A DNA stretch of 41,035 nt from a bacterium. GTDB lineage: Bacteria > Patescibacteriota > Minisyncoccia > UBA6257 > JACOXY01. Numbering within the stretch: position 1 is the first letter of the stretch; each line of letters opens with the position of its first letter. A program made the translations under genes and the position numbers. The notes below the pieces were generated by a model. That model worked only from the letters and a program-made list of their open reading frames with translations, did no database searches and was not told the DNA's origin. Location of the stretch: contig JAUXUB010000016.1 of assembly GCA_030680955.1 (NCBI GenBank), forward strand, positions 1 to 41,035, in the 5' to 3' direction. Of the stretch, positions 1 to 41,035 are shown in pieces.

Positions 1-754
1 TGTATGATTTACCAGCGCCCGCCTTTGCAAATACTACTTGATTTGCATTTTCAAGCGAGAAGCGATCAAAAATAACTAAGCTGTTGTTGTGCATGTTTAC
101 GCCATACATTACGCCCCTGTCGGACGTAAGGTCGGGTGAGACAAACGGGAAGAGCGAGGATGCGGGGCCGGAGTTGAGAGGCGTGTGTGTTTCAAGTTTG
201 TCGGTGCAAAGCGGAAGCACAGAATCAAAGCCCTCCATCTGTTTAAAGAGCGCCGGCTTTATATAGACCAACTTACTCTGAAGTATTGATTCTATCTGCG
301 CTTCAAGTTTTGCAAGCGCGTCCAGACTTTGTCCATAGAGGGTTATATACACACCAACCTTGAAAAGTTTTTCTCTCGCCTGCATCAAAGAATCGCGCAA
401 ACTTTCAATATCCTGATATGCCGTTTCAAGCAACGGGTCGCGAACCATTCCTTTTGTTGATTTTTCATCCATTTCTGATTGGACCTGCGCAACCTTCTTC
501 TGCAAGTTGCGAAGCGCGCCCGCAGTTTCCATGGGATGTATGAAAATAGAGATATCCATCATCTCGGAAAGATTGATGATGGGAGAGAACCATCCCGACG
601 CGACAAAACGCGGATACGTAAAAATAAAAACAGTTTTTACGAAATAATCACCGAGTTTCAGATAATTTGGGCTTACCTCAAGACCTGAGGGCGCGACGAT
701 ATTTGGAAGGTCGCCAGGCGAGGGTTTGTAGGTTTGTGGAATCTGTATCTTCAT
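1..754 (-). CDS. VirB4/TrbE-like type IV secretion or conjugation ATPase, N-terminal part (3' end runs off the window)
   Basis: Absent from the ORF track because no stop lies inside the window. Manual minus-strand translation from ATG 754-752 gives MKIQIPQTYKPSPGDLPNIVAPSGLEVSPNYLKLGDYFVKTVFIFTYPRFVASGWFSPIIN...SLVIFDRFSLENANQVVFAKAGAGKSY. It is open for all 251 codons and ends in a Walker A (GAGKS) at the window edge. Visibly more G+C-rich than neighbouring DNA. Confidence 0.7.
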   Translation of the reverse strand, partial: MKIQIPQTYKPSPGDLPNIVAPSGLEVSPNYLKLGDYFVKTVFIFTYPRFVASGWFSPIINLSEMMDISIFIHPMETAGALRNLQKKVAQVQSEMDEKSTKGMVRDPLLETAYQDIESLRDSLMQAREKLFKVGVYITLYGQSLDALAKLEAQIESILQSKLVYIKPALFKQMEGFDSVLPLCTDKLETHTPLNSGPASSLFPFVSPDLTSDRGVMYGVNMHNNSLVIFDRFSLENANQVVFAKAGAGKSY

Positions 755-873
755 CCCGTTAGAGATAGGACGCAGACGCGGTAAGCATCTTGCATACTAT
801 ATTGTTATTTAATAATTCCGACTTTTTTATGTAAATCATATATTTTGTTATGCGTCCGCGATCTCTAACGGGA
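754..873. mobile_element. MITE-like element, CCCGTTAGA-TIR family, copy 1a
   Basis: TIRs are TCCCGTTAGAGATAGGACGCAGACGCG and GCGTCCGCGATCTCTAACGGGA, with an AT-rich core. Direct TTCA lies at 750-753 and 874-877. The first base is the A of the virB4-like ATG. Confidence 0.8.
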
Positions 874-877
874 TTCA

Positions 878-1100
878 TCCCGTTAGAGATAGTTCCCGTT
901 AGAAATTTTACCCACCGACACAATAGGTAAATAAATATACTTAACTTTTTTTAATATCTTAAACATATTTTTATATTTTCAAATTTCTAACGGGATAGAT
1001 CGTGTATGTCACTAACACGATATCTTTATATTTATTAATTATAATTTTTGTAATACTTAACCCGTTAAAAAATCCACAGCGACCGCGATCTCTAACGGGA
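878..1100. mobile_element. MITE-like element, same family, copy 1b, in tandem with 1a and carrying a nested element
   Basis: Starts TCCCGTTAGAGATAG and ends CGCGATCTCTAACGGGA. TTCA lies at 874-877 and 1101-1104. Confidence 0.75.
895..994. mobile_element. 100-bp inner element (short CCCGTTAGAAATTT TIRs) nested in copy 1b
   Basis: Ends are CCCGTTAGAAATTTTACCCACCGACA and CAAATTTCTAACGGG, with ATAG on both sides. It is homologous to 38572-38671. Confidence 0.65.
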
Positions 1101-1190
1101 TTCATGATAATAATTTAATTCATTAATATTTTTCGACTATGTGGTTATTATAACACCATATATAAAATTGTTCCTATAGCGACTTATTGA

Positions 1191-1344
1191 CACCATCCTC
1201 AATTAACCCCTTCCTATAAGACTTTTGTCATTGCGAGGGCGAAGCCCGCGGCAATCCAAGAAATAATGAGATAAATCTGGATTGCTTCGTCGTTCCTCCT
1301 CGCAAAGACGAGATTAAAAGAGTAATGGTTAATTGGGGATGGTA
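1191..1344 (+). mobile_element. 154-bp multi-hairpin MITE, copy 1 (orientation A)
   Basis: CACCATCCTCAATTAACC...GTCATTGCGAGGGCGAAGCCCGCGGCAATCC...CTGGATTGCTTCGTCGTTCCTCCTCGCAAAGACGAG...GGTTAATTGGGGATGGTA. About 90 percent or more identical by eye to the three other copies. Confidence 0.85.
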
Positions 1345-1352
1345 TGATTAGC

Positions 1353-1380
1353 AAAAAAAGAGCTCAGTTTACGAGCTCTT
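1353..1380 (-). terminator. Rho-independent terminator of ORF 1369-1764
   Basis: The minus strand reads AAGAGCTC-GTAAACT-GAGCTCTT followed by TTTTTTT. The stem overlaps the stop codon. Confidence 0.7.
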
Positions 1381-1764
1381 ATCCCAATTTGCTATAAAAA
1401 CAATTTTAAAACGCTCAACGCTATAATTTTTTACTTCTTTGGTAATTCTATGTCCATAATTATGTAGGACACTTAGAATTTCGCTTATTAATCTATATTT
1501 TTTTGCCTTTTCTTCTGAAGTAATACAATTTGAATTAATTTTTAGCGAGTAGATGGGGGTAGAAAGTTGCTTCTTAAAAACTGCTTTCTGAATTTTGATT
1601 CGTATTCTATGAAGTTCTTTTTTAAGATTTCTTTTCAGCCATTCTGCCTTTCTTATTTTCGATTTCTCCTCTGTGGGCATAATAGCGTTAATTTTTGTCT
1701 TTTTTAAATTTGTTGCTGGTCTATCTACTAATTTAGACTTCACTGGTTTGTCTCCTCGCATCAA
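1369..1764 (-). CDS. Hypothetical highly basic protein (131 aa) bracketed by inverted copies of the 154-bp MITE
   Basis: The ORF has its own terminator. It is Lys/Arg-rich and I recognise no family. The start is TTG 1764 or ATG 1761. Confidence 0.5.
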   Translation of the reverse strand: MMRGDKPVKSKLVDRPATNLKKTKINAIMPTEEKSKIRKAEWLKRNLKKELHRIRIKIQKAVFKKQLSTPIYSLKINSNCITSEEKAKKYRLISEILSVLHNYGHRITKEVKNYSVERFKIVFIANWDKSS

Positions 1765-1810
1765 GTTCTTCCCAGTTTATAACATATATTTTATCGTTTA
1801 GCAAATATAA

Positions 1811-1964
1811 TACCATCCCCAATTAACCACTACTCTTTTAACCTCGTCTTTGCGAGGAGGAACGACGAAGCAATCCAGATTTATCCCGTTAATTTCTGGA
1901 TTGCCGCGGGCTTCGCCCTCGCAATGACAGAAGTCTTATAGGAAGTGGTTAATTGAGGATGGTA
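1811..1964 (-). mobile_element. 154-bp multi-hairpin MITE, copy 2 (orientation B)
   Basis: Reverse complement of the copy 1/3 consensus: TACCATCCCCAATTAACC...GGTTAATTGAGGATGGTA. TA is present at both ends. Confidence 0.85.
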
Positions 1965-1968
1965 TAAT
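1960..1968 (+). promoter_or_regulatory. Extended -10 box TGGTATAAT formed at the MITE copy 2 right junction, upstream of valS
   Basis: GGATGG|TA|TAAT matches the TGnTATAAT consensus, 55 nt before the valS GTG start. The same 9-mer occurs at 4366, 5344 and 12023. Confidence 0.5.
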
Positions 1969-2023
1969 TTTAAATATAAATTAAATACTTGATAAAATGC
2001 TCGCGGAATGGAATGATTAGTAA

Positions 2024-4216
2024 GTGCTAAAGGAATTGCCATCGGAGTACAATCCAAAAGAATACGAAGAAAAGATGTACAAACTCTGGGAAGACAGTGG
2101 TTTTTTTAATCCAGACAATTTACCTAAAGTTTCAAAACAAAAAAACTTTAGTATCATAATGCCGCCACCTAATGCAAATGGAGCGCTCCATATGGGGCAT
2201 GCGCTTTTTGTAACTTTACAAGACATAATGATTCGATATAAAAGAATGCAGGGATATAAAACACTATGGCTTCCAGGGGCAGATCATGCCGGTTTTGAAA
2301 CTCAAGTTGTTTACCAAAAGAAACTAGAAAAAGAAGGACGGTCTTTTTGGGAAGTGCCAAAAGATAAACTTTACGAGGAAATTTTAGCTTTTACACTAGA
2401 GAATAAAAAACATATGGAAAGCCAGCTTAGGCAACTTGGTGCTTCCTGTGATTGGGGAAGAGAGAAATTCACGCTAGACGATGATATTAAAAAAATAGTT
2501 TATGAAACATTTAAAAAACTTTATGATGACAATTTAGTATATAAAGCGGAGCGCCCTGTAAATTGGTGTACCAGACACCAAACAACCTTATCTGATTTAG
2601 AAATAAAGCACGAGGAGCGAAAAGATAAATTATTTTATGTTCGTTACAAATTTGAAAATTCTGAAGATTATATAGTTGTTGCTACAACAAGACCAGAAAC
2701 AATTCCGGCAGATATTGCGATCGCTGTAAACCCAAAATCAAAATGGAATAAATATGTTGGTAAGAAAGTTTTAAATCCACTTACTCAAGAGGCAATCTTG
2801 ATTATTAGCGATAAGCGCGTAGAAATTTCATTCGGAACTGGTGCGCTTAAAATAACGCCATATCACGACGCGTTAGACTTTGAAATATATAAGGATCATC
2901 CCGAACTACCAGCTTCAAAAAGTGTTATTAATAAATTTGGAGCAATAGAAAATTCTGGGACTAAACTTGATGGATTAAAAATATTGCCAGCAAGAGAAAA
3001 GTCTATAGAAATTTTAAAATTTTCACTAGACAAAGAACCAGAAGATTATGTTCACCAAGTTAGTATTTGCTACAAGTGCAATACTTTAATTGAACCAAGA
3101 ATAATGAATCAGTGGTTTATTAAGACCACCGAAAAATCAAAAACTGGTAGTAAATCTCTAAGAGACCTCGCGATAGATGCAGTAAAGACAAAAAAAGTAA
3201 AATTTGTAACAAAGAAGTTTGAAAAGATTTTCATGCATTGGATGAAGAATCTACGAGATTGGAATATATCTAGGCAAATTGTATGGGGTATTAAAATTCC
3301 AGCTTGGTATCATGAACCAATATGCATACCAAAAAAAGGCCACGAAGGTGATGTGGTGAAATGTAATGAAATTATAATTTCGATGGATGAACCAATATGC
3401 GAGTTTTGCGATGCAAAATTTATACAAGAGTCTGATGTTTTTGATACTTGGTTTTCTTCAGGTCAATGGCCATTCGCATCACTAATGTCCACTCATAATA
3501 AAAATGATTTTAAAGATTTTTATCCAACTGATGTGATGGAAACTGGATGGGATATTTTATTCTTTTGGATAGCAAGAATGATAATGTTGGGAACATACAA
3601 AACAGGTAAAGTGCCTTTCAAAACTGTTTACCTTCATGGGTTGGTTCGCGACAAAGACCGACAAAAAATGTCTAAATCTAAGGGCAATGTTATTGACCCT
3701 CTTGGTGTAGCAGATATTTATGGTGCAGATGCCATAAGAATGTCGCTTGTTGTTGGAACTGCTCCAGGAAATGACCCCGTTATTTCTGAAGATAAAATAC
3801 GCGGTTATAGGAATTTTGCAACAAAAATTTGGAATGCTACAAGACTAATAACAATGCGTGGGTCAAGCACGATTCCAGAAAAACCTAATTATACGAACGA
3901 AGATAAAAAAACACTAAAAGAATTTGAAAAATTCAAAAAAACAGTTATTAAAGATATGGATGCCTATCGCTTTCACGAAGCTTCAAATAAAATTTATCAT
4001 TATTTCTGGCATACTTTTGCCGACAAAATTCTTGAATCATCAAAAGCGCGCTTGCAAGATGAAAATAAAAAAGTTAAAGAAACCGCAACGGCATTTCTCA
4101 TTAAACTCTTAACAGAGCAATTAAAGCTTCTACATCCATTTATGCCTTTTGTAACAGAAGCTATTTGGCAAGAATTATATGGTGGAAAGAAAATATTAAT
4201 GGTGGAAAAATTGTGA
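2024..4216 (+). CDS. valS: Valine--tRNA ligase
   Basis: Class I motifs are present: PPPNANGALHMGH (HIGH) and KMSKSKGN (KMSKS). A CP1 editing region and an anticodon-binding domain are also present. GTG start, TGA stop. At 730 aa there is no C-terminal coiled-coil extension. Confidence 0.95.
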   Translation: MLKELPSEYNPKEYEEKMYKLWEDSGFFNPDNLPKVSKQKNFSIIMPPPNANGALHMGHALFVTLQDIMIRYKRMQGYKTLWLPGADHAGFETQVVYQKKLEKEGRSFWEVPKDKLYEEILAFTLENKKHMESQLRQLGASCDWGREKFTLDDDIKKIVYETFKKLYDDNLVYKAERPVNWCTRHQTTLSDLEIKHEERKDKLFYVRYKFENSEDYIVVATTRPETIPADIAIAVNPKSKWNKYVGKKVLNPLTQEAILIISDKRVEISFGTGALKITPYHDALDFEIYKDHPELPASKSVINKFGAIENSGTKLDGLKILPAREKSIEILKFSLDKEPEDYVHQVSICYKCNTLIEPRIMNQWFIKTTEKSKTGSKSLRDLAIDAVKTKKVKFVTKKFEKIFMHWMKNLRDWNISRQIVWGIKIPAWYHEPICIPKKGHEGDVVKCNEIIISMDEPICEFCDAKFIQESDVFDTWFSSGQWPFASLMSTHNKNDFKDFYPTDVMETGWDILFFWIARMIMLGTYKTGKVPFKTVYLHGLVRDKDRQKMSKSKGNVIDPLGVADIYGADAIRMSLVVGTAPGNDPVISEDKIRGYRNFATKIWNATRLITMRGSSTIPEKPNYTNEDKKTLKEFEKFKKTVIKDMDAYRFHEASNKIYHYFWHTFADKILESSKARLQDENKKVKETATAFLIKLLTEQLKLLHPFMPFVTEAIWQELYGGKKILMVEKL

Positions 4217-4370
4217 TACCATCCTCAATTAACCACTTCCTATAAGATTTTTGTCATTGCGAGGGCGAAGCCCGCGGCAATCTAGAAAAAAACGGGATAA
4301 ATCTGGATTGCTTCGTCGTTCCTCCTCGCAAAGACGAAGTTAAAAGAATAGTGGTTAATTGGGGATGGTA
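4217..4370 (+). mobile_element. 154-bp multi-hairpin MITE, copy 3 (orientation A)
   Basis: It begins immediately after the valS TGA and has TA at both ends. Confidence 0.85.
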
Positions 4371-4374
4371 TAAT
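4366..4374 (+). promoter_or_regulatory. TGGTATAAT at the MITE copy 3 right junction, facing the prsW-like gene
   Basis: Same junction sequence as at 1960 and 12023. It lies about 210 nt upstream of ATG 4585. Confidence 0.35.
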
Positions 4375-4446
4375 TTTAAGTGAAAATATTATTACAAATA
4401 AAAATAAGGAGAATAGACCTTTTGCACAATTATATTCGTAACGAGA

Positions 4447-4542
4447 TTTTCAAATTTGAGGCGAAGCGAAGTGAAAATTTTGAAGCATATACAAGAGTAT
4501 ATGTTGATAAATTTTCACAAAGTCGTAGCCCAAATTTGGAAA
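4447..4542. repeat. Long imperfect palindrome in the prsW-like leader
   Basis: The inner hairpin is perfect: GTGAAAATTT (4471-4480) / AAATTTTCAC (4509-4518), enclosing CATATAC/GTATATG. The outer arms are TTTTCAAATTTGAGG / CCCAAATTTGGAAA. Confidence 0.45.
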
Positions 4543-4584
4543 TTATAGTAGAATATAATTGTACATAAGGTCTAAAATAAAGAA

Positions 4585-5328
4585 ATGGCATTTATACTTT
4601 TACTCTTTGGTTTGCTTCCCGGTTTTGTTTGGCTAATTTTTTATATTGAAGAAGATACAGACTCCGAACCAAAAAAGGAGATCCTCTTAGCATTTATCGC
4701 AGGATTTGCAATTACTATCGTAGTTCTATTTGTTCAAACTGCTTTTGCTTTTATTGCGTCTTATGTACATATTGCCGATTATTCCTTGTTGTCATTTCTA
4801 GGGCTCGCGGCTATAGAAGAATTCTTTAAATTTGCGGCGGCCTATCTTGTAGTATCAAGAAGTAAGTATTTTGATATACCAATAGACGCTATGATTTATA
4901 TGATAGTTGTGGCACTTGGATTTGCAACACTAGAGAATATTTTTGCAATAAGAGGAGAATTTAATAATACTGCCCTGCTATCGACGGCGGCAGAGACGGC
5001 CACCTTGCGATTCGTTGGTGCAACACTTCTACATACTTTATCTTCTGCCATAGTTGGTTATTACTGGGCAAAAGCAATATTGCATGGCAGATTTTTATAC
5101 AACATTTCAATAGGATTAGTTATTGCCACCATTTTACATACCTCATTTAATTGCCTTATTTCATCCGGGTGCACAAGTTTTTCGCGTGAATCCCCTATTA
5201 CATACACAGTTCTCCTGCTTATTTTTGCTGGTTTCTTTGTGCTAAATGATTTTGAAAAACTCAAACACCCAGAAAAAAATACTGCGCCATTTTTTAAGAA
5301 AAGAGAAAAAGCGGAACAGGTTGCGTAA
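4585..5328 (+). CDS. PrsW-family intramembrane protease (multi-pass membrane protein)
   Basis: Several TM segments plus AAIEEFFKFAA (EExxK-like), GFATLENI and HTLSSAIVG motifs, as in PrsW/CPBP-type proteases. Confidence 0.65.
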   Translation: MAFILLLFGLLPGFVWLIFYIEEDTDSEPKKEILLAFIAGFAITIVVLFVQTAFAFIASYVHIADYSLLSFLGLAAIEEFFKFAAAYLVVSRSKYFDIPIDAMIYMIVVALGFATLENIFAIRGEFNNTALLSTAAETATLRFVGATLLHTLSSAIVGYYWAKAILHGRFLYNISIGLVIATILHTSFNCLISSGCTSFSRESPITYTVLLLIFAGFFVLNDFEKLKHPEKNTAPFFKKREKAEQVA

Positions 5329-5343
5329 TTTATATATGAGTTG

Positions 5344-5352
5344 TGGTATAAT
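5344..5352 (+). promoter_or_regulatory. Extended -10 promoter element TGGTATAAT upstream of hsp20
   Basis: GTTGTGGTATAATAAATG. It implies a leader of about 115 nt before ATG 5474. Confidence 0.5.
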
Positions 5353-5473
5353 AAATGTAATATTAAATACTGCTAATTGAATCTCGAATTACAATCTCGA
5401 ATAATCTCAAATTAGAAATTCATATTTGAGAAAATTAGCGATAACTATTAGAGAATAAATTAGCGATAAAACA

Positions 5474-5941
5474 ATGGATGATGAAACAAAAAAATTCTTT
5501 GGAGAATTATCTCACGAGATGAATAGTGACGAGCCAGAAGTAGAACTTGCGCGTTCCAGCAGTTCGGCTATTTCAAGACGTGCCACTGCTAAAGACATTG
5601 CCGCAGAAGCCGAAGGACAACTAACGATAGATGTTCACCAAACACCAACGCATATTATAGTAGAATCAACAATTGCTGGCGTTAAAGAAGATGATTTAGA
5701 TATTGAGATTACATCCGAATCGGTAACAATTCGCGGATCCCGCGAACACGAAGAAGAAGTTGATGACAGTGATTATATTTATCAAGAATGTTTTTGGGGG
5801 CGTTTCTCTAGGTCAATTATATTGCCACAAGAGATTGATCCAGACAGAACTGAAGCAACTTTAAAAAATGGTGTATTGAAAATTAAACTTCCCAAAGTTA
5901 ATAAGGAACGAAGCAAGAAGGTAAAAGTGAGTTTTGTGTAA
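5474..5941 (+). CDS. Hsp20/alpha-crystallin family small heat shock protein
   Basis: Alpha-crystallin domain: ...VESTIAGVKEDDLDIEITSESVTIRGSRE...FSRSIILPQEIDPDRTEATLKNGVLKIKLPK. Confidence 0.9.
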   Translation: MDDETKKFFGELSHEMNSDEPEVELARSSSSAISRRATAKDIAAEAEGQLTIDVHQTPTHIIVESTIAGVKEDDLDIEITSESVTIRGSREHEEEVDDSDYIYQECFWGRFSRSIILPQEIDPDRTEATLKNGVLKIKLPKVNKERSKKVKVSFV

Positions 5942-5975
5942 TATATTAGGCCTTTTCCATAATTAAAAATGAAAA

Positions 5976-6004
5976 TCCCCGATTAAGTTCGGGGAATTTT
6001 TATT
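5976..6004 (+). terminator. Rho-independent terminator after hsp20
   Basis: TCCCCGA-TTAAGT-TCGGGGA followed by ATTTTTATTT. Confidence 0.75.
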
Positions 6005-6039
6005 TACAAAATAGATAATTATTCTTTTTATAAATACTC

Positions 6040-6327
6040 TTAATCTATTAGGGTTTTATCTTTAACTGCGTCTAAGTTGTAATCGACACATTTATAACAA
6101 ATAGAGCCAGGGTATATTAACTCACTTCTACATTTATTGCAAAAATATATATCATTATAAATCTTTATGTGATCGGTAGAGCAACAAGGGTTAAATTCCT
6201 CCCTTAGGTCTCCATCACCTACCAATATAAAAATTCTACAATTTGGAATTTTGCAGTGATAATGTGGTAGTTTATAGTTGCAATTAGTAGCAATGCAATC
6301 GTATCCAAGCACTTGTTTTACTTTCAA
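6040..6327 (-). CDS. Cys-rich small protein (several CxxC pairs, probable zinc-ribbon protein)
   Basis: 95 aa containing CIATNC, CKIPNC, CNKC and CYKC. No family recognised. Confidence 0.45.
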   Translation of the reverse strand: MKVKQVLGYDCIATNCNYKLPHYHCKIPNCRIFILVGDGDLREEFNPCCSTDHIKIYNDIYFCNKCRSELIYPGSICYKCVDYNLDAVKDKTLID

Positions 6328-6457
6328 AATAACCTCCTTTTTCTTATAAATTACTAGGGCTATTATAACAGATTTTTTAAATATAACAAGTTTCTAAATG
6401 AATAATCGTTAAGCCTTTACTGTCAAGCAGTGAGCAAATATTAGACCTTATGTGATT

Positions 6458-6493
6458 AAAAAAATAAAAATCCCCTACCAATTAAGGTGGGGG
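6458..6493 (-). terminator. Rho-independent terminator of the SGNH hydrolase gene
   Basis: The minus strand reads CCCCCACC-TTAATT-GGTAGGGG followed by ATTTTTATTTTTT. Confidence 0.65.
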
Positions 6494-6524
6494 TATCTAA
6501 AAGTCTATTATTAAGGAGTTTAGA

Positions 6525-8183
6525 TTAGTCTAGTTTTTGTGCTTTGATTGCTTTGGTAACAGCATTCGCTATTGCGGTCTGTCCTTTTAGAGTTGGGTGC
6601 GGCATACAATTTACAAAATATTTAAAACTGTATATATCGTTATCCTTATTTCCTTTTTCAATCATTGGCGTGCTGTCAATCTCATGTGGAAAAGCGCAAT
6701 ATCCTGGCAAAGCATTTTTGTATTCATATTTAATAGTAAGAACTAAAGTTCTTAAAAAAGTAATATCTGCATCTATCGATGGTCCATAAACAAAAGACTT
6801 CGATTTTTGACATAAGTCGTGACCATTGAAATCTAGTGGGACTACGTGGACATTAGGATAAAATTCTGCCGCGTCTTTGATAGTACCATTTAATTTTTGA
6901 ATCACTCTATTTGCAAATGAATAAGTATTAGTCTGGAAGTACGATGACATCAATTTAAGATCTGATTCCAAAGGGATTCGTCCATTTTGAAGAAAAATTG
7001 CATTTGCGGCGATAGGATAATAAAATTCCTTACACAATTTATCCGTATCCCTTGGAAATGGATTGTAATAAAGCGTAACAAATACATCTGCCGGATACAA
7101 AAAGCCAAAAATGATATTTAGATTTTCTTTTAGAAGCGCTAGTCTTTCATTGAGTTTAGGATTATCTGGCCAACAAGGATTAGCTAATGGATTGTCAAGA
7201 AAATCACTATTTAGCCATTTCTCCATGCATTCTCCAAAATTAATATCATTTGCACCAACGGTGAGAGTAACAATTTTGGGAAAACTCTCATATGCGTCTA
7301 AAAGTTGATTTTCTATAACAGAATGACAAGAGTTATCAGTTGAGCTCCAATCACCATGCATACAAGTGTTTTGGCAATCGGGAGTCCAATTTTCTGCACA
7401 GTTTTGCTCACAATGACGCTTACAATTACCAGAGATTGATCCGCTTATTGCAAAATTCATACCAAAATATTTTTTACTTTTACCCCAACCAAGAGCAACT
7501 TGTCTGCCATAGGAACTATTATTGCCATCTGGACCATGCCCATAACCAGCCGCAATAGAATCTCCAACATTAACAATACGAGACTCTCTAATAACGCCAA
7601 TCAACTCAGCAGTTTGATACCGATATTCTAAAACAGTTAATTTATTGATTATTTTTGGTATTCCATAGTCACCAATAACCTGAAATCCAAGAACCTCAAA
7701 AACATAAGTTCTACCATTTAATTTTATTTTACTTTTTGGTGTTTCGCTAGGAAATACAACAGAATCCGCATTGTATTCAGGATTACTATATCTATTTGGT
7801 GTTGTAATAATAGTAAATTTTTCTTTAAAATTTCCAATATATGCTAAAGGTAAAATTAGCTCAACTCCAATATTAAACTGAACACTATCAGCTTGCTTTG
7901 CACCTTCTCCATTATAGTAATACAGGGTCCCCATCGAAAAAGGCACGTTAATATCAGCTTCAATTAATTTATTGTTTGTAAAAGAAAGATAACTTGGAAA
8001 TCCTCCTGGTACCGCATTACCCCATTTGAAAAGACTTGTTCCCACTCCACTAACGACAGCATTGGATGGTGTTGGTTTAGTAAAGCTTACTGATACTTTT
8101 CCTTGAATGGTCGAGGCTTCTAACGGTCTGAAACCTACAAGAACTAGTGAAATCGCAACCAAATAAATTCCAGATTTCTTCAT
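6525..8183 (-). CDS. Secreted SGNH/GDSL-type hydrolase with N-terminal beta-rich domain and a Cys-rich insert
   Basis: Signal peptide MKKSGIYLVAISLVLVGF. Block I is VNVGDSIAAGYG and block III is LTVGANDI. A Cys-rich stretch reads NCKRHCEQNCAENWTPDCQNTCMHG. Confidence 0.6.
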   Translation of the reverse strand: MKKSGIYLVAISLVLVGFRPLEASTIQGKVSVSFTKPTPSNAVVSGVGTSLFKWGNAVPGGFPSYLSFTNNKLIEADINVPFSMGTLYYYNGEGAKQADSVQFNIGVELILPLAYIGNFKEKFTIITTPNRYSNPEYNADSVVFPSETPKSKIKLNGRTYVFEVLGFQVIGDYGIPKIINKLTVLEYRYQTAELIGVIRESRIVNVGDSIAAGYGHGPDGNNSSYGRQVALGWGKSKKYFGMNFAISGSISGNCKRHCEQNCAENWTPDCQNTCMHGDWSSTDNSCHSVIENQLLDAYESFPKIVTLTVGANDINFGECMEKWLNSDFLDNPLANPCWPDNPKLNERLALLKENLNIIFGFLYPADVFVTLYYNPFPRDTDKLCKEFYYPIAANAIFLQNGRIPLESDLKLMSSYFQTNTYSFANRVIQKLNGTIKDAAEFYPNVHVVPLDFNGHDLCQKSKSFVYGPSIDADITFLRTLVLTIKYEYKNALPGYCAFPHEIDSTPMIEKGNKDNDIYSFKYFVNCMPHPTLKGQTAIANAVTKAIKAQKLD

Positions 8184-8273
8184 GACCTCTTACTCCTTTT
8201 TCAAACTCCTGCCCAATGCAGAAGGTACTGCCGCAAACTATAACATTACTCTATCAAATGTCAAATTTTTCAC

Positions 8274-8298
8274 AAAAAAACGCCTTTTGGCGTTTTTT
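8274..8298 (-). terminator. Bidirectional-looking terminator downstream of ORF 8340-8888
   Basis: AAAAAAA-CGCC-TTTT-GGCG-TTTTTT. Confidence 0.65.
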
Positions 8299-8339
8299 GT
8301 TAACCTTTATATGAAGTGCGCTTCAGAATCTATCTAGAA

Positions 8340-8888
8340 TTATTTTCCAATAGCTACAGTTACAGTTACGGGTGCTTTTTCTGCACTTACAATCTGTACG
8401 GTAAGAGTCATTGTTCCTTTTTTGCCTGACATCAATGTCATTTGACCAGCAGTCATAGATTCTTCAACTTTCCAACCATTTTTTGACAACTCGTTTTTAT
8501 AAAAATCCGTAACTTGCTGTACACTATCAGTCGTTGTAAATGTTACTACTGCTCCTTCGTCTCCACTCTCTGGATTAGTTGAACCAGAAAACTGAATTTG
8601 AGCATTGCCATATTTTGGCGCATCTGATGGCCAATTATCCGGATAGGTATTTTTACCAACAGTTACCGAGCCATCTTTGGTAGTATAAGTACCCGAACCA
8701 TCTAAATTCGTATCAACATTCACTCCTCCTGGAAGACCAATAATGCTCCGTCCTGGCATTCCATAACTACCTCCCCTTCCAAACATCCAAGCCAACCCTA
8801 CTATAACGACTATAGCAACAACGATATACGTATTCTTCTTTGAAGAATCCGTCTTTGCGGTTTCTTTTTGTGTTTCTTGATTATCCAT
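8340..8888 (-). CDS. Membrane-anchored hypothetical protein
   Basis: N-terminal TM segment (YIVVAIVVIVGLAWMF) followed by a soluble domain. No family recognised. Confidence 0.5.
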   Translation of the reverse strand: MDNQETQKETAKTDSSKKNTYIVVAIVVIVGLAWMFGRGGSYGMPGRSIIGLPGGVNVDTNLDGSGTYTTKDGSVTVGKNTYPDNWPSDAPKYGNAQIQFSGSTNPESGDEGAVVTFTTTDSVQQVTDFYKNELSKNGWKVEESMTAGQMTLMSGKKGTMTLTVQIVSAEKAPVTVTVAIGK

Positions 8889-8942
8889 GAATATTTTATT
8901 TCAATCAATTTTAGTTACTTAATCAAAAGTATCCATAAAATT

Positions 8943-9308
8943 TTACTTAATTATTCCGTCGAAAAACTTTGAAAATTGCCCAATTATTGGTAACTCCACT
9001 TCCTTTACATTAATTACATTAATTATTGCAATGATTGAAAACGCAATCGCGCCCAATTGGACAATAATTATAAATGGAGCAAGCATCCAAAACATACTCG
9101 CAATAATGAAAACAACTACCTCTAACGCAAATAATACTAAACCTTGCTTTACGTGAAACTTAACAAATTTATTTTCTTTCTCAGTTAAAATTGGAATTAT
9201 TACTAAAATTCCAATGTAAGCAAGAATACCCATCAAAGTTTGATTGTCAGACTTAGGCTGTTGCGCCTGCTGACCACCACTAGAATTATTTTGATTTTGT
9301 TCTTCCAT
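8943..9308 (-). CDS. Small integral membrane protein, DUF4870-like
   Basis: The pattern ...LAYIGILVIIPIL...KFHVKQGLVLF... and three TM segments resemble DUF4870 proteins, recalled from memory. Confidence 0.5.
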   Translation of the reverse strand: MEEQNQNNSSGGQQAQQPKSDNQTLMGILAYIGILVIIPILTEKENKFVKFHVKQGLVLFALEVVVFIIASMFWMLAPFIIIVQLGAIAFSIIAIINVINVKEVELPIIGQFSKFFDGIIK

Positions 9309-9316
9309 ATTTTTTT

Positions 9317-9392
9317 ACCCGCCTATGTTTTTGATCTCGCCCTCCCAAACTTTTTTAAAAGTTTAGGAGGGTAAACAAAAATATTGGTGGGT
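9317..9392. repeat. 76-bp two-tier palindrome immediately upstream of ORF 8943-9308
   Basis: Outer arms ACCCGCCTATGTTTTTG / CAAAAATATTGGTGGGT. Inner arms CCCTCCCAAACTTTT / AAAAGTTTAGGAGGG. The motif TTTACCCGCCTAWGTTT recurs at 36030-36046. Confidence 0.55.
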
Positions 9393-9485
9393 GAATTTAT
9401 TATTTATTAATAATCTTTGACCTTTCTAAGTATATTATATCAAACTTGGTAAATTTATAGCAAGTTACTGTTGCAACAAATTAAG

Positions 9486-9521
9486 CAAAAAAAAATAGAT
9501 ACGGAAAAAATTTCCCGCATC
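9486..9521 (-). terminator. Rho-independent terminator of ORF 9532-10008
   Basis: The minus strand reads AGATGCGGG-AAATTTTTT-CCGTATCT followed by ATTTTTTTT. Confidence 0.6.
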
Positions 9522-9531
9522 TATAAATTAG

Positions 9532-10008
9532 CTAAATATTACGCAAAGTAATCATTAAAAATGTAAATGTAAAAGTATCTTTTACTGCAAATGGGTTTTT
9601 ATCGTCTACGAGCTTTATGAAAATAACGATTACTTTATTATTAGTATCATCGGTATTAATATCAAAGTCGGCGGCAATATGAGCGCCATTATATCGACTA
9701 TATGAATGATCTTTCTGAACAACCCAGGATGTGTTTGTGCCATCTCCCTGCTCTCTGATTTGAAAGTAAATTTTCCCAGCTCTAGAAGAATATACACGAC
9801 ATTTTAAACCAGTCTTTAAATCAAGATATATTGAATATCCAAAATTTCTAGCACTATAAACTCCACTTTTTGTTATAAATCCTTGGGGAGAAAAAGCCTG
9901 AATATTCAATCCTTTTGAACAATCAAACAATGAGCCAATCGCAGGTTTTGGAAAACCAAGAAGAGATAAGGATACTGCCATTGCTATCATCATTTTCAAC
10001 ATGCGCAA
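9532..10008 (-). CDS. Secreted hypothetical protein
   Basis: Signal-peptide-like N-terminus MLKMMIAMAVSLSLLGFP. No family recognised. Confidence 0.45.
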   Translation of the reverse strand: MRMLKMMIAMAVSLSLLGFPKPAIGSLFDCSKGLNIQAFSPQGFITKSGVYSARNFGYSIYLDLKTGLKCRVYSSRAGKIYFQIREQGDGTNTSWVVQKDHSYSRYNGAHIAADFDINTDDTNNKVIVIFIKLVDDKNPFAVKDTFTFTFLMITLRNI

Positions 10009-10106
10009 CTCCTTTCGAAACCTATTTCACAGTACTTCAATTAATTAAATCAGCTAAATTTAGTGTATCCTATAATAGATCGAAATCAAATGTGCAGGCT
10101 CTGGGA

Positions 10107-10655
10107 CTATGTTGGATCCTGTTTACTTAAATAAACTAACGTATCATAACCATTTAAAACTCGATCTTCCTTATCAACCCCTAAACTCATAAGAAAGCTG
10201 AACATTTCGTTTTGAACTTGCTCCGAGTCTTCGTCTGTAATTTTTTCAACTTCGATAAACGATCCGAGGGTTTCAACTTCATCAAGACAAATTTCATAAT
10301 CTTTATACTTTGTCTTTCTTCTCACTTTTATAACTTCAACCGCCTTGTGATATCCCATAAGTATTAAAATATCTTCCATTTCTTGTTCATTATTGATCTC
10401 AAGTTCTTTTTCAATTCCTTCCAACTCATTCACAAGAGATTGTTTCAATGTGAACAAAATTTTATCGCCACTCTTTCTGATACGCAAAAAGTTGACACCA
10501 GGCTTAAAATCAGCAAATTCCTTATCGGGGAAATTAGTATAAATGCCATCCACTTGTCGCGCGGGTTCTGAAAGTGATACTCCAAGCGCCGAGAGTCGAG
10601 AGATGAGCGATTGAATATTTTTTACTTTTGCCTTTACTTCAATTTCTTTTTTCAT
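10107..10655 (-). CDS. CYTH-domain protein (class IV adenylyl cyclase / triphosphate tunnel metalloenzyme family)
   Basis: N-terminal EIEVKAKV signature, about 180 aa, with alternating charged beta strands typical of CyaB/ThTPase. Confidence 0.7.
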   Translation of the reverse strand: MKKEIEVKAKVKNIQSLISRLSALGVSLSEPARQVDGIYTNFPDKEFADFKPGVNFLRIRKSGDKILFTLKQSLVNELEGIEKELEINNEQEMEDILILMGYHKAVEVIKVRRKTKYKDYEICLDEVETLGSFIEVEKITDEDSEQVQNEMFSFLMSLGVDKEDRVLNGYDTLVYLSKQDPT

Positions 10656-10666
10656 AAAGTCATTTG

Positions 10667-10749
10667 TGCGCGGGACAGGAGTTGAACCTGCATGCCCTTT
10701 CGAGCGCTACCACCTCAAGGTAGTGCGTCTGCCGTTTCGCCACCCGCGC
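10667..10749 (-). tRNA. tRNA-Leu (anticodon GAG), type II with long variable arm, no encoded CCA
   Basis: The minus strand reads GCGCGGG TG GCG-AAACGGCAGA-CGC A CTACC-TTGAGGT-GGTAG, then long arm GCTCGAAAGGGC, then GCAGG-TTCAACT-CCTGT CCCGCGC A. Confidence 0.85.
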
Positions 10750-10825
10750 ATATATTTTTACTTATACAATTTTAATATTATAGAGATAACTTCTTTTAAT
10801 TACAAGACATTTATGCCTTATAAAT

Positions 10826-11485
10826 TTACAACCCCCCAAACGCCAATGAAAGGAGATCAAGTCCTGAAGTAATAGAAAATATATAAATAGCAAACGTTAT
10901 GAGATAGCTTATTATATTTGTAAAAAATACTACTGCTATTAAAATTACAAATCCCCAGGTTTCAAAAAATGGAGCTATTCTTCTAAAAGAAAATGGAGCA
11001 ATGCTTTCAAAAATTCTATAACCATCAAGTGGTGCGATAGGAACTAGATTAAAAATAAATAGACCAATATTTATAAATACTATAAACGCTAAAAATCTAA
11101 CTGCGACATTAGTAGGATCAAGTCCTATAACAGAAAGTAGAATATGAAGACCTAAAACAGAACTAATCGCAAAAAGTAAATTCATACCGATACCAGCGAA
11201 AGAAACAATGGCACTACCAAGACGACCCTTTTGAATTAAATATGGATTTATTGGTACTGGTTTTGCCCAACCAAAACCAACCAAAAAAAGCATAATTGTG
11301 CCTAACGGATCAAGATGTGCAAGCGGATTTAATGTTAACCTACCAGACATTTCAGCGGTATTATCTCCAAGCTTAAAAGCCGCAAAACCATGAGCAAATT
11401 CATGAATTGTTATACTTAAAACAAGTGCAGTTATCCAAGGTATTATTAGTATTGGATCGCCACTAAATAAACGATAGAATGCCAT
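10826..11485 (-). CDS. Site-2 protease family (peptidase M50) membrane metalloprotease
   Basis: HEFAHG zinc motif and NLVPIAPLDG motif. Polytopic membrane protein. Confidence 0.75.
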   Translation of the reverse strand: MAFYRLFSGDPILIIPWITALVLSITIHEFAHGFAAFKLGDNTAEMSGRLTLNPLAHLDPLGTIMLFLVGFGWAKPVPINPYLIQKGRLGSAIVSFAGIGMNLLFAISSVLGLHILLSVIGLDPTNVAVRFLAFIVFINIGLFIFNLVPIAPLDGYRIFESIAPFSFRRIAPFFETWGFVILIAVVFFTNIISYLITFAIYIFSITSGLDLLSLAFGGL

Positions 11486-11537
11486 AAAAACTATTGCATT
11501 AATTGTATCCCTGTATTATACTTGAAAAACATTAAAT

Positions 11538-11599
11538 CATAAAATCTCAAGATCATTAAATCAATTGATCTTGTGCTCTAGTGCTCTTGTGATTTCATG
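11538..11599. repeat. About 60-bp palindromic intergenic motif, copy A
   Basis: CATAAAATCTCAAGATCATTAAATCAA...GTGCTCTAGTGCTCTTGTGATTTCATG. Homologous to 38783-38837. Confidence 0.55.
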
Positions 11600-11611
11600 T
11601 TCTAATAATAT

Positions 11612-11800
11612 ATGCGACAATGTCAAAAATGTGGAAAAGGACCTAAAATGGGTGGCACGAGGATACTTCTTCGTGGTCATTATAATCCTACAAATTGGCT
11701 TCAGAAAAAGCCAAATTTACAAAAAACTCGTCTTGCAGACGGTACAAGATCTCTTATCTGCACGCAGTGTCAACGCACACTAGTCAAAAAGCCTCGCTAA
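11612..11800 (+). CDS. rpmB: 50S ribosomal protein L28
   Basis: 62 aa: MRQCQKCGKGPKMGGTRILLRGHYNPTNWLQKKPNLQKTRL...ICTQCQRTL. Size and the R-x-C-x(2)-C-G-K ... PNLQ pattern fit bL28. Confidence 0.7.
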   Translation: MRQCQKCGKGPKMGGTRILLRGHYNPTNWLQKKPNLQKTRLADGTRSLICTQCQRTLVKKPR

Positions 11801-11873
11801 TGGTTCGATGGAGCTACTTCGACAAGCTCAGTATAAATCACCACAGGTGGGCTTTTTTGTTTTTTTAATATAA

Positions 11874-12027
11874 TACCATCCCCAATTAACCACTACTCTT
11901 TTAATCTCGTCTTTGCGAGGAGGAACGACGAAGCAATCCAGATTTATCCCATTATTTCCTGGATTGCCGCGGGCTTCGCCCTCGCAATGACAAAAGTCTT
12001 ATAGGAAGTGGTTAATTGAGGATGGTA
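11874..12027 (-). mobile_element. 154-bp multi-hairpin MITE, copy 4 (orientation B)
   Basis: Near-identical to copy 2, with TA at both ends. It lies between rpmB and tRNA-Pro. Confidence 0.85.
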
Positions 12028-12031
12028 TAAT
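12023..12031 (+). promoter_or_regulatory. TGGTATAAT at the MITE copy 4 right junction, 30 nt upstream of tRNA-Pro(GGG)
   Basis: GGATGG|TA|TAATAAAG. The spacing is compatible with a short tRNA leader. Confidence 0.5.
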
Positions 12032-12060
12032 AAAGTAGACTTAAGATATTATAAAATTAC

Positions 12061-12134
12061 CGGAGTATGGGGTAGTGGTAGCCCGCGTGCATGGGGTGCA
12101 TGCAGCCTCGGTTCAATTCCGGGTACTCCGACCA
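12061..12134 (+). tRNA. tRNA-Pro (anticodon GGG), CCA encoded
   Basis: CGGAGTA TG GGGT-AGTGGTA-GCCC G CGTGC-ATGGGGT-GCATG CAGC CTCGG-TTCAATT-CCGGG TACTCCG A CCA. D and T loops are canonical. Confidence 0.85.
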
Positions 12135-12144
12135 ATAGCGCTTA

Positions 12145-12570
12145 CTAAATATTTTCGTAATGATTTAGAGTGCAATTCTTTAAAAGCTCTGACTCTTTAA
12201 AGTCTGAATAATTTTCTGGTACCGTTATAGCAATTGCGTCCAATCGCCAGCCCATTTTGTTATTTACTAAATCCCCTTTCTCGCCAACATAAAGTTGCGC
12301 GGTGCGTTTAAATTTTTTAATCTTTGAACTTGTCATTTGATCTTCGGCGGTCGGTTTCCAGTTATGATTCGTGCCAATTGCTTGCGGTGAGCTATGTCGA
12401 ACCGTTTTTACCTCAACAAACACTAAAGTTTTATCTTTTGCTTTTGCGATAATATCAATTTCTCCCCACGGCTTTCTATAGTTTCTCTCTAGTATTTTAT
12501 ATTTCTTATTTTCTAAATATTTACAGGCAATATCTTCACCAAGATTACCTAATTCTGATCTTTGCGTCAT
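12145..12570 (-). CDS. yraN: YraN family (UPF0102) endonuclease-like protein
   Basis: GEDIACKYLENKKYKILERNYR..GEIDIIA...VFVEVKT is the typical YraN core. It carries an insert between the core strands. Confidence 0.75.
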   Translation of the reverse strand: MTQRSELGNLGEDIACKYLENKKYKILERNYRKPWGEIDIIAKAKDKTLVFVEVKTVRHSSPQAIGTNHNWKPTAEDQMTSSKIKKFKRTAQLYVGEKGDLVNNKMGWRLDAIAITVPENYSDFKESELLKNCTLNHYENI

Positions 12571-12599
12571 ATACTTTATTTATTAACATATCTACAAAT

Positions 12600-13844
12600 T
12601 TACTCATATCTTAAAGCCTCAATTGGGCTCTTGCGAGATGCTTGACGGGCGGGATAAATTCCAAAGATAAGCCCAACTAAGGCAGAAACCGCGACTGCTA
12701 AGACTGCGGCACCTATCGGAAAAACAAATGCCCAATTTAGATTAGCGTAATTAGTTAAAATAATTGATGCAATATAACCAAATAATGCACCAAGCATAAT
12801 TCCAATAAAACCACCAATTCCAGTTAACATTACGGCTTCTAATAAAAATTGATTTAAAATATCTTTATTTGTGGCACCAAGTGCCTTTCTTAGGCCTATT
12901 TCACGAGTGCGCTCTGTAACCGAAACCAACATTATATTCATAACGCCTATCCCGCCCACAACAAGCGCAATAGCTACAACCGAAGAAAGAAAAGTGGTAA
13001 GCGCTCCAATTATTGTTGTGATTTGTTTGATTGCCGCTTGTTGAGTAACAATAAAAAAATCATCTTTTATTGGATCAGTTATGTTGTGCGATTCTCGCAA
13101 AGTTAATTCTATATCTTGAACTGTTCTTGCGACTGCTTCAGGCGAAGATGCTTTTAAAATAATTTCATGAAAATAATCTGTTCCAAGTAAATAAGTTTGA
13201 GCTGTAGAATAAGGAATCATAATTAATTCATCAAAATTCAAAAATGCTACTTGTCCCTTTGATGGCAATACGCCCTGCACTCTAAATTTTTTACCCTTTA
13301 TTGTTATATTTTCACCCACCGCATCGGAATAGCCAAATAATTTTTCTTTTACCTTATAACCAATTACTGCAACACTTGCTTTTTCTCTAATAGAATTTTC
13401 ATCAAATAGAGTGCCCGTCTCAGGATATATATTAAAAGCCTTCGCAAAAAACTCTATTGAACCGCCAATTATTTGAGGGCTATAAGTCTCACCTTTATAA
13501 GAAACACCACCTGGAACTATAAGAATGGGCATAATATCAACCAACTCTGGTACATTACTTTTCTTTTTTAATGCTTCCAAATCCTTAATCTTGAGAGAAT
13601 CGGCAAAAATAGTAGCACCTATATCGGATAATCCCGATGGCTCTCTTCCTGGACGAATAACTATGGTTTCAGTTCCTAGTCCACTAATCTCTCCTAAAAT
13701 TAGATTCTCCGCTCCCGAACCAATAGAAACCATAAGCATTATTCCTGTAATACCAATTACAATACCTAACACAGTAAGCGCCGAACGTGATTTATGAGAT
13801 GTAACACCGTTTATAGCAATTTTTAAAGTATGTTTTATAGACAT
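12600..13844 (-). CDS. ABC transporter permease, MacB/FtsX type
   Basis: N-terminal TM segment, a large periplasmic domain, and a C-terminal FtsX 4-TM module ending ...YPARQASRKSPIEALRYE. Confidence 0.85.
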   Translation of the reverse strand: MSIKHTLKIAINGVTSHKSRSALTVLGIVIGITGIMLMVSIGSGAENLILGEISGLGTETIVIRPGREPSGLSDIGATIFADSLKIKDLEALKKKSNVPELVDIMPILIVPGGVSYKGETYSPQIIGGSIEFFAKAFNIYPETGTLFDENSIREKASVAVIGYKVKEKLFGYSDAVGENITIKGKKFRVQGVLPSKGQVAFLNFDELIMIPYSTAQTYLLGTDYFHEIILKASSPEAVARTVQDIELTLRESHNITDPIKDDFFIVTQQAAIKQITTIIGALTTFLSSVVAIALVVGGIGVMNIMLVSVTERTREIGLRKALGATNKDILNQFLLEAVMLTGIGGFIGIMLGALFGYIASIILTNYANLNWAFVFPIGAAVLAVAVSALVGLIFGIYPARQASRKSPIEALRYE

Positions 13845-13901
13845 ATTAGAAATTCTTTAATTTTTTGAGTGATAGCGATAAAATATTATTAGAATTTGTT
13901 A

Positions 13902-13937
13902 TACCGAGCACATAATTTCTCTATTATGTGCTCGGTA
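13902..13937. repeat. Perfect 15-bp-stem hairpin inside the ABC operon spacer
   Basis: TACCGAGCACATAAT-TTCTCT-ATTATGTGCTCGGTA, followed by the G+C-rich stretch 13940-13990. Confidence 0.7.
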
Positions 13938-13992
13938 AGGTTTTGCAACCGCTCGAAGTGCGCCTTCTGGCTTCCTCTCGCGGGCAAAGCCC

Positions 13993-14712
13993 TTACTTAT
14001 TAAAATTCTGCTTAGCATTATGTCTGTGGGCCACTTTAGTATCATGTACTATTTCTCCGTCTTTAAATTCAATAATTCTTTCGGCATGCTCTGCTGTATA
14101 AGTTTCATGAGTAATTAAAACCACGGTATGTTCCCTTTTCTCACTAAGTTCCTGCAAGATTTCCATTACGAGTCGCCCAGATTTTGAATCTAAATTTCCC
14201 GTTGGTTCATCCGCAAAGATAACTTCAGGTTGCATGACGAGCGCCCTTGCAATGGCCACTCTTTGTTTTTCTCCACCAGATAATTGTGAAGACTCGTGAT
14301 TTAATCTGTGGCTCAAACCAACAGACTCTATCGCTTCTCTTGCGCGTTTATCCCATGATAACTCAGCGATATTTGAGTACATCAGTGGCAATTTAACATT
14401 TTCTAAAACCGTTGTCCTCGCAAGAAGATTAAAAGCTTGAAAAACAAAACCCATCTTAGTGTTTCTAATTTTTGCAAGCTCATCTTCGGTATAATCATCT
14501 ATAGTTTTCCCATCAAATTTATAAGTACCCGATGTGTGTCTTTCTAAAAAACCTAAAATATGTAGCAACGTAGACTTTCCACATCCCGAAGGTCCTATAA
14601 CCGCTACAAATTCTCCTTTATTAATTGAAAAGGTGGCATCACTAAGCGCCACTGTTTCAGACTCACCTTCATCGTAAACTTTTTTTAATTTTATTGCCTC
14701 AATTATAGGCAT
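13993..14712 (-). CDS. ABC transporter ATP-binding protein (MacB/LolD-like)
   Basis: Walker A GPSGCGKST, signature LSGGEKQR, Walker B VIFADEPT. Confidence 0.9.
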   Translation of the reverse strand: MPIIEAIKLKKVYDEGESETVALSDATFSINKGEFVAVIGPSGCGKSTLLHILGFLERHTSGTYKFDGKTIDDYTEDELAKIRNTKMGFVFQAFNLLARTTVLENVKLPLMYSNIAELSWDKRAREAIESVGLSHRLNHESSQLSGGEKQRVAIARALVMQPEVIFADEPTGNLDSKSGRLVMEILQELSEKREHTVVLITHETYTAEHAERIIEFKDGEIVHDTKVAHRHNAKQNFNK

Positions 14713-14726
14713 AGTAAGGATCTTAA

Positions 14727-16280
14727 TTATGGTTGGACTATCTGGTCTCCTACAAGTATGCCGGAGAGCACTTCAATGTCCCCCTTCGAACCTTTAAGTC
14801 CAGTGGTTACTTGTATTTCTTCCACTAAGCTGTTATTTAAGATTTTTACATACTTTATTCCATCCCTAGTTATAATTGAGCGTTGTGGAATAGTTATAAC
14901 ATTTTCTTTTCTTGCAGTTTCAATGTCTACGTTAGCCGTCATACCAGACCTAATACGATTATCAATTTTCGTAAAACGAAAAATTGTTTTATAAGTTGGC
15001 ACTCCTTCAAGAACTGTTTCTCCGGGATCGATAAAAGCAACTTTAGCTTCAAAGACGACATCACTACCATATGCGTCTAGCGTTACCTTGGCTATATCTC
15101 CAATATTCACTTTGGTAAAATCTGCTTCTGGTAAGAATGCTTCGATTTCAAATTCGTAATCAGATAAAATTGAAACAAGTTTTTGATTCATAGAAGCGCT
15201 TTCACCAATTTTCGCATCTTGTTTAGAAATTACGCCACTAAACGGAGCATAAATAATTGTCTTGGAAACTTCAGCTTGTGCGCTTTGTACCCTCGCCTTT
15301 GAAAACATAACCTGGGCTTCTTGCGCTTTTACTTCCTCGGCTGTAGAACCAGCTAATTTAAGATCAAGCTCATTTTGTATTTTTTGAATAGTTAACTTTT
15401 GACTTCCAATTGATTGACTTAAACCAGTAACATTTTCTGATGCCGTAATAATATTTGTTCGCGCTAAACTAATATTAGTTCTGTAGGTGTTAAGTGATGT
15501 GTCACTTATGGTGCAGCCAGTAACCAAAGTTTCGTTAATTTTTTGAAGAAGAGTTCGTACTACATCTAAATTTGTAGTAGTGTGAACTAAAATGTTTTCT
15601 AGATCAAATCGTGACGTTGCAGACGTGATAGAATCAATTTCATTTTTCCAATTATCTAAAACCGTCTCACTTTTCAATCGTAGATTTCTAGCATCCGACT
15701 CTGCGTTATAGGCACATGTTGTGTAAGTAAATTGATACACGCTTGATTTAAAACCAGAAAATATACCAGCTGTTTTTATTCTTACGGCATCATCTGCTTT
15801 TATATAAGCATTTTCAGAAACATTTTTTACATTATCATAATAATTTTCTAAATCGTGTTTAGACTTATCAAGTTCTGATTGTTTAACTTGAATATCTTCT
15901 TTGCGCGTTCCTTTTAAAATTTCATCTAATTTCGCCTGATCTACCTGAAGCTCTGCGTTCGCTTGGCTAAGTGCCGCACTTACATCTCTATTTTCTAATG
16001 CAACAAGTGGTTCGCCTGTCATAACTTTATCTCCAACTTTTACATAAGTATTTGAAATTTTGCCAGATTTTTCAAAAGATAAATCTGCGGTAAGTGAAGA
16101 TTTTACTTTTCCGGTCACGCTCACCTCTTGAATTACACTTCCACTTGTCGCAGAAATTGTATTTGTTACTGGTTTTGTATTATTTCCAAAGTATAGATAT
16201 AGACCCGTAAGTACAACAATTGCTACTAACGCTATTGCATACGGTCTTCCTTTAATAATCTTTTTAATTTTTGCGGACAT
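14727..16280 (-). CDS. HlyD/MacA-type periplasmic adaptor (membrane fusion protein)
   Basis: N-terminal TM segment, lipoyl-like segments, a long coiled-coil and a C-terminal beta-barrel. First gene of the three-gene efflux operon. Confidence 0.8.
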   Translation of the reverse strand: MSAKIKKIIKGRPYAIALVAIVVLTGLYLYFGNNTKPVTNTISATSGSVIQEVSVTGKVKSSLTADLSFEKSGKISNTYVKVGDKVMTGEPLVALENRDVSAALSQANAELQVDQAKLDEILKGTRKEDIQVKQSELDKSKHDLENYYDNVKNVSENAYIKADDAVRIKTAGIFSGFKSSVYQFTYTTCAYNAESDARNLRLKSETVLDNWKNEIDSITSATSRFDLENILVHTTTNLDVVRTLLQKINETLVTGCTISDTSLNTYRTNISLARTNIITASENVTGLSQSIGSQKLTIQKIQNELDLKLAGSTAEEVKAQEAQVMFSKARVQSAQAEVSKTIIYAPFSGVISKQDAKIGESASMNQKLVSILSDYEFEIEAFLPEADFTKVNIGDIAKVTLDAYGSDVVFEAKVAFIDPGETVLEGVPTYKTIFRFTKIDNRIRSGMTANVDIETARKENVITIPQRSIITRDGIKYVKILNNSLVEEIQVTTGLKGSKGDIEVLSGILVGDQIVQP

Positions 16281-16347
16281 AAAATGTATTTATATTAATA
16301 TTTGGATTATATATTAAATAAATAGGTAATTCAATAACCCAGCACAT

Positions 16348-16493
16348 AACCCAGCACTGAATTTCGGATATGATAATTACTAGTTTATTTATTTATTGCG
16401 CGGCAATCGTCTCAACTCCAAGTAATGAACTGAATAAGTTTCGACTTCATTTATTCTATATCTATTAACTAAACCAAAAATTAGTGCTGGGTT
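16348..16493. repeat. Possible fourth MITE-like unit (about 146 bp)
   Basis: The ends ATAACCCAGCACTGAATTT and AAAATTAGTGCTGGGTTTTAT form an 11-bp perfect, roughly 18-bp imperfect inverted repeat. Single copy in the window. Confidence 0.35.
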
Positions 16494-16547
16494 TTATTAC
16501 TGCTAAAATATTTTCTTCGCTAAAAACTTGAAAATATTAAGCAAGTA

Positions 16548-16576
16548 ATAAAAAAGCGGAGCTCGTGAGAGCTCCG
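16548..16576 (-). terminator. Rho-independent terminator ending the tyrA-trpD transcription unit
   Basis: The minus strand reads CGGAGCTC-TCAC-GAGCTCCG followed by CTTTTTTATT. Confidence 0.7.
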
Positions 16577-16723
16577 TTAAAAATGAGGTGGACGACTATT
16601 TAAAGTCTTATGCGCGAGGGGCGCGGTAGATGGATTTAGAATCCATTAAATTTTAGCGGTATTAAGTTATCAAAGAATCCTTAATAGTATACACCAAAGT
16701 CGCAATATTAAAAATGCAGAACT

Positions 16724-16856
16724 GTGGATAACCGGGTAGTGAAAATACGAGCGTTTTTTAAGGTTTTTGAACGAAAAATTTGGAATATCTAAGTTAAAGA
16801 GAATGTTCTCGAGTTAGTATTTGTTTCAAAACTCGTATTTCTACTACCCGGATAAC
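16724..16856. mobile_element. MITE-like element, GGATAACCGGGTAGT family, copy 1
   Basis: Ends are GTGGATAACCGGGTAGTGAAAATACGAGCG and CAAAACTCGTATTTCTACTACCCGGATAAC. The 20-nt TIR core matches at 18 of 20 positions. It lies 9 bp after the trpD stop. Confidence 0.65.
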
Positions 16857-16864
16857 TTTTCAAC

Positions 16865-17902
16865 CTATAGGTTACTAAAATATATAAGCTCTTCTAGGGT
16901 GCTTCGTGCATTTCCACTATAAACTGACTCTTTGGCAAGATTGAGCCCTTTATTCAAATTAACTGCAAGGCCAGATACAACTATTGCAGCCGCAGCATTT
17001 ATAAGGGCAATATCGCGATGAGTACTTGGCAACCTTGGATCTAAACAAATTTTTATTATTAAAGCATTTTCTTTTGGTGAACCTCCTAATATTTCTGAAA
17101 TATTATTCCGTTTAATTCCAAAACTTTCCGGAACAATTTTGTAATGTGTAACTATTCCAAAATTAAGATCTGCGACTTCAGTTTCACCAAGAGTAGATAT
17201 TTCATCTAGACAGCCAGCGCCGTGAACTACAAACGCTCTCTTTATTCGTAAGTTTTTTAATACTTGGCCAATTGGAAAAACTAATTTTGGATCATAAACT
17301 CCAATTACTTGTCGTGTTACATTGGCAGGATTAATAAGCGGTCCAAGCAAATTAAATACTGTACGAGTGCCTATACGTGCACGATCCGGTGCAACAAATT
17401 TTAGAACTGGATGAAACAATGGGGCAAACAAAAAACCTATCCCAACTTGATCAATGCAATACGCAACTTGAGCGGGTGTTAAGTTTATTTTTACGCCAAG
17501 TTCTTTGAGCACATCGGCGCTACCACATTTCGAAGATATTGCTACAGAACCATGCTTTGCAATTTTTACTCCAGCACCAGCTGCAATAAAAGCAGCAGCT
17601 GTTGAAATATTAAATGTATTTGTGTTGTCACCACCCGTGCCACAGACATCTACTAGTGGATATGAACTTGCATTTACTTTTATACTATTCCTTCGTAGTG
17701 CTCTAGCAAATCCGGTAATCTCATCTACGGTCGCACCTTTTATTTGGAGTGCTGTAAGAAATTCTTTTATTTGACGATGCGTAATATTGCGAGCCGCAAT
17801 TTGATTCATTAATCTTTTAGCTTCTAATTCATTAAGATCTTTTCCTGAAATTACTTTGTTGATTAATATTTTTGGATCAGTTCGGAAATTTAAGTTCCAC
17901 AT
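16865..17902 (-). CDS. trpD: Anthranilate phosphoribosyltransferase
   Basis: The GTGGD motif (VCGTGGDNTNTFNIST), KHGSVAISSKCGSADVLE and overall length are typical of TrpD. Confidence 0.85.
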   Translation of the reverse strand: MWNLNFRTDPKILINKVISGKDLNELEAKRLMNQIAARNITHRQIKEFLTALQIKGATVDEITGFARALRRNSIKVNASSYPLVDVCGTGGDNTNTFNISTAAAFIAAGAGVKIAKHGSVAISSKCGSADVLKELGVKINLTPAQVAYCIDQVGIGFLFAPLFHPVLKFVAPDRARIGTRTVFNLLGPLINPANVTRQVIGVYDPKLVFPIGQVLKNLRIKRAFVVHGAGCLDEISTLGETEVADLNFGIVTHYKIVPESFGIKRNNISEILGGSPKENALIIKICLDPRLPSTHRDIALINAAAAIVVSGLAVNLNKGLNLAKESVYSGNARSTLEELIYFSNL

Positions 17903-18973
17903 TTAAGTCACCGATTCCTTAATTAAGCCACGCTCAGCCATTTGCGCCAAAGCATCTTTAATCATATGCGAATTTTTAGGGCAATCTAGCCCAACTAAAA
18001 AACGAATGCCATCCATAGTTCTAAACGAATGAATACTAGATAGATTAACCCCAGCCCGAGCAAAGATTCCGGTTATAGCGGCAAGAAGCCCAGGTCTGTT
18101 GTCTCTAATATTTAATACAAGCTGATGTTCGCTTCCACGATCGGCAAGCAACTGACTTAATTCCTCAAAAAGTCCATATGCATCATCGAGGACATTTGGA
18201 CCAAAATGATCCCGATCTAAAATGAATTTATCTACAAACTCTGATTTTTTTTGCATTACAACAGTTTCCACCAACTCATTTAGTTCAAGAGCAGCTTGGC
18301 CTAAGACTTTAGGCATATGAGGATTCAACATTTGTATATCGGCGTAAAGTTCAGCATCCTGTTTCAAGATTCGTCCGATTAAACTTAAAGCAATCCGATA
18401 GACAGGGCTAGCGAAACTAAGAGTCTCTTCTACGTTTATGTTTAGTGATCGTATTGTGGATGCCATTGTACGTTGCATCGCATGAATCAACCCTTGCACA
18501 ATTGCCATTATTTGGTCGTGTTTCTCAGGACTACATCTTTTGATCTTAGCCTCAGTCCAAGAAAGAAATTTATCGAGCCATTCGTGCCAACGATAAAGAC
18601 GTTCTGGGCATACAATTAGAGTTTGTCCGCGGAGGGATCTAGTGGTGGGAGCACACATAGGATGCAGCCCTACAACTTCCGCGCGTGATTCTAACATAGC
18701 TAGAACTGGCGCAGTTTTGATAGAAGCTACATCCATCCAGAGCTGAACTGATCTTCCAAATTCAACCAAGCTCTTTATAACCTTAACAATTTCGATTGGC
18801 GGCACAGAAAATATAACCACATCAGATTTCTTTACAACTTCTATATTGCGAGCATTAATTTCAGGACCATCTACAATATCAGAACCAATAACATTGCATC
18901 CAAAATCAATAAATAATTGTTCTAGAAATTTACCCTCTTTACCCTTAATTCCGATAATTCCTACCGTTTCCAT
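17903..18973 (-). CDS. tyrA: Prephenate dehydrogenase with C-terminal ACT domain
   Basis: Rossmann N-terminus, DVASIK...GLHPMCAP...EKHDQIMAIVQGLIH...LYADIQMLNP, and an ACT-like tail. Its stop abuts the trpD ATG (TAAATG). Confidence 0.75.
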   Translation of the reverse strand: METVGIIGIKGKEGKFLEQLFIDFGCNVIGSDIVDGPEINARNIEVVKKSDVVIFSVPPIEIVKVIKSLVEFGRSVQLWMDVASIKTAPVLAMLESRAEVVGLHPMCAPTTRSLRGQTLIVCPERLYRWHEWLDKFLSWTEAKIKRCSPEKHDQIMAIVQGLIHAMQRTMASTIRSLNINVEETLSFASPVYRIALSLIGRILKQDAELYADIQMLNPHMPKVLGQAALELNELVETVVMQKKSEFVDKFILDRDHFGPNVLDDAYGLFEELSQLLADRGSEHQLVLNIRDNRPGLLAAITGIFARAGVNLSSIHSFRTMDGIRFLVGLDCPKNSHMIKDALAQMAERGLIKESVT

Positions 18974-19048
18974 TTGTACGCCTTTCCTTTTTCAATTAGC
19001 AATTCTACTGTTTTGTACAATAACACGTACTTATTTATCTGTAAAATT

Positions 19049-19075
19049 AAAAAACCGATATCAAATTGATATCGG
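19049..19075 (-). terminator. Rho-independent terminator of ORF 19084-19377
   Basis: The minus strand reads CCGATATCA-ATT-TGATATCGG followed by TTTTTAATTTT. Confidence 0.65.
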
Positions 19076-19083
19076 ATAGAGCA

Positions 19084-19377
19084 TTATTCACGCCTTATAC
19101 GAAAGGTACGAATTGGATGCTCTTCAACTATTGCACCTAAAATTTCATAATAGTGATCATCACAGAGATCACCTGCGCTTGTGTGGTTGCGTCCTGTTAT
19201 TGCGGTATGTAATTCTTCGCCGCCATATGCACATTTATCTGCTGGTATAATCAAGTCTCCTCTATCCATGCGCTCAATAAATTCCTTAACTGACATTGCT
19301 GGCATAAATGAAATTCTAGCTTTATTATTTTTCTTTTCTTTTCTTTTTTGAAGAAATTCTTTAGCAGTCATTGCCAT
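19084..19377 (-). CDS. Hypothetical protein (97 aa)
   Basis: The ORF has a downstream terminator. No family recognised. Confidence 0.45.
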   Translation of the reverse strand: MAMTAKEFLQKRKEKKNNKARISFMPAMSVKEFIERMDRGDLIIPADKCAYGGEELHTAITGRNHTSAGDLCDDHYYEILGAIVEEHPIRTFRIRRE

Positions 19378-19482
19378 ACCATTACCTCCAAGCTGATTTA
19401 GGAACTAAAACAATTATAGCAGTAAATGACTAATATTCAAAATAAGTAATATTATTCTACTAATTGGAATACTGGGAATATA

Positions 19483-20361
19483 TTAAATTTTTACAACCAA
19501 GCTCTTTAGTTTATTTTCAATCATTTGAATTGGATAAAGATCTTTGGCATAAATTTCAATTAGTCTTATTCCAGATTTCCTACAGAGCATTCTCTTTCTT
19601 TTAATAGCTCGGTCATAGCGCGGACTATCTTTAGCTAGACCAAAATATTCTATAAAAGTTTTTTCACTAATACTCCAATCTGCACGATGTCCTGTTTTTG
19701 GATATGGAGCTTCTCTTTTGTGAGAAATATTATTTTTAGTCAACCAATCATCAATAATCGCTTCGGAAATAGAATCACAATTATGACCATCACTAGCAAC
19801 TGTATTTGATCGTTTGTACATGCGCTGACTATGTGAACGGTGGGGCATAAGACCAGCTGCAAGGATGGCTTTATTCCAAGAACCAAATTCCCTAATGCAC
19901 GCATCTACAATAAACATAGCCTCACGTTTTGCTGGAGTGCGCCCCAATGCTTTAGACATAAATTGTAATTTATTGATAAGCGCTTGTGGTGTATGAATTT
20001 TTCGCACAGACCATAGACACTTCCTGCTACAATATTTTGTACTGCCTTTTATTTTAACCCCACAATTAGCACAAATCTTAAAACCCGGCCCGCGTTTTGG
20101 GAACTTTTGATCGTTGATATGAGCGGCACAACTTCTTGAACAATAACTATGGTCTACTTTAAGAATTTGATTCGGGCAACGATAAAATCTGTTTTCACAT
20201 TCTGCATTACTGCAATGCAATTCCAAGCTCGTAACTTTTGACTTAGTCATGCATTGTTTGGAACAGTATTGTTTCCATTTAAATTTCTTTGCTTCATTTA
20301 CCCGCCCTTGCGGCCGTAAAAATATTTTTTTACACAAGGCGCATTTTACTTGAATATTCAT
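19483..20361 (-). CDS. Zinc-ribbon repeat protein with homing-endonuclease-associated repeat and C-terminal PD-(D/E)xK-like nuclease-type domain
   Basis: Three YCSxxC/CxxC zinc-ribbon units. LGRTPAKREAMFIVDACIREFGSWNKAILAAGL resembles the HNH-associated repeat. The tail ...SEAIIDDWL...ADWSI..KTFIEYFGL...GIRLIEI resembles Vsr/restriction-endonuclease-like folds. Motif-level call only. Confidence 0.45.
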   Translation of the reverse strand: MNIQVKCALCKKIFLRPQGRVNEAKKFKWKQYCSKQCMTKSKVTSLELHCSNAECENRFYRCPNQILKVDHSYCSRSCAAHINDQKFPKRGPGFKICANCGVKIKGSTKYCSRKCLWSVRKIHTPQALINKLQFMSKALGRTPAKREAMFIVDACIREFGSWNKAILAAGLMPHRSHSQRMYKRSNTVASDGHNCDSISEAIIDDWLTKNNISHKREAPYPKTGHRADWSISEKTFIEYFGLAKDSPRYDRAIKRKRMLCRKSGIRLIEIYAKDLYPIQMIENKLKSLVVKI

Positions 20362-20435
20362 ATTCTGACATTATAACATAAATTCGGATCAATAGGATTC
20401 GAAATATTTTATATGTAATTAATTCTGAATAAATT

Positions 20436-20460
20436 AAAAAACAACGATGCGTTGTTTTTT
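20436..20460 (-). terminator. Terminator downstream of tRNA-Pro(CGG)
   Basis: AAAAAA-CAACG-ATG-CGTTG-TTTTTT. It is symmetric and works on both strands. Confidence 0.6.
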
Positions 20461-20469
20461 AATTATGTG

Positions 20470-20541
20470 TCGGGCCGCCGGGACTTGCACCCGGAATCAC
20501 ACGAACCCGAATCGTGTATGTTTCTGTTACACCACGGCCCG
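20470..20541 (-). tRNA. tRNA-Pro (anticodon CGG) candidate with non-canonical D and T loops, no encoded CCA
   Basis: The minus strand reads CGGGCCG TG GTGT-AACAGAA-ACAT A CACGA-TTCGGGT-TCGTG TGATT CCGGG-TGCAAGT-CCCGG CGGCCCG A. The cloverleaf is good, but the D loop has no GG and the T loop is TGCAAGT. Confidence 0.6.
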
Positions 20542-20553
20542 AATCTTATAAGA

Positions 20554-21318
20554 TCACTGTTTAATATCCGGATCTTTTCCTAGTAATTTTTCCACAAACA
20601 CCTCTTTTTCAATTTCAAGTATTGTCATTAAACGTTCGCGTTCTTCTGGTGTAATATTATCTGCAATATTTTTTCTAGCTTCCGCTACAGACTTACGATA
20701 ATTTTTCTTTATTTGAGACAAGGCTTCTGCGTCTACAAAACTTTCTACTTTACCGTCATCGCCATATTCCCTTATCTCTTTAAGTTTTCCAGTTTCACTG
20801 TCGTAGATTGTTTCGGCCGTCGTAATTCCAAACTCAATCTTAAGGCATCGTTCTATAATTCCTGTTTTTTTATTTATATATTCAGCGACTTCTATGCCTT
20901 CTTCCGTTATGAAACGGTCCACGAAATAATCCCCATCGTCTTCACGCGATAATTTTTCAATATCAAAATTCTCTAAAACTCTTTCTATTCTATCTTCGAT
21001 TTTTGGTTTTGTGTCTTTAACGGCTAAGTATGCTTCGAGTTTTTTTCGCTCAATATCTTTTAGAGCTTTCCAATCTTCAAATCGAGTAAGTTCACCAGTA
21101 GCGTCATCATAATTAAACCCATGATCTGGTTCTTCGGTTTCAGGATTCAAATAGACATCACCTACTTTTATATTACCTTTAAAAAACTCTCTTCGCTCTG
21201 CCTTGTGAGTTAGACCATTCACGTGTCTAAGTTCTCTTAGATTATCTTTACCAAAAAGCTCCATCACAAACCCCTCGCTTCCTTCTTGCTCATTATTATT
21301 ATTTATTTGTTTCTCCAT
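20554..21318 (-). CDS. Hypothetical acidic protein (254 aa)
   Basis: Long ORF, Glu/Asp/Lys-rich, TGA stop. No family recognised. Confidence 0.5.
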   Translation of the reverse strand: MEKQINNNNEQEGSEGFVMELFGKDNLRELRHVNGLTHKAERREFFKGNIKVGDVYLNPETEEPDHGFNYDDATGELTRFEDWKALKDIERKKLEAYLAVKDTKPKIEDRIERVLENFDIEKLSREDDGDYFVDRFITEEGIEVAEYINKKTGIIERCLKIEFGITTAETIYDSETGKLKEIREYGDDGKVESFVDAEALSQIKKNYRKSVAEARKNIADNITPEERERLMTILEIEKEVFVEKLLGKDPDIKQ

Positions 21319-21336
21319 TTTATTTATTATTAAAAA

Positions 21337-22896
21337 TCACTTCACGTAATGCTTTTGTTTCATTTTTTGTTCTTCCCCTGCTTCAAATTCATCTTTAGTG
21401 CTTTTTGCTTTTTTAGCAAGCTGATGCAATTCTTTATCAGATAATTTATTTAATATTTTAATTCTTAATTCTAGATTCTCTATCGTGTTTCTTAAAGGAT
21501 CTTCTATTACTTCTTCTAATAATATAGAAAGTATCGCCCCAATTTTTGGACCTGGTGGAATATCTAGCAATCGCATCAAATCATCTCCTTTAACTAAAAG
21601 CATTTTGGGGCTTATTGGATCTCGCTTTACCTTCTCTATCATAAAAAGAAGATGGCGAAGTTTATATGGTACAGCCTTAGGAACTCCAGAACCAATTCTA
21701 TCCGCTTCACGAACTTTTATCAAATCGTCAATATTTTCTGGTCCAACTCTTGCTATAAAACGGCGTACACCAGATGGTGTTACTTCGCCAACGTTATAAT
21801 AAAATAAATGATACCTTACTAGATGAGCCACCTGCTCGATTAGGTCTTTGTTAAAATGAAGTCGATCCATTATTTTTACAGCCATTTTCCCTCCGATTAT
21901 ATCGTGTCCATAAAATGTAGAATCTGGACCATTGCCACGCTTACTCTTTGGTTTTCCAACATCATGCAAAAGTGATGCTAGACGAATGTGAAGAGGATAA
22001 TTTTTAGAAACTGCGTAATCAAGAGCTCTTAAATTATGTTCCCAAACAGAATATATATGATGTTTATTTTGTCCCACGTCTATACCTTCTCTAAGTTCTG
22101 GCATAATGTGTCGAAGTAATCCATAATCTTCCAGTATTTGAACTCCATCTTTAGCGCGACTAGACAATATTATTTTTTGAAATTCATCTCTAATTCGTTC
22201 TTTAGCAATAGCCTCAAGCAACCCACTGTGATGTAAAATAGCAGCTCCAGTTTCGCCGTCAATTTTAAAGCCGAGTTCGGATGCAAAACGTATCGCACGC
22301 ATCATTCGAAGCGCATCTTCGGTAAATCGTTCCTCGGGCTTACCCACTGTTTTAATGAGTTTAGCTTTTAAATCGCCCTGACCTCCATATGGATCCACCA
22401 ATTGCAGATTTTTTAAATCAATCTTTGTTTCGTTTTCAGTACTTAAGCCATCAACAATAAAATCTTTAGTATCAGATGACCAGCCAAGAGCTAGTGAATT
22501 AATCGTGAAATCGCGACGCGACAAATCTTCTTCAACTGTCTTTGCAAAAGAAATTGAATCTGGATGTCGCTTATCGGTATATTTGCCCTCTTTTCTAAAA
22601 GTAGTAATCTCTACTATTTTAGCTTTCAACTCCGACGCTGCGGTCGGAGTCCGGACCTCTTCGAGCGTCGGGATTTTCACCCCAACAGTTCCAAATTGAT
22701 TCTCATAAACACTATCAGGAAATAATTTTTGAACTTCATCTGGCTTAGCATTTGTCGTTATATCCCAGTCTTTTGGTTCGCGACCAAGTAAAATATCTCG
22801 TACGCAACCACCTACAAGATACGCCTCAAAATTAGCTTTTCTCAAAACCCTTAAAATTTTATTAACTTCAATTGGTATATGAATTTCTTTAGACAT
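21337..22896 (-). CDS. cca: CCA-adding tRNA nucleotidyltransferase with HD domain
   Basis: LVGGCVRDILLGREPKDWDITT, RRDFTINSLA, an HD motif (LLHDVGKP) and a C-terminal extension. Confidence 0.85.
   Translation of the reverse strand: MSKEIHIPIEVNKILRVLRKANFEAYLVGGCVRDILLGREPKDWDITTNAKPDEVQKLFPDSVYENQFGTVGVKIPTLEEVRTPTAASELKAKIVEITTFRKEGKYTDKRHPDSISFAKTVEEDLSRRDFTINSLALGWSSDTKDFIVDGLSTENETKIDLKNLQLVDPYGGQGDLKAKLIKTVGKPEERFTEDALRMMRAIRFASELGFKIDGETGAAILHHSGLLEAIAKERIRDEFQKIILSSRAKDGVQILEDYGLLRHIMPELREGIDVGQNKHHIYSVWEHNLRALDYAVSKNYPLHIRLASLLHDVGKPKSKRGNGPDSTFYGHDIIGGKMAVKIMDRLHFNKDLIEQVAHLVRYHLFYYNVGEVTPSGVRRFIARVGPENIDDLIKVREADRIGSGVPKAVPYKLRHLLFMIEKVKRDPISPKMLLVKGDDLMRLLDIPPGPKIGAILSILLEEVIEDPLRNTIENLELRIKILNKLSDKELHQLAKKAKSTKDEFEAGEEQKMKQKHYVK
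22630..22672 (-). repeat. G+C-rich palindromic module inserted in frame in cca
   Basis: The coding strand reads CCCGACGCTCGAAGAGGTCCGGACTCCGACCGCAGCGTCGGAG, encoding PTLEEVRTPTAASE. The 7-bp-stem hairpin CTCCGAC-CGCAGC-GTCGGAG is the same module as in uvrB. Confidence 0.6.
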
Positions 22897-22925
22897 AGTG
22901 TTAATAATAGCGCAAAATTATTTAG

Positions 22926-22954
22926 TTGACAAATATGGTATTTTATGATATCTT
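22926..22954 (+). promoter_or_regulatory. Candidate promoter of the 22996-23636 two-gene unit
   Basis: TTGACA (22926-22931), a 17-nt spacer, then TATCTT. Confidence 0.4.
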
Positions 22955-23361
22955 GTTACCAGCAAATTAATCCCCAAATGAAAGGAGGATTAAACTTGGT
23001 ACCAGGTCAGAAACGAAGATTTCGAAAGGGTTGGAGTGAGAGGTTCGACCCGAGGCGGTATCGAAAGGTTTTCCTTAACGGGACATATCCTGGGGGTCAA
23101 AGAAAACTTCTCGGAAGTCACGGGGGTAAATCATATTGCGCTGATTGGACAGAATCGCGAAAGAGGAAAATCATTGATACTCTCCTCGAAAAGGAAACTG
23201 AGGAAATGTCGCTCCTTGATTATTACTTCGACGAATTAAGCGACTATTTCGAAAATGAATGGGACGAGGATGAGGAAGGAGACGAAAAACTGGATAATCA
23301 TAATCACGACGACAATGATGATCTAGATTACGATGCTCTTGATTATTCTGATGTTTTTTAA
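22945..23361 (+). CDS. Hypothetical protein, basic N-terminal half and strongly acidic C-terminal tail
   Basis: The likely true start is TTG 22996, preceded by AAAGGAGGA at a 7-nt spacing. The tail reads ...ENEWDEDEEGDEKLDNHNHDDNDDLDYDALDYSDVF. The region is G+C-richer than its surroundings. Confidence 0.45.
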   Translation: MISCYQQINPQMKGGLNLVPGQKRRFRKGWSERFDPRRYRKVFLNGTYPGGQRKLLGSHGGKSYCADWTESRKRKIIDTLLEKETEEMSLLDYYFDELSDYFENEWDEDEEGDEKLDNHNHDDNDDLDYDALDYSDVF

Positions 23362-23384
23362 GAAATCCGAAACGAAGGGGAGGT

Positions 23385-23636
23385 ATGATGCCAATTCCAC
23401 TTCTTGAACTTCTAGAGTTCCACTCATTTTTTCGAGAAGAGCTTGAGGAGCTACTCACCTCGCCTACTCTACGAATAACTGGAATAGCTGCCGAGATGAC
23501 TCTCAATAAGTTAGACGCAGGAGAAAAACTCCCGAAAAGTTTCAGGTTGGCAGATGACCTTCTGTGTCGTCTCGGCCAGGACTTGCGACTAACCCATGAC
23601 CGGGTGGAAGAACTCCGCCTACTATTTCTGGAATAA
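23385..23636 (+). CDS. Hypothetical protein (83 aa)
   Basis: SD GGGGAGG before ATGATG, followed by a strong terminator. Confidence 0.5.
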   Translation: MMPIPLLELLEFHSFFREELEELLTSPTLRITGIAAEMTLNKLDAGEKLPKSFRLADDLLCRLGQDLRLTHDRVEELRLLFLE

Positions 23637-23642
23637 TCCAGC

Positions 23643-23688
23643 GCCCGCATTAACGAATTTTTTTATTGTCGTTATGCGGGCTTTTTTT
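23643..23688 (+). terminator. Rho-independent terminator
   Basis: GCCCGCATTAACGA ... TCGTTATGCGGGC followed by TTTTTTT. Confidence 0.75.
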
Positions 23689-23705
23689 ATTTTAAACCAT
23701 ACTTC

Positions 23706-23734
23706 TTGACTTTAATTTAGTGTTTAAGTAATAT
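23706..23734 (+). promoter_or_regulatory. Candidate promoter of ORF 23768-24079
   Basis: TTGACT, a 17-nt spacer, then TAATAT. Confidence 0.5.
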
Positions 23735-23767
23735 CTTTTTAGCAACTGAAGAAGAGGAGAGCCGACC

Positions 23768-24079
23768 ATGAGAATGAAGAAGGTAATTCCTGCCAACTAT
23801 AAGGGTGGCGCCAAAAAACCATTTAAATATTGTGGAAAGATAGTTTGTCTAGAGGACACAGAAAAAGATCAGCAGTTACTTGCAAGCTTTATTGAAGACT
23901 GTTGGCAAAAACAGGGTGGAGATGATTACTTAGTTTCATTTACGCCAACCAATAAGGAATCTGTACTTTGGGTCAGCGCAAAAACCAAGAAGCGGTTGAA
24001 TGGCGTTATTGATTGGGCGATTGATTTACTAATAAAAGGTTTTAAACAAGAAGGAGAGAAGTGTATTGCAATCTCCTGA
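23768..24079 (+). CDS. Hypothetical protein (103 aa)
   Basis: SD GAGGAGAG upstream of the ATG, with its own promoter and terminator. Confidence 0.5.
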   Translation: MRMKKVIPANYKGGAKKPFKYCGKIVCLEDTEKDQQLLASFIEDCWQKQGGDDYLVSFTPTNKESVLWVSAKTKKRLNGVIDWAIDLLIKGFKQEGEKCIAIS

Positions 24080-24084
24080 CTATT

Positions 24085-24117
24085 AAAAAGCGGCACATAT
24101 TTGCCGCTATTTTTTTA
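24085..24117 (+). terminator. Rho-independent terminator
   Basis: AGCGGCA-CATATT-TGCCGCT followed by ATTTTTTT. Confidence 0.7.
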
Positions 24118-24128
24118 TATATTAATAT

Positions 24129-24554
24129 CTATGTTATCTCTGCAAATCTATGGTTATTATGACGAACCCACATTACATCTGGCAAGTTCATTAAACTTAA
24201 AATCCAAAACTTTTTCTTAATTTGAGGAAAATAGAGCATTTCAAGAATAGGAATCCAGAGCAAATTATCCTTACTTTTCCATCTTGTCTCAATAAACAAT
24301 ATATTGCTCTTGGGAGCATTTGGAATTTTCTGCTGATTAGAAAGCAAGTATCTGGCGTGCCGTTCATTAGAAGCAAAACGACCTTCTTTTGATCGTGAGA
24401 TAAGCTCATTTAAGGTAATCTCACTTTCGCCAGTATTACGGCACGGAACAAGTTCAATTCTAGAAATGCTTATTTCTTTTTCATCGTTTAAATTATGAAT
24501 AAGTTCCATGTTACGAATGGCAGTGTCATAAATACATGTATATGGTTCTTTCAA
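24129..24554 (-). CDS. Hypothetical protein (141 aa)
   Basis: TTG start preceded by AGGAGG at a 6-nt spacing. No family recognised. Confidence 0.5.
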   Translation of the reverse strand: MKEPYTCIYDTAIRNMELIHNLNDEKEISISRIELVPCRNTGESEITLNELISRSKEGRFASNERHARYLLSNQQKIPNAPKSNILFIETRWKSKDNLLWIPILEMLYFPQIKKKFWILSLMNLPDVMWVRHNNHRFAEIT

Positions 24555-24617
24555 GGTAGTCCTCCTTTTTTGCGAATTGCTTATAAAAAATTAACACAAG
24601 TATCAGGAAGACGCAAC

Positions 24618-25850
24618 TTATAATATTTTCCCGCGTAACTTCCTATGATAAGAGATTGCAAATCTATGAGCTTCGTCACGAACACGAATTAGAATATTTT
24701 TATCTGTATCTCTTGGAATTACTCCAATAAACTCGTTTTTCTTTCGCTCTGGTCCTTTTGCAATTCCCACTACTGGAATTTCTATACCAAATTCTGAAAT
24801 AACTTCTCTTACTGCATTTACTTGTGACTTGCCTCCATCAATTAGAAATAAATTTGGAAATGGCCATTCAAAATGCTTTAGGCGCCTATTTAAAACTTCT
24901 TTCAACATACCTACATCGTTTGCTCCCGTAATAGTACGTATTTTAAATTTTTTATATTCATTTTTTGCTGGCTTATTTTTTATAAAAACCACCATACTAC
25001 CCACCGCAGAAGTGCCACTAATATTTGAAATGTCATAACCTTCTATGCGAGTATCTAGTTGATAGTTTATAGTTGATAGTTCGGATTCTCTAATTAGGGC
25101 AATATCGTTTATGTGCTGTAAGGCAAACAATTGTCGTTTCTTCTTTTCTGCTAATTCAAATTCCTGTAGCAGTGCCGCATCGCGCATTTCTTTTTCAAGC
25201 ACTTCTATAAGATGACGTTTTTTGCCATTAAAAATTAATTTAATATTTCTAATTGTTTTTACATATTCGTTAACTGATATTGCAGAAGCGCAAACTCCGG
25301 GACAGAGCCCTATTTGCCAATTGAAGCAGGGCCTAGATTCCTTTCTTAAAAACTTATCAATTTCTTCTTTGGTATGAGTATTAAATGGAAATATTTTTCT
25401 AATTAACCGTAGCGCTTCTTTTAAACTTCCTGCCTCTACAAATGGCCCATATCTTTCTATAGAACCTTTTGCATTTACTATTTCATCTTTTTTAATATCC
25501 TTACCACGAACCAAAAGAACTCTTGGAAATTCATCTTTTGTTATCTCAACAAACAAAAAGCTTTTATCATCTTTTTCGCGAACATTGTAAGGAGGCTTAT
25601 ATTTTTTAATTAATTGAGATTCCAATATTAAAGCTTCAAGAGATGTGTCAGTTTGTTTAACATCTATTTTTTTTATTTCACTAACCATCTTTTGAAGCCT
25701 ATATTCTAATGGGCGCAAAAAATAACTTGAAACGCGTCTCTTTAAATTACCTGCCTTACCAATATAGAGAATCGCGCCTTTAGTTCCACGCATAAAATAA
25801 ACACCAGGAGTTTCAGGTAAATTTTCATAAAGTTTTTTTGGATTTGACAT
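24618..25850 (-). CDS. uvrC: Excinuclease ABC subunit C, short form (410 aa, no C-terminal HhH2 region)
   Basis: GIY-YIG N-terminus (PGVYFMRG...ILYIGKAGNLKRRV), UVR motif (FELAEKKKRQL), nuclease domain ending DEAHRFAISYHRKLR. The start is moved to ATG 25850; the track's 42 extra codons have no homology. Confidence 0.85.
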   Translation of the reverse strand: MSNPKKLYENLPETPGVYFMRGTKGAILYIGKAGNLKRRVSSYFLRPLEYRLQKMVSEIKKIDVKQTDTSLEALILESQLIKKYKPPYNVREKDDKSFLFVEITKDEFPRVLLVRGKDIKKDEIVNAKGSIERYGPFVEAGSLKEALRLIRKIFPFNTHTKEEIDKFLRKESRPCFNWQIGLCPGVCASAISVNEYVKTIRNIKLIFNGKKRHLIEVLEKEMRDAALLQEFELAEKKKRQLFALQHINDIALIRESELSTINYQLDTRIEGYDISNISGTSAVGSMVVFIKNKPAKNEYKKFKIRTITGANDVGMLKEVLNRRLKHFEWPFPNLFLIDGGKSQVNAVREVISEFGIEIPVVGIAKGPERKKNEFIGVIPRDTDKNILIRVRDEAHRFAISYHRKLRGKIL

Positions 25851-25908
25851 AGGTACAATATATAGTAATATATTGCCAGTATCAATATTAAATTGAAATG
25901 GGGGCGAT

Positions 25909-26142
25909 ATGGCACTACCGAGAAAAGGCGACGTTGTTTGGGCTACTAATTTTAATGTTTTGGGTATTGTAGACAATTATAATAAGAAGAGGGAAACTCT
26001 CTTAATGCAGTCCTGCTTCTATAAACCCCACGGAAAATTTCTTTATTATGATGAACTACTTGATCCAGTAAAAGCTGAGGACATTAAAATTCCTACAACA
26101 AAAGAAGTTTTTGAAATGCTGGCTGAGCTAATAAGTAATTAA
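25909..26142 (+). CDS. Hypothetical small protein (77 aa), weak paralog of ORF 30441-30728
   Basis: Divergent from uvrC, with a terminator at 26222-26249. Shares the KGD[IV]V and IK[IV]..[ST].KEVF..L motifs. Confidence 0.45.
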   Translation: MALPRKGDVVWATNFNVLGIVDNYNKKRETLLMQSCFYKPHGKFLYYDELLDPVKAEDIKIPTTKEVFEMLAELISN

Positions 26143-26221
26143 CTAAGAAGTACTCTTGATTCTATCGCAAATGAAATCTCAAGTATAACAAAGAAACATT
26201 ACTTGGATTATACACGCACCG

Positions 26222-26249
26222 AAAGCGACTAACTTGTCGCTTTTTTTAT
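26222..26249 (+). terminator. Rho-independent terminator
   Basis: AAAGCGAC-TAACTT-GTCGCTTT followed by TTTTT. Confidence 0.7.
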
Positions 26250-26267
26250 TTTCCACTATTTCAACAT

Positions 26268-27017
26268 TATTTACGTCATCGCAAGACGTAAATATTATTC
26301 CAACACTAACTTTTTAATACTATCCAAATCTAAATTTTGAAGCCAAGATTTTATACTTTTTTTATATCCATCCGGTCCATCAAAAAATTCAGATAATAAC
26401 TCTCTTTGGGTAACTGAGGGGAAATTTTTCTCCCCAGAGTAATCACGATGACTCGACCAGCGATAGCTATCTAAAAATTCAATTGCTTTCCTATAATTCG
26501 TCAATTTGCGATCTCGCCATTCCTTAAATTTAAAATCTAATGGATTGAAATGAATATAGTATGGAAGGTGAATAAAATGTGCGTCGTTCTTAACCGGAAC
26601 AGATTTAAATCTCCCCTCAAACAAAGTTCCGACTCTTTCGTATTTATTGTTAAAATACTTGGCATATCCCATATTAACTTTTTTCATAAACAATGAGATA
26701 CTACCCTCGTGACGAGGAGAAATAAGAAGGTGATAGTGATTATCCATCAAACAAAAAACGTGTAGATCAACCAATAACTTTCTTGGCTTCTTTTCATTGG
26801 GTTCAAATTTACGTCTTGCGATGACGTTAAATTGATAATAAGTGCTATTCGCTGGTTCTTGATTATTAAATTCAAATAAGTCGTGAATGAAGCGGTAGCG
26901 ATCCTCATCATCCATAAATATTTTTCTTTTATCTACTCCTCTACTTAAAACGTGATATATTTCACTCATAATGTAATATATAATATCCCAATATTTACGT
27001 CATCGCAAGACGTTAAT
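26268..27017 (-). mobile_element. IS200/RAYT-like unit: Y1 (HUH) transposase gene bracketed by two copies of one hairpin
   Basis: The hairpin TATTTACGTC-ATCGCAA-GACGTAAATA at 26268-26294 is repeated in the same orientation at 26993-27017 with one stem mismatch. The surrounding roughly 35 bp are also repeated. Confidence 0.65.
26295..26969 (-). CDS. REP-associated tyrosine transposase (RAYT) / IS200-like Y1 HUH transposase
   Basis: HUH motif MDNHYHLL, then YIHFNP and RWSSH, as in COG1943/RAYT proteins. 224 aa. Confidence 0.75.
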   Translation of the reverse strand: MSEIYHVLSRGVDKRKIFMDDEDRYRFIHDLFEFNNQEPANSTYYQFNVIARRKFEPNEKKPRKLLVDLHVFCLMDNHYHLLISPRHEGSISLFMKKVNMGYAKYFNNKYERVGTLFEGRFKSVPVKNDAHFIHLPYYIHFNPLDFKFKEWRDRKLTNYRKAIEFLDSYRWSSHRDYSGEKNFPSVTQRELLSEFFDGPDGYKKSIKSWLQNLDLDSIKKLVLE

Positions 27018-27018
27018 A

Positions 27019-29556
27019 TTATTTTAATATTTTTCTAAGATATTCACCTGTTGCACTTCCTGCACATCGTGCAACATCTTCTGGAGTTCCTTGCGCAATA
27101 ATCTTTCCGCCCTTAACTCCACCTTCTGGGCCTAAGTCAATTACCCAATCGGCACATTTTATAACATCTAAATTATGCTCAATAACAATTATTGAATTTC
27201 CCTTTTCAACAAGTTTTTGCAAAACATCCATTAAGTTTTGGATGTCGGCAAAGTGAAGGCCTGTAGTTGGCTCGTCTAACAAATATAGTGTCCGTCTTGT
27301 ATCGGGCTTTCCTAATTCAGAAGAAAGTTTAATTCTTTGAGCCTCGCCACCAGATAAGGTCGTCGCAGATTGTCCTAATTGCAAATATTCCAAACCAACA
27401 TCACCCATTATTTTTAAACGCTCATAAAGCCAAGGAATATCCCTAAAAAATACTATAGCTTCTTCTACTGTCATCTTAAGTATGTCGTGTATATTTTTAT
27501 CCTTGTATTCCACCGCTAGCGTTTCACGATCAAAACGTTTGCCTTTGCAAACATCACACTCAACATAAACTGTTGGTAAAAAGTGCATTTCAATTGCTAT
27601 AGTTCCGTGTCCTTCACAGTTCTCACAACGCCCTCCTGGAACATTAAAACTAAATCGCCCAGGTTTATAACCTCGAACTCGCGCATCTTCGGTCGAAGCA
27701 AAAAGTTCCCTGATATAAGTCCATGCACCTACATACGTTGCCGGATTAGATCTTGGAGTTCTTCCTATGGCAGATTGGTCAATATTAATTATTCTATTAA
27801 AATACTCCAAACCCAATATTGAGTTAACTCCATCTACTTTGAAGCTTGATCTATTTAGTTTATTAGAAACATATTTATAAATAACGTCATAAACCAAAGA
27901 ACTTTTACCAGAACCCGAAACTCCAGTAACAGCCACTAACCTACGAAGTGGAATGTCTACATTTATATTTTGAAGATTGTTAGTTGAGGCACCGCGAATT
28001 TTTAGATAATCATGTTGCTTCGTGATACTTCTTCGCTTCTCTGGAATAGGAATAGTAACTTTTCCACGCAAATAATCTAATGTTAGCGATTTATACTTAT
28101 CTTTATCCTTAATTATTTGAGGCATAGGACCTTCTGCTACTATATGTCCGCCGTGGACTCCAGCACCTGGTCCGATATCAACAAGATAATCTGCGGTTCT
28201 AATAGTATCTTCGTCGTGCTCAACAATAATTATAGTATTACCAATATCTCGTAAATTTTTTAGTGTTTCAATAAGTTTTGCATTATCTCTCTGGTGCAAC
28301 CCAATTGTCGGCTCGTCTAATATATATAAAGTTCCTACAAGCCGTGAGCCAATTTGTGAGGCAAGCCGAATACGCTGGGCTTCTCCACCTGACAAGGTTC
28401 CAGCCATTCTGTTTAGTGTTAAATATTCTAATCCTACGTCAAACATAAATTGAAGACGACTTCTAACCTCACGAAGCGGCACTTCGGCAATACTTAATTT
28501 AGTCTCATCAAGTGATTTTTGAACATCGGTTATCCATTGTTTTGATTCACTAATAGACATTGCCACAACTCCTGCAATATTTTTCCCCTCAACTAAAACA
28601 CTTAAAGCTTCGCGTCTTAGACGCTTTCCATCGCATACTGGACAAACTTTCTCAGAAAAAAGAGATTCTGTCCCGAGTCCGTTACAAGCCGTACACGCTC
28701 CATAGGGACTATTGAACGAGAATAATCTTGGCTCTATTTCTAAAAATGCAAAACCATCTCGGGCGCAAGTAAATTTTGCTGAAAATGAATGCTCATCATT
28801 GCCGTCTGCAATTACGGTAACAACATCATTTCCATATTTAAGAGCTGACTCAATTGCCTCTGCAAGACGAAGTCGATTATCTTTTCCATCCTTAATAGAA
28901 AAATCTAGCATTTGAGGGATTCGATCTACTAACAATTCTATTGTATGAGCCTTATAACGAGAAAGTTCGATTCTATTTCTAAGTGATTTAAATTCTCCAT
29001 CTATTCTAATCTCAGAAAAACCTGCATTTAAAAAATTATAAAGCATCTGATAATATTCCCCTTTTCTACCACGTACTACAGGTGCCAAAATTAAAATATT
29101 TTTGTCTGTTTTTGCTTTTTTAAACAATCGTATGACAGCATCCACTATCTCTTCTTTTGTAAGTTTCTTTATCTCGTGACCACAATCTGGACAGTGCGGT
29201 ACACCTGAGCGCGCAAAGAGCACACGAAGATAATCATAGATTTCTGTAATGGTTGCAACTGTTGAACGAGGATTATGTGAATGACTTTTCTGGTCAATTG
29301 AAATGGCTGGCGAAAGACCTTCAATCTCATCCACGTCTGGCTTATCTAATTTACCTAAAAACTGACGCGCATAAGCAGAAAGAGACTCAATGTAACGTCT
29401 TTGCCCTTCCGCAAAAATGGTATCAAACGCTAAGCTAGACTTACCCGAACCGGAAAGCCCAGTAAATACTATCATTTTATTTCGAGGTAATCTCAAAGAT
29501 ATATTTTTAAGATTATGCTCTCTTGCTCCTTTTATTGTAATAAAGTCTTGTGCCAT
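27019..29556 (-). CDS. uvrA: Excinuclease ABC subunit A (845 aa, lacks the insertion domain)
   Basis: Two ABC modules (GLSGSGKSS, GVSGSGKSS, two LSGGEAQR) and zinc modules. Only 9 residues separate CTACNGLG and CPVCDGKRL. Confidence 0.95.
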   Translation of the reverse strand: MAQDFITIKGAREHNLKNISLRLPRNKMIVFTGLSGSGKSSLAFDTIFAEGQRRYIESLSAYARQFLGKLDKPDVDEIEGLSPAISIDQKSHSHNPRSTVATITEIYDYLRVLFARSGVPHCPDCGHEIKKLTKEEIVDAVIRLFKKAKTDKNILILAPVVRGRKGEYYQMLYNFLNAGFSEIRIDGEFKSLRNRIELSRYKAHTIELLVDRIPQMLDFSIKDGKDNRLRLAEAIESALKYGNDVVTVIADGNDEHSFSAKFTCARDGFAFLEIEPRLFSFNSPYGACTACNGLGTESLFSEKVCPVCDGKRLRREALSVLVEGKNIAGVVAMSISESKQWITDVQKSLDETKLSIAEVPLREVRSRLQFMFDVGLEYLTLNRMAGTLSGGEAQRIRLASQIGSRLVGTLYILDEPTIGLHQRDNAKLIETLKNLRDIGNTIIIVEHDEDTIRTADYLVDIGPGAGVHGGHIVAEGPMPQIIKDKDKYKSLTLDYLRGKVTIPIPEKRRSITKQHDYLKIRGASTNNLQNINVDIPLRRLVAVTGVSGSGKSSLVYDVIYKYVSNKLNRSSFKVDGVNSILGLEYFNRIINIDQSAIGRTPRSNPATYVGAWTYIRELFASTEDARVRGYKPGRFSFNVPGGRCENCEGHGTIAIEMHFLPTVYVECDVCKGKRFDRETLAVEYKDKNIHDILKMTVEEAIVFFRDIPWLYERLKIMGDVGLEYLQLGQSATTLSGGEAQRIKLSSELGKPDTRRTLYLLDEPTTGLHFADIQNLMDVLQKLVEKGNSIIVIEHNLDVIKCADWVIDLGPEGGVKGGKIIAQGTPEDVARCAGSATGEYLRKILK

Positions 29557-29641
29557 TTTTCTTTATGAATGAAATGAATAATTAGAAAAATGAGCATCCC
29601 GCCATAGCCTTGGCGAAGGCGGACAACTCATTTATTTTTTA

Positions 29642-30391
29642 TTATTTTATTCCCAGTATTACTATTACTTTTGCTTTTGATTCTATAATGTTATCTACCG
29701 CGTTATTTTTACAATATATGTTAAATTTGGCCAAAACTACTTCTTTTTGATTCTCTGGAACTAAATTGAGTAAACTCATAGTTTGTGCGTATTGATTGGC
29801 ATGATCAACTGTAAAACTTTCAACGGCATCAAATTCTCTGCTTTCGACTTTGCTAAATCCATTTCTTTCTAAAATTGCTTTTGCTTTATAATCATTTCTA
29901 AAATTCGGTAATTCACCAACAAAATTCGTAACAATACTTCGAAATTCAGTTTTTAATCCTTTTTGTTCTCTTTTGTTAGCCACAAAGTATATCGCGTTAG
30001 GTTTAAGAATTCTCTTAATTTCGTTAACAGAGGCATCGTCAACAAACCAATGGAACGCTGAAAATGAAGTTGCCGCATCAAAACTTTCATCTGCAAAAGG
30101 CAGGGCATTAGCGAGGGCAACTGTATATTCAATATCGCTAGAGACTTTTTTGGCTTCTTCTATCATTTTTGGATCTTTATCAATCCCTATAATTTTAGCC
30201 CCATCTCTTAAAATCTGCCTTGTTGGTATACCAGTTCCACAGCCTACATCTAAAATCAAAGGATTATTTACTTTAATATTTTCCCAAAAATATTTAATAA
30301 CTTCATCCGGATATCCAGTTCGATGCTTAGCATACTGCTTACTTAAATTTCCGAAATCGCCGTAGCCTGGTTTTGTTTTAATGTTTGACAT
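29642..30391 (-). CDS. Class I SAM-dependent methyltransferase
   Basis: Motif I LDVGCGTG, post-I IGIDKD, and a Methyltransf_11-like layout. Confidence 0.8.
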   Translation of the reverse strand: MSNIKTKPGYGDFGNLSKQYAKHRTGYPDEVIKYFWENIKVNNPLILDVGCGTGIPTRQILRDGAKIIGIDKDPKMIEEAKKVSSDIEYTVALANALPFADESFDAATSFSAFHWFVDDASVNEIKRILKPNAIYFVANKREQKGLKTEFRSIVTNFVGELPNFRNDYKAKAILERNGFSKVESREFDAVESFTVDHANQYAQTMSLLNLVPENQKEVVLAKFNIYCKNNAVDNIIESKAKVIVILGIK

Positions 30392-30440
30392 ATTCTTGTT
30401 ATGTTATATTATGACGACAGCAACAATCAAGGAGGTCGTT

Positions 30441-30728
30441 ATGAGTCTCAAGAAGGGTGATATTGTTTCCGTTAAATATATGCGAAGAGGAATGAATGAA
30501 GCATGCATAGGAAAATACAATAGATACGATAGGAAAACACATAAATTATATCTTGGATCAGCATTTGATGTTGGGGACAAAATATTTACTTCCCAAAGAG
30601 TATTTGATGAAATAGAGAAAATCGATATTAAAGTCCTGTCCGCTAAAGAGGTATTTCATAAACTTCGTGCAAATCAAAGGCAAGTTGAAAGAGTGACCCA
30701 CATGCAGTTCCGAATGTGGGGTTTATAG
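30441..30728 (+). CDS. Hypothetical small protein (95 aa)
   Basis: The start is set at ATG 30441, preceded by AAGGAGG. A terminator follows. Confidence 0.5.
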   Translation: MSLKKGDIVSVKYMRRGMNEACIGKYNRYDRKTHKLYLGSAFDVGDKIFTSQRVFDEIEKIDIKVLSAKEVFHKLRANQRQVERVTHMQFRMWGL

Positions 30729-30750
30729 TTTAAAATTTAATTAATTTCGT

Positions 30751-30778
30751 GGGGCGAATAACCGCCCTTTTTTATTTT
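30751..30778 (+). terminator. Rho-independent terminator
   Basis: GGGGCG-AATAAC-CGCCC followed by TTTTTTATTTTT. Confidence 0.6.
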
Positions 30779-30803
30779 TAATGATTTAATTTTTTGTTAT
30801 TCT

Positions 30804-30824
30804 CTTATTCGCGCGAATTAGAGA
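30804..30824 (+). repeat. 21-bp direct repeat CTTATTCGCGCGAATTAGAGA, copy 1, 2 bp from the arsR stop
   Basis: Contains the perfect 12-bp palindrome ATTCGCGCGAAT (30807-30818). Identical to 31130-31150. Confidence 0.8.
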
Positions 30825-30825
30825 A

Positions 30826-31086
30826 CTAAAGAAATGAAATAATTTGTTTTGCTACGGCCTTTTGAGTCAGATTTAATCGGTAGAACATTTGTAAGCTTCT
30901 TTGTTCCCTCTCTAAAATGTCTGCTGACAAAAGAATGCTCAAATGTTTTGAGGTTGATTTGAAAGAAAGTTTTATTTCTTTTGCAATATCTCCCACAGGC
31001 GCTTCGTGCTTACGTTTAATATACTTGACCATTTCAAGTCGTCTTTTATTAGCAAACGCTTTTAATGTTTTTTCTAATTCTTTCAT
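30826..31086 (-). CDS. ArsR/SmtB family transcriptional regulator
   Basis: 86 aa with a winged HTH: ...FANKRRLEMVKYI....VGDIAKEIKLSFKSTSKHLSILLSADILEREQRS. Confidence 0.8.
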   Translation of the reverse strand: MKELEKTLKAFANKRRLEMVKYIKRKHEAPVGDIAKEIKLSFKSTSKHLSILLSADILEREQRSLQMFYRLNLTQKAVAKQIISFL

Positions 31087-31129
31087 ATTTAAGTTTTAGG
31101 TATATTATAATTCATTGTTTCTTTATTCG

Positions 31130-31150
31130 CTTATTCGCGCGAATTAGAGA
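31130..31150 (+). promoter_or_regulatory. 21-bp direct repeat, copy 2; likely ArsR operator overlapping the arsR promoter
   Basis: The palindrome ATTCGCGCGAAT (31133-31144) lies about 50 nt upstream of the arsR ATG. A minus-strand TATAAT lies between it and the ATG. Confidence 0.5.
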
Positions 31151-31272
31151 TATAATATTAAATGACCTTTGATTTTGTTTTTTTGCGATTTTATTAATTC
31201 TTTTACCACAGCCCCAATTTTACAAGCCATAACTTATATGTACATCTAAAATATTATTGCGATATGTTAATT

Positions 31273-33387
31273 TCATCTGGTAATACGCGCAGTAAAATTA
31301 GAGCTGGGTTTAGATTTTGTTCCTATAGATTTTCGCTCTTTGTTCAAATCTTTAGACAAAATCTTAATTTCATCTCGCAGAATCGCTGCGAGTTCGAAGT
31401 CTAACTCGCCAGAGGCCTCCTTCATAGATTTTTCTTTCTCTTTAATAATATCTTCAATTTTTTTGCCCTTAATCGCACTTAAATCTAACTTCAAAACTGC
31501 TGCAATATCTTTACGTTTGGACATCAATTCTTCGGTAATATCATGAATGGCACGTTCAATCGTTTTAGGAGTAATTCCATGTTTTTTATTGTAGGCAAGC
31601 TGAATTGTGCGACGTCTTTCGGTTTCTCCGATTGCACGGGTAAGTGATCCAGTCATATGATCCGCATATAATAGCACCAGACCATTCACATTTCTGGCAG
31701 CGCGACCAATAGTCTGGATTAGAGCTGTATCAGAACGCAAAAATCCTTCTTTATCAGCGTCCATAATAGCAACGAGTGATACTTCTGGCAAGTCTAATCC
31801 TTCTCGCAATAAGTTAACACCAACCAATACGTCAAATTTACCACGCCTTAAATTAGAAAGTATTTGAATTCTATCCATTGTCTTTACATCACTATGAAGA
31901 TATTCGGATTTGATTTTCTCTTGCTGTAAGTATGCGCTTAAATCTTCTGCCATTTTCTTAGTAAGAGTTGTTACTAATACTCTCTCTTTTTTTTCTACAC
32001 GTTCTGCAATCCATTTCATTAAATCTTTTACTTGATTCTTGGCAGGCAATATTTTTATTTGAGGATCAACAAGCCCAGTCGGCCTAATGATTTGCTCAAC
32101 TATCCCCGACGCTTCGGTCGGGGCTCCGACCCCACTATTTTTAAAATCAGATTTGGGGCGTCGGAGCTGATTAGCTGCTTCACGACTTATTTGTTTTTCA
32201 TATTCAGCCGGTGTTGCTGAAGTATATATAATTTGATGAACGCGCTCATTAAATTCATTAAATTTTAGAGGACGATTATCTGCCGCGCTTGGCAGTCTAA
32301 ATCCATACTCTATAAGAGTTTTCTTGCGAGATGCATCTCCCGCATACATTCCTGTTATTTGTGGAACGGTAACATGAGATTCGTCTATGATAGTAAGGAA
32401 ATCTCCTCGAAAATAATCTAATAGTGTTTCTGGTGGCTCTCCTGCGGCACGCCCAGATAGTTGCCTTGAGTAATTTTCAATCCCATGACAATAACCAACT
32501 TCTTGAATCATCGCTAAATCAAATTTTGTTCTTTGATCTAGACGCTCGGCTTCTAGAAATTTTTTGTCATTTTCAAAAACTTTTAATTGCTCTTCGAGTT
32601 CCTTCCTGATTGCTTTTACAGCGCGCTGCTTTTGCGGACCTAATGTAATGAAGTGTCTAGCTGGAGAAATAATAATATCAGGAATAATTTTTGACTCACG
32701 TGACACTGGATCTACTAAATATATTTCTTTTATTAAATCGCCTTCTGTTACAAAGTTATAAATGATTTCCTTGTCTGGTGGCATTACCTCCCAGTTATCC
32801 CCCCTCAACCTAAATGACCCCCTGGTTAAATCTGCATTAGTTCTTTTAAACTGCAGCTGAACTAATTTTCTTGCAAATTCTTTTCGAGTTACTCTGTCTA
32901 ACGGTTTTAGTCTTATAATATTTTCTGCGTATGCTTCTGGTGCTCCCAAGCCGTAGATACAAGAAACGGAGGCAACAACAATTACGTCTTTCCTTGTTAG
33001 CAGGTCAGTAGTTGCCGCATGACGTAATTTATCTATCTCGTCATTTATCATTGCTTCTTTTTCGATATAGGTATCAGAACTTGGCATATAAGCTTCCGGC
33101 TGATAATAATCATAATAAGAAACAAAATAATTTACAGAATTATTTGGAAATATTTCTCTAAATTCATTGCAAAGTTGAGCAGCTAAAGTTTTGTTATGAG
33201 CTATTACAAGAGTTGGCTTTTGAATTTTTTCTATGACGTTTGCAACTGTGAATGTTTTACCAGAACCTGTAACACCCAAGAGTGTTTGGTGTTTCATGCC
33301 CGCTTCTAATCCAGCGACTAGTTGTTTAATCGCCTTTGGTTGATCTCCCGCTGGACGATGTTTAGATACAATTTTAAAATTATTCAT
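31273..33387 (-). CDS. uvrB: Excinuclease ABC subunit B
   Basis: GVTGSGKT, DESH, helicase motifs and a C-terminal UVR motif (FELAAILRDEI). The start is moved to ATG 33387 (MNNFKIVSKHRPAGDQPKAI). Confidence 0.95.
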   Translation of the reverse strand: MNNFKIVSKHRPAGDQPKAIKQLVAGLEAGMKHQTLLGVTGSGKTFTVANVIEKIQKPTLVIAHNKTLAAQLCNEFREIFPNNSVNYFVSYYDYYQPEAYMPSSDTYIEKEAMINDEIDKLRHAATTDLLTRKDVIVVASVSCIYGLGAPEAYAENIIRLKPLDRVTRKEFARKLVQLQFKRTNADLTRGSFRLRGDNWEVMPPDKEIIYNFVTEGDLIKEIYLVDPVSRESKIIPDIIISPARHFITLGPQKQRAVKAIRKELEEQLKVFENDKKFLEAERLDQRTKFDLAMIQEVGYCHGIENYSRQLSGRAAGEPPETLLDYFRGDFLTIIDESHVTVPQITGMYAGDASRKKTLIEYGFRLPSAADNRPLKFNEFNERVHQIIYTSATPAEYEKQISREAANQLRRPKSDFKNSGVGAPTEASGIVEQIIRPTGLVDPQIKILPAKNQVKDLMKWIAERVEKKERVLVTTLTKKMAEDLSAYLQQEKIKSEYLHSDVKTMDRIQILSNLRRGKFDVLVGVNLLREGLDLPEVSLVAIMDADKEGFLRSDTALIQTIGRAARNVNGLVLLYADHMTGSLTRAIGETERRRTIQLAYNKKHGITPKTIERAIHDITEELMSKRKDIAAVLKLDLSAIKGKKIEDIIKEKEKSMKEASGELDFELAAILRDEIKILSKDLNKERKSIGTKSKPSSNFTARITR
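32104..32167 (-). repeat. G+C-rich double-hairpin module inserted in frame in uvrB
   Basis: Plus strand: CCCCGAC-GCTTCG-GTCGGGG, then GCTCCGACCCC...GGGGCGTCGGAGC. It encodes ...NQLRRPKSDFKNSGVGAPTEASG..., an extra segment of about 22 aa relative to E. coli UvrB just before RPTGL. Confidence 0.65.
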
Positions 33388-33542
33388 AGGGTTTACTTGC
33401 CCCGTTAAATTGCGCAGCAATTTTTTACGGGGTGTTTTGAAACTATTTTGAACATAAATATCAAAAGTGCCCAAGAGATAAAATCACTAGGGGGTATGTC
33501 TTAAGTTGTGATTACAGTATAACACATAAATCAGAATAAATC

Positions 33543-33566
33543 AAAAAAAGGCACCCACTGGGTGCC
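33543..33566 (-). terminator. Rho-independent terminator of ORF 33626-34009
   Basis: The minus strand reads GGCACCC-AGT-GGGTGCC followed by TTTTTTT. Confidence 0.7.
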
Positions 33567-33625
33567 AATCTCAAACTACTTAACCGAAGTCTTAATTATT
33601 GCCAAAACATGCCGGCCATAGAAAT

Positions 33626-34009
33626 TCATTTCTTGTTTAAGATATAGAAGTTTTTTCTGATTTCATGAACCACACACCTGATATAGTTAGCCAGAATTTC
33701 AATTCTATCAGCCATATTTTCGACTTCTTCCTTATTGTGAGACAAAAATAACTGGCTGAAATCATGATCTAAATCGATCATTTCTCTTGTCAGTACACCC
33801 ATCCTAGTTTTAATTATGGCATGCTGGTTTTCTTTAGAGGAGCAAAGCTTAATTGCCCGTCTTTCGGAAACTCCTTGTTCTAGTATTTCGCAACCATTAC
33901 CAATATATGTCCGCCAGGCCTCAAAAGAATCTTTATTTTCAAAAGAATGCCACATAATAATACCAAAATCTTGACAGGATTCTACAACTTTAAAAACCAC
34001 ATTATACAT
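33626..34009 (-). CDS. Hypothetical protein (127 aa)
   Basis: The ORF has a terminator. No family recognised. Confidence 0.45.
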   Translation of the reverse strand: MYNVVFKVVESCQDFGIIMWHSFENKDSFEAWRTYIGNGCEILEQGVSERRAIKLCSSKENQHAIIKTRMGVLTREMIDLDHDFSQLFLSHNKEEVENMADRIEILANYIRCVVHEIRKNFYILNKK

Positions 34010-34100
34010 CTTTTTCCCCTCCTAATTTGACTTTGAACTTCAAGTGCTAGTCCAAAAATAGCACGTGATATGCATTTTGTCAAAAGCACCCATAAAAAAA

Positions 34101-34511
34101 TTATACTTTGGGAGTTTTATTATCCAGGTTTTGAACTGTAATAACAATTTCTCTTTCTCTTGGCCCTGCCATTTCAACCAAAACAACTCTTTGCCATGCT
34201 CCCAAATAAAGCTTGCTATCTTTTATTGGAACAACAAGTGAAGACCCAATTAGCGCAGTAATAATATGGTCTGGAGTGTGTTCTGGATTATGAGGATGAC
34301 GATATGCAAGCTTTGGAACTATTTCCTTAAAAGCATCCATCATATCCTGGTCTGTGCCTGGGTCAAGATCTGCGGTGGTAATTGCCGCGGTAGTGTGAAG
34401 CGAAAATACGGAAACTAATCCTTCATCTATTCCCTTTACCTCTAAATCTACAATATTTGTAATATCAATTACTTCTTTATCTTTTTTTGTTGAAATTTTA
34501 ATTGTCTTCAT
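34101..34511 (-). CDS. yjbQ: YjbQ/UPF0047 family protein (secondary thiamine-phosphate synthase-like)
   Basis: GLVSVFSLHTTAAITTADLDPGTDQDM...HPHNPEHTPDHI...LGAWQRVVLVE is typical of YjbQ. The start is moved to ATG 34511, because the 9 extra codons in the track lie in the repeat. Confidence 0.8.
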   Translation of the reverse strand: MKTIKISTKKDKEVIDITNIVDLEVKGIDEGLVSVFSLHTTAAITTADLDPGTDQDMMDAFKEIVPKLAYRHPHNPEHTPDHIITALIGSSLVVPIKDSKLYLGAWQRVVLVEMAGPREREIVITVQNLDNKTPKV

Positions 34512-34628
34512 CCCGTTAGAAATAGGACGCGGACGCAAAAAGCGTTATGCATACTATTTAGTTAATTATAAATATTAATTATTCTATGCTTTACATACTC
34601 TATAACTCGTCCGCTATTTCTAACGGGA
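34511..34628. mobile_element. MITE-like element, CCCGTTAGA-TIR family, simple copy
   Basis: TCCCGTTAGAAATAGGACGCGGACGC ... GTCCGCTATTTCTAACGGGA. TTCA lies at 34507-34510 and 34629-34632. Confidence 0.8.
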
Positions 34629-34680
34629 TTCATCCCATCATCAAAAAAACATAACTCACTACTTCTTTCACTACTATTAA

Positions 34681-35274
34681 CTATAATTTAAGTCTAACAC
34701 AACCTTCCCGTAACACAACAACCTTTCCATTTAATACGGAAATGAGGGTTGAGGGCTTGCCCATAATCCTTCCTTTGTCTACATAGAAGTCAACCCTTCG
34801 ATCTAACTCTGGGTAAATCTTGTTACCAAAATACACCTTTGCTTCTTTTATTGTTTTTGCTGGTAATTTGCCCTCAACATTGGCACTTGGCGCAACAAGG
34901 GGGCCAACTTCTTTTAGTAAATTAATTAGTGATTTACTTACAGGCAATCTAAATGCAAGTGTCTTTGTTCCACGATGTAAATAATAATACTTTTTGTTTA
35001 AAGAAGATAATATTATACTAATTTGTCCTGGCCACAATTTTTTTAAAATTCTTTTAGTAACTTTATCAATCTTAATATCAAAAAGTTCCAAATCCTTCAT
35101 AGAACTAATCAAAACAATAAACGGCTTACTTGGATTTCTTTTTTTAGCCTTATAGATTCGCCTTACAGTTTTTTTGTTTAAAGCCGCACCAACAAGTCCA
35201 TATATCGTGTCTGTGGGCAGTACACCAATACCACCACGCTTCAGAATAGAAATAATTTCTTTTGGCGCATTCAA
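34681..35274 (-). CDS. tsaC: L-threonylcarbamoyladenylate synthase (YrdC/TsaC family)
   Basis: VLPTDTIYGL, KKRNPSKPFIVL and SANVEGK motifs. TTG start. Confidence 0.8.
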   Translation of the reverse strand: MNAPKEIISILKRGGIGVLPTDTIYGLVGAALNKKTVRRIYKAKKRNPSKPFIVLISSMKDLELFDIKIDKVTKRILKKLWPGQISIILSSLNKKYYYLHRGTKTLAFRLPVSKSLINLLKEVGPLVAPSANVEGKLPAKTIKEAKVYFGNKIYPELDRRVDFYVDKGRIMGKPSTLISVLNGKVVVLREGCVRLKL

Positions 35275-35340
35275 GAATAAATCGGAAACAATATTTTCTA
35301 GGCCTTTTGCAAAATTAGGATTTAGTCAAAGTTTTATTCC

Positions 35341-35401
35341 CTGAGCTTGTCGAAGGGTAAAATTTTGGCTTAAAATCAAGGTATGCCTTCGACAAGCTCA
35401 G
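35341..35401. repeat. 16-bp-stem hairpin downstream of pdaD
   Basis: CTGAGCTTGTCGAAGG, a 29-nt loop, then CCTTCGACAAGCTCAG. The right arm CTTCGACAAGCTCAG recurs alone at 11817-11831. Confidence 0.7.
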
Positions 35402-35439
35402 ACAATAATCAGTTTCTATTTTATTTTGCGAAGGATCTT

Positions 35440-36021
35440 CTACTCGAATATCAAAACGGCGGCAGAAATAGTGGTTGTCCACAAGCCGTTTTTGTCACCT
35501 TGAGCGGACTGAGTATTATTCATTGTTTTAAAAATCTTTCCAGAAGATTTATAAACCTGTTCGCGCTCATCCCATGCGGCATTAGAATCAAATTCCAAAC
35601 CTAATGTCGTCGCCAGCATTGTTGCCGCTAAATCTTCGGCATACTCTCCTGCTTTCTCGTCAGTCTCGCCAAATGGATGATGTTCAGAAAGATAACCATA
35701 TTGGGCAGGATCTGACGGCAAGGCCAAACCAATTGAGGCAGCAATTAAACGATTTGGTTCATTAGTAGCGTTCCTCGCCATTACACAAAAAACAACTTGA
35801 CCAGGAACCATGAACTTCTTTCCTTCTTCCCTCGTTATACGTTTACAATTCGGTGGGAAAATTGAACTTACATAAACTAAATTAAATTCTGCAATTCCAG
35901 CGTCTCAAAGCGCCAACTCAAATGAAGCTAAATAATCTTTGTGACGACCTACGCCCTTTGTAAGAAACATTCTTTTTGGAACAAAGGTTTCCGTGTGAGA
36001 AGAACTATTTGTGTTTTCCAT
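35440..36021 (-). pseudogene. pdaD: Pyruvoyl-dependent arginine decarboxylase interrupted by one in-frame TGA (codon 39)
   Basis: From ATG 36021: [56 protein letters not shown]..., continuing in frame into track ORF 35440-35811. The TGA at 35905-35907 sits where PdaD proteins have Arg (ELALRDA). Confidence 0.7.
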
Positions 36022-36031
36022 TTTCTATATT

Positions 36032-36067
36032 TACCCGCCTAAGTTTCTTAATAAGAAATTTTGGAGG
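36032..36067. repeat. Imperfect palindrome just upstream of the pdaD ATG, sharing a motif with 9314-9330
   Basis: TACCCGCCTAAGTTTCTTA / TAAGAAATTTTGGAGG. Confidence 0.4.
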
Positions 36068-36124
36068 ATTTATTTTAATATTAATTGAAATTATTATACG
36101 AGTATTTATTTTCTAATACAAGGT

Positions 36125-36256
36125 GTGGATAACCAGGTAGTGAAAATGCGAGCGTATTTATAATTACAGCAATAGAACATTTACGATATTAACGCTTTTG
36201 TCTATCATTTTAAATCAAATGTATTTCAAAACTCGCATTTCTACTACCTGGATAAG
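36125..36256. mobile_element. MITE-like element, GGATAACCGGGTAGT family, copy 2
   Basis: GTGGATAACCAGGTAGTGAAAATGCGAGCG ... CAAAACTCGCATTTCTACTACCTGGATAAG. The ends match copy 1 but the core is unrelated. Confidence 0.65.
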
Positions 36257-36287
36257 TTGTTCGGGTAATAAGAAGATAAAAAAATGG

Positions 36288-36338
36288 CTTATCCGGTAAC
36301 CGAAACACAGGAAAATAATATTTGGGTTACCAGATAAG
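36288..36338. repeat. Hairpin module with 14-bp stem, related to 38700-38749
   Basis: CTTATCCGGTAACC [GAAACACAGGAAAATAATATTTG] GGTTACCAGATAAG. Confidence 0.6.
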
Positions 36339-36422
36339 AAGAAAGACCGATATTTACAGAAAATCAATATTTGGGTAGTCGGATGTCGGGGTTATCCGAC
36401 TTCAGGGGACATCGGACTTCAT

Positions 36423-36467
36423 GGGGTCATCGGGTCAGGGAGATTACACGTCCGCCATCTCTAATGA
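36423..36467. repeat. Decayed right end of a CCCGTTAGA-family element
   Basis: GGGGTCATCGGGTCAGGGAGATTACACGTCCGCCATCTCTAATGA aligns with 38735-38780. Confidence 0.55.
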
Positions 36468-36527
36468 TATAAGTCCTAAAAGCTATGCCAGAGAGCAAAC
36501 CGTAACGAAAAGTATTATGCAAAAGGT

Positions 36528-37370
36528 CTACTGATAAAAAACTTTATTTTCTGACCTAAAGTCCACGTATTTAATTTCATTAAGCTTTGGCTTTAAAGAT
36601 AGAAGTGGATCCTTTATAAAATTTGGATCTAAACGCAAACTAAAATAAAGAATTGCGCCATTAGAAGTTACCGCATGGATCTCCTGATATTTAAGATCTG
36701 GCAAAATATATTTAACTATTCTAACTTCTGATTTATCTAAAACATCGAAAATTGAAAATATGCGGTTTAAAAGTGTCTTAGGCAACAAATAAGATCCTGC
36801 CTCAAGAGCCCGTCCATTTGTTTCGTAAATACTTTTTACTAAAATTCCGGATGATGCTGGCGCTTTGGCAAATAGCAAACCATCTACGTCAAACCAAAAA
36901 CAATTTGCTGTTTGATCTTTTGTATCTAAATCGGTAGATATTTTTGTAAAAGTTCCGGTTGATAAAGTTGATGAAGAACTTTCTTGCGAAGAAGCAGACG
37001 TGCTGACTATAACTGGAGTGGCAGAATCATAAACGCCACACCAAATGCCGAATGGTTTTCTCTCTTCTACATCTAATACAAGAGTTTTCTGTAATATATT
37101 TTTGTGCACTACTATTTTTGCAACAAGGAGATTCGTGACTTCAACCTTTCCAAAAAGATATGGCATTATAGATCCCGGAAACAAATCCTCTTTGGTAATA
37201 ACAGACGCACCGTTTAGAACTATGCTACTAAATCTAAAAACGTTCGTAAAATATATTGTATACAGTAATCCCCCGCCACCACCAACTAAAAGAACAGTAA
37301 AAATTGTAAGAATAATTTTTGCTTTACGTCGTCGCTTCTTCTTTTGAAGTGATTGGTTGTAATCTTGCAA
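36528..37370 (-). CDS. FtsQ/DivIB-like cell division protein (POTRA domain)
   Basis: Basic N-terminus, one TM segment, then ...FRFSSIVLNGASVITKEDL..., which is POTRA-like. The TTG start is uncertain. Confidence 0.5.
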   Translation of the reverse strand: MQDYNQSLQKKKRRRKAKIILTIFTVLLVGGGGGLLYTIYFTNVFRFSSIVLNGASVITKEDLFPGSIMPYLFGKVEVTNLLVAKIVVHKNILQKTLVLDVEERKPFGIWCGVYDSATPVIVSTSASSQESSSSTLSTGTFTKISTDLDTKDQTANCFWFDVDGLLFAKAPASSGILVKSIYETNGRALEAGSYLLPKTLLNRIFSIFDVLDKSEVRIVKYILPDLKYQEIHAVTSNGAILYFSLRLDPNFIKDPLLSLKPKLNEIKYVDFRSENKVFYQ

Positions 37371-37374
37371 ATTA

Positions 37375-37402
37375 GAATCAGGAATCAGGAATCAGGAATC
37401 AG
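37375..37402 (+). repeat. Heptanucleotide tandem repeat (GAATCAG) x4
   Basis: Four perfect units starting 5 bp upstream of the annotated ftsQ-like start. Confidence 0.85.
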
Positions 37403-37441
37403 GTTTTCAGGAATTATCTCTCAAGATATTCCAATCACATA

Positions 37442-37460
37442 ATACTTGATACTTGATACA
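37442..37460 (+). repeat. Heptanucleotide tandem repeat (ATACTTG) x2.7
   Basis: ATACTTGATACTTGATACA, just downstream of the alr stop. Confidence 0.7.
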
Positions 37461-37467
37461 TGTCACA

Positions 37468-38553
37468 TTATACAATTATCCTCTCAATAAGTGGATTTAT
37501 TCTTGTCAAAAACTCATAGTAAGATGTTCTTGCTTTAAAGCTTGCGTCTATTATATCAATTTCAACTTTATCCATTATTTTGCAGGCAATATCGGTTACG
37601 TCCACCATAACTACATCCATAGTTACTCTCCCTAATATCTTTGCTCTCTCATTATTAATTATAACATCGCCAACGCCAGAGAGGGCCCAAGGAAGACCAT
37701 GCCAATAACCAATTGGTAAAATTCCAATTTTGGTTTTTCGATTTAATCTTTCGGTTAAATCATAACTCACATAACTTCCCTTAGGCGCTTCTTTAATTTC
37801 ACTTATGATAGTTTTCCAGCGTAAAACTGGTTTAAGTTTTATTTGTGGAAATTGTATTTTTATTTCTTTTGAAGGAGCGTGCCCATAAAGCCCCATTCCA
37901 ATACGAACCATATCAAAATGATATTTCGGATTAAGTATAGTAGCGGACGATGCCGCGGCATGCTTAATAAGTTTTGTAAAACCTTTTTTTGCAAAAAGTG
38001 CTATAGCTTTCTGAAATTTTTGGAACTGCATTTCGGTATAAGTTGGATAATTAATATCTTTTGCGGAAGAGAAATGCGTATAAATACCTTCCACGCATGT
38101 GACATGTAACATGTTACGTGTTACTAGTTTTATCACTTGTGGTATTTCATTAATAAAGAAGCCCTGTCGATTCATCCCTGTATCTATTTTAATATGAATT
38201 TTTGGTTTATTTTTTGACTTTATCCAATCTTTTAATGCATTAATGTTTGATATTGTAATGGCACAATTATTTTTGATGACGACATCATAATTTGAAGACA
38301 GAGTCATTCCCAAAACTAAAATTGGTTTTTTTATATTATGCTTACGCAACGTTTCTGCTTCAAAGACAGAGTCTACACAAAAATAATCCACACCACTACT
38401 TACTATTACAGCATAATCATATAAACCATGACCATAGGCGTTACTTTTAACAACCGAGGCAAGTTTAACCTTAGGCCCAATGAGACCTCTAAAAACGCCA
38501 ATATTATGGATTGCAGCTTTTTGATTTATTTCAATCCATGTCTTTAATTTCAT
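37468..38553 (-). CDS. alr: Alanine racemase
   Basis: MKLKTWIEINQKAAIHNI...VVKSNAYGHG (PLP lysine motif)...YGHAPS. The start is moved to ATG 38553, because the 54 extra codons in the track are read-through of the repeat. Confidence 0.85.
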   Translation of the reverse strand: MKLKTWIEINQKAAIHNIGVFRGLIGPKVKLASVVKSNAYGHGLYDYAVIVSSGVDYFCVDSVFEAETLRKHNIKKPILVLGMTLSSNYDVVIKNNCAITISNINALKDWIKSKNKPKIHIKIDTGMNRQGFFINEIPQVIKLVTRNMLHVTCVEGIYTHFSSAKDINYPTYTEMQFQKFQKAIALFAKKGFTKLIKHAAASSATILNPKYHFDMVRIGMGLYGHAPSKEIKIQFPQIKLKPVLRWKTIISEIKEAPKGSYVSYDLTERLNRKTKIGILPIGYWHGLPWALSGVGDVIINNERAKILGRVTMDVVMVDVTDIACKIMDKVEIDIIDASFKARTSYYEFLTRINPLIERIIV

Positions 38554-38780
38554 CCCGTTAGAAATAGGACGCGTTAGAAATTTTACCAACCGACAGATTT
38601 GGTAAATATAATGTTTTATTGATTTGAAATATAATTTCCATAAAATATTAGTTTTTAAATTTCTAAACGGGATAGGACGCGGACATAAAACCATATTCGC
38701 TGACCCGATGACCAAGACAGGGGCAATAATATTTGGGTCATCAGGTCAGGTGGATTACGCGTCCGCTATTTCTAACGGGA
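38553..38780. mobile_element. MITE-like element, CCCGTTAGA-TIR family, composite copy
   Basis: TCCCGTTAGAAATAGGACGC ... GCGTCCGCTATTTCTAACGGGA. TTCA lies at 38549-38552 and 38781-38784. Confidence 0.8.
38572..38671. mobile_element. 100-bp inner element nested in the composite copy
   Basis: CGTTAGAAATTTTACCAACCGACA ... AAATTTCTAAACGGG, with ATAGGACGC on both sides. Homolog of 895-994. Confidence 0.6.
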
Positions 38781-38782
38781 TT

Positions 38783-38837
38783 CATAAAATCACTAGATCA
38801 TTAAATCAAAGTGTTCTAGTGTTCTAGTGATTTTATG
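38783..38837. repeat. About 55-bp palindromic motif, copy B, overlapping the serS 3' end
   Basis: CATAAAATCACTAGATCATTAAATCAAAGTGTTCTAGTGTTCTAGTGATTTTATG. The 11-bp arms are AAAATCACTAG / CTAGTGATTTT. It contains an 8-bp tandem duplication. Confidence 0.6.
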
Positions 38838-40129
38838 ACCTTCTTGCCCAAATATTTCTGCAAAACTTTAGGAACAAGAATTTTGCCATTGTTATTTTGA
38901 TAATTTTCAATAATTGCTATCAACATTCTACCTATTGCAAAAACTGTACCATTTAACATATGAACATATTCGGCACCTTGATCTGAATCTGCTCCTTCTT
39001 TTCTATATTTAATATTTAATCTACGCGACTGAAAATCTGTTGTATTAGATGTTGAATGAGTTTCACGATATTCACCTAGTCCATTTTTCTGACCAGGCAT
39101 CCAAGCCTCGATATCAAATTTTGAAGCGGCTGGATCTCCGAGGTCTCCAGTGCAAATATTTAAAACATGATATGGCAATTTTAGTAATTGCATCAAATGT
39201 TCTTCAATCGCAAGTAGAAGTTGATGTTCCACTTCTGATTTATCTGGTGTTGTAATTGAAAACATTTCTACTTTATCAAATTGGTGTACTCGCAGTATTC
39301 CCTTGGTATCTTTTCCATACGAACCAGCCTCACGACGAAAACAAGAAGAGAAAGAAACATAACGCCTAGGTAGTTCAATTTCTGCAAAAGTTTCACCTGC
39401 ATGCATTGGACCAATAGACTGTTCTGAAGTACCAACTAGATAAAGATCATCTTGAATGCTGTAAATTTCTTCTCCGCTACGATCCATATAACCCATAGCT
39501 GCCATCATTTCGCTCTTGATTAATACTGGAGGCACAACTGGAATAAATGGCGTTGAATCTACCATTAGTTTCTTATTACGTATAATATTCTTAATTTTTT
39601 TCTCATCTCCTAAAGTCTGAAATGCAAGTTGAACCAAAGCAAATTCTAGTAATGCGGCATCGCCAATCAAATAGCCGAACCTGCTACCAGATACTTTTGA
39701 AGCTCGTTCGATATTTATTATATTTAATTCCTCTCCTAATGAAAGATAATCCTTTGGGATTGGAAAGGCTACTTTTTTCTTGCCAACTTCACGAAGCACA
39801 ATATTGTCAGTTTCATCTTTTCCAATAGGAACTGAAGAAAGGGGCAAATTTGGTATTTGTCTTAAAATTGCATTTCTTTTTTCATCAAGTTCTTTAAGTG
39901 TTCCTTCAAGTGCTTTTATCTCATCTTTTAAGAGTTTAGCTTTAGTAATATCACGTGCTTCTCCTGCTTTTTTCTGATCTGACCTCAAATCTTCAACATT
40001 TTTTGTAACGGATCGCCAATTAGTATCTATAGCTAAAAACTCATCTACCAGACTAGGATTTATGTTTTTTGATGAAATGCCTTTTTTTATTAAATCCGGA
40101 TTTTCACGGATATATTTAATGTCTAACAT
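38816..40129 (-). CDS. serS: Serine--tRNA ligase
   Basis: N-terminal coiled-coil arm (MLDIKYIRENPD...) and class II motifs (FRREAGSYGKDTKGILRVHQF, GDLG, GTVFAIGRMLIAIIENYQ). Confidence 0.95.
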   Translation of the reverse strand: MLDIKYIRENPDLIKKGISSKNINPSLVDEFLAIDTNWRSVTKNVEDLRSDQKKAGEARDITKAKLLKDEIKALEGTLKELDEKRNAILRQIPNLPLSSVPIGKDETDNIVLREVGKKKVAFPIPKDYLSLGEELNIINIERASKVSGSRFGYLIGDAALLEFALVQLAFQTLGDEKKIKNIIRNKKLMVDSTPFIPVVPPVLIKSEMMAAMGYMDRSGEEIYSIQDDLYLVGTSEQSIGPMHAGETFAEIELPRRYVSFSSCFRREAGSYGKDTKGILRVHQFDKVEMFSITTPDKSEVEHQLLLAIEEHLMQLLKLPYHVLNICTGDLGDPAASKFDIEAWMPGQKNGLGEYRETHSTSNTTDFQSRRLNIKYRKEGADSDQGAEYVHMLNGTVFAIGRMLIAIIENYQNNNGKILVPKVLQKYLGKKVIKSLEH

Positions 40130-40211
40130 AATACCAGTATATAAGATTTAACAAATTTGGTCTAGCAATAGTAATACTATCCACTTATACGGTTTATGTA
40201 GTTATTTCTCT

Positions 40212-40282
40212 GTCTTTGCGAGGGTTATCCCGAAGCAATCTATTTTGATTAGACTAGTTTGCTTCGCTCTGCTCGCAAAGAC
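40212..40282. repeat. Hairpin related to the internal motif of the 154-bp MITE
   Basis: GTCTTTGCGAG ... GAAGCAA ... TTGCTTC ... CTCGCAAAGAC. Confidence 0.55.
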
Positions 40283-40300
40283 GGAAAATACAAATATGAA

Positions 40301-40350
40301 CTAAAAACCAAAAAAACGGCGCATCATTTCGATCTAATAAGATCTACTTT
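40301..40350 (-). terminator. Rho-independent terminator of the two small G+C-rich ORFs
   Basis: The minus strand reads CGGCGCATCA, a 23-nt loop, TGATGCGCCG, then TTTTTTT. Confidence 0.65.
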
Positions 40351-40374
40351 GATGCGCCGGTGCTGCAGGTGAAA

Positions 40375-40596
40375 CTACAGCGCAAAACGGTGATGATTCA
40401 TAGCGGCATCCTGGAGACTATCCAAGCCACCCCATTCATCCACGTCAATCTCCTCGAGTTGAGTGGGTCTGATGTGTTCACCGTAGAAACGGGTCAGAAA
40501 CTTGGCTGTTTCCTCCAAATCCTCACCAGCCACTAAGTTCTGCACAAGGCCCAGGTCAAGCAGAAAAAAACGCTTGTAGTAATCCAAACTTACCAT
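40375..40596 (-). CDS. Hypothetical protein (73 aa) in G+C-rich terminal segment
   Basis: The ORF is followed by a terminator. No family recognised. Confidence 0.35.
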   Translation of the reverse strand: MVSLDYYKRFFLLDLGLVQNLVAGEDLEETAKFLTRFYGEHIRPTQLEEIDVDEWGGLDSLQDAAMNHHRFAL

Positions 40597-40624
40597 CGAG
40601 ACTTCTTGTGCTAGGATTACTTAC

Positions 40625-40852
40625 CTAGCACTTCTTGAGCGCGGCAACGGCGACCGTGTCGTTCACATGGATCTGACGACACCGCTTCATCGTATGGAGG
40701 TGTTTCGTGAGCTTGCGACGCTTGTTGCGTTCACGCTTCCCTGCGAGGAGGTACGACTGACACTTCTGCCTGTGCCTACCTCCGCCCTTTGCCGCCTTCT
40801 TTTCCTCTTTCTTTTTATCGCTTTTCTTGCTTTCGTTGTTATCGTCGAACAT
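40625..40852 (-). CDS. Hypothetical very basic protein (75 aa)
   Basis: SD-like AAAGGTGA lies 4 nt before the ATG. Lys/Arg-rich. No family recognised. Confidence 0.4.
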   Translation of the reverse strand: MFDDNNESKKSDKKKEEKKAAKGGGRHRQKCQSYLLAGKRERNKRRKLTKHLHTMKRCRQIHVNDTVAVAALKKC

Positions 40853-40942
40853 TTTTCACCTTTCGCTTATCCGCCGGAATTGACGGACATCTATGCGAAA
40901 ATTCCCCTTTGAATTGCAATCTTCTTCGGCGAAAATTGTATT

Positions 40943-41035
40943 ATGGAACAAATACAACAACGTCGGAGCTGGCATCAGCTCACGATGGGTCAGAGGGATA
41001 GAATAGAAGCTCTGTTGGATGCGGGAGAAACCCAA
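40943..41035 (+). CDS. IS30-family-like transposase, N-terminal HTH fragment (runs off the window)
   Basis: Manual translation gives MEQIQQRRSWHQLTMGQRDRIEALLDAGETQ. The H-L-T-x-x-x-R-x-x-IEALL-x-x-G pattern is typical of IS30 transposase N-termini. Only 31 codons are visible. Confidence 0.4.
   Translation, partial: MEQIQQRRSWHQLTMGQRDRIEALLDAGETQ

Follow-up and report, generated by a model that had tools for sequence, protein, structure and literature searches.

Short inverted-repeat elements stacked on a virB4-type start codon: apparent members of a CPR-wide family whose full-length form encodes a predicted GIY-YIG nuclease

In a bacterial contig of 41,035 nt (the window, that is, the whole stretch of DNA analysed here), several short inverted-repeat elements lie one upon another exactly at the start codon of a virB4-type ATPase gene, which raises the question of what they are and why they lie at this point. 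The virB4-type ORF leaves the window after its 5′ part; its N-terminus reads MKIQIPQTYK, from an ATG at 754..752 (CAT at 752-754, minus strand), and its full-length orthologs match Pfam P-loop_TraG, AAA_10, DUF87, and TraC. The pile in front of it, at 750-1105 (Table 1), is in our judgement likely to consist of three MITE-like, non-autonomous copies of a very small family with terminal inverted repeats (TIRs), spread throughout the CPR, that inserts at start codons.

Table 1. Features of the pile and further copies in the window.
Feature	Position	Strand	Remarks
virB4/TraC/TraG-type P-loop ATPase gene, 5′ part (251 codons)	1..754	-	translation; Pfam TraC_F_IV match
gene-proximal duplicated 4-mer (TGAA, gene sense)	750..753	-	with T754 makes working ATGAA
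E1, non-autonomous, gene-sense orientation, 120 nt	754..873	-	perfect 13-nt TIRs (14 nt including flanking A/T), long hairpin
single 4-mer common to E1 and E2 (TGAA, gene sense)	874..877	-	
E2 outer element, gene-proximal end	878..893	-	TCCCGTTAGAGA + TAGT, one copy of the nested-insertion 4-mer
nested inner element, 102 nt	894..995		perfect 15-nt inverted repeat TCCCGTTAGAAATTT/AAATTTCTAACGGGA
E2 outer element, rest (TAGA to distal terminus)	996..1100	-	'GATCG' subfamily, as at loci L108 and L138
distal duplicated 4-mer (1101-1104) and T1105	1101..1105	-	gene's original ATGAA, ATG at 1105..1103
E3, 118 nt, on YjbQ/UPF0047 ATG (gene 34101-34511)	34511..34628	-	flanks TTCA/TTCA
E4 composite, 228 nt, on alanine racemase ATG (gene 37468-38553)	38553..38780	-	flanks TTCA/TTCA

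Two elements, E1 and E2 (the latter 223 nt long), follow each other head to tail at 754-873 and 878-1100, as the original prediction had it; both begin TCCCGTTAGAGATAG and finish GCGATCTCTAACGGGA, and TTCA stands where it was predicted, at 750-753, 874-877, and 1101-1104, with one copy between the two elements. An alignment of E1 with the outer part of E2 gives about 69% identity, both units being bounded by TTCA. The terminal base of E1, T754, is also the A of the virB4-type ATG, a coincidence that the original prediction had pointed out and that the CAT at 752-754 bears out. At the far end of the pile, the gene's original ATGAA is still joined to its native upstream region. The nesting of a further element within E2 stands as well, with two details amended: its bounds, given as 895-994, become 894-995 with the family-consistent T...A termini, and its flanks, given as ATAG on both sides, are TAGT and TAGA, which match at 3 of 4 positions. 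Its insertion point lies 16 nt inside the proximal repeat of E2. The window contains 11 occurrences of the terminal 13-mer of the family, where 1.9 would be expected and none of 100 shuffles gave more than 5.

E1-E4 and the inner elements all carry perfect 13-15-nt repeats, with sizes of 102-228 nt, and all four outer elements carry TTCA/TTCA duplications. The inner element of E4, at 38569-38672, has exact TAGG/TAGG flanks; it is of one subfamily with the inner element at 894-995, to which it is 78% identical. When the inner element and one 4-mer are taken out, the outer elements measure 117 nt (E2) and 120 nt (E4); these are canonical lengths of the family and thus support the nested reading. 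The window copies are 62-74% identical to one another and by this measure appear to be old. Exact-protein look-ups with four window genes, for strains with or without the insertions, returned no matches.

What is selected at these sites can be read from a survey of about 120 CPR genome loci (~1.2 Mb fetched). An exact 4-bp duplication is found in 77 elements, with 17 different 4-mers (TGAA 47, TGGA 11, TGCG 5, TGAG 5, and others), and 71 of these 77 are in the register A|TGNN, the ATG being constant. At the ATG rebuilt by the element, an ORF of at least 60 codons begins in 67 of the 71, against 23% of control ATGs, and upstream of it the frame stays open for a median of just 6 codons. It is the start codon in the A|TGNN register, and not TTCA as such, that is selected; of the original prediction, the strong site selection is upheld, and the 4-bp site gives way to the start codon. 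A duplication of 5 bp (ATGNN) rather than 4 is ruled out by locus L082, which has GTGGA as its distal and ATGGA as its proximal copy. No target conservation was seen beyond ATG(A/G)A; the target has about 5 informative bases and lies in many unrelated genes (VirB4, YjbQ, Alr, RuvX, ATP synthase, and others). In an independent set that was not picked by element sequence, 6 of 6 elements obey the same rules. On inspection, 18 sites which a first start-codon classifier had called coding proved to be adjacent or overlapping genes, not internal ATGs. Matches outside the CPR in the genome scan had no paired terminus, and 61 viral-contig matches to the terminal 15-mer, all single and none paired, were set down to chance and used as a negative control. 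Judged from these comparisons, the family appears to insert almost only at start codons.

The link to start codons could be other than mechanistic, if the enzyme needed ATGRA only, selection purged all other insertions, and the terminal A of the element restored the ATG; we regard this as possible, if rather unlikely. The conserved target positions are indeed only ATG plus A/G and A, and these genomes are gene-dense, so that most unoccupied ATGRA sites (2,006 of 2,381) lie in coding sequence. Among the remaining unoccupied sites, intergenic non-start sites outnumber start codons by 264 to 111, yet the occupied sites that can be classified divide into 1 intergenic and 35 at starts, with a crude classification of intergenic sites; were only coding disruption avoided, a start-codon share of 30% would be expected (p = 8e-18). 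An insertion at a start codon, moreover, cuts the gene off from its upstream signals, and should thus do more harm than a neutral intergenic one.

With insertion directed to start codons, the stacking in the pile follows from the way in which the target is remade. Sequence comparison places the insertion point between the A and the TG of ATGNN, with TGNN duplicated; the terminal A of the element restores the host ATG beside the gene, and the original ATG remains at the far end of the element, together with the native upstream signals. There is thus an ATG at both ends, and both stay targets, which explains tandem stacking with one common 4-mer. Repeated insertion into a regenerated target, which the original prediction had proposed for the stack, is borne out here by the ATGAA that is remade at both ends of each insertion, and by recurrence in other genomes: tandem pairs with one common 4-mer are present in five independent assemblies (L065, L110, L124, L205, and L097), and at L169 a nested copy likewise sits 16 nt inside the repeat nearest the gene. 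Nested copies sit at a look-alike site, A|TAGR, within the proximal repeat.

Occupancy varies between orthologs. The start codons of orthologous VirB4 genes are mostly empty and are filled at L191, L200, and L202, the last of which forms a clean VirB4 ortholog pair with the empty L199; decayed copies are found at L193 and L197. Excision footprints of the form ATGN|ATGNA number 0 at 618 start-like sites, against 1-6 at control offsets, a count that gives no evidence of imprecise cut-and-paste. The family shows what defines a MITE, namely a short, non-coding unit bounded by TIRs, a fixed-length duplication, presence or absence at orthologous sites, and a longer coding relative.

The elements are oriented relative to the gene at a ratio of about 9:1: 53 elements have the ATAG end on the gene-proximal side only, and 7 have it on the distal side only (p = 8e-10). 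On E1, the family profile scores 53.9 bits in gene sense vs 22.9 in antisense, and E3 likewise has much the higher score in gene sense. Of 55 short elements, 20 can be read from the distal ATG without a stop as far as the proximal repeat or ATG, compared to 8.0 ± 2.4 when the interiors are shuffled, and translation reads in frame into the host gene in only 3 of 69 elements. Among the window elements, the longest frames from the distal ATG have 14-44 codons; the one in E1 is open for 39 codons and stops at a TAA within the proximal repeat. A peptide-like motif is conserved in one subfamily of short elements.

In ends, target, duplication, and orientation, the short elements are matched by full-length relatives of 277-280 bp, which encode only a 94-aa, SLX1/UPF0213-like GIY-YIG nuclease. 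All 12 copies of 260-280 nt have the frame intact, and the sole ORF between family repeats is a GIY-YIG protein of 84-95 aa. It is fitted to the host gene in two designs. In design A, the nuclease frame begins at the original (duplicated) ATG of the host, the repeats encode its N-terminus (x-PVRD) and C-terminus (SLTG), and it stops at the TGA of an ATGA overlapping the start that is rebuilt for the host gene. Design B gives the nuclease an ATG of its own, and the frame is closed by a TAA within the repeat that precedes the ATG of the host by 4 nt. Matching protein clusters number 3,320, with generic annotations only; among the best 120 of them, 90 start with M-x-PVR, where x is N, S, or T, the residues that TGA-N duplications predict, and 107 end with LTG. 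The 4-nt ATGA overlap with the host gene is also present in independent gene calls. Identical nuclease proteins (P0059, P0021, and P0001) have a single genomic context each, so that no recent jump of coding copies is documented. The original prediction had missed these protein-coding members, as it had the fixed orientation relative to the gene.

Short and full-length elements have in common 13-25 nt at the distal and 15-28 nt at the proximal end (14 + 17 nt in E1), and occur on the same contigs at L068 and L124. No window element has a GIY-YIG coding frame, and no GIY-YIG gene lies in the 41-kb window. Inside their ends, E1 and E3 have no homology to nuclease coding sequence; their origin as internal-deletion derivatives of a nuclease gene was rejected, since they have only the ends in common with it, and the link of the window copies to the nuclease thus rests on common ends, target, duplication, and orientation. 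By these features, the window copies are best classed as non-autonomous relatives of the 277-280-bp GIY-YIG elements.

By sequence profiles and a structural model, the predicted nuclease belongs to the SLX1/UPF0213 branch of the GIY-YIG superfamily. Pfam PF01541 matches it with E = 1e-13 to 1e-17 (51.6-64.4 bits, the gathering cut-off being 22.6), and Y14, Y25, G27, R35, H39, and E71 are invariant in the alignment, with N85 nearly so; the invariant columns are presumably the catalytic signature positions of GIY-YIG enzymes. An AlphaFold2 model (pLDDT 86.7) has 1ZG2 (UPF0213) and Slx1 as its top Foldseek matches, and a PDB-sequence profile search finds 1ZG2 at E = 4.7e-10. NCBIfam holds no specific family for it.

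We infer that this nuclease mobilises full-length and short copies alike. The joint reading, to which we give an even chance of being right, is that the family would represent an unrecognised class of prokaryotic transposable element, with an autonomous form of ~280 bp whose sole protein is a bare SLX1-like GIY-YIG nuclease, targeted to start sites, and moving by nuclease cutting and host ligation (or cruciform resolution) rather than by transposase strand transfer. The nuclease would have neither a start nor a stop codon of its own; the element would take over the promoter, ribosome-binding site, and ATG of the host for its expression, and ribosomes would be handed back to the host gene through the ATGA overlap. 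Speculatively, the nuclease would make 4-nt staggered cuts at A^TGNN, at both flanks of a copy and at the target, and host ligase would join the compatible, non-palindromic 4-nt ends; such a cut-and-ligate mechanism would explain the duplication, the fixed orientation, and the lack of excision footprints. Translation of the host gene may be kept up by termination-reinitiation, or by ribosomes melting the hairpin. Against a nuclease-driven process count the lack of an obvious DNA-binding domain in the 94-aa protein with which to read start-codon context, and the difficulty of seeing how an enzyme that acts on DNA could distinguish start ATGs among all ATGRA sites. Characterised GIY-YIG enzymes leave short 3′ overhangs or nicks, not 4-nt staggers; they hydrolyse DNA, and we know of no strand transfer by them, nor of any insertion sequence smaller than ~280 bp. 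Full-text literature searches found no published description of the element family. Insertions bearing GIY-YIG genes have been reported from rRNA genes of the CPR (PMC11270868).

TIRs and a fixed-length duplication, both of which the family has, are hallmarks of DDE transposition, and an unseen DDE-type transposase that recognises the TCCCGTTAGA repeats with 4-bp staggered cuts could move short and 280-bp elements in trans, the GIY-YIG ORF being a passenger or addiction-type cargo. DNA integration by GIY-YIG enzymes is not known, and the nuclease gene is absent from the window, both of which favour this reading; we nevertheless consider it unlikely. The ~1.2 Mb of fetched CPR loci contain no larger element bounded by family repeats: terminus pairs 0.4-3 kb apart are all separate short elements flanking host genes, as is a 2.4-kb candidate autonomous element (L167 3919-6287), which resolved into two short elements on either side of a host gene, and no DDE transposase ORF lies between the repeats. 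It would be odd for a passenger ORF to be built into the repeats over its full length, as that of the nuclease is, and to be intact in all 12 long copies and in more than 3,300 clusters, and an orientation bias of 9:1 is unusual for DDE elements with symmetric repeats.

The hairpins predicted for the window elements are very stable (z = -5.5 to -7.0; -41.7 kcal/mol, z = -7.0 for E1, and -30.2 kcal/mol, z = -6.1 for the inner element at 894-995), and together with the fixed orientation, the enrichment of open reading through the element, and the motif conserved in one subfamily they could point to domesticated regulatory hairpins, maintained by the host to control translation or process RNA at gene 5′ ends, the pile being a regulatory array and not parasitic DNA. 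This we hold to be quite improbable, given the presence/absence polymorphism at orthologous genes, the variable 4-mers, the nested, tandem, and decayed copies, and the unrelated host genes. At the gathering threshold, Rfam matches three tRNAs only in the window and no family on the elements, and outward promoter and terminator consensus matches around the pile are not above shuffled expectation. That the arrangement at 754-1100 is a repeat assembly artefact is scarcely credible, even though metagenome assemblies can collapse or chimerise repeats, because E1 and outer E2, of different subfamilies, are too far diverged for a spurious duplication by the assembler, the junctions are base-exact and obey the 4-mer rule of the family, and tandem and nested arrangements of this kind recur in independently assembled genomes.

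Should the nuclease indeed drive mobility, the family would represent a new enzymatic class of prokaryotic transposons, and autonomous mobile elements would have a new lower limit of size. This would be a DNA element whose insertion site is set by a translational landmark, posing the question of how a process at the level of DNA finds start codons, and thousands of CPR genes annotated only as "GIY-YIG nuclease family protein" would become mobile elements. An enzyme of 94 aa that cuts a short, defined target with a set geometry could also serve as a tool. Many gene starts in the CPR are probably mis-called, because ORFs extend into elements, as do 34101-34538 and 37468-38715 in the window. CPR elements place strong predicted hairpins and small upstream ORFs in front of housekeeping genes, the expression of which they could affect.

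Among known systems, the short elements resemble bacterial MITEs with a parent insertion sequence (Correia elements of Neisseria; IS630/Tc1-type, with TA target) in their size of about 100-230 nt, TIRs, fixed-length duplication, many copies, hairpin-forming transcripts, and ends in common with a longer coding relative. Unlike in MITEs, this relative encodes a 94-aa GIY-YIG nuclease, not a DDE transposase, the target is a start codon (A|TGNN) with an orientation of about 9:1, and the reading frames run across the ends in such a way that translation either stops at the host ATG or is fused to it. With the GIY-YIG homing endonucleases (I-TevI, T4 Seg proteins) the family has in common that a selfish element carries a GIY-YIG nuclease as its only gene, and that mobility would depend on cleavage. 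In homing enzymes, DNA binding resides in a domain of its own; each is specific for one long site in a single conserved gene, spread is by homologous repair, and neither inverted repeats nor duplications are involved, whereas here a bare catalytic domain goes with a target of ~5 bp in hundreds of unrelated genes, with inverted repeats and 4-bp duplications; I-TevI is also a distant fold match only (E = 0.67 vs 3.6e-4 for UPF0213). REP/RAYT systems (REPtrons) and the palindromic elements derived from IS200/IS605 likewise combine abundant short hairpin repeats with a small nuclease gene flanked by the same repeats; RAYT and TnpA are HUH/Y1 enzymes, and their elements lack matched terminal repeats and variable target duplications, whereas here the 4-mer duplications are exact and variable, the terminal repeats match, and the protein is GIY-YIG. 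Rickettsia palindromic elements also coexist with host coding capacity, but they lie in frame within genes, so that the host protein includes their translation, whereas the elements described here lie at codon 1, have lengths that are not multiples of three, and are mostly unfused to the host ORF. The closest relatives of the nuclease in sequence and fold are SLX1 and bacterial UPF0213/YhbQ (1ZG2, 1YWL, and the Slx1 entries), which, unlike it, are host repair factors or uncharacterised single-copy genes without bounding repeats or duplications. Slx1 cuts branched DNA (PDB entry titles), an activity that would suit a nuclease recognising the inverted repeats of the element when folded into a cruciform or hairpin.

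The four outer elements of the window (E1 to E4, of which E2 and E4 are composite; see the table) belong to a family of short inverted-repeat elements that occupy start codons. A scan with the terminal 15-mer, taking one genome per species, yielded 120 loci, mostly from Patescibacteria/CPR, with about 90 elements of 62-280 nt that have paired termini; the non-CPR and viral 15-mer matches, which serve as a chance control, contain zero such elements. An exact 4-bp duplication occurs in 77 elements, in the register ATGNN-element-TGNN in 71 of them; the duplicated 4-mer varies (TGAA 47, TGGA 11, TGCG 5, TGAG 5, plus others), whereas the ATG does not. At positions 3008-3124 of locus L082, the target copy far from the host gene start (distal) is GTGGA and the near one (proximal) ATGGA, a GTG start having been swapped for ATG on insertion; the duplication is thus 4 bp, and the A is part of the element. 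The rebuilt ATG opens an ORF of 60 codons or more in 67/71 cases (23% for control ATGs); upstream, the in-frame open stretch has a median of 6 codons, and many sites lie a few bases from the stop of the upstream gene or in an ATGA overlap. With a search pattern able to match either element end, the ...ATAGG end is proximal-only in 53 elements and distal-only in 7 (p = 8e-10), and the family profile scores E1 at 54 bits in gene sense vs 23 in antisense, and E3 at 48 vs 25. As judged from their junctions, the elements enter start codons between the A and TGNN, duplicate 4 bp and keep a fixed orientation; the terminal A of the element rebuilds the host ATG, and both element ends are still targets. 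Among 65 loci chosen via the VirB4 protein, not the element, all six elements found follow the same rules.

Features in the window
Feature	Position	Strand	Length	Description
TTCA	750-753			flank
E1	754-873		120 nt	starts TCCCGTTAGAGATAG, ends GCGATCTCTAACGGGA
TTCA				single copy between E1 and E2; spacer
E2	878-1100		223 nt	starts TCCCGTTAGAGATAG, ends GCGATCTCTAACGGGA
Inner element of E2	894-995			nested; perfect 15-nt inverted repeat
TTCA	1101-1104			flank
E3	34511-34628			TTCA/TTCA flanks; on start-codon CAT of YjbQ/UPF0047
E4	38553-38780			TTCA/TTCA flanks; on start-codon CAT of alanine racemase
Second family, copy 1	~1190-1345	+		
Second family, copy 2	1808-1963	-		
Second family, copy 3	4217-4372	+		
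Second family, copy 4	11872-12027	-		

Target conservation is not seen beyond ATG(A/G)A, and a pentamer preference combined with selection could produce the start-codon bias. However, ATGRA pentamers number 264 at non-start intergenic sites vs 111 at start codons, and occupied sites 1 vs 35 (p = 8e-18); this 35:1 ratio, with 30% at start codons expected, speaks against that reading, but the site classifier is crude.

In the 260-280-nt size class, whose termini, duplication, target and orientation match those of the short elements, 12/12 copies have an intact GIY-YIG frame (Pfam E = 1e-13 to 1e-17); the alignment positions that we take to be the catalytic signature are invariant or nearly so. 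The frame is built in two ways. In design A (L065, L103, L144, L160, L153) it begins at the distal copy of the host ATG, PVRD comes from the distal repeat and SLTG from the proximal one, and the stop is the TGA of an ATGA overlapping the rebuilt host ATG. In design B (L142, L141, L089, L102, L124) it has its own ATG and stops at a TAA that lies within the proximal repeat and 4 nt ahead of the host ATG. Depending on the frame, the right end TCTAACGGGATGAA yields a fusion with the host protein, an overlapping TGA, or a TAA. A database search returned 3,320 protein clusters of ~95 aa, with generic names only ("GIY-YIG nuclease family protein", "putative endonuclease" and the like); among the best 120 of these, 90 begin M-x-PVR with x = N, S or T, as TGAA, TGAG and TGAC duplications predict, and 107 end in LTG, with a few ending in LTGW..., as expected from a TGG duplication. 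The 4-nt overlap between nuclease and host gene is present in independent gene calls. The coding relatives, by the construction of their frames, rely on host start signals. At the locus of nuclease P0001 (L255-L262) the element lies in the ATGA stop/start overlap of two host genes; after insertion both junctions, from the upstream gene to the nuclease and from the nuclease to the downstream gene, are called as 4-nt overlaps, so that the operon coupling architecture has been duplicated, not broken. A minority of elements (L097, L101, L106, L114, L128, L141) is flanked by TAA, TTA, CTTA or TTAG rather than TGNN and might mark insertion at, or next to, stop codons; several of these elements are coding copies of design B.

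Compared end for end, short and coding elements have 13-25 nt in common distally and 15-28 nt proximally (E1: 14 and 17 nt). Internally, E1 and E3 show no relation to the nuclease coding region, and the window contains no GIY-YIG gene. In 20/55 short elements, E1 included, a frame starting at the distal ATG runs without a stop as far as the proximal repeat, vs 8.0 +/- 2.4 with shuffled interiors. In the 'GGACGC' subfamily, which includes E1, E3 and E4, seven copies (L077, L104, L113, L146, L170, L090, L105) have an open 38-39-codon frame with the common motif …N-R-I-G-F-G-R…ASASYF*, which could be a conserved micro-peptide or merely conserved DNA; the open frame of E1 lacks it. L066 has a more distant 109-aa GIY-YIG ORF (2217-2543; E = 2e-10, family profile) on a contig with three short elements, and L086 a 262-nt element (4677-4938) with family termini and a different interior, translated as …HPELDSGS…QIPGQARDD…. 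This translation resembles repeat-derived sequence of many bacterial genomes, and the interior may be another nested repeat.

We infer that the GIY-YIG nuclease mobilises both the short and the coding forms. The driver could instead be a DDE transposase that has escaped notice, the nuclease being cargo; against this, no such element was seen in the fetched loci, and the nuclease ORF is built into the repeats. Speculatively, 4-nt staggered cuts by the nuclease at A^TGNN, in the two element flanks and in the target, would leave non-palindromic cohesive ends for host ligase to join; this would explain why 4 bp are duplicated, why orientation is biased, and why ATGN|ATGNA footprints are missing (0/618 sites). 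Alternatively, the SLX1-like enzyme might recognise a cruciform made by the repeats. The nuclease model gives no account of how start ATGs would be told from other ATGRA sites. Host translation is probably kept by termination-reinitiation, or by ribosomes melting the hairpin.

All window elements are predicted to form long hairpins (z = -5.5 to -7.0), matching no Rfam family at the gathering threshold, and may have been domesticated as regulatory hairpins, a reading that their polymorphism, decay and nesting speak against. The VirB4-like ORF beside the pile (minus-strand ATG, CAT at 752-754; N-terminus MKIQIPQTYK) has full-length orthologs among VirB4/TraC/TraG-type P-loop ATPases. These orthologs (40-78% identity) mostly have ordinary upstream sequence continuous into the ATG; L191, L200 and L202 have one ~120-nt element each on the orthologous start codon, L193 and L197 a decayed one, and L202 (filled) and L199 (empty) form a clean pair. 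Tandem pairs with one common 4-mer occur in five other assemblies, and in L169 the proximal repeat harbours a nested copy with the same offset as in E2. Repeated insertion into a regenerated target, as the original prediction held, is therefore supported; the target, taken there as TTCA, is the start codon.

In the pile itself, the predicted tandem of E1 and E2 was confirmed in coordinates, shared termini, spacer and flanks; the terminal 13-mer has 11 copies in the window vs 1.9 expected. Nesting within E2 likewise stands: without the inner element and a single 4-mer, E2 measures 117 nt, the canonical family length. The proposed ATAG/ATAG flanks of the inner element become TAGT/TAGA when the T...A termini of the family are applied. 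E4 has the same architecture, with inner flanks of exactly TAGG/TAGG. E1 and the outer E2 are only ~69% identical and of different subfamilies, which excludes a spurious assembler duplication; this divergence and the recurrence of the arrangement in other assemblies also speak against reading the stack as an assembly artefact.

The window is chromosomal (35.6% GC, with tRNAs and aminoacyl-tRNA synthetases). The longest minus-strand ORFs of YjbQ (34101-34538) and alanine racemase (37468-38715) run in frame into E3 and E4 via TTG starts; the true start codon is ATG in both, at 34511 and 38553 respectively, and automatic gene callers would probably over-extend both genes. A second, unrelated MITE-like family has four copies of ~152-156 nt in the window, with inverted repeats TACCATCCTCAATTAACC...GGTTAATTGGGGATGGTA, a conserved core CATTGCGAGGGCGAAGCCCGCGGCAATCC, and TA flanks on most copies; the first lies ~85 nt upstream of the pile.

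Searches of the openly accessible full-text literature turned up neither a bacterial GIY-YIG element that combines inverted repeats with a target duplication nor start-codon MITEs in CPR. Among the insertion-sequence families we know of, none has a GIY-YIG enzyme, a length as short as 280 bp, or a start codon borrowed from the host. Among solved structures, the putative mobilising nuclease is closest to UPF0213 proteins and to Slx1; I-TevI and UvrC are distant. Insertions in CPR rRNA genes are reported to carry GIY-YIG proteins, to be neither group I nor group II introns, and not to look like homing (PMC11270868); their GIY-YIG proteins may be of the same family as those of the start-codon elements.

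Follow-up and report, generated by a model that had tools for sequence, protein, structure and literature searches.

A 154-bp MITE family, probably mobilised by an IS630-type transposase, with a TNA target duplication and a REP-dimer core in a Patescibacteria genome

The 154-bp element that is present in four copies in the window (the whole 41,035-bp stretch of DNA analysed here) is, at a probability that we put at about 0.85, a non-autonomous transposon, or MITE, which is mobilised by an IS630-type transposase, duplicates a TNA triplet and carries a dimer of REP modules as its core. As a MITE family it is real and ordinary in kind; above routine are the TNA-duplicating IS630 lineage, the cargo of a CGTC-type REP dimer and a core that is more conserved than the ends. 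The window is contig C15 of a draft genome of 1.07 Mb in 80 contigs, with 36% G+C and an estimated completeness of 96%. An earlier note on the window had described four copies of 154 bp, two in each orientation, as a MITE family. The copies are as described (Table 1), with a mean column identity of 94%, and the family reading holds, supported by the inverted termini, a target duplication, 52 full copies genome-wide and autonomous elements with the same ends. Literature searches by sequence string and keyword gave no description of the 154-bp element or of MITEs in Patescibacteria.

Table 1. Positions of the MITE copies in the window, of the parts of copy 3 and of the RAYT-like genes outside the window.
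Feature	Position	Strand	Remarks
MITE copy 1	1191..1344	+	first base mutated T>C; TGA duplication at 1188-1190 and 1345-1347
MITE copy 2	1811..1964	-	TAA duplication (+ strand reading) at 1808-1810 and 1965-1967
MITE copy 3	4217..4370	+	left flank TGA 4214-4216; right flank TAA 4371-4373
MITE copy 4	11874..12027	-	TAA duplication at 11871-11873 and 12028-12030
Left terminal inverted repeat, copy 3	4217..4238	+	TACCATCCTCAATTAACCACTT; as at the ends of IS630-family elements of other CPR genomes
Core module 1, copy 3	4253..4283	+	CGTC-type REP unit; consensus TGTC-ATTGC-GAGGGCGAAGCCCGCG-GCAAT-CC
A+T-rich central loop, copy 3	4284..4304	+	most variable part of the family
Core module 2, copy 3	4305..4336	+	inverted CGTC-type REP unit; reverse complement CGTC-TTTGC-GAGGAGGAACGACGAA-GCAAT-CC
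Right terminal inverted repeat, copy 3	4349..4370	+	TAGTGGTTAATTGGGGATGGTA
RAYT-like gene	C34:5675-6657
RAYT-like gene	C45:24452-25244

The genome-wide count and alignment that had been proposed as a check, carried out by blastn with copy 3 as the query, gave 52 full-length copies with 91-100% identity and approximately nine broken ones, making about 60 in total, which is far beyond chance expectation. The assembly is an 80-contig draft that is broken up by repeats; four of the broken copies are cut by contig ends, one is truncated at its 5' end, one contains an insert of 43 bp, one is interrupted by another insertion sequence (IS), one forms a chimera with another repeat and one is a 170-bp variant. 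The full copies take up 0.75% of the genome, 8012 bp in all, and have 96.5% identity to their consensus and 94% pairwise. All copies are intergenic, and an ORF on contig C25 that apparently holds one is a mere read-through frame. The 154-bp consensus is non-coding, with stops in all six frames. The terminal inverted repeats TACCATCCYCAATTAACCAC and GTGGTTAATTGRGGATGGTA, occasionally altered by point changes, bound all of the 52 full copies. Within the window, copies 1 and 2 (1191-1964) are inverted and bracket a 131-aa ORF (1369-1764) with no Pfam match; because each has its own duplication (TGA/TGA and TAA/TAA) they represent two separate insertions and not a composite transposon. Copy 4 is located 33 bp upstream of a tRNA (12061-12131). 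Copy 3 is adjoined by an inverted-repeat element of approximately 165 bp (AGACCTTTTGCACAATTATATTC...GAATATAATTGTACATAAGGTCT, 4412-4579), which is found in many copies, at 70-84% identity, in a genome of the same genus and in one of the same family.

The nature of the target duplication is seen when the 52 copies are set in one orientation and the triplets before TACCATCC and after GGATGGTA are compared. The two triplets are identical in 40 of the copies (TTA in 23, TAA in 13, TGA in two and TCA in two), and TNA, at 3 bp, is the only repeat length that fits the flanks. The centre base is decisive here, because the outer T and A would fit a direct repeat and a palindromic target alike; it is the same on both sides in 45 copies (200,000 shuffles average 20.5 and never exceed 35) and complementary in only four. 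At C17:3376-3529 a MITE lies within the loop of another abundant repeat, and this occupied site, CCCGTTTATTTA-MITE-TTAGATTTC, has exactly one TTA more than the empty paralogs, CCAGTTTATTTAGATTGC. The duplication is TNA, 3 bp in length, and the TA is the last two bases of the inverted terminus.

The earlier note had seen TA at seven of the eight ends in the window, which is correct, the exception being copy 1 with its initial CA, and had taken this TA for the duplicated target. This would make the element a canonical IS630/Tc1-mariner or Correia-like MITE with termini CCATCC...GGATGG, whose orthologous empty sites should contain TNATATNA. TA does precede every intact end, and the partner transposase described below belongs to the IS630 family, which is known for TA duplication (PMC2170065). 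The reading is nevertheless highly improbable, since the centre base behaves as a direct and not a palindromic repeat, the TGA/TGA and TCA/TCA pairs are unobtainable by duplication of TA, the empty paralogs of the C17 site are short by the five further bases that the TA model requires and the empty sites of a related Thermus element prove a 3-bp duplication.

At copy 3 the TGA to the left serves a class I tRNA-synthetase ORF (2024-4216) as its stop codon. The ortholog in a genome of the same genus reads ...CTC-TAA-CAAAC at this point, with a single TAA, where the window has ...TTG-TGA-MITE-TAA-TTTT, and from this single TAA it follows that the target was the stop codon itself and that the left TAA later drifted to TGA. 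Across the family the duplicated triplet is the stop codon of a neighbouring gene in five of 52 copies. Orthologous empty sites for the MITE itself were not obtained among the relatives, which are too diverged: the same-genus genome is approximately 80% identical in the single syntenic gene that was aligned, copy 3 can be aligned to it only on the left flank, as far as the stop codon, and the intergenic content at copy 4 differs. A comparison with empty sites had been proposed as the check on the TA duplication; as made at the paralogous site and at the copy 3 ortholog, it agrees with the TNA duplication and contradicts a duplication of TA.

The ends of the MITE, over 20-22 bp, are identical to the termini of intact IS630-family elements in other CPR genomes, in agreement with the earlier suggestion of an IS630/Tc1-mariner-type mobilising enzyme. 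A scan for the exact 20-bp terminus through a collection with one genome per species gave three other MAGs (45-58% G+C), in which the match is confined to the terminus, with helix-turn-helix and DDE_3 domains encoded in the interior; in an Uhrbacteria MAG there are six identical left ends, all abutting TNA. Metagenomes contain many homologs of OrfA from these partner elements, frequently on contigs of approximately 1.1 kb. Three intact elements of 1104-1129 bp with TACCATC-type termini are present on long contigs, where they are flanked by TAA/TAA, TTA/TTA and TTA/TTA, and two decayed copies have unequal flanking triplets. Each intact partner has an OrfA and an adjacent or overlapping OrfB, which are probably joined by a -1 frameshift; a slippery stretch, TTTAAAAAGGGGG, occurs near the junction of the two frames in the elements L036 and L011. 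The Pfam domains found are HTH_33, HTH_29 and DDE_3, and the IS630-family model NF033545 scores 102 bits for OrfB (cut-off 100) and 77 bits for OrfA. The outer 22 bp at each end of the MITE, or about 36 bp with the subterminal stretch, correspond to the ends of an IS630-family IS of approximately 1.1 kb, which has termini starting TACCATCC, helix-turn-helix domains in OrfA and the DDE_3 catalytic domain in OrfB.

The same termini are also found on MITEs with other interiors. A second family of approximately 100 bp (TACCATCCCTAATTAACCGT...) without a REP core is represented at C26:4388-4487 and C54:20276-20375, in both cases flanked by TAA/TAA, and a third MITE, of 158 bp, has the same ends, a different interior and TNA flanks in a genome from another family of the class. 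These ends are common to MITEs with different interiors and to IS630 elements, so the functional part is the ends, on which an enzyme of the IS630 family acts. From the known chemistry of that family, a transposase supplied in trans would bind the inverted termini and excise the element, and would insert it at a TNA target (usually TTA or TAA) with cuts staggered by three bases, so that the triplet is duplicated and the terminal TA is owned by the element. The cognate transposase that the note had suggested looking for elsewhere in the genome was not found: the assembly gave no DDE_3 (PF13358) match at E<=1, the best tblastn match to the partner proteins had an E of 0.35, and the RAYT genes that are present have unrelated hairpins. 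Mobilisation would have taken place within the host genome, and the copies, in an assembly without their cognate transposase, are now probably stranded.

A cultured relative allows the duplication to be examined against orthologous empty alleles. Annotated relatives of the CPR OrfB reach at most 35% identity, and one of the nearest is an IS630-family element of Thermus thermophilus, 1076 bp in length, with a two-ORF transposase and the termini TACCCTTT...AAAGGGTA. All five insertions of this element are flanked by TNA (TGA/TGA, TCA/TCA, TAA/TAA, TCA/TCA and TGA/TGA). At one site the occupied sequence GAGGTTCA-IS-TCACGTGG can be compared with the empty GAGGTTCACGTGG in HB8 pTT27, and at another CCAGGTCA-IS-TCAAAGGG with the empty CCAGGTCAAAGGG in pTMY; both comparisons, between orthologous sites of different strains, are free of mismatches near the junction and give an exact 3-bp duplication. 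On the basis of these two empty alleles the Thermus lineage duplicates three bases and owns its terminal TA, where IS630, ISY100 and Tc1/mariner duplicate TA (PMC2170065). We infer that the element is ISTth6, the sole IS630 member of the genus Thermus, which has been tabulated with a 2-bp direct repeat (PMC6352166); the published value looks like a family default and not a measurement. The Thermus element resembles the CPR system in its two-ORF IS630 transposase, its TACC...GGTA termini and its 3-bp TNA duplication, whereas its OrfB is only about 35% identical to that of the CPR partner, its termini diverge beyond TACC and, unlike the MITE, it is autonomous. Sequence-string and keyword searches of the literature gave no report of a TNA duplication by IS630.

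A 3-bp TNA or TWA duplication is a hallmark of the IS5 and PIF/Harbinger families, which raises the alternative of a Tourist-like MITE moved by a transposase of either type, and the genome does contain one IS4/IS5-type DDE gene (PF01609, DDE_Tnp_1), its only one, at C3:6-812. The encoded protein of 268 aa is an IS982-family transposase (NF033520, 136 bits, cut-off 130). Its element had been considered as the parent of the MITE on account of the 76 bp before the contig junction, which are the right end of a MITE, but was ruled out once the contigs were joined through their 141-bp overlaps, revealing a separate IS of approximately 1019 bp with the termini CTGTGAATTACGAAACT. This copy (C53(rc):1-225 with C3:1-936) lies inside the loop of a MITE copy and is flanked by a 7-bp duplication, TAGGATA, and a second (C1:32584-end with C39:13495-end) is likewise flanked by a 7-bp duplication, TAGGTTA; the IS982 element is a passenger and not the driver. 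A search of the assembly with PF13359 (DDE_Tnp_4) gave no match. All the long elements found with TACCATCC termini encode an IS630-family protein, and no IS5/Harbinger element with such termini was seen in the one-genome-per-species scan, in 400 genomes of the class or on the contigs with OrfA homologs, making the Tourist-like alternative very unlikely.

Compared by their features, the IS630-mobilised MITE described here is close to the RUP elements of Streptococcus pneumoniae and to the eukaryotic Stowaway MITEs of Tc1/mariner, which are also short, non-coding and multi-copy, have termini in common with a carrier of an IS630/Tc1-mariner-class transposase, are targeted to A+T-rich intergenic regions and fold into a long hairpin. 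It is unlike them in duplicating TNA (3 bp) and not TA, in having no partner IS in its host genome and in having an interior that is a REP dimer and not the remnant of an IS deletion. The Correia elements of Neisseria (CREE/NEMIS) are similar in their length of about 150 bp, their long hairpin and a -10-like box that is completed at the target junction. Correia elements duplicate TA and are not known to have a transposase, whereas the 154-bp MITE has a partner family that is identified and duplicates TNA, so that the Correia-like assignment made earlier, in a comparison of features and not of sequence, fails on the target duplication.

The G+C-rich middle of the element consists of two inverted modules, forming a tail-to-tail dimer of CGTC-tagged REP modules in which module 1 reads TGTC-ATTGC-GAGGGCGAAGCCCGCG-GCAAT-CCA and module 2, as its reverse complement, CGTC-TTTGC-GAGGAGGAACGACGAA-GCAAT-CCA. 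The three internal pairings that had been noticed in the window are present, as is the GCAATCTAG of copy 3, where module 1 deviates from the consensus in its final CT. Modules of the same build, with constant outer parts and an inner hairpin that is copy-specific and mostly self-complementary, number 109 in the genome, about half of them outside the MITE, and occur in a few copies in four of 40 relatives. The exact 31-nt left module is also found in 11 unrelated metagenome contigs (39-68% G+C) without the MITE ends, followed in at least five of them by an inverted partner module with a different inner sequence.

CGTC-tagged REPs were described by Di Nocera, De Gregorio and Rocco (2013) as having a head CGTC, often TGTC and also CCTC, A-T as the first stem pairs, a stem of 8-9 bp, a 4-5-nt loop and a tail CCA; dimers predominate, of which the tail-to-tail type is rare, and no dedicated transposase is known for the superfamily (PMC3733652). 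Compared with the text of that paper, the core modules match this description in their unpaired head, A-T-first stem and CCA tail, and also in forming inverted dimers. They differ in that an internal loop and a variable inner hairpin follow a 5-bp outer stem, in place of the 8-9-bp stem and 4-5-nt loop, and their tail-to-tail arrangement is the rare type. REP dimers within longer palindromes have been reported from Anabaena variabilis and Halothiobacillus neapolitanus (PMC3733652), so that there is precedent for this arrangement; new here is the link between the outer palindrome and a transposase family that has a name, where the REP superfamily itself has no dedicated one.

Two loci, a variant at C66 in which the MITE ends are kept and the left module is swapped, and a chimera at C73 in which the MITE is joined to another repeat family at a shared CTCGCAAAGAC, indicate that the core and the free REP dimers recombine. 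Other REP-type repeats were seen in the genome. One abundant family has a different CGTC-type REP dimer (CGTCATTGCGAGCGRAGCGTGGCAATCCA...GATTGCTTCGGGATGACCCTCGCAAAGAC) within a longer imperfect palindrome ending ...ATTCAAG / TTTGAATTCGCG, with examples at C3:14449-14548, C79:4197-4310, C41:6037-6146 and C21:1608-1715 and 65 blastn matches, most of them partial. At C25:4512-4713 and C20:17763-17969, GTCATTGCGAG...GCAATC modules that differ from one another in their self-complementary inner hairpins lie in clusters of three to four, at a spacing of approximately 50-100 bp that is like that of BIME clusters.

That the core is a dimer of REP-type palindromes, that the genome has three RAYT-like (Y1_Tnp) genes and that one RAYT gene abuts a MITE copy might suggest a REPIN-like doublet moved by one of these HUH (Y1) transposases. 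The RAYT gene in the window (26268-27017) has the hairpin ACGTC-ATCGCAA-GACGT at 26273-26289 and 26997-27013 and, inverted, within the gene at 26811-26827. The earlier note had connected these flanking hairpins with the MITE, and the hairpins and the shared CGTC, TCGCAA and GACG are real, but they are all that is shared and the relation to the core is weak: each RAYT-like gene has its own private perfect hairpin, upstream, downstream and inside the frame at a similar relative position, which is unrelated to the core of the MITE, and the type in the window has seven copies genome-wide. To our knowledge, HUH transposition (IS200/IS605, RAYT) makes no target duplication and does not need terminal inverted repeats, whereas the MITE has both. 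CGTC REPs are moreover reported never to flank RAYT genes (PMC3733652), and mobilisation by a RAYT protein is accordingly extremely unlikely.

In a MITE, the ends that are bound by the transposase are expected to be the best kept part, and a plain model in which the interior is junk filler fails to predict a conserved core. The REP modules, however, have 15 variant alleles in 63 columns compared with 62 in 70 columns of the ends (p=5e-7), an approximately 4-fold lower variability. When only singletons are counted there are 10 in the core and 28 in the ends (p=0.009), and G/C and A/T sites both show the difference. The three commonest SNPs occur in all eight possible haplotypes, which is compatible with exchange between copies. 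Selection after insertion, exchange between copies or a role in transposition are all possible causes of the conserved core.

The element folds into a single long rod, of which the three local hairpins described earlier are sub-structures. Folding of both strands, which had also been proposed, gives one very stable rod on each, with values for copy 3 of -74.1 kcal/mol (z -10.8) for the + strand RNA, -63.1 kcal/mol (z -7.7) for the - strand RNA and -36.5 (z -7.2) for the DNA; for the consensus, the + strand gives -75.9 kcal/mol and the - strand -69.6. Over the 54 pairs of the rod, none of the 52 copies has a compensatory double change. The variant types at these pairs comprise 23 that break the pair, 22 that keep it on the - strand only, 19 on the + strand only and six on both, and variability is alike in paired and unpaired columns. 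When copies are counted there is an excess compatible with the + strand, 77 compared with 42, and this is due to two inherited subfamily SNPs, C>T at position 4 (15 copies) and A>G at position 123 (25 copies). The hint of an RNA-level structure that had been drawn from the window is therefore not borne out, while the accompanying caution, that the pattern may have been inherited from a master copy, proved well placed. The element owes its palindromic shape to its ends and the REP dimer, at the level of DNA, and not to selection for an RNA fold. Rfam gave no match at gathering scores, with only a chance miRNA hit at an E of 0.096.

A role for the host, as a terminator, mRNA stabiliser, small RNA or protein-binding site, would be compatible with an origin as a MITE and might be suggested by the very stable fold, by the conservation of the core (15 alleles compared with 62 in the ends) and by the junctions. 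Wherever the duplication is TTA or TAA, one junction of the copy reads GGTATAA, and at 16 of 104 ends an extended -10-like box, TGGTATAAT, is completed; the right junction of copy 2 is one of these, pointing to the tRNA-synthetase gene at 2024. Such TATAAT ends face a co-directional gene in eight of 14 cases, compared with 35 of 85 for other ends, which is no enrichment. Where the flanking genes are in tandem, 13 copies have the orientation of these genes and 19 the reverse, showing no bias, and the number of insertions in convergent, divergent and tandem intergenic regions follows the length of each class. With the box not enriched towards genes and with no bias of strand or region class, a promoter or terminator role was rejected. 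Domestication in the wider sense is unlikely, given in addition the 23 pair-breaking variant types without compensatory changes and the absence of the full MITE from all 40 relatives searched, those of the same genus and family included. Of 400 genomes sampled from the class, only three have the terminus, in one or two copies each. The expansion of the MITE family to about 60 copies would have taken place after the split from the nearest genome of the same genus.

Taken jointly, the TNA-duplicating MITE and its partners raise the possibility, which we put forward tentatively and regard as doubtful, of an IS630 clade in CPR bacteria and Thermus that cuts at TNA with a stagger of three bases, and of CGTC REP dimers that can spread inside the shell of a DDE-type MITE. 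Such a clade may have been recorded as duplicating TA only because its termini end in TA, and for annotation it would be prudent to check the bases outside TA-flanked termini before a TA duplication is called. Duplication of TA is regarded as defining for IS630/Tc1/mariner, and a lineage with a 3-bp TNA duplication departs from it; a natural clade with another stagger could aid the study of target choice and cutting. The CGTC-type REP dimer, whose means of spread has been unexplained, is here tied to a vehicle with a named transposase, and, if the reading as a REP dimer in a transposon shell is true, the strong conservation after insertion would mean that the core serves the host or the element. 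The family also serves as a worked example of how MITEs have burst in a genome of the CPR/Patescibacteria, of which it occupies 0.75% of 1 Mb.

Follow-up and report, generated by a model that had tools for sequence, protein, structure and literature searches.

The stretch of DNA analysed here (the window) comprises the 41,035 nucleotides of contig JAUXUB010000016.1 (assembly GCA_030680955.1), from a bacterium of the Patescibacteriota. Two of its genes, cca and uvrB, carry a short palindromic element of the kind that we call family A, and a third encodes a RAYT-like transposase accompanied by hairpins of a different kind, family B. The relevant features, in positions of the window, are as follows.

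21337..22896, minus strand: cca, whose 519-aa product is a class II CCA-adding tRNA nucleotidyltransferase that includes an HD domain (Pfam PolyA_pol, PolyA_pol_RNAbd, HD and tRNA_NucTran2_2)
22630..22673, minus strand: family A element, cca copy, 44 nt, made up of the last 2 bases of the I75 codon and P76-E89
22650..22673, minus strand: hairpin 1 of the cca copy, with arms TCCCGAC (22673-22667) and GTCCGGA (22656-22650), loop GCTCGAAGAG and one C.C mismatch
22630..22649, minus strand: hairpin 2 of the cca copy, CTCCGAC-CGCAGC-GTCGGAG, whose 7-bp stem is perfect; translated as P-T-A-A-S-E
26272..26290, minus strand: family B hairpin, sequence TACGTC-TTGCGAT-GACGTA, on the 3' side of the Y1 gene
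26295..26969, minus strand: RAYT-like Y1 (HUH) transposase gene, product of 224 aa, Pfam Y1_Tnp 33.7 bits (cut-off 23), HUH motif HYHLL
26810-26828, plus strand: further copy of the family B hairpin (pattern match), in frame inside the Y1 gene
26996-27014, minus strand: further copy of the family B hairpin (pattern match)
31273..33474, minus strand: uvrB (Pfam UvrB, UvrB_inter, Helicase_C, ResIII and UVR)
32104..32166, minus strand: uvrB copy of family A, 63 nt; CTCCGAC-G-CCCC..21-nt AT loop..GGGG-TCGGAG, then CCCCGAC-CGAAGC-GTCGGGG, translated as LRRPKSDFKNSGVGAPTEASG

The cca gene is intact. Its product has the GGxVRD...DxD and RRD motifs, the PolyA_pol head and the RNA-binding neck of a class II CCA-adding enzyme, and keeps all of the invariant residues G29, G30, R33, D43, D45, E96, R127, R128 and D129. 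The reading frame passes through the element, with I75 followed by PTLEEVRTPTAASE in the context FGTVGVKI...LKAKIVEITTFR (peptide across the insert, ..VKIPTLEEVRTPTAASELKAK..). A preliminary description of this DNA, made from the letters alone, had correctly given the coding strand from 22672 to 22630, its translation as PTLEEVRTPTAASE, and the hairpin CTCCGAC-CGCAGC-GTCGGAG, which lies at 22649-22630. The outer pairing that it reported, CCGACGCT with AGCGTCGG, is also present, but the unit is really 44 nt long (22630-22673) and consists of two tandem hairpins rather than a lone one; hairpin 1 had been seen only as an 'outer pairing' because of its C.C mismatch. The inserted stretch has a G+C content of 70% over the 44 nt, against 36% for the genome, and is the top 40-nt G+C peak of the window (0.72). 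As single-stranded DNA it folds with -12.7 kcal/mol (z = -2.4), and the uvrB copy, in which the loop of hairpin 1 is 21 nt long and A+T-rich, likewise folds as tandem hairpins (z = -3.2).

How closely do the two copies agree? The preliminary description had them alike in hairpin core and reading frame, and for the core this is so: both genes read it as CCG-ACC-GNA-GCG-TCG, and the stems differ by a compensatory change, CTCCGAC..GTCGGAG in cca against CCCCGAC..GTCGGGG in uvrB. The left arm, however, gives P-T in cca but L-R-R in uvrB, the relative frames of the two hairpins differing between the genes. The window contains three matches to CTCCGAC-N6-GTCGGAG with up to 2 mismatches, where shuffles lead one to expect 0.03; the cca and uvrB copies account for two of the three.

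The same module recurs far outside the window. A search with a 25-mer, GTCGG-N4-CCGACCGNAGCGTCGG, matched more than 120 loci, nearly all of them in Saccharibacteria, Parcubacteria classes, or Doudna-, Gottesman-, Berkel- or Uhrbacteria; the 25-mer was needed because chance matches in high-G+C genomes overwhelmed a scan with the 16-mer core. Some matches of the 16-mer scan, in Bacteroidota, have a single similar hairpin. The family A consensus is a tandem double hairpin, [yyCCGAC-G-variable stem/loop-GTCGGrr][nnCCGAC-CGNAGC-GTCGGn'n'], in copies about 39-63 nt long. Nothing separates the two hairpins, which follow each other head to tail and fold as a tandem pair. On the complementary strand, the layout of hairpin 2 is that of hairpin 1 (CCGAC-G-..-GTCGG), and the copies in Taylorbacteria are fully symmetric.

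A covariance model (R1), built from 73 family A copies that all come from other genomes, recognises the cca copy over its full length with 46.8 bits (E ~3e-9) and the uvrB copy with 53.8 bits, and finds no further match above 8 bits in the rest of the 41-kb window. The model alignment marks one non-standard pair in hairpin 1 of the cca copy, which is degenerate because of its C.C mismatch. Taken on its own, the cca copy is an ordinary member of family A. The CCGAC/GTCGG core recurs across distant classes of Patescibacteria, the invariance of CCGAC within the family being partly an artefact of the way in which the copies were collected. The two outer pairs of hairpin 2, on the other hand, were left free by the collecting pattern, and these covary (CG35/UA17/AU15/GC4/UG2 and CG33/UA18/GC17/UG3), with only 2 of 146 cells unpaired and a covariation score reached by none of 500 shuffles. 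Rfam, searched at gathering thresholds over the whole window and at E <= 10 over both element regions, returned only three tRNAs and noise.

Comparison with other CCA-adding enzymes bears on the origin of the segment. The homologue search returned 7999 cca homologues; among 120 of these enzymes the usual loop is VKT-DSEDP-KLKIVE, short in most of them and hypervariable. The protein of L317, 87% identical to that of the window, has a short loop that reads IKTESENPSLKIVE, while the loop of L318 is an A+T-rich expansion and that of L234 contains a different palindrome doublet. Since the closest orthologues have a short loop or another palindrome, the insert was acquired. The 120 homologues, the loops of the relatives and the dispersal in Patescibacteria all agree with the original view of an acquired, repeated palindromic module rather than a conserved piece of the enzyme. 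The solved relatives 6IBP and 1MIV, both homologous to the cca product, have no such segment. An AF2 model of the product (overall pLDDT 86.5) puts the insert in a low-confidence turn (residues 78-91, pLDDT <50) between strands 70-74 and 94-99, in a loop between beta strands of the head domain. The insert is thus predicted to be a 14-residue disordered extension in the beta-hairpin turn of a surface loop, and we infer that it is neutral or nearly so for the enzyme.

Two simpler readings can be set against these results, namely that a G+C-rich run of codons is palindromic by accident, or that the segment is an ancestral part of CCA-adding enzymes. The hypervariability of the loop is the sole point in their favour. 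Both are refuted, with next to no chance of being right, by the threefold occurrence in the window against the shuffled expectation, by the R1 score, and by the homologue alignment, in which the segment is absent from nearly all homologues as it is from the solved structures. We also looked for cca genes that keep the peptide without the palindrome. The genes that share the peptide, those of L235 and L236, share the nucleotide palindrome too, and the reading as an insertion is therefore not refuted.

The three carriers (window, L235 and L236) have a common element sub-type, junction (AAA-AT|C-CCG-ACG) and hairpin-1 loop. The elements of the window and L235 are identical at 41 of 44 bases, while the proteins are only ~63% identical; L235 has an intact GTCGGGA at the hairpin-1 site where the window has its mismatch, and L236 has lost hairpin 2. 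In a nearest-neighbour comparison, the closest relatives of each carrier lack the insert, and because their loops are empty, vertical inheritance from a deep ancestor is unlikely for the window's lineage. Within the L235/L236 group ('..KIDIVE'), vertical inheritance is likely.

Perhaps, then, a segment of cca that already bore the insert was taken up and replaced the resident loop by homologous recombination, with the conserved flanks FGTVGVK and IVE(V/I)TTFR serving as exchange sites, in a homing-like spread of one ancient insertion. The near identity of elements in diverged proteins whose nearest relatives have none speaks for such an exchange. In addition, native loop residues of cca are missing at the insert, so that the event was not a clean insertion but a replacement, and the 5' flank is GAAAA, without the T-Y-A-R usual in family A. 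Yet the residues after the insert differ, LKAKIVE in the window as against ..KIDIVE in L235 and L236. Moreover, the immediate flanks are identical at 17 of 22 bases and differ at synonymous sites, and any converted tract would therefore be barely longer than the element. The pattern would be no different if a strong target preference acted together with selection for the one site that permits insertion. Judged by sequence comparison, the three carriers fit recombination transfer, or a very strong site preference, as well as they fit transposition; the recombination account for the cca segment seems to us unlikely, though by no means far-fetched.

At least four genomes carry an element at the uvrB site, L161, L214 and L234 in addition to that of the window, and in L318 the site is empty. 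The positions of family A also change between syntenic regions: in the window the sites are cca and uvrB; in L234 the uvrB copy is decayed (hairpin 2 lost) and two copies lie upstream of tRNA-Pro; and L318, with neither gene copy, has one upstream of tRNA-Pro(ggg). Of 127 copies across the family, about 100 are outside long ORFs and 21-26 are read through in frame. Beside cca, the in-frame hosts include UvrB, HisRS, MnmA, GatB, NusA, DnaK, SecA, TGT, Pth and DNA ligase. Of the 38 copies inside ORFs, 27 have a length divisible by 3, against 28 of the 105 outside. The earlier proposal that the element is tolerated only in one frame was too strong, because all six frame/orientation classes occur among these 38 copies. 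One class is nevertheless preferred, the frame of cca and uvrB being the commonest (18 of 38; binomial p ~1e-5, with the shared ancestry of some copies ignored).

Copies inside ORFs are more often in sense than in antisense orientation (26 vs 12). This bias, the maintenance of pairing that the stem covariation indicates, and the recurrence of the core across distant classes could mean that the hairpins are selected cis-acting signals kept in place, in which case the cca and uvrB copies would be functional and not passengers. Such a signal might act at the RNA level, as an mRNA stabiliser, an RNase site or a translational pause, or at the DNA level, through the binding of a nucleoid protein, gyrase or a regulator, as proposed for REP/BIME; roles of this sort have been credited to the REPs of other bacteria (PMC3733652). 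However, orthologous copies inside genes decay, as seen in the mismatched hairpin 1 of the window's cca and in the loss of hairpin 2 from L236 cca and L234 uvrB, and the element is absent from most cca and uvrB orthologues. Intergenic copies have no orientation bias relative to transcription (17:16) and occupy 5', 3' and convergent spacers alike; a strand-specific RNA function was rejected on the basis of that ratio. Considering also that no Rfam family matches and that the copies are too sparse and patchy for a genome-wide signal, we regard a cis-acting role as distinctly unlikely.

Family A is indeed low and patchy in density, with no match in 480 kb of unselected Patescibacteria DNA. A phage origin was rejected, since 2.9 million viral contigs gave no match either. 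Patescibacteria depend on DNA uptake, and in Neisseria and Haemophilus the uptake sequences favour repair genes and are often arranged as inverted pairs. Copies in uvrB, at a site occupied in several genomes, and in DNA ligase, along with the conservation of the core across classes, might therefore suggest a DNA-uptake-type signal, or some other short recognition sequence enriched for genome maintenance. Known uptake sequences occur about once per kb, however, and 2 copies in 41 kb with 0 in 480 kb fall orders of magnitude below that. What is conserved, furthermore, is a structure with covarying pairs and not a fixed oligomer, and most of the host genes serve translation, which is what any small genome would lead one to expect. 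An uptake signal is accordingly a very improbable explanation.

The flanks of family A are themselves patterned, with T(54%)-Y(88%)-A(78%)-R(87%) on the 5' side and Y-T on the 3' side. Copies also lie inside partial 5' copies of tRNA genes that adjoin an intact tRNA gene. There the element falls exactly at the division of CAG|TT or TAG|CT in the D-arm, where the neighbouring intact tRNA is uninterrupted, and the exactness of the junctions means that insertion was precise and left no target-site duplication. Family A is associated in this way with partial tRNA duplications. Among 112 copies, 70 have the top strand of the element on the G-rich strand (70:42, p = 0.01), local GC skew being here a proxy that is confounded with gene orientation.

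At first sight, the copies inside tRNA-like D-arms resemble non-canonical tRNA introns, and if the segment were removed from the transcript, by an intron-like reaction or other RNA processing, its reading frame would be irrelevant. The tRNA-like hosts are partial 5' fragments beside an intact tRNA gene, however, so that no excision is needed; for the same reason, ARAGORN found a tRNA across the deletion junction in only 1 case. Deletion of the element restores a long ORF for only 1 of the 127 copies, against the 21-26 that are read through, lengths divisible by 3 are enriched inside ORFs, and no ribozyme or intron family matches. Removal from the transcript is hardly credible on this evidence and was rejected.

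We think it probable, if well short of certain, that the cca segment is a REP/RPE-like selfish palindromic element that inserted at the DNA level in a permissive loop. The segment is an insertion relative to its orthologues and belongs to a dispersed family with covarying stems, and it is read in frame within a loop. A family A copy would have entered, as DNA, the sequence for the beta-hairpin turn in the head domain of the CCA-adding enzyme, and cca would have survived because the element has a length that keeps the frame, is free of stop codons and landed in a turn that, as a surface loop, is permissive. Most copies would come to rest between genes, those within genes being the in-frame survivors, and the hairpins would decay once inside a gene. 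The element probably moves as single-stranded DNA. We infer that the folded strand is transferred by an HUH/Y1 enzyme of IS200/IS605 or RAYT type in a 'peel and paste' reaction, which would insert it 3' of a T-Y-A-R tetranucleotide without target duplication.

Which enzyme might carry out such a reaction? RAYT-like Y1 proteins are a candidate class, and their genes are common in Patescibacteria (433 loci). The Y1 gene of the window scores 32.8 bits against NCBIfam REP_Tyr_transpos, below the cut-off of 80, and is associated with family B, which has three matches in the window against 0.01 expected. The family A double hairpin was found at the flanks neither of this gene nor of 80 other RAYT-like genes, which carry other, lineage-specific palindromes instead; four CCGAC..GTCGG pattern matches near the 80 genes likewise turned out to be other palindromes. 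The window's gene was accordingly rejected as the cognate transposase of family A. In the converse search, Y1 genes were not enriched near family A copies (2 matches in ~1.7 Mb), no transposase lay between paired copies, and no parent IS was found.

A bolder proposal is that family A is an active and undescribed minimal single-strand DNA transposon, made of the two abutting hairpins only and distributed throughout the Patescibacteria. Its T-Y-A-R target would make the tRNA D-arm a preferred site, insertions into tRNA genes would be coupled to partial 5' tRNA duplicates, and movement would be due to an unrecognised enzyme or to RAYT-like proteins acting on non-cognate hairpins, with the generation of new surface loops in core proteins as one outcome. 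We offer this as a possibility, and a rather unlikely one. With its defined target and without target-site duplication, such a 40-nt unit would rank among the smallest candidate transposable units.

The genomes of Patescibacteria are tiny and are usually called streamlined and repeat-poor. Despite this streamlining, family A has colonised spacers, tRNA-gene fragments and many core proteins, aminoacyl-tRNA synthetases included. Its inserts explain odd low-complexity peptides such as ..GVGAPTEASG.. and variation in the length of CPR proteins, and they should be masked in alignments and phylogenies. A literature search found no link of Patescibacteria with D-loop insertions or in-frame palindromes, nor the core sequence.

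Several known systems resemble family A in part. The ends of IS200/IS605 elements, as far as the accounts in PMC6006769 and PMC8266576 go, have terminal hairpins, insert 3' of a specific tetranucleotide without target-site duplication and show some replication-strand bias. Family A, too, inserts 3' of a short motif without duplication, the cca copy being one without the motif; it differs in that its hairpins form the very ends, without guide or linker sequence, its strand bias is weak (63:37), and the analysis found no TnpA to match. It does not fit the classical MITE either, a DDE-derived element with terminal inverted repeats and a target-site duplication, having no such duplication at the tRNA-context junctions and no parent IS that was found. 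Modules of G+C-rich hairpins or double hairpins are found in compact, A+T-rich mitochondrial genomes, as the var1 G+C clusters of yeast and the DHEs of Allomyces, in spacers and occasionally in genes. Sponge mitochondria have repetitive hairpin-forming elements (RHEs) of the same general kind (PMC2800124). These organellar elements are unrelated to family A in sequence, and no homology is implied.

The likeness to REP, BIME and REPIN sequences goes further. These are also short imperfect palindromes (20-40 nt per unit) whose stems covary and whose many copies are mostly extragenic, and in both systems a conserved tetranucleotide precedes the hairpin on its 5' side. Paired REPs are frequent, and hairpin 2 of family A may be seen as an inverted version of the hairpin-1 architecture. 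Intragenic REPs, sometimes in frame, are found in uvrA/B/C/D and in genes for tRNA enzymes (PMC3733652). The tetranucleotide of a REP, however, is a GTAG or CGTC tag, while the T-Y-A-R of family A is target-derived in tRNA contexts, and CGTC/GACG occurs in family A only at the loop-stem junction and not as a tag. In REP-RAYT systems a single-copy RAYT gene is flanked by its own dispersed REP, and each REP tracks one RAYT lineage. Family A spans a whole superphylum and flanks none of the RAYT genes examined. A RAYT-like gene is present in the window.

The RPEs of Rickettsia are likewise selfish palindromes of a reduced, A+T-rich genome, inserted in frame into unrelated housekeeping genes, to which they add a peptide, and found outside genes as well (PMC10969869). 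RPE-4 and RPE-6 have been equated with CGTC REPs, and two REPs are reported from the uvrB gene of R. conorii (PMC3733652). Family A is not one of the Rickettsia families, which we compared by their descriptions: its host is a Patescibacterium, of an unrelated phylum, its sequence is different, its copies measure 39-63 nt where the classic RPE-1 measures ~100-150 bp, and it uses all six reading frames. Like the RPEs, it has entered unrelated housekeeping genes in frame, at surface positions that permit insertion. As with the RPEs in Rickettsia, selfish DNA would here supply the raw material for new protein loops in reduced genomes.

The palindrome within cca (22630-22672) to which the preliminary description drew attention, along with a second copy in uvrB, is confirmed by its sequence, the G+C profile, a pattern count and folding; the cca copy is an ordinary member of family A, the G+C-rich tandem double-hairpin repeat. 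The coding strand, from 22672 to 22630, reads as quoted there and translates as PTLEEVRTPTAASE. At about 36% G+C the window is A+T-rich, with nearly all of its genes on the - strand, and the cca stretch is its top 40-nt G+C peak, at 0.72. The pattern CTCCGAC-N6-GTCGGAG, allowing up to 2 mismatches, occurs 3 times against 0.03 expected, the cca and uvrB sites accounting for two of these occurrences. Folding as single-stranded DNA gives -12.7 kcal/mol (z = -2.4) for the cca stretch and, for the uvrB stretch, a pair of tandem hairpins with -16.3 kcal/mol (z = -3.2).

Copies in other genomes show the family A unit to be made of two hairpins in tandem. Hairpin 1 opens with yyCCGAC and an unpaired G, continues into a stem/loop that varies from 4 to about 30 nt, and closes with GTCGGrr; hairpin 2, which abuts it, reads nnCCGAC-CGNAGC-GTCGGn'n'.

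Family A copies of the window and the cca gene
21337-22896, - strand: cca, class II CCA-adding enzyme (PolyA_pol head, RNA-binding, HD and tRNA_NucTran2_2 domains)
22630-22673: family A unit, cca copy, from the R1 alignment
Hairpin 1 of the cca copy: TCCCGAC-GCTCGAAGAG-GTCCGGA, one C.C mismatch
Hairpin 2 of the cca copy: CTCCGAC-CGCAGC-GTCGGAG, perfect stem
32104-32166: family A unit, uvrB copy, with a 21-nt A+T-rich loop in hairpin 1

The covariance model R1, built from an alignment (A2) of 73 copies, none taken from the window, gives 53.8 bits to the uvrB copy and 46.8 bits, with E about 3e-9, to the cca copy; the rest of the window has no further score above 8 bits. In hairpin 2, the two outermost pairs were left free by the search pattern used to collect copies, and they show strong covariation (CG/UA/AU/GC, with pairing in 144 of 146 cells, equalled in 0 of 500 shuffles). 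Neither the covariation of hairpin 1 nor the constancy of the CCGAC core is counted as evidence, both being partly imposed by that collection.

Across 120 homologues, the cca loop from FGTVGVK to IVE(I/V)TTFR normally has about 8 residues, TDSEDPKL. The suggestion that the insert might fall between beta strands of the head domain agrees with an AlphaFold2 model (67-sequence alignment, mean pLDDT 86.5, pTM 0.82), in which residues 75-93 are predicted to form a turn between strands 70-74 and 94-99, with pLDDT <50 at residues 78-91. The solved CCA enzymes 6IBP and 1MIV are without the insert segment, and the window's enzyme keeps all invariant residues of the catalytic core. The insert is probably tolerated as a disordered surface extension.

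The loop DNA of the nearest relatives is found in three differing states: short in L317 (87% identical protein), expanded and A+T-rich in L318 (76%), and, in L234 (87%; loop at L234:10220-10300), filled by a direct doublet of another palindrome, TTACGGACATCCGATGTCGG. Family A was therefore gained by the window's lineage after those splits. The more distant cca genes of L235 and L236 (about 63% identical) carry the same family A sub-type at the same codon boundary, and their own nearest relatives are also without it. The window and L235 elements agree at 41 of 44 bases, and the neighbouring codons differ at synonymous sites. Two explanations could account for this recurrence: the element inserted more than once at a single permissive site for which it has a strong preference, or recombination passed the insert on. 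In other lineages the homologue alignment shows the same loop filled by other, unrelated insert families, and the cca loop is therefore a general hot spot.

The L234 doublet is translated in two frames, as RTSDVG and GHPMSE, and its core, GGACAT-CCG-ATGTCC, is of the palindrome type flanking RAYT-like genes in other Parcubacteria (L251, L254, L257, L262, L265). Parcubacteria cca also has recurrent inserts of the '..RINADQ..RESA..' type in the same beta-turn and, after an LF motif about 12 residues upstream, 'SFAGATADKPAT' (homologues P0019, P0022, P0053, P0064, P0073, P0111; P0003, P0071, P0083, P0088, P0113, P0114). These are probably further repeat families translated in frame.

In uvrB, the element immediately precedes IVEQIIRPTGL in the window, L161, L214 and L234, and L318 has the empty site ..ISDK|IVEQ.. 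Hairpin 2 has decayed in the L234 copy and hairpin 1 of the window copy is enlarged by its 21-nt loop, so in-gene copies drift, and this speaks against selection for the structure at either site.

The number of family A copies read through in frame is 21 to 38, varying with the ORF length required; the verified hosts are UvrB, HisRS, MnmA, GatB, NusA, DnaK, SecA, TGT, Pth and ATP-dependent DNA ligase. Lengths divisible by 3 are found in 27 of 38 in-ORF copies versus 28 of 105 others. All six orientation and frame classes are present; the commonest (18 of 38) is the frame common to cca and uvrB, CCG-ACC-GNA-GCG-TCG, giving ..GVGxPTxAS.. Deletion of family A restores a broken ORF in one case only among 127 copies, and thus nothing points to its removal at the RNA level. 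About 100 of the 127 lie outside long ORFs despite the dense coding of the host genomes; intergenic copies are oriented 17:16 relative to transcription, with every spacer type represented.

The distribution of family A is patchy. In a scan of one genome per species, the 25-mer GTCGG-N4-CCGACCGNAGCGTCGG matched at least 120 loci, and the matches listed are almost all from Patescibacteria (Saccharibacteria, many Parcubacteria classes, Doudna-, Gottesman-, Berkel- and Uhrbacteria). The 41-kb window has 2 copies and one Taylorbacteria genome dozens; no copy occurs in 480 kb of Patescibacteria DNA that had been sampled with a different aim, and the viral contigs scanned gave zero matches. Single hairpins with the same core, ttCCGAC-CGNAGC-GTCGGaa, and extended covarying stems occur in low-G+C Bacteroidota genomes (L068, L099, L079, L038, L086, L053). 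Hairpin 2 may have relatives outside Patescibacteria; in a database of this size, chance alone should also give a few dozen matches.

The 5' flank, taken over 97 non-symmetric copies, follows the pattern T(54%)-Y(88%)-A(78%)-R(87%), and Y-T opens the 3' flank. In a subset, the element interrupts the D-arm of a tRNA sequence precisely at TAGCTCAG|TTGGTAGAG or TAG|CTCAGTTGG; the hosts are partial 5' tRNA gene copies 8-40 nt upstream of an intact tRNA. Because the intact gene supplies an uninterrupted reference, insertion can be seen to be precise and without target duplication. Family A follows CAG or TAG in this way at L164, L183, L216, L232, L152, L200, L139, L141, L171, L228, L167, L190, L234:12700-12913 and L318:19605-19690, and other G+C-rich hairpins do so in L162 and L177; no 'empty' partial copies were seen among these loci. 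The L318 fragment derives from tRNA-Pro(cgg), yet lies upstream of tRNA-Pro(ggg), and L234, the window's closest relative, has two cases of hairpin insertion with a partial tRNA 5' duplicate upstream of tRNA-Pro. Passages of PMC6006769 and PMC8266576 describe HUH/Y1 single-strand transposition (IS200/IS605, REP-RAYT) as insertion 3' of a tetranucleotide, with terminal hairpins and no duplication. Family A resembles these systems on all three counts, and its top strand shows a modest bias to the G-rich strand (70:42), which is confounded with gene orientation. Its anatomy and target suggest that it would be moved by an HUH/Y1-type step.

The window has a Y1 gene of its own.

26295-26969, - strand: RAYT-like Y1 transposase gene, between uvrA and uvrC

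Its protein matches Pfam Y1_Tnp (33.7 bits), has the HUH motif HYHLL, and finds REP_Tyr_transpos as top NCBIfam match, below cut-off. Two direct TACGTC-TTGCGAT-GACGTA hairpins flank the gene (26272-27014), and a third, inverted copy lies in frame within it (26810-26828, peptide NVIARRK). L234 has this unit (94% identical) and syntenic L318 does not, so it looks like a recent IS200-like or RAYT insertion. As cognate transposase of family A this gene was rejected, being flanked by a different hairpin; each of 80 homologues examined likewise has lineage-specific palindromes at its flanks, and none has family A.

A third repeat family in the window is a MITE-like palindrome, about 150 nt long, whose ends are inverted repeats (CCAATTAACCACT...) and whose centre is a G+C-rich inverted pair (4 copies in 41 kb versus 0 expected).

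1226-1259, - strand: MITE-like copy
1896-1929, + strand: MITE-like copy
4252-4285, - strand: MITE-like copy
11959-11992, + strand: MITE-like copy

A class I aminoacyl-tRNA synthetase gene (2024-4216) has one of these copies on either side, and tRNA-Pro(ggg) has one upstream. A cluster of short G+C-rich hairpins, AGTCGGAT-AACCCCGAC-ATCCGACT and neighbours (36378-36443), lies in a 1.2-kb gap (35275-36527) that contains neither a convincing ORF nor an Rfam match. Adjoining cca, the stretch 22945-23650 is comparatively rich in G+C (42%), and ORFs of 138, 159 and 83 aa overlap there on the two strands; the 138-aa ORF (22945-23361), the sole one scanned, has no Pfam match, and relatives have small unannotated genes at the equivalent position. 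A 292-aa ORF (19483-20361, - strand) has the homing-endonuclease-associated HNH_repeat domain and the same gene neighbours in L317.

Rfam has no family matching family A in the window and element regions, and the papers searched contain no description of family A, no instance of its core sequence and nothing that ties Patescibacteria to such inserts. Membership in the REP-RAYT systems was rejected, since family A is without a GTAG or CGTC tag and no RAYT is flanked by it; identity with RPEs or classical MITEs was rejected as well. Di Nocera et al. divided REPs into two super-families, GTAG- and CGTC-tagged, the latter lacking a dedicated transposase, and found in-frame intragenic REPs mainly in uvrA/B/C/D and in polymerases and tRNA enzymes, with two in the uvrB of Rickettsia conorii (PMC3733652). 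RPEs are the classic palindromes joined in frame to housekeeping proteins (PMC10969869). Family A behaves as REPs and RPEs do.

Follow-up and report, generated by a model that had tools for sequence, protein, structure and literature searches.

The RAYT-like gene (RAYT, REP-associated tyrosine transposase) that lies between uvrC and uvrA in this DNA raises the question of what the hairpins around it are to its product: the ends of a mobile element, ordinary structures at gene borders, or the enzyme's own targets. The window, i.e. the whole 41,035-nucleotide stretch that was analysed, is on contig 15 of a 1.07-Mb assembly (G000; 36% G+C, 96% complete). A sequence-only reading had claimed a 224-aa protein of the HUH/RAYT type, a hairpin at its stop codon that recurs upstream of its start codon, and a repeated context of about 35 bp around both hairpins. 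All three observations were reproduced: the two flanking hairpins have the same orientation, differ by one mismatch, and have ~33 nt of surrounding sequence in common. The two-hairpin layout was nevertheless incomplete, in that a third copy inside the gene had been missed. The features, by coordinates and strand, are as follows.

26295..26969, minus strand: RAYT-like HUH/Y1 gene, 224 aa, intact (ORF list, Pfam, alignment, AF2 model and PDB fold match)
26268..26294, minus strand: downstream hairpin (D), 10-bp stem and 7-nt loop, abutting the TAA stop codon of the RAYT gene (exact core match and fold)
26990..27020, minus strand: upstream hairpin (U), same core and orientation as D, one stem mismatch (core match; fold z -4.6)
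26805..26833, minus strand: internal hairpin (V), AATTTAACGTCATCGCAAGACGTAAATTT, inverted relative to U and D, in frame in the RAYT coding sequence (core match and fold)
26980..27008, minus strand: weak promoter-like sequence TTGCGA-17-TATTAT (9/12 matches), the -35 hexamer of which is the loop of hairpin U

In the ORF translation, the HUH motif is formed by H78 and H80 in DNHYHLL and the catalytic tyrosine is Y138 in YYIHFNP; the motif YRWSSH is also present. A profile search, as the sequence-only reading had proposed, matched residues 66-140 to Pfam Y1_Tnp (PF01797) with 33.7 bits against a cut-off of 23. The score for the NCBIfam REP_Tyr_transpos equivalog (NF047646) was 32.8 bits, under the cut-off of 80, which marks the 224-aa protein, as judged from these profiles, as a distant relative and not an equivalog of the proteobacterial REP-associated tyrosine transposase. 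Homologues came nearly all from Patescibacteria/Parcubacteria MAGs, and in an alignment of 92 of them H78, H80, Y138, H140, N142, W171 and S172 were invariant. W171-S172 belong to a helical C-terminal tail of 80 residues, and no HTH profile match was found in the protein by the Pfam search. The sequence YIHFNP carries the Y---NP motif diagnostic of TnpA-Y1 class 2 (the RAYT branch), as opposed to the Y---Q of IS200 transposases (PMC6006769). An AF2 model built from the 92-sequence alignment had a pLDDT of 91.3, with low values at residues 41-60 and values below 50 at residues 48-53. When this model was compared with the PDB by Foldseek, the top match was 4er8_A, E. coli TnpA-REP with a bound REP hairpin (E 1.8e-5, TM (target) 0.65), followed by ISDra2 and then IS608 TnpA; searching the PDB by sequence matched ISDra2 alone, weakly (E 0.004). 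Taken together, the motifs, the Pfam match and the predicted fold support the assignment of the protein to the Y1/HUH enzymes of the RAYT kind.

The hairpin, 23 bases long, has the sequence TTTACGTC-ATCGCAA-GACGTAAA. The window contains three exact copies of its 17-nt core, ACGTCATCGCAAGACGT (at 26273 (+), 26997 (+) and 26811 (-)), against an expectation of zero from 100 shuffles. Folded as single-stranded DNA, hairpin D has a dG of -7.8 (z -5.5). Hairpin U stops 20-24 nt short of the RAYT ATG, and there is overlap between its outer arm and the stop codon of uvrA (27019-27021). Hairpin V encodes QFNVIARRKFE, of which FNVIARRKF corresponds to residues ~46-54, between helix A and the HUH strand; residues 48-53, for which pLDDT fell below 50, are exactly the peptide encoded by the internal hairpin, and this peptide is predicted by the model to be a disordered loop. 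A promoter role of hairpin U was kept as a hint only, the number of promoter-like sites in the region (11, compared with 6.0 +/- 2.5 in shuffles) not being clearly above expectation.

The sequence-only reading had also seen kinship between this hairpin, the third hairpin of a MITE and a hairpin at 40212-40282, and had proposed the enzyme as a candidate mobiliser or processor of at least part of the repeat load. This link was dropped. The best non-self match to the 23-mer in the window was 15/23, which is the chance level (~8.6 per shuffle). The string shared with the MITE and the 40212-40282 hairpin is a 10-mer, CGTCTT(T)GCGA, in a different structural position: there it is a stem arm (CCTCG-TCTTTG-CGAGG, or a long stem), but it spans stem and loop in the RAYT hairpin. 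With the MITE link unsupported, the enzyme is a candidate processor only of its own hairpin family.

The genome-wide census suggested by the same reading revealed that the hairpin is a dispersed repeat. There are seven exact copies of the ACGTCATCGCAAGACGT core in the 1.07-Mb genome, three at the RAYT gene, one between genes (contig C26), and three inside housekeeping ORFs, namely miaA (C14), an asnB-like gene (C20) and an iscS/nifS-like gene (C53). Moreover, the genome contains two further Y1 genes, on contigs C34 and C45, which are 52-59% identical to the window gene and each have a private palindrome at U, V (in frame and at the same protein position) and D. The hairpin of the C45 paralogue, CAATATTCGGACTTGCGAAGTCCGAATATTG, has ~10 genomic copies and that of the C34 paralogue, ATATATCGTAACCSGGTTACGATATAT, ~17. 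Thus, for all three paralogues, the flanking palindrome is dispersed in the same genome and specific to the paralogue (7, ~10 and ~17 copies). The three C45-linked hairpins share the compensatory stem pair CGGACT/AGTCCG, the dispersed copies having CGGGCT/AGCCCG; copies of the C45-type hairpin that had been taken as intragenic proved to be upstream of real start codons and were discarded as intragenic cases. As a separate observation, hairpin families with an AATATT arm and with no Y1 gene in the assembly also occur, e.g. ATCGAAGTCGGACTTCGAT at C10:15778, C17:7758, C26:8031 and C32:2758. Among the hairpins of RAYT genes elsewhere, the core of ATCGAAGTCGGACTTCGAT is the most frequent, and such families may be orphans of a lost or unassembled gene. 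The C45 paralogue (L105, C45:24450-25245) follows recG, its upstream hairpin abutting the recG stop codon. On its other side is a convergent 447-aa protein, the C-terminus of which looks by eye like a tail-fibre-like self-cleaving chaperone domain.

The gene neighborhood was also compared with that in relatives. uvrA (27019..29556, minus strand) is directly upstream of the RAYT gene and uvrC is downstream. The uvrC ORF is listed as 24618-25976 (minus strand) with a TTG start at 25976, ~42 codons ahead of the conserved MS(N/D)(P/S)KKLY start; its true start is probably near 25850, because the same-genus orthologue begins at the equivalent position. Two small ORFs without Pfam matches, 25909-26139 (+) and 30381-30725 (+), are weakly paralogous to each other (29% identity, E 8e-7). 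The former is convergent with the RAYT gene, and a terminator-like hairpin comes after it at 26221-26244. In a same-genus genome (G001), uvrA and uvrC are also neighbors, and their interval holds two unrelated small ORFs with no Y1 gene or hairpin; no family member was found in that genome at E <= 1e-10. Because the two unrelated ORFs occupy the site, the insertion boundaries are unreadable from it, so that the comparison of the interval in relatives, another suggestion of the earlier reading, gave an interval free of the unit but no junctions. Two other genomes (G002 and G003) had no uvrA-uvrC adjacency within the loci compared. One further RAYT gene, at locus L150 of a distant genome (CP011209.1, Wolfebacteria, 808-7942), is also located between uvrA and uvrC, and it groups with the paralogue of its own genome. 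No other of the ~100 family loci, bar the C45 copy after recG, has uvrA, uvrB, uvrC or recG within 1.5 kb. An association of RAYT genes with repair genes was considered and set aside as coincidence or an island effect, the ~100 family loci being mostly without such neighbors.

These data bear on whether the locus is an autonomous insertion sequence of the IS200/IS605 type. If so, U and D would mark its left and right termini, and all 750 bp would move together in single-stranded form. U and D are direct repeats here, as are the ends of IS608; the unit starts exactly after the uvrA stop codon and finishes at its own stop codon; the G001 interval is taken up by small, unrelated ORFs and lacks a RAYT gene; and the family is patchy, being present in 13/40 relatives and in 83/301 genomes sampled from the phylum, carriers having 1-8 copies. 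However, no second near-identical copy of the whole hairpin-gene-hairpin unit exists in the genome, the three Y1 genes being only 52-59% identical and having different hairpins, and hairpins occur solo, away from any Y1 gene. Moreover, the enzyme has Y---NP (class 2) rather than Y---Q and is 224 aa long rather than ~150, and among 55 related loci U and D are inverted in 33 and direct in 22, the relative orientation of U, V and D not being fixed. On balance, we regard an autonomous insertion sequence as very unlikely and infer that the gene is not one. Of the two options offered by the sequence-only reading, an IS200 unit or a domesticated RAYT with its REP, the second was upheld and the first was not, there being neither a near-identical copy nor Y---Q.

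The relationship between gene and hairpin was then viewed across the Patescibacterial family. The sample comprised 80 loci from one-genome-per-species contigs and 20 from relatives, the genes of which were redefined by tblastn and then aligned; sharing between U, D and the variable region was called at >=13 nt, in 83 distinct loci with both flanks. U and D share at least 13 nt in 66/83 loci, and the variable segment (from the EFN motif to the HUH-bearing strand) shares at least 13 nt with a flank in 58/83, whereas the remaining ~450 nt of coding sequence do so in only 6/83. The internal palindromes comprise 48 distinct 13-nt cores, and their center falls in one codon phase in 52/58 loci, a phase that is not forced by stop codons since most internal palindromes are open in 3-6 of 6 frames. 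Where U and D agree, the internal copy resembles them no less than U resembles D (median identity 1.0 over the central 21 nt), and it is >=0.9 identical to the flanks in 92% of loci, compared with 2.7% in a cross-locus control. Hence, the three gene-linked copies vary together across the family with their palindromes retained, and the position and codon phase of the internal copy are still conserved where identity within the family has fallen to about 45%. In most related loci, the start of the downstream hairpin is -6 to +4 nt from the stop codon. In a tree made without the variable columns, internal copies are found on both main branches. A well-supported clade of ten has a variable segment of 21-24 residues and has kept the flanking hairpins with no internal copy, which indicates that the internal copy is dispensable.

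The nearest relatives of the window gene keep the loop ATCGCAA and have different, complementary stems. Two paralogues of the complete Wolfebacteria genome CP011209, L031 and L150, have ~80% nucleotide identity once the variable segment is set aside. Even so, they do not share a hairpin: in either gene, the two ends carry a matching hairpin peculiar to that gene, to which in L150 the internal copy also conforms, and the variable segments are non-homologous. Hairpins at one gene are thus replaced as a set, with no base-by-base drift. Two RAYT genes only 57% identical to the window gene, L141 (Yanofskybacteria CAIUCV010000008.1, 6469-7224) and L153, match it exactly in the 17-nt core of U, V and D and in the internal peptide NVIARR, whereas the closest protein relative, L012 (66%), has different hairpin stems; hairpin type thus does not track the protein tree in any simple manner. 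A search for the exact core in 185,579 genomes gave 52 matches, near the random expectation, among which only Patescibacteria records with multiple hits are meaningful.

Copies of the hairpin inside housekeeping genes fell into two kinds. The copy in the asnB-like gene is a clean 30-nt (10-codon) insertion of the same 29-mer as V, as compared with two orthologues, and other hairpin families of this genome are likewise present as clear in-frame insertions, e.g. in glyA. The 25-nt hairpins in miaA (C14:13118-13142) and in the iscS/nifS-like gene (C53:9156-9180) are also in frame and leave protein length unchanged. For miaA, the segment has the same length in 21 orthologues (38-64% identical), and the hairpin peptide IYVIARRKLVP mimics the family consensus I.EII.RGK.P found just ahead of PIICGGTG, with which it is colinear. 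In miaA and the iscS-like gene, an equal-length segment was apparently replaced, rather than length added; a metagenome scan for a near-identical strain bearing on these two events found none, the best identity being 58%. Further in-frame elements were noted in passing: the asnB-like gene (C20:2671-4686) holds three different palindromic elements, of which one is the 30-nt insertion (3956) and the other two are double hairpins (3283 and 3660), and hairpins of the GAAGTCSGACTTC type are in frame in fpg (C17), glyA (C26, two sites) and murC (C44).

Such copies could also be read in another manner, namely that the hairpins are ordinary REP-like RNA or DNA structures, for instance terminators or protectors of mRNA 3' ends at stop codons, which general recombination keeps similar, that V is a neutral passenger in a loop that tolerates it, and that the enzyme has its real substrate or role elsewhere. 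REP ends are known to provide stop codons, and REPs to occur within ORFs, those of repair genes among them (PMC3733652), and the stop codons of RAYT and uvrA are precisely where D and U, respectively, are located. In addition, the internal peptide is disordered in the AF2 model, one clade does without the internal copy, and fpg, glyA, murC and asnB carry in-frame hairpins while some hairpin families have no RAYT partner. Against these points, each paralogue has its private hairpin at all three positions, and the internal copy, with its position and codon phase conserved at ~45% identity, has decayed no more than the flanks. The repeats, at 25-30 nt, are also at or below the usual length for RecA-type homogenisation, and the closest structural relative of the enzyme, TnpA-REP, is itself a nuclease of REP hairpins. 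We therefore judge this reading unlikely.

The reading that we favor, and consider probable, is that the unit is REPtron-like, that is, a gene for a RAYT-class (TnpA-Y1 class 2) HUH single-stranded DNA nuclease together with its own cognate REP-like hairpin. Given that the U/V/D layout recurs with a different hairpin in most of ~90 related genes, the comparison points to the hairpin as the enzyme's own target. The most likely mechanism, as far as the sequences suggest, would be a hairpin-specific single-strand nuclease/ligase that spreads and rewrites a small hairpin family. TnpA-REP is known to bind and cleave folded single-stranded REPs; where the REP is a perfect palindrome, positions in the loop are essential (PMC8266576). 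By analogy with the E. coli TnpA-REP, the enzyme would bind the folded hairpin on single-stranded DNA and would cut and rejoin it at the hairpin foot. Its activity would give rise to copied hairpin units at new sites, some of them in frame within genes, and would rewrite existing copies so that U, V and D stay identical. The enzyme would probably also limit its own expression or the integrity of its own gene, because its putative targets cover the promoter-like region, the interior of the reading frame, and the stop codon.

Several points speak against this REPtron-like reading: the miss of NF047646, the lack of a GT[AG]G foot, the small number of copies (seven), and motifs like those of subclass 2.1. 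The variable orientation of U, V and D would likewise be awkward for a strictly strand-specific reaction. Passive homogenisation with no regulatory role could also produce the co-variation of the internal copy, which one clade does without, and the overlap of hairpin U with a promoter has no statistical backing. A bolder extension, which we hold to be unlikely, is that beyond inserting hairpins the enzyme, or a process dependent on it, overwrites short patches of DNA in place with the hairpin. Overwriting of this kind would account for the identity of U, V and D during turnover of the hairpin sequence; for paralogues that are ~80% identical and have different, internally matched hairpins and a non-homologous variable region; and for the length-neutral copies in miaA and the iscS-like gene, which would represent a templated rewrite at sites that already resembled the hairpin.

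How RAYT enzymes copy REP hairpins is still unsettled, and only a few proteobacterial pairs have been assayed. Dozens of natural pairs of enzyme and hairpin are available from the Patescibacterial family; their palindromes are small and perfect and mark the gene three times over, so that specificity determinants and the cleavage site are directly testable with short oligonucleotides. Moreover, conservation of the in-frame copy suggests that a domesticated transposase here targets or limits itself, and the system connects to the many in-frame palindromes in housekeeping proteins of reduced genomes, two of which apparently replace coding sequence. REPs inside tnpA-REP genes are already known, but for a different subclass (2.4) and at a different position.

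REPtrons, i.e. tnpA-REP genes flanked by their own REPs with a separate REP family for each paralogue, are well described (PMC6006769); our literature search found no paper that links them to Patescibacteria, the host phylum here. The unit shares with the REPtrons of E. coli (yafM, PDB 4ER8), Pseudomonas and Stenotrophomonas (PMC3333891, PMC8266576, PMC3116915) the HUH/Y1 fold and Y---NP, a palindrome on both sides of the gene that is also scattered over the genome, a separate hairpin family for each paralogue, and low identity among the gene copies in one genome. It differs at the stem foot: canonical REPs are recognized by a 5' GT[AG]G tetranucleotide there (PMC6006769, PMC3733652), whereas the feet here are A/T-rich (ATTT / AATATT), with no GTAG or GTGG and with an outer arm of the AATATT type. 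The 7 copies found in a 96%-complete genome, and the 7-17 of the three families, fall short of the tens to hundreds usual for REPs, and the hairpins are mostly solo, not REPIN/BIME pairs. The helical C-terminal tail of 80 residues and the conserved in-frame internal copy are further differences.

Within the TnpA-Y1 family, REPs in frame within tnpA-REP genes have been reported for subclass 2.4 by Quentin et al. 2018 (PMC6006769). The window gene resembles that subclass in having its cognate palindrome within the coding sequence, where it leaves the frame intact and maps to the periphery of the fold. However, the copy here precedes the HUH strand (in the loop from helix A to strand 2), keeps one conserved position and codon phase, and belongs to short, non-GTAG hairpins. 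This upstream location and the motifs NHYH, FE-GR and YIHFNP place the protein outside subclass 2.4. The motifs instead resemble those of TnpA-Y1 subclass 2.1, or Bertels RAYT group 1 (NH[YF]H, FQ/FE-GR, Y[IV]HLNP, ~238 aa, and a conserved SS in the tail). Subclass 2.1 is reported to lack REPs, and an HTH (DnaA_C-like) tail or long terminal inverted repeats are often present; the window gene has clear REP-like hairpins and no HTH match, and the likeness is one of motifs only. With IS200/IS605 elements (IS608, ISDra2), the unit shares the catalytic fold and hairpins beside both ends of the gene, but those elements have Y---Q enzymes of ~150 aa and are present as multiple identical copies, whereas the window has a single divergent copy with Y---NP, 224 aa and dispersed solo hairpins. 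Finally, the copies in housekeeping genes are like Rickettsia palindromic elements and intragenic REPs (PMC3733652), which are short in-frame palindromes in housekeeping genes, including DNA-repair genes; unlike the Rickettsia elements, they are accompanied here by a candidate cognate enzyme, and two of the three leave protein length unchanged.

Follow-up and report, generated by a model that had tools for sequence, protein, structure and literature searches.

A double-hairpin module within uvrB and its counterpart in cca

The window analyzed here, a single stretch of 41,035 nucleotides (41 kb), contains a uvrB gene on its minus strand (31273..33387), listed as an open reading frame of 704 amino acids as annotated and extendable to 33474. 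Its product matches UvrB structures in the PDB with E values down to 1.7e-241 and is identical to the NCBI MAG protein P0001. Inside this gene, at 32101..32169 on the minus strand, lies a complete double-hairpin element with its flanking trinucleotides (CAG...ATA), which is the best copy in the window according to the covariance model (63.2 bits, E 7e-14) and has a DNA fold z score of −3.86. Read along the plus strand, the module consists of CCCCGACGCTTCGGTCGGGG (32104-32123), CTCCGACCCC (32124-33), 21 A+T-rich bases, and GGGGCGTCGGAG (32155-66). On the minus strand, positions 32101-32169 follow a two-hairpin architecture in which a YAR trinucleotide precedes CTCCGACG, a variable distal stem-loop, GTCGGAG, and YCCCGACCGAAGCGTCGGGR, and a YTR trinucleotide closes the unit. 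Hairpin 2, the conserved core (32104..32123, minus strand), has the sense sequence CCCCGAC-CGAAGC-GTCGGGG and is read P-T-E-A-S-G. Hairpin 1 (32124..32166, minus strand) is formed by the arms CTCCGACGCCCC and GGGGTCGGAG, with an A+T-rich 21-nt distal part at 32134-32154, and is read L-R-R-P-K-S-D-F-K-N-S-G-V-G.

A preliminary description of this DNA had reported G+C-rich palindromes translated in frame within an A+T-rich uvrB, and both points were borne out. The palindromes are present in the plus-strand sequence, where the module has a G+C content of 0.57 compared with 0.357 for the window, and the minus-strand open reading frame runs through the module without interruption (...NQLRRPKSDFKNSGVGAPTEASGIVEQ). 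The 69-nt module folds with a z score of −3.9, and 0 of 200 shuffled sequences folded as well.

A second, degenerate copy (22627..22676, minus strand; 43.4 bits, E 6e-9) is found in cca (21337..22896, minus strand), which encodes a CCA-adding enzyme as judged by the Pfam domains PolyA_pol, PolyA_pol_RNAbd, HD, and tRNA_NucTran2_2 and by matches to CCA-adding enzymes in the PDB. Its sense strand, TCCCGACGC-TCGAAGAG-GTCCGGAC-TCCGACCGCAGCGTCGGAG, has a G+C content of 0.64 and is read I-P-T-L-E-E-V-R-T-P-T-A-A-S-E. The claim that cca holds a twin of the uvrB hairpin in the same orientation and frame was correct, the two second hairpins being read P-T-A-A-S and P-T-E-A-S, respectively. The pattern CCGACN{3,12}GTCGG occurs twice in the 41 kb (once in each gene) versus 0.02 expected occurrences, and none of 100 shuffles contained two matches. 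The covariance model likewise detected exactly these two copies in the window and none in the related locus L002; the 41 kb is all the sequence behind the copy count for this genome. The CCA protein has 14 residues more than solved CCA enzymes at this point, and the corresponding site is empty in L002 and occupied by a different repeat in L001.

Structure and age of the uvrB insertion

Compared with solved UvrB structures, the uvrB segment appears as a 25-residue gap between the motifs SATPxxYE and IVEQIIRPTGL. The closest ortholog with an empty site is that of L002 (86% identity), relative to which the window uvrB has 27 extra codons. The presence-absence comparison among relatives that had been proposed for this module yields an empty site in L002 for both uvrB and cca. 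The extra UvrB segment inferred earlier is real, but its size needs correction: the insertion is 81 nt (32104-32184) rather than about 66 nt and ends slightly beyond the boundary first given. The insertion includes 18 nt upstream of the element (32167..32184, minus strand; sense CGTGAAGCAGCTAATCAG, read R-E-A-A-N-Q) that comparison of filled and empty alleles identifies as part of the uvrB-specific insertion. The last 12 of these nucleotides look like a direct copy, now diverged, of the target ATAGTTGAGCAA (I-V-E-Q) on the 3′ side of the element. A diverged direct repeat of 9-12 nt (GTTGAGCAR) surrounds the uvrB element, and no clear fixed-length target-site duplication is evident in the family.

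A recent insertion into uvrB was considered and rejected, as the upstream repeat matches the target at only ~7/12 positions even between sister alleles with 86% nucleotide identity and is common to all filled alleles. The sister alleles in question, P0018 and P0073, differ by a 54 nt insertion. All nine filled uvrB alleles for which DNA was available encode E[AS]x[EN/R]Q upstream of the element, and because they share this extra upstream sequence, one old event followed by loss or recombination is indicated rather than repeated transposition. Filled and empty alleles are interleaved in the UvrB tree. From these sequence comparisons, the uvrB allele appears to be old and patchily distributed, not a recent hit in the lineage of the window; it may have been repeatedly lost, or exchanged by recombination between lineages.

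The peptide REAVEQLRRRGVGVPTEASG is present in many Parcubacteria UvrBs at 65-80% identity. The preliminary description had held that finding the same peptide in distant orthologs would refute a mobile module, and this was literally met, with orthologs at 65-70% identity. The idea of an in-frame mobile module still stands, because the peptide is scattered beside empty sisters, conservation of its DNA extends to synonymous positions, and other host genes contain the same module; what the distant orthologs do imply is that the uvrB copy is an old shared allele. Between uvrB alleles, 80/90 codons (89%) are identical in the core versus 98/258 (38%) in the flanks, in a comparison for which distant alleles were picked by protein and not by DNA pattern.

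In an AF2 model of UvrB, residues 412-424 have pLDDT values below 50, in agreement with the earlier expectation of a surface loop, and part of the inserted peptide is modeled as a helix extension. The model places the insert in the linker before the second helicase domain, within a region of low confidence. UvrB lengths among close homologs range from 653 to 768 amino acids, with several types of insert at this same loop; one of these, a ‘QACPEPSRG’ insert at the same site, has no obvious palindrome.

A family of double-hairpin repeats in Patescibacteria

Judged on sequence alone, the module belongs to a family of G+C-rich, non-coding elements of 39-69 nt, each with two adjacent hairpins that have related stems (CYCCGAC/GTCGGRG). 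The terminal inverted repeats are CYCCGACGC at the 5′ end and GCGTCGGRG at the 3′ end, extended by YAR and YTR. In the 5′ flanks of 61 copies, Y was found at −3 in 53/61, A at −2 in 42/61, and R at −1 in 56/61, with a mirror-image YTR on the 3′ side. The stem of hairpin 2 is invariant in 42 aligned copies, apart from an outermost pair that covaries between C-G and T-A. The distal part of hairpin 1 varies in sequence across the family with its self-complementarity kept (3.39 outer pairs in the distal stem versus 0.59 in shuffles). Pairs 12-28, 13-27, and 36-55 covary between copies, the last being CG in 22, UA in 18, and UG in 2. Each 20-mer, read from the sequence, has a 7-6-7 arm-spacer-arm layout typical of recombinase core sites. 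The sense strand of the element falls on the G-rich strand in 40/53 copies, a bias that is confounded with gene direction.

A scan of 185,579 species genomes for the exact 26-nt core pattern returned 91 stretches, nearly all from MAGs of the ultra-small Patescibacteria (CPR). Distinct copies number 61, plus 44 in Taylorbacteria; in the Taylorbacteria genome MHSK01, the ~44 near-identical copies form an intergenic burst in mosaics with other repeats. Most genomes contained only 1-3 intact copies by this exact-pattern scan. Copies are found in either orientation within many housekeeping genes, in intergenic DNA, and a short way upstream of tRNA genes, and outside MHSK01 about 40% are intragenic. 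Protein hosts include UvrB, UvrA, CCA, DnaK, SecA, PNPase, WecG/GT4, Mur ligase, RNase J, TopA, and YchF. Twenty-three copies lie at least 80 codons inside open reading frames, in more than 10 protein families, and 20 of these 23 use two of the six stop-free frames, those in which the palindromic center reads VGAPT. The intragenic copies keep the host reading frame; in the UvrA of L004, for example, the element is a clean 14-residue insertion relative to three other UvrAs, and for uvrB, cca, and uvrA there are orthologs with an empty site.

Neither the IMG/VR viral contigs nor the INPHARED phages contained a copy of the element. No Rfam family matched it, either in permissive searches of five loci or at the gathering threshold on 36 loci, and in the Rfam scan no copy lay within rRNA, RNase P RNA, or intact tRNA genes. 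Literature searches by sequence, peptide, and repeat class found no description of such an element in Patescibacteria.

The copies near tRNA genes form a distinct group. Of the ~61 copies outside Taylorbacteria, twelve precede a tRNA gene on the same strand by 10-320 nt, and one precedes a 16S rRNA by 115 nt. Around twelve genome copies and one metagenome copy, the host sequence partly duplicates the 5′ end of the tRNA gene that follows closely downstream, in an arrangement of A-element-B plus intact A-B that is not a flanking duplication. GTAG occurs at the 5′ foot of the element only where the host is such a tRNA-like fragment. A tRNA intron was rejected as an explanation for these copies, since ARAGORN found no tRNA containing the element and the tRNA-like hosts are incomplete, each a fragment next to an intact gene.

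Origin of the element and alternative explanations

We consider it likely that the uvrB segment represents one member of a family of small double-hairpin repeats in Patescibacteria, most probably a selfish one of the REP/REPIN or MITE type. Inside genes, the element is most likely translated as a tolerated surface loop, for which there is no direct evidence of translation. The element may spread at the DNA level, with a trans-acting enzyme working on a single-stranded hairpin intermediate and insertion next to a YAR trinucleotide. Its survival in essential genes would require a length that preserves the frame and a peptide that forms a harmless flexible loop. In the A+T-rich genome of the window, the distal stem of the uvrB copy may have decayed or expanded while the recognized arms stayed intact.

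In-frame colonization of essential genes by palindromes has been treated largely as a peculiarity of Rickettsia. Rickettsia palindromic elements (RPEs) are dispersed palindromes of ~150 bp in about ten families confined to that genus, many of them in frame in conserved housekeeping genes and translated at fold-compatible places, with others in non-coding DNA, and a 2024 review only speculates that such colonization occurs beyond Rickettsia (PMC10969869). The likening of the uvrB module to RPEs in the preliminary description holds for its behavior, that is, for in-frame colonization by a palindromic repeat of more than 10 unrelated housekeeping genes in many Patescibacteria, but not for its size, the element being far shorter (39-69 nt versus about 150 bp). 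Both are dispersed palindromic repeats of reduced genomes with in-frame housekeeping-gene copies absent from orthologs as well as non-coding copies. The patescibacterial element differs in being G+C-rich in A+T-rich genomes, in having two short hairpins, in its phylum-wide occurrence, and in its association with partial duplicates of tRNA 5′ ends. The resemblance is one of behavior only, by analogy, and there are no data on homology; Rfam contains no RPE family.

Other known systems match different parts of the picture. Like REP/REPIN sequences, the element is built of ~20-nt imperfect hairpin units, hairpin 1 being roughly the reverse complement of hairpin 2 so that the two form an inverted doublet; the intergenic burst in the MHSK01 mosaics resembles BIMEs, and the same genomes, the window included, have RAYT-like Y1 genes. 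It differs from them in being often intragenic, in its low copy number in most genomes, and in a 5′ flank of YAR in place of a conserved GTAG. Like the PATE-type MITEs derived from IS200/IS605, it has similar hairpins at both ends, a short conserved 5′ motif, no obvious fixed target duplication, and an orientation biased to one strand (40:13, with the confounding noted above). Its variable part, however, is located within the first hairpin's loop instead of between the end hairpins, and the presence of terminal inverted repeats (CYCCGACGC) is unusual in that family. Classical MITEs such as Correia, ERIC, and Nezha are also small, end in inverted repeats, sometimes lie in frame inside genes, and can undergo bursts of copies, but they measure 100-400 bp and have defined target-site duplications and a matching IS, neither of which was clearly seen for this element.

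A Y1/HUH transposase would be the obvious candidate for the mobilizing enzyme, although this is unproven. The window has a Y1 (IS200-like/RAYT-like) transposase gene between uvrA and uvrC (26295..26969, minus strand; Pfam Y1_Tnp 4.6e-8 and a weak match to NCBIfam REP_Tyr_transpos), flanked by its own hairpins at 26273-26289 and 26997-27013 and not by the element. A link between the element and the Y1 genes examined was rejected after five of them (in the window, L001, L068, L086, and L095) each proved to have different flanking hairpins, for example TTTACGTCATCGCAAGACGTAAA in the window. In the loci examined no Y1 gene was flanked by the element, unlike in REP/REPIN-RAYT systems, and no parent IS with the same ends, nor a cognate TnpA, was seen; this survey covered ~0.7 Mb of loci and leaves room for a cognate gene elsewhere. 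Nor did any gene prove to be bracketed by the element, the open reading frames between neighboring copies in the Taylorbacteria loci being ordinary genes.

The near-invariant core across deep CPR lineages, together with the stem covariation, could equally mean that the element has a selected cis-acting function. It would then be a site on RNA or single-stranded DNA where a conserved patescibacterial factor binds or where processing or recombination by that factor takes place, maybe first spread as a mobile element and now kept for, e.g., tRNA/rRNA leader processing or genome maintenance. Compensatory covariation in both hairpins, codon-level conservation of the core far above that of the flanks, the copies upstream of tRNA and 16S rRNA genes, and the 7-6-7 layout are all compatible with such a site. 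We nevertheless regard this explanation as unlikely as a whole: copies occur in both orientations, at unrelated positions in open reading frames and intergenic DNA and without a fixed relationship to the ends of genes, close relatives lack the uvrB and cca copies with no apparent harm, the burst in MHSK01 looks like proliferation, and no Rfam family matches.

Selection on the protein alone, with an ordinary lineage-specific loop in UvrB (and CCA) and an incidental palindrome in the DNA, could account for the recurrence of the peptide in many Parcubacteria UvrBs and for its partly helical model. It is very improbable given that more than 10 unrelated genes as well as intergenic regions contain the same DNA, which also occurs antisense, that synonymous positions are frozen, and that G+C-rich codons persist in a 36% G+C genome; moreover, filled alleles are sisters of empty ones, and the region is one of low structural confidence. 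We give slightly less credence still to a mini-intron-like sequence excised from mRNA and tRNA precursors and never translated. Introns are known in the rRNA and tRNA genes of CPR genomes, group I introns are present in L020 and L023, and the element does occur in tRNA-like D-loop contexts, but the consistent frame-keeping and strong two-frame preference of intragenic copies would be pointless if the element were excised, the tRNA-like hosts are truncated fragments, and an element of only 39-69 nt matches no ribozyme family. Least credible of all are an assembly artifact and a signal for DNA uptake by naturally competent CPR bacteria: in Neisseria and Haemophilus, uptake sequences are likewise found within genes, where they favor certain frames, with an enrichment in genome-maintenance genes, and several hosts of the element are repair or replication genes, but one to three intact copies per genome are orders of magnitude too few, and an artifact is excluded because dozens of assemblies, produced independently in separate studies, contain the element with differing distal stems.

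With a small selfish repeat as the preferred reading, behavior of the RPE type is now seen with a much smaller element across the Patescibacteria, a phylum said to account for a quarter to a third of bacterial diversity. The element accounts for part of the puzzling length variation in conserved CPR proteins, and alignments, phylogenies, and gene calls can be led astray by inserts of this kind. For organisms that do not grow in culture on their own, the element also provides a compact and easily searched marker of recombination and mobile-DNA activity.

The tRNA-proximal copies raise a more speculative prospect, that of a phylum-wide hairpin module, which we hold to be possible but rather doubtful. 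Such a module could reflect an undescribed sequence-directed insertion at tRNA D-arm-like DNA (after GTAG or GCTCAR) that leaves a partial tRNA 5′ copy upstream of the intact tRNA gene, with the same type of site (…GAGCAR, directly before the element) used in uvrB, or else a conserved RNA or single-stranded DNA signal at tRNA and rRNA leaders that is tolerated inside genes. Either would amount to a new mobile-element or host-factor system in a phylum almost without experimental genetics. The copies with partial tRNA duplicates are a concrete handle on the insertion mechanism, and a metagenome scan for a D-arm together with the element added a single example, L100, with the same architecture.

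The element in uvrB and cca

On the plus strand, positions 32104-32166 read CCCCGAC-GCTTCG-GTCGGGG, then CTCCGACCCC, 21 A+T-rich bases and GGGGCGTCGGAG. The host ORF is a minus-strand UvrB (E = 1.7e-241 against solved UvrB structures), and its coding strand across the element reads ...SREAANQLRRPKSDFKNSGVGAPTEASGIVEQIIRPTGL, which bears out the palindromic module and in-frame translation of the preliminary description. Two matches to CCGACN{3,12}GTCGG are present in the 41-kb window, where 0.02 would be expected. The second falls within the gene for the CCA-adding enzyme, again on the minus strand, where the hairpin is translated P-T-A-A-S rather than the P-T-E-A-S of uvrB, and the same-orientation twin proposed for cca is thus confirmed. 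A covariance model built from 42 copies scores the uvrB copy at 63.2 bits and the cca copy at 43.4 bits and recovers only these two, a count that covers only 41 kb of the genome. The window has a G+C content of 35.7%, and the closest named relatives of its UvrB and CCA proteins are Liptonbacteria, Jorgensenbacteria, and Wolfebacteria, which places the organism among Patescibacteria of the Parcubacteria type.

That UvrB contains an extra segment, as had also been claimed, is supported by HMMER alignments to solved UvrBs, which show a 25-residue gap exactly at the element position. The syntenic relative L002 (86% UvrB identity) reads ...ISDK-IVEQ... at this site, so the window gene has 27 extra codons (32104-32184). 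L002 encodes a plain loop in cca and yields no covariance-model match; its genome, empty at uvrB, has an element copy elsewhere, upstream of tRNA-Lys (L024). In the closer relative L001 (95% UvrB identity), uvrB holds a restructured copy, and the cca site (12860-12980) contains two direct copies of a different 24-nt repeat, CAATTTACGGACATCCGATGTCGG, in place of the element. In L068, a Y1 transposase gene has a motif similar to this repeat, ATGGATGTCGGACATCCAT, at its flanks (around 6900 and 7540). Relative to the window's cca product, solved CCA enzymes are 14 residues short at the element site, and in most of 120 CCA homologs the loop is the short form T[DE]SxxPxLK. The UvrB site is the linker preceding the second helicase domain; in an AlphaFold model (mean pLDDT 72.6), a helix continues into REAANQL, residues 412-424 (PKSDFKNSGVGAP) fall below a pLDDT of 50, and the conserved strand IVE restarts after them. 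The same module forms a clean 14-residue insertion (SDARRSGVGAPTAA) in the uvrA product of locus L004, absent from three other UvrAs.

Anatomy, distribution, and constraint at the DNA level

The uvrB DNA of five relatives gives the coding-strand consensus CTCCGACGY-[variable]-GTCGGAG-YCCCGACYGMAGCGTCGGGR. Its 26-nt core, GTCGGAGYCCCGACYGMAGCGTCGGG, was found in 91 stretches in a scan of 185,579 species with a single genome per species, an exact-pattern search that overlooks decayed copies, the cca one among them. Nearly all matches are in metagenome-assembled genomes labelled as CPR (Saccharibacteria, Doudna-, Kaiser-, Taylor-, Wolfe-, Lipton-, Vogel-, and Giovannonibacteria, and Paceibacterota). 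A non-CPR label, of unchecked reliability, is attached to five contigs; all labels were taken as deposited. Ca. Taylorbacteria RIFCSPLOWO2_12_FULL_43_20 has about 44 near-identical copies of a 40-nt form, mostly intergenic and interspersed with other repeats. The viral collections searched yielded no copy.

Units are 39-69 nt long, with a length divisible by three in 35 of 61 copies, a set that includes orthologs. Hairpin 1 has the arms CTCCGACG and GTCGGAG, enclosing a variable region whose fillings differ widely (for example CTCGTCTGACGAG, TTTGCTTTCTAGCAAA, or CCACG...CGTGG) and can pair with themselves, forming 3.39 contiguous outer pairs where shuffled sequences form 0.59 (maximum of 1000 shuffled means, 1.08). 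This hairpin keeps its arms intact in L003 and in the window uvrB copy, but its distal part there is an A+T-rich stretch of 28 nt. In L013, L039, L052, and L079, the loop holds a further CCGAC...GTCGG hairpin (for example CTCCGACG-CCCCGACTTGCTGTCGGGG-GTCGGAG), a pattern that points to nested self-insertion or to templated extension of the stem. Hairpin 2 is CCCCGAC-CGAAGC-GTCGGGG. RNAalifold recovered both hairpins with compensatory pairs, among them the outermost base pair of hairpin 2 (C-G 22, T-A 18, T-G 2), of which the 3' base lay outside the search pattern. Hairpins 1 and 2 are approximate reverse complements of each other, so the ends are 9-nt inverted repeats, and alternative folds of the whole unit are possible. 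The 5' flank is YAR (53, 42, and 56 of 61 copies, respectively) and the 3' flank its mirror image YTR (39, 35, and 45 of 61).

Twenty-three copies sit at least 80 codons within an ORF. Pfam searches or inspection by eye identified the hosts as UvrB, UvrA, CCA, DnaK, SecA, PNPase, a WecG/GT4 glycosyltransferase, a Mur ligase, RNase J, topoisomerase I, YchF, and a 2636-aa protein. The core is stop-free in all six frames, yet 14 of these copies use sense frame 0 (...VGAPTEASG...) and 6 antisense frame 0 (...PDASVGAPT...), against 3 in other frames. Both favoured frames encode V-G-A-P-T because the element centre is palindromic; translations of the non-favoured frames are arginine-rich. The bias persists (about 13/16) with eight orthologous uvrB copies collapsed to one.

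The preliminary description had accepted that distant UvrB orthologs with the same peptide would refute it. Such orthologs exist, and the condition is literally met, yet a purely protein-level explanation is not rescued. Among five uvrB alleles chosen by protein similarity and not by DNA pattern (window, L003, L004, L005, L097), codons for the same residue are identical in 80 of 90 cases within the core but in only 98 of 258 across the 40 conserved codons that follow, and the element retains G+C-rich codons despite a 36% G+C genome. The peptide alone cannot account for such conservation of the core DNA.

Inferred mobility and tRNA-proximal copies

The element may be non-autonomous and handled as single-stranded DNA, in the manner of REP/REPIN or IS200/IS605-derived miniature elements. 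This reading fits because the two end hairpins share a stem, the flanking trinucleotide is conserved, there is no fixed target duplication, and orientation is biased. The G-rich strand carries the element's sense sequence in 40 of 53 copies, as it does in 25 of 36 from Taylorbacteria, a bias confounded with gene direction. Rickettsia palindromic elements (RPEs) are about 150 bp long and comprise ten families, with roughly half of copies in frame in ORFs (PMC10969869). The element resembles RPEs in behaviour and REPINs in unit structure; because the defining tests of each family failed or were left open, we file it only as a variant and not as a member of either. Full-text literature searches, of incomplete coverage, returned no description of such elements in Patescibacteria.

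Between uvrA and uvrC, the window encodes a RAYT-like Y1/HUH transposase-like protein of 224 aa (26295-26969, minus strand; HUH motif HYH, with YIHFNP), present in L001 (94% identity) and missing from L002. Two direct copies of TTTACGTCATCGCAAGACGT(A/T)AA form the hairpins on either side of the gene (26273-26289 and 26997-27013), and the 17-nt core ACGTCATCGCAAGACGT recurs inverted within it (26811-26827). This gene and four homologs in other loci are each flanked by hairpins unlike the element, so no mobilising enzyme is assigned. A reverse-transcriptase-like ORF lies close to element copies in the Taylorbacteria genome (L078, 5486-6532).

In twelve cases the element precedes a same-strand tRNA gene by 10-320 nt, and in 11 of these it sits inside a partial copy of the 5' end (acceptor and D-arm) of that very tRNA: L041 3340-3440, L073 5120-5300, L047 5430-5720, and loci L032, L042, L082, L094, L021, L024, L020, and L038. 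L041, for example, reads GGACAATTAGCTCAG[element]TTGGTTAG, followed directly by intact tRNA-Val, GGACAATTAGCTCAGTTGGTTAGAGCG...; the same arrangement occurs in an independent metagenome contig (L100, 1960-2126). ARAGORN and Rfam recognised only the intact downstream genes at these loci. The junction falls after GTAG or GCTCAR, and the uvrB target (...GAGCAR|ATNGTNGAGCA) is loosely like the D-arm site. The tRNA-linked layout could conceivably have come about when the element entered one member of a tandem tRNA duplicate that later decayed, when a small circle bearing the flanks integrated, or through homology-anchored uptake of foreign DNA. L047 and L082 hold additional pseudo-tRNA copies, one with a different insert in the D-loop. 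In L023, a 16S rRNA gene (1776-3964) is split by a group I intron (2624-2824), with an element copy 115 nt upstream; L020 has a further group I intron (718-939).

History of the uvrB copy and other repeats

Among the 120 closest UvrBs, about 16 contain the module, 59 are empty, and the remainder have other short inserts at the same spot. A neighbour-joining tree built without the insert spreads the filled alleles over its branches, frequently paired with an empty sister, as for P0018 (filled) and P0073 (empty), with 86% nucleotide identity. Every filled allele also has E[AS]x[EN]Q upstream, a segment that resembles an ancient direct duplication of the IVEQ codons; in P0018, it matches its own target at only about 7 of 12 nt. 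We conclude that uvrB was invaded once, long ago, and that many losses of the filled allele, or exchanges of it by recombination, have followed; alleles of the SSEAG/SSESG type are possible deletion scars. The UvrB linker and the CCA loop are general insertion hotspots.

Other recurrent inserts in the UvrB linker, in scattered lineages, are QACPEPSRG (no obvious palindrome in the DNA inspected), DPxxGxGQ, and CGIPKHGVRVSPR; homologs with other inserts include P0025, P0030, P0036, P0037, P0042, P0043, and P0060. In the CCA loop, a RINADQ...PRESA-type insert recurs in P0139, P0142, P0173, P0184, P0193, and P0231.

A third palindromic family (CCTTCGACAAGCTCAG...) occurs in the window at 35334-35408. 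Compared with its sister allele P0073, the UvrB of P0018 carries a related 45-nt stretch inserted in frame (L097 uvrB, gene nt 992-1037), so one uvrB gene can hold two different repeat insertions. A second family, unrelated to the element, consists of G+C-rich inverted repeats of about 85 nt (GTCTTTGCGAGGAGGAACGACGAAGCAATCCAGA ... TCTGGATTGCCGCGGGCTTCGCCCTCGCAATGAC) at 1846-1928, 4250-4338, and 11909-11991, with a weaker copy at 40206-40288. All are intergenic, and their GTC(A/T)T(C/T)GC(A/G)AG motif resembles the hairpins flanking the Y1 gene.

Follow-up and report, generated by a model that had tools for sequence, protein, structure and literature searches.

A family of MITE-like elements in Patescibacteria that occupies gene starts, rebuilds the start codon with its own terminal base and is probably directed there

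The window analysed here, 41,035 nt of bacterial DNA (GCA_030680955.1 JAUXUB010000016.1:1-41035), contains a short inverted-repeat element that lies exactly on the start codon of yjbQ and yet leaves the gene with an ATG. How does mobile DNA come to occupy a start codon so precisely, and how could a gene be expressed once its own start has been displaced? An earlier note, made from the sequence alone, had offered two answers to the first question: either the element is aimed at translation-initiation regions, or only insertions of this kind survive.

Read directly on the plus strand, the locus consists of TTCA (34507-34510), a 118-bp element running from TCCCGTTAGAAATAGGACGCGGAC to GTCCGCTATTTCTAACGGGA (34511-34628), and TTCA again (34629-34632). 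On the minus strand, which carries the gene, this becomes GGGATGAA, the element and TGAAGACAATT, the latter translating as M K T I. The element has perfect 13-nt termini and is bounded on both sides by the 4-bp duplication (TGAA on the gene strand), and the junction itself shows that the yjbQ ATG is rebuilt with the terminal A of the element, as had been proposed. The terminal inverted repeats had been put at about 24 bp; inverted repeats are indeed present, but only their outer 13 nt are conserved throughout the family, and arms of that greater length (about 22-26 nt) are a feature of one subfamily. Folding of the leader RNA, a check that had been suggested, gave a predicted arm-to-arm hairpin of the terminal repeats (-45.6 kcal/mol, z = -4.5). 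A 23-aa ORF opening at the displaced ATG and ending inside the element was also found as described. In the public annotation yjbQ likewise begins at the rebuilt ATG, giving 136 aa (P0001). An ORF listing of the window also includes an artificial 145-aa yjbQ ORF, which opens at a TTG inside the element. The features of this and the other loci in the window are collected in Table 1.

Table 1. Coordinates of the elements, their parts and the associated genes in the window
Feature	Position	Strand	Evidence and remarks
yjbQ element, 118 bp	34511..34628	-	sequence, repeat matches, hairpin fold, arm consensus; core AT-rich
Gene-proximal arm of yjbQ element	34511-34523	-	inner side AGGA 34524-27 (TCCT on gene strand)
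Distal arm of yjbQ element	34616-34628	-	
Gene-side duplication copy (TGAA, gene strand)	34507..34510	-	with terminal A (34511) forms the rebuilt yjbQ ATGAA; empty sites in L121-L123
Displaced original ATGAA	34629..34633	-	upstream duplication copy 34629-34632, native A 34633; same in 91%-identical ortholog L120
Short ORF from displaced ATG, 23 aa, MNPVRNSGRVIEYVKHRIINIYN	34562..34633	-	stop within core; no intact relay here
yjbQ (UPF0047) CDS from rebuilt ATG	34101..34511	-	Pfam profile 1-117 of 117 at residues 16-126
Outer copy A1, 120 bp, on TraC/VirB4-like gene	754..873	-	TTCA 750-753 and 874-877; TraC_F_IV profile match
Intact relay ORF of A1, 39 aa, MNPVRDRGR...ASASYL	759-878	-	ends at proximal-arm TAA, 4 nt before gene ATG (754-752)
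Outer copy A2, tandem with A1	878..1100	-	TTCA 874-877 and 1101-1104; displaced ATGAA 1101-1105
Inner copy nested in A2	894-995	-	flanks TAGT/TAGA
Outer copy on alr start codon, 228 bp	38553..38780	-	TTCA 38549-38552 and 38781-38784
Inner copy nested in alr element	38569-38663	-	TAGG at 38565-68 and 38664-67
alr CDS	37468-38553	-	alanine racemase N-terminal domain profile 1-220 at residues 9-227

That the element had been inserted was established by comparing close homologues of yjbQ together with their flanking DNA (L120-L123). In the ortholog most similar to yjbQ (L120, 91% identical), the element was at the same site with its duplication intact and its proximal arm partly decayed. The three others (L121, L122 and L123; 81%, 81% and 76% identical) had no element but a single ATGAAG or ATGAAA, the empty site reading ...ATGAAGACAATT, ATGAAAACT and ATGAAGGTA, respectively, and they shared the same N-terminus. 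These empty sites, which the earlier note had suggested looking for, show that the insertion is real and polymorphic for presence and absence, fix its boundaries and identify the rebuilt ATG as the true start. The possibility that the start of the orthologs lay further upstream, with the element being simply part of a leader, can be set aside, because the N-terminus is the same in all three and the Pfam domains are complete from the rebuilt ATG; counted in this way, both the alr and the yjbQ proteins are complete.

The same geometry had been described for the other outer copies in the window, and reading both loci bore this out: each outer copy is flanked by TTCA and lies on a gene start. At the TraC/VirB4-like gene two copies stand in tandem (TTCA, 754-873, TTCA, 878-1100, TTCA), and at alr there is one (TTCA, 38553-38780, TTCA). 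Shorter copies are nested within 878-1100 and 38553-38780, at TAGA and TAGG just inside the gene-proximal arm. The 13-mer TCCCGTTAGAAAT gave 11 matches in the window at up to two mismatches, compared with 1.5 expected and with none of 100 shuffles reaching 11, and all of them were confined to the yjbQ, TraC/VirB4-like and alr loci. The window contains 149 ATGAA sites, and every outer insertion, at all three loci, is on a gene start. Two other MITE-like families occupy spacers in the same window; since spacer insertions persist in this genome, the restriction to start codons is specific to the family that duplicates TGNN.

A gapped pattern that required both 13-nt arms, applied to one genome per species, returned at least 119 loci. 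Including those in the window, there were at least 127 intact copies (96-126 bp) from about 100 species, the hosts among the matches listed being almost all metagenome-assembled genomes of Patescibacteria (Nomura-, Lloyd-, Wolfe-, Kaiser-, Yanofsky-, Taylor-, Zambryski-, Campbell-, Jorgensen- and Doudnabacteria, Kazan and others). In 112 of the 127 copies among the matches listed (88%), the element ended in A/TG (slash, junction) followed by an ORF of at least 60 codons. An independent scan of metagenomes with a single arm recovered 46 copies that had both arms, some of them short (58-81 bp), and 32 of the 46 were on an ATG with a long ORF. The association with start codons that the earlier note had described at three loci is thus seen in both data sets. 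The host genes are housekeeping genes unrelated to one another. In the collection of papers searched by arm sequence and by topic there was nothing relevant, and no description of MITEs on start codons or in Patescibacteria.

The duplication flanking the element was examined in 90 flank pairs, among which 78 were perfect and 12 differed. The perfect pairs comprised 51 of TGAA and 27 that were identical but not TGAA (TGGA, TGAG, TGCG, TGTA and others); the general form is TGNN, with NN matching the host gene's own second codon, and flank sequence was not linked to element subfamily. A 4-bp duplication is therefore general, as had been expected, but it is not always TTCA/TGAA, the last two bases being set by each host gene. 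The identical non-TGAA pairs and the independence from subfamily indicate that the duplication derives from the target, and on these grounds a sequence carried by the element, such as the core of a site-specific recombination system or a right-end cleavage site of the IS200/605 type, was rejected. In four copies (L088, L132, L151 and L184) GTGNN upstream was paired with A/TGNN downstream, which sets the duplication at exactly 4 bp and assigns the A to the element; here a GTG start had been converted to ATG. Where a variant element ends in G, GTG is restored instead. With perfect 13-nt inverted arms, a 4-bp duplication derived from the target, presence and absence at orthologous yjbQ sites, unrelated host genes, and tandem and nested copies, the MITE-like reading of the earlier note holds. 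At the level of sequence, the evidence supports a family of non-autonomous, MITE-like inverted-repeat mobile DNA (58-126 bp) that is widespread in Patescibacteria of the Paceibacteria type.

When copies were oriented by the host gene, the two ends differed. The proximal end reads ...TCC-TAT(C/T)TCTAACGGGA/TG, with positions 14-17 conserved at 55-75%, whereas the distal end is variable there, and among the matches listed the orientation relative to the gene was strongly biased (91:14, p = 5e-15). Solo proximal arms were also retained beside an ATG after loss of the remaining element. Arm position 11 was A-T in 68 copies, G-C in 42 and mismatched in just 2 (among the matches listed), and compensated variants occurred at positions 1, 12 and 13 in unselected neighbouring copies. 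This co-variation suggests that the pairing of the arms is itself constrained, at the level of either single-stranded DNA or RNA. Such co-variation is unexpected for classic DDE MITEs, and it hints at a single-strand hairpin step outside the model developed below. A second, GC-rich stem is not universal, being present in only 38 of 112 copies, all within one large subfamily that shares a conserved central motif. With Rfam covariance models, only tRNAs reached the gathering score in the window, and the element gave only chance-level miRNA matches (E about 5).

How strong is the association with starts? Of all ATG(AA) sites in these loci, 26-30% have at least 60 open codons after them. If only sites that interrupt no gene are counted, i.e., true starts plus non-coding sites, starts account for 15% of the ATG sites and 27% of the ATGAA sites. 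By comparison, 112 of 117 ATG-flanked copies (96%), among the matches listed, were at starts; a null share as high as 50% would still give p < 1e-27. In 83 of 90 cases the reading frame leading into the displaced ATG was closed within 40 codons upstream, indicating that these were genuine starts rather than internal Met codons. The element does have a target preference, ATRRR with ATGAA the best: NN was AA in 60% of targets compared with 21% of genes, and both bases were purines in 85%. Nested and odd insertions were found at ATAGG, ATAGA and ATAAA, with flanks TAGG, TAGA, TAAA and CTAA. However, this preference is far too weak to explain the location; combined with avoidance of coding DNA, it predicts only 15-27% of copies at starts, compared with the 88% observed. 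Copies away from starts were few (e.g., L022, 27 nt upstream of a start, and L085, at codon 4), and few decaying remnants were seen in spacers.

We also considered what feature of a gene start might be recognised. No Shine-Dalgarno signal was detected upstream of the displaced ATG, where a TANNNT hexamer peaked 6-9 nt upstream; a -10-like hexamer at that distance was present in 44% of targets compared with 27% of other genes, while Shine-Dalgarno-like sites were present in 4.5% and 14%, respectively. The transcription start sites of leaderless genes were nevertheless rejected as a general target, because 21 of the 90 displaced ATGs are operon-internal: 13 form ATGA overlaps with a long upstream ORF and 8 abut a stop. 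A further 27 lie 4-60 nt after a stop. At the ATGA overlaps, the displaced copy preserves the TGA of the upstream gene, and the rebuilt junction gives the downstream gene its ATG back. The operon-internal targets point to the start codon itself, rather than a promoter, as the common denominator, and integration is probably directed to gene starts by a trans-acting enzyme and reinforced by selection. A stronger proposition is possible, at odds clearly short of even: that start codons of any kind are actively targeted, including those of promoter-fronted first genes, ATGA overlaps and GTG starts, and that the terminal A together with a relay ORF lets the family colonise, harmlessly, the almost spacer-free genomes of Patescibacteria.

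The relay ORF is the frame that opens at the displaced ATG and reads into the element. Because its first codons run into the arm, it invariably begins M-x-P-V-R-N/D. Among the matches listed, 46 of 88 copies had a length divisible by 3 (p = 0.0003), and in 29 of these 46 the frame was open as far as the TAA of the proximal arm, giving UAAcgggAUG with the stop 4 nt before the rebuilt ATG. With length mod 3 equal to 1, 4 of 18 ended at a TGA overlapping the rebuilt ATG, whereas only 1 of the 24 copies whose frame would run on into the host protein was open (Fisher p = 8e-7). Thus, 33 of 88 copies (29 TAA plus 4 overlapping TGA) had a stop within a few nucleotides of, or overlapping, the downstream start, and the pattern recurred in the metagenome set (10 of 25 copies). 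Openness was also specific to frame, with 34 of 88 open in the frame of the upstream ORF compared with 6 of 88 in the other sense frame and 14-16 of 88 in the antisense frames. A query for annotated relay peptides found no candidates.

These patterns suggest, though we rate the chance as a little under even, that the through-reading ORF serves as a relay for termination-reinitiation on the host gene; indirectly, they favour reinitiation among the expression mechanisms that the earlier note had listed. Since about two-thirds of copies, including that at 34511-34628, have no intact relay ORF, reinitiation cannot be the sole route of expression. The yjbQ copy (118 bp, length mod 3 of 1, upstream ORF stopping early) had been put forward as the archetype of the family; it has the start-codon geometry of the family but lacks the intact relay, which is present in the copy at 754-873.

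A model that accommodates these observations, and to which as a whole we assign a probability of roughly 0.6, runs as follows. The element integrates through a 4-bp staggered cut at T-G-N-N, i.e., the last two bases of the start codon and two of codon 2. Because both ends of the element read ...CGGGA outward, the gene-side junction becomes A/TGNN, and the gene retains an ATG and a complete coding sequence. The original start and its upstream signals are moved away by the length of the element plus 4 bp, whether these signals are a promoter immediately ahead of the start (a -10-like box a few bases upstream, without a leader), an ATGA overlap with the preceding gene, or an occasional Shine-Dalgarno site. 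Ribosomes would still initiate at the displaced codon and translate the relay ORF (M-x-P-V-R-N/D...), melting the hairpin; in the best-designed copies, termination at the terminal-repeat UAA (UAAcgggAUG), or at a UGA that shares bases with the rebuilt AUG, would be followed by a restart on the host gene. Insertion would then be nearly neutral under any mechanism by which the gene initiates.

The enrichment at starts might instead reflect survival only. Under that explanation the element would insert at any T-R-R-R or ATGAA-like site, hits in coding sequence would be lethal, copies in spacers would soon be deleted, given the deletion bias of streamlined genomes, and copies at starts would ratchet up, as imprecise deletion at a start codon would kill the gene. 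It would accommodate the genuine target preference for AA and purine pairs, the nested and odd TAGG, TAGA, TAAA and CTAA sites, the existence of off-start copies such as L022 and L085 and the solo proximal arms kept beside an ATG, as well as the possible old age of copies, seen from the ortholog L120, which has the element too. However, even with every non-coding site safe it would place 15-27% of copies at starts, not the 96% of ATG-flanked copies observed, and a requirement for exact 13-nt arms, which decay at a roughly neutral rate (judged from one orthologous pair, that with L120), skews our sample towards young copies, sampled before a ratchet could act. The other MITE-like families that stay in spacers of the same window, and the small number of decaying spacer remnants, also count against it. 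We therefore regard directed integration as probable and survivorship alone as unlikely, although a persistence bias, through deletion of spacer copies, may contribute to the enrichment.

Other explanations concern what the element does once in place, or deny that it moves. One is that the proximal end (hairpin-TCC-TATYTC-TAACGGG-A) is a portable leaderless promoter or processing site that sets the transcript start, or an RNase cut, at the terminal A, so that the mRNA begins with AUG and the hairpin and upstream ORF are irrelevant. The asymmetry of the proximal arm, where T at position 14 creates a TATYTC that precedes the A by 7 nt, would suit this, as would the 91:14 orientation bias, the retention of solo proximal arms and the many genes that look leaderless, with a -10-like box 6-9 nt before the ATG in 27%. 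However, TATYTC lacks the final T found in every native -10 hexamer here, no -35/-10 pair was called within or beside the element at 34400-34800 (consensus scans for promoters and terminators were uninformative over the three loci), and RNase III cuts within helices rather than at their base; nor would it explain the multiple-of-3 lengths and the open relay frame, and we consider it improbable. A stable helix flanked by duplicated codons, with co-varying arms that indicate that pairing matters, also recalls bypassing or removal at the RNA level, in which the hairpin would juxtapose AUGNN and UGNN and ribosomes would hop across, or the hairpin would be excised from the mRNA. This is very improbable: the duplication reaches 2 nt past the codon and has the properties of an ordinary target duplication, the ORF runs on through the element with no stop after the take-off codon, the gap is 62-130 nt compared with 27-55 nt in known bypasses, the GTG/ATG pairs are mismatched, and there was no match to a ribozyme or Rfam RNA family. 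Finally, the sequences might be non-mobile and belong to the genes, as conserved cis-regulatory leaders or integron attC-like sites. Their termini (GTTAGAR and YTCTAAC) come close to attC cores (GTTRRRY and RYYYAAC), and their size (58-126 bp) and bulged hairpin are attC-like. Yet the empty sites and 4-bp duplications set the boundary 4 nt outside GTT rather than between G and TT, the host genes are unrelated housekeeping genes, copies occur in tandem and nested, and no integrase is nearby; the presence/absence polymorphism among orthologs largely refutes this reading, and we give it almost no credence.

The 13-nt termini are identical across about 100 species, which implies that a conserved enzyme, perhaps one with hairpin recognition, acts in trans. 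A search of about 1.6 Mb of loci revealed no arm pairs more than 330 bp apart, as an autonomous copy would have, and in viral contigs all 61 matches were solo arms at chance level, with no paired copies. The window contained no DDE transposase and no integrase near the element. Clustering of ORFs around the copies returned housekeeping families and one Y1 (IS200-like/RAYT-like) gene; this Y1_Tnp gene is present in the window, at 26295-26969, and in five other element-bearing loci, the window gene being flanked by unrelated hairpins.

The element is of a known kind, a MITE. What is unusual is its precise and probably directed occupation of start codons, its self-repairing junction and its portable coupling ORF. 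If this is correct, it is the first mobile element known to land on the start codon while repairing that codon, and it offers a new answer to where transposons can live in genomes with almost no non-coding DNA; if insertion is directed, start codons would be a dedicated safe-harbour niche and the element a portable translational-coupling module. To our knowledge, translation in Patescibacteria is essentially unstudied, and the family offers a naturally occurring, transferable system in which to examine termination-reinitiation and Shine-Dalgarno-independent initiation in these organisms. There are also consequences for annotation, in that gene callers may extend ORFs into the element (yjbQ at 145 aa instead of the real 136, alr at 415 aa instead of 361) and displaced promoters are 100 bp or more away from their genes.

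Among known systems, the Correia elements of Neisseria (CREE/NEMIS) are similar in being about 100-150 bp long, with terminal inverted repeats that form a long hairpin in transcripts, a short duplication, many copies next to genes whose expression they are expected to affect, and no transposase of their own. Correia elements, however, are restricted to Neisseria, have an IHF site and undergo RNase III processing; their duplication is TA, their distance from genes varies, and we know of none on the start codon itself, whereas the present family duplicates TGNN at the start codon, completes the ATG with its terminal base, has a biased orientation and carries a through-ORF that ends 4 nt before the gene. 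Its hosts form a class-level radiation, the Patescibacteria, rather than one genus, and by duplication and host alike it falls outside the Correia group. Rickettsia palindromic elements (RPE) are likewise palindromic and mobile, and coexist with coding sequences in reduced genomes, but they lie in frame within ORFs and are translated with the protein; the start-codon element stays outside the protein, and its in-frame class is avoided.

Resemblances to systems with a defined enzyme are partial. The element may resemble piggyBac/IS1380 in its 4-bp duplication of a T-rich or A-rich tetranucleotide, 13-bp terminal repeats, C-rich tips and TAGA core (compare the piggyBac terminus CCCTAGAAAGATA and that of ISEcp1, CCTAGA..., with TCCCGTTAGARAT of the start-codon element), but its target is TGAA/TGRR rather than TTAA, and no transposase of that type was found in the loci searched. 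With REP/BIME-RAYT and IS200/IS605 derivatives it has in common structured hairpin repeats, co-varying arms and the Y1_Tnp gene in the window and five other loci. Those elements make no target duplication, insert 3' of a fixed tetranucleotide and have repeats on either side of the Y1 gene, whereas here there is a genuine target duplication, the arms are not individually palindromic and the Y1 gene is accompanied by different hairpins. Integron attC sites cross over at G/TTRRRY, form arrays of promoterless cassettes and depend on an IntI integrase; the likeness of GTTAGAR/YTCTAAC to attC is a resemblance only, given the boundary, the duplication, the housekeeping hosts and the lack of a nearby integrase. 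Known bypasses, such as those of T4 gene 60 and byp, have matched take-off and landing codons inside an ORF and a stop or hairpin after take-off, while the present site lies at the start of an ORF and some of its pairs are GTG/ATG. The arrangement is closest in form to the termination-reinitiation coupling seen in operons (ATGA, UAAnnnnAUG), in that a third of copies stop 4 nt before, or overlap, the host AUG; it differs from ordinary operon coupling in that a mobile element brings in the predicted coupling ORF and can carry it from one gene to another.

At two loci, L041 and L073, the gene-proximal arm of the start-codon element (the terminal repeat adjoining the rebuilt ATG) occurred alone, 8-22 nt past the stop codon of the preceding gene and directly abutting a start codon, the remainder of the element having been lost. 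These solo arms hint that a proximal arm, having come to form the initiation region, is kept. Across the window and loci L001-L119, a Shine-Dalgarno-like motif preceded only ~14% of genes, and ~27% had a -10-like hexamer 6-9 nt ahead of the ATG; judged from these sequence frequencies, leaderless and non-Shine-Dalgarno initiation seem to be common in these Patescibacteria.

Off-target copies of the element were rare. In L085 (512-628, minus orientation) the copy lies at codon 4 of a cysteine-desulfurase-like gene, between ATGAAGAGAATTTA and TTTATCTC, and severs that gene from its own Shine-Dalgarno site and ATG. The copy in L022 (810-929) adjoins a TACAAT box, with the start codon 27 nt downstream. 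At several other copies (L007, L046, L047, L050, L098 and L115) the usual flanking duplication is replaced by CAAG(T)/ACTTG. The 33-nt hairpin located 12 nt ahead of the uvrB start (ATG at 33387) is likewise followed by CAAGT, and appears to be related to the start-codon element family, in collapsed form.

Positions of solo arms, inverted repeats and associated genes
Feature	Locus	Position	Strand or setting
Solo proximal arm, ATTTCTAACGGGA then TG	L041	2037-2050	
Solo proximal arm, ATCTCTAACGGGA then TG	L073	6253-6265	
Hairpin CCCCGTAAAAAATTGC-TGC-GCAATTTAACGGGG	window	33400-33432	minus, upstream of uvrB
Second MITE-like family	window	1185-1350, 1804-1971, 4211-4379, 11853-12036	both orientations
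Third inverted-repeat family	window	16729-16854, 36130-36254	intergenic (2/2)
Y1_Tnp gene	window	26295-26969	minus
Hairpins ATTTACGTCATCGCAAGACGTAAAT	window	26265-26299, 26989-27023	flanking Y1_Tnp gene
Third hairpin copy	window	26797-26830	within Y1_Tnp gene
Pyruvoyl-dependent arginine decarboxylase gene	window	35440-36021	minus

The window holds two further inverted-repeat families. Members of the second MITE-like family (~165-170 bp; terminal inverted repeats of 24-28 nt, AATATAATACCATCCCCAATTAACCACT) are 93-94% alike, and all four lie in spacers, none at a start codon. The third family (~126 bp; 23-nt arms, TAACCGGGTAGTGAAAATACGAG) has two copies, ~88-92% alike over the stretches compared.

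An in-frame TGA (35905-35907, minus) divides the arginine decarboxylase gene into two ORFs (...SFELAL*DAGIAEF...); the gene could be a pseudogene or be recoded, or the stop could be a sequencing error.

The Y1_Tnp gene has homologues at five other loci bearing the start-codon element. It is IS200-like/RAYT-like, with the HUH motif NHYHLL, and its flanking hairpins are near-identical; the homologue in L005 has REP-like palindromes (CCAACTTGG...CCAAGTTGG) both within it and next to it.
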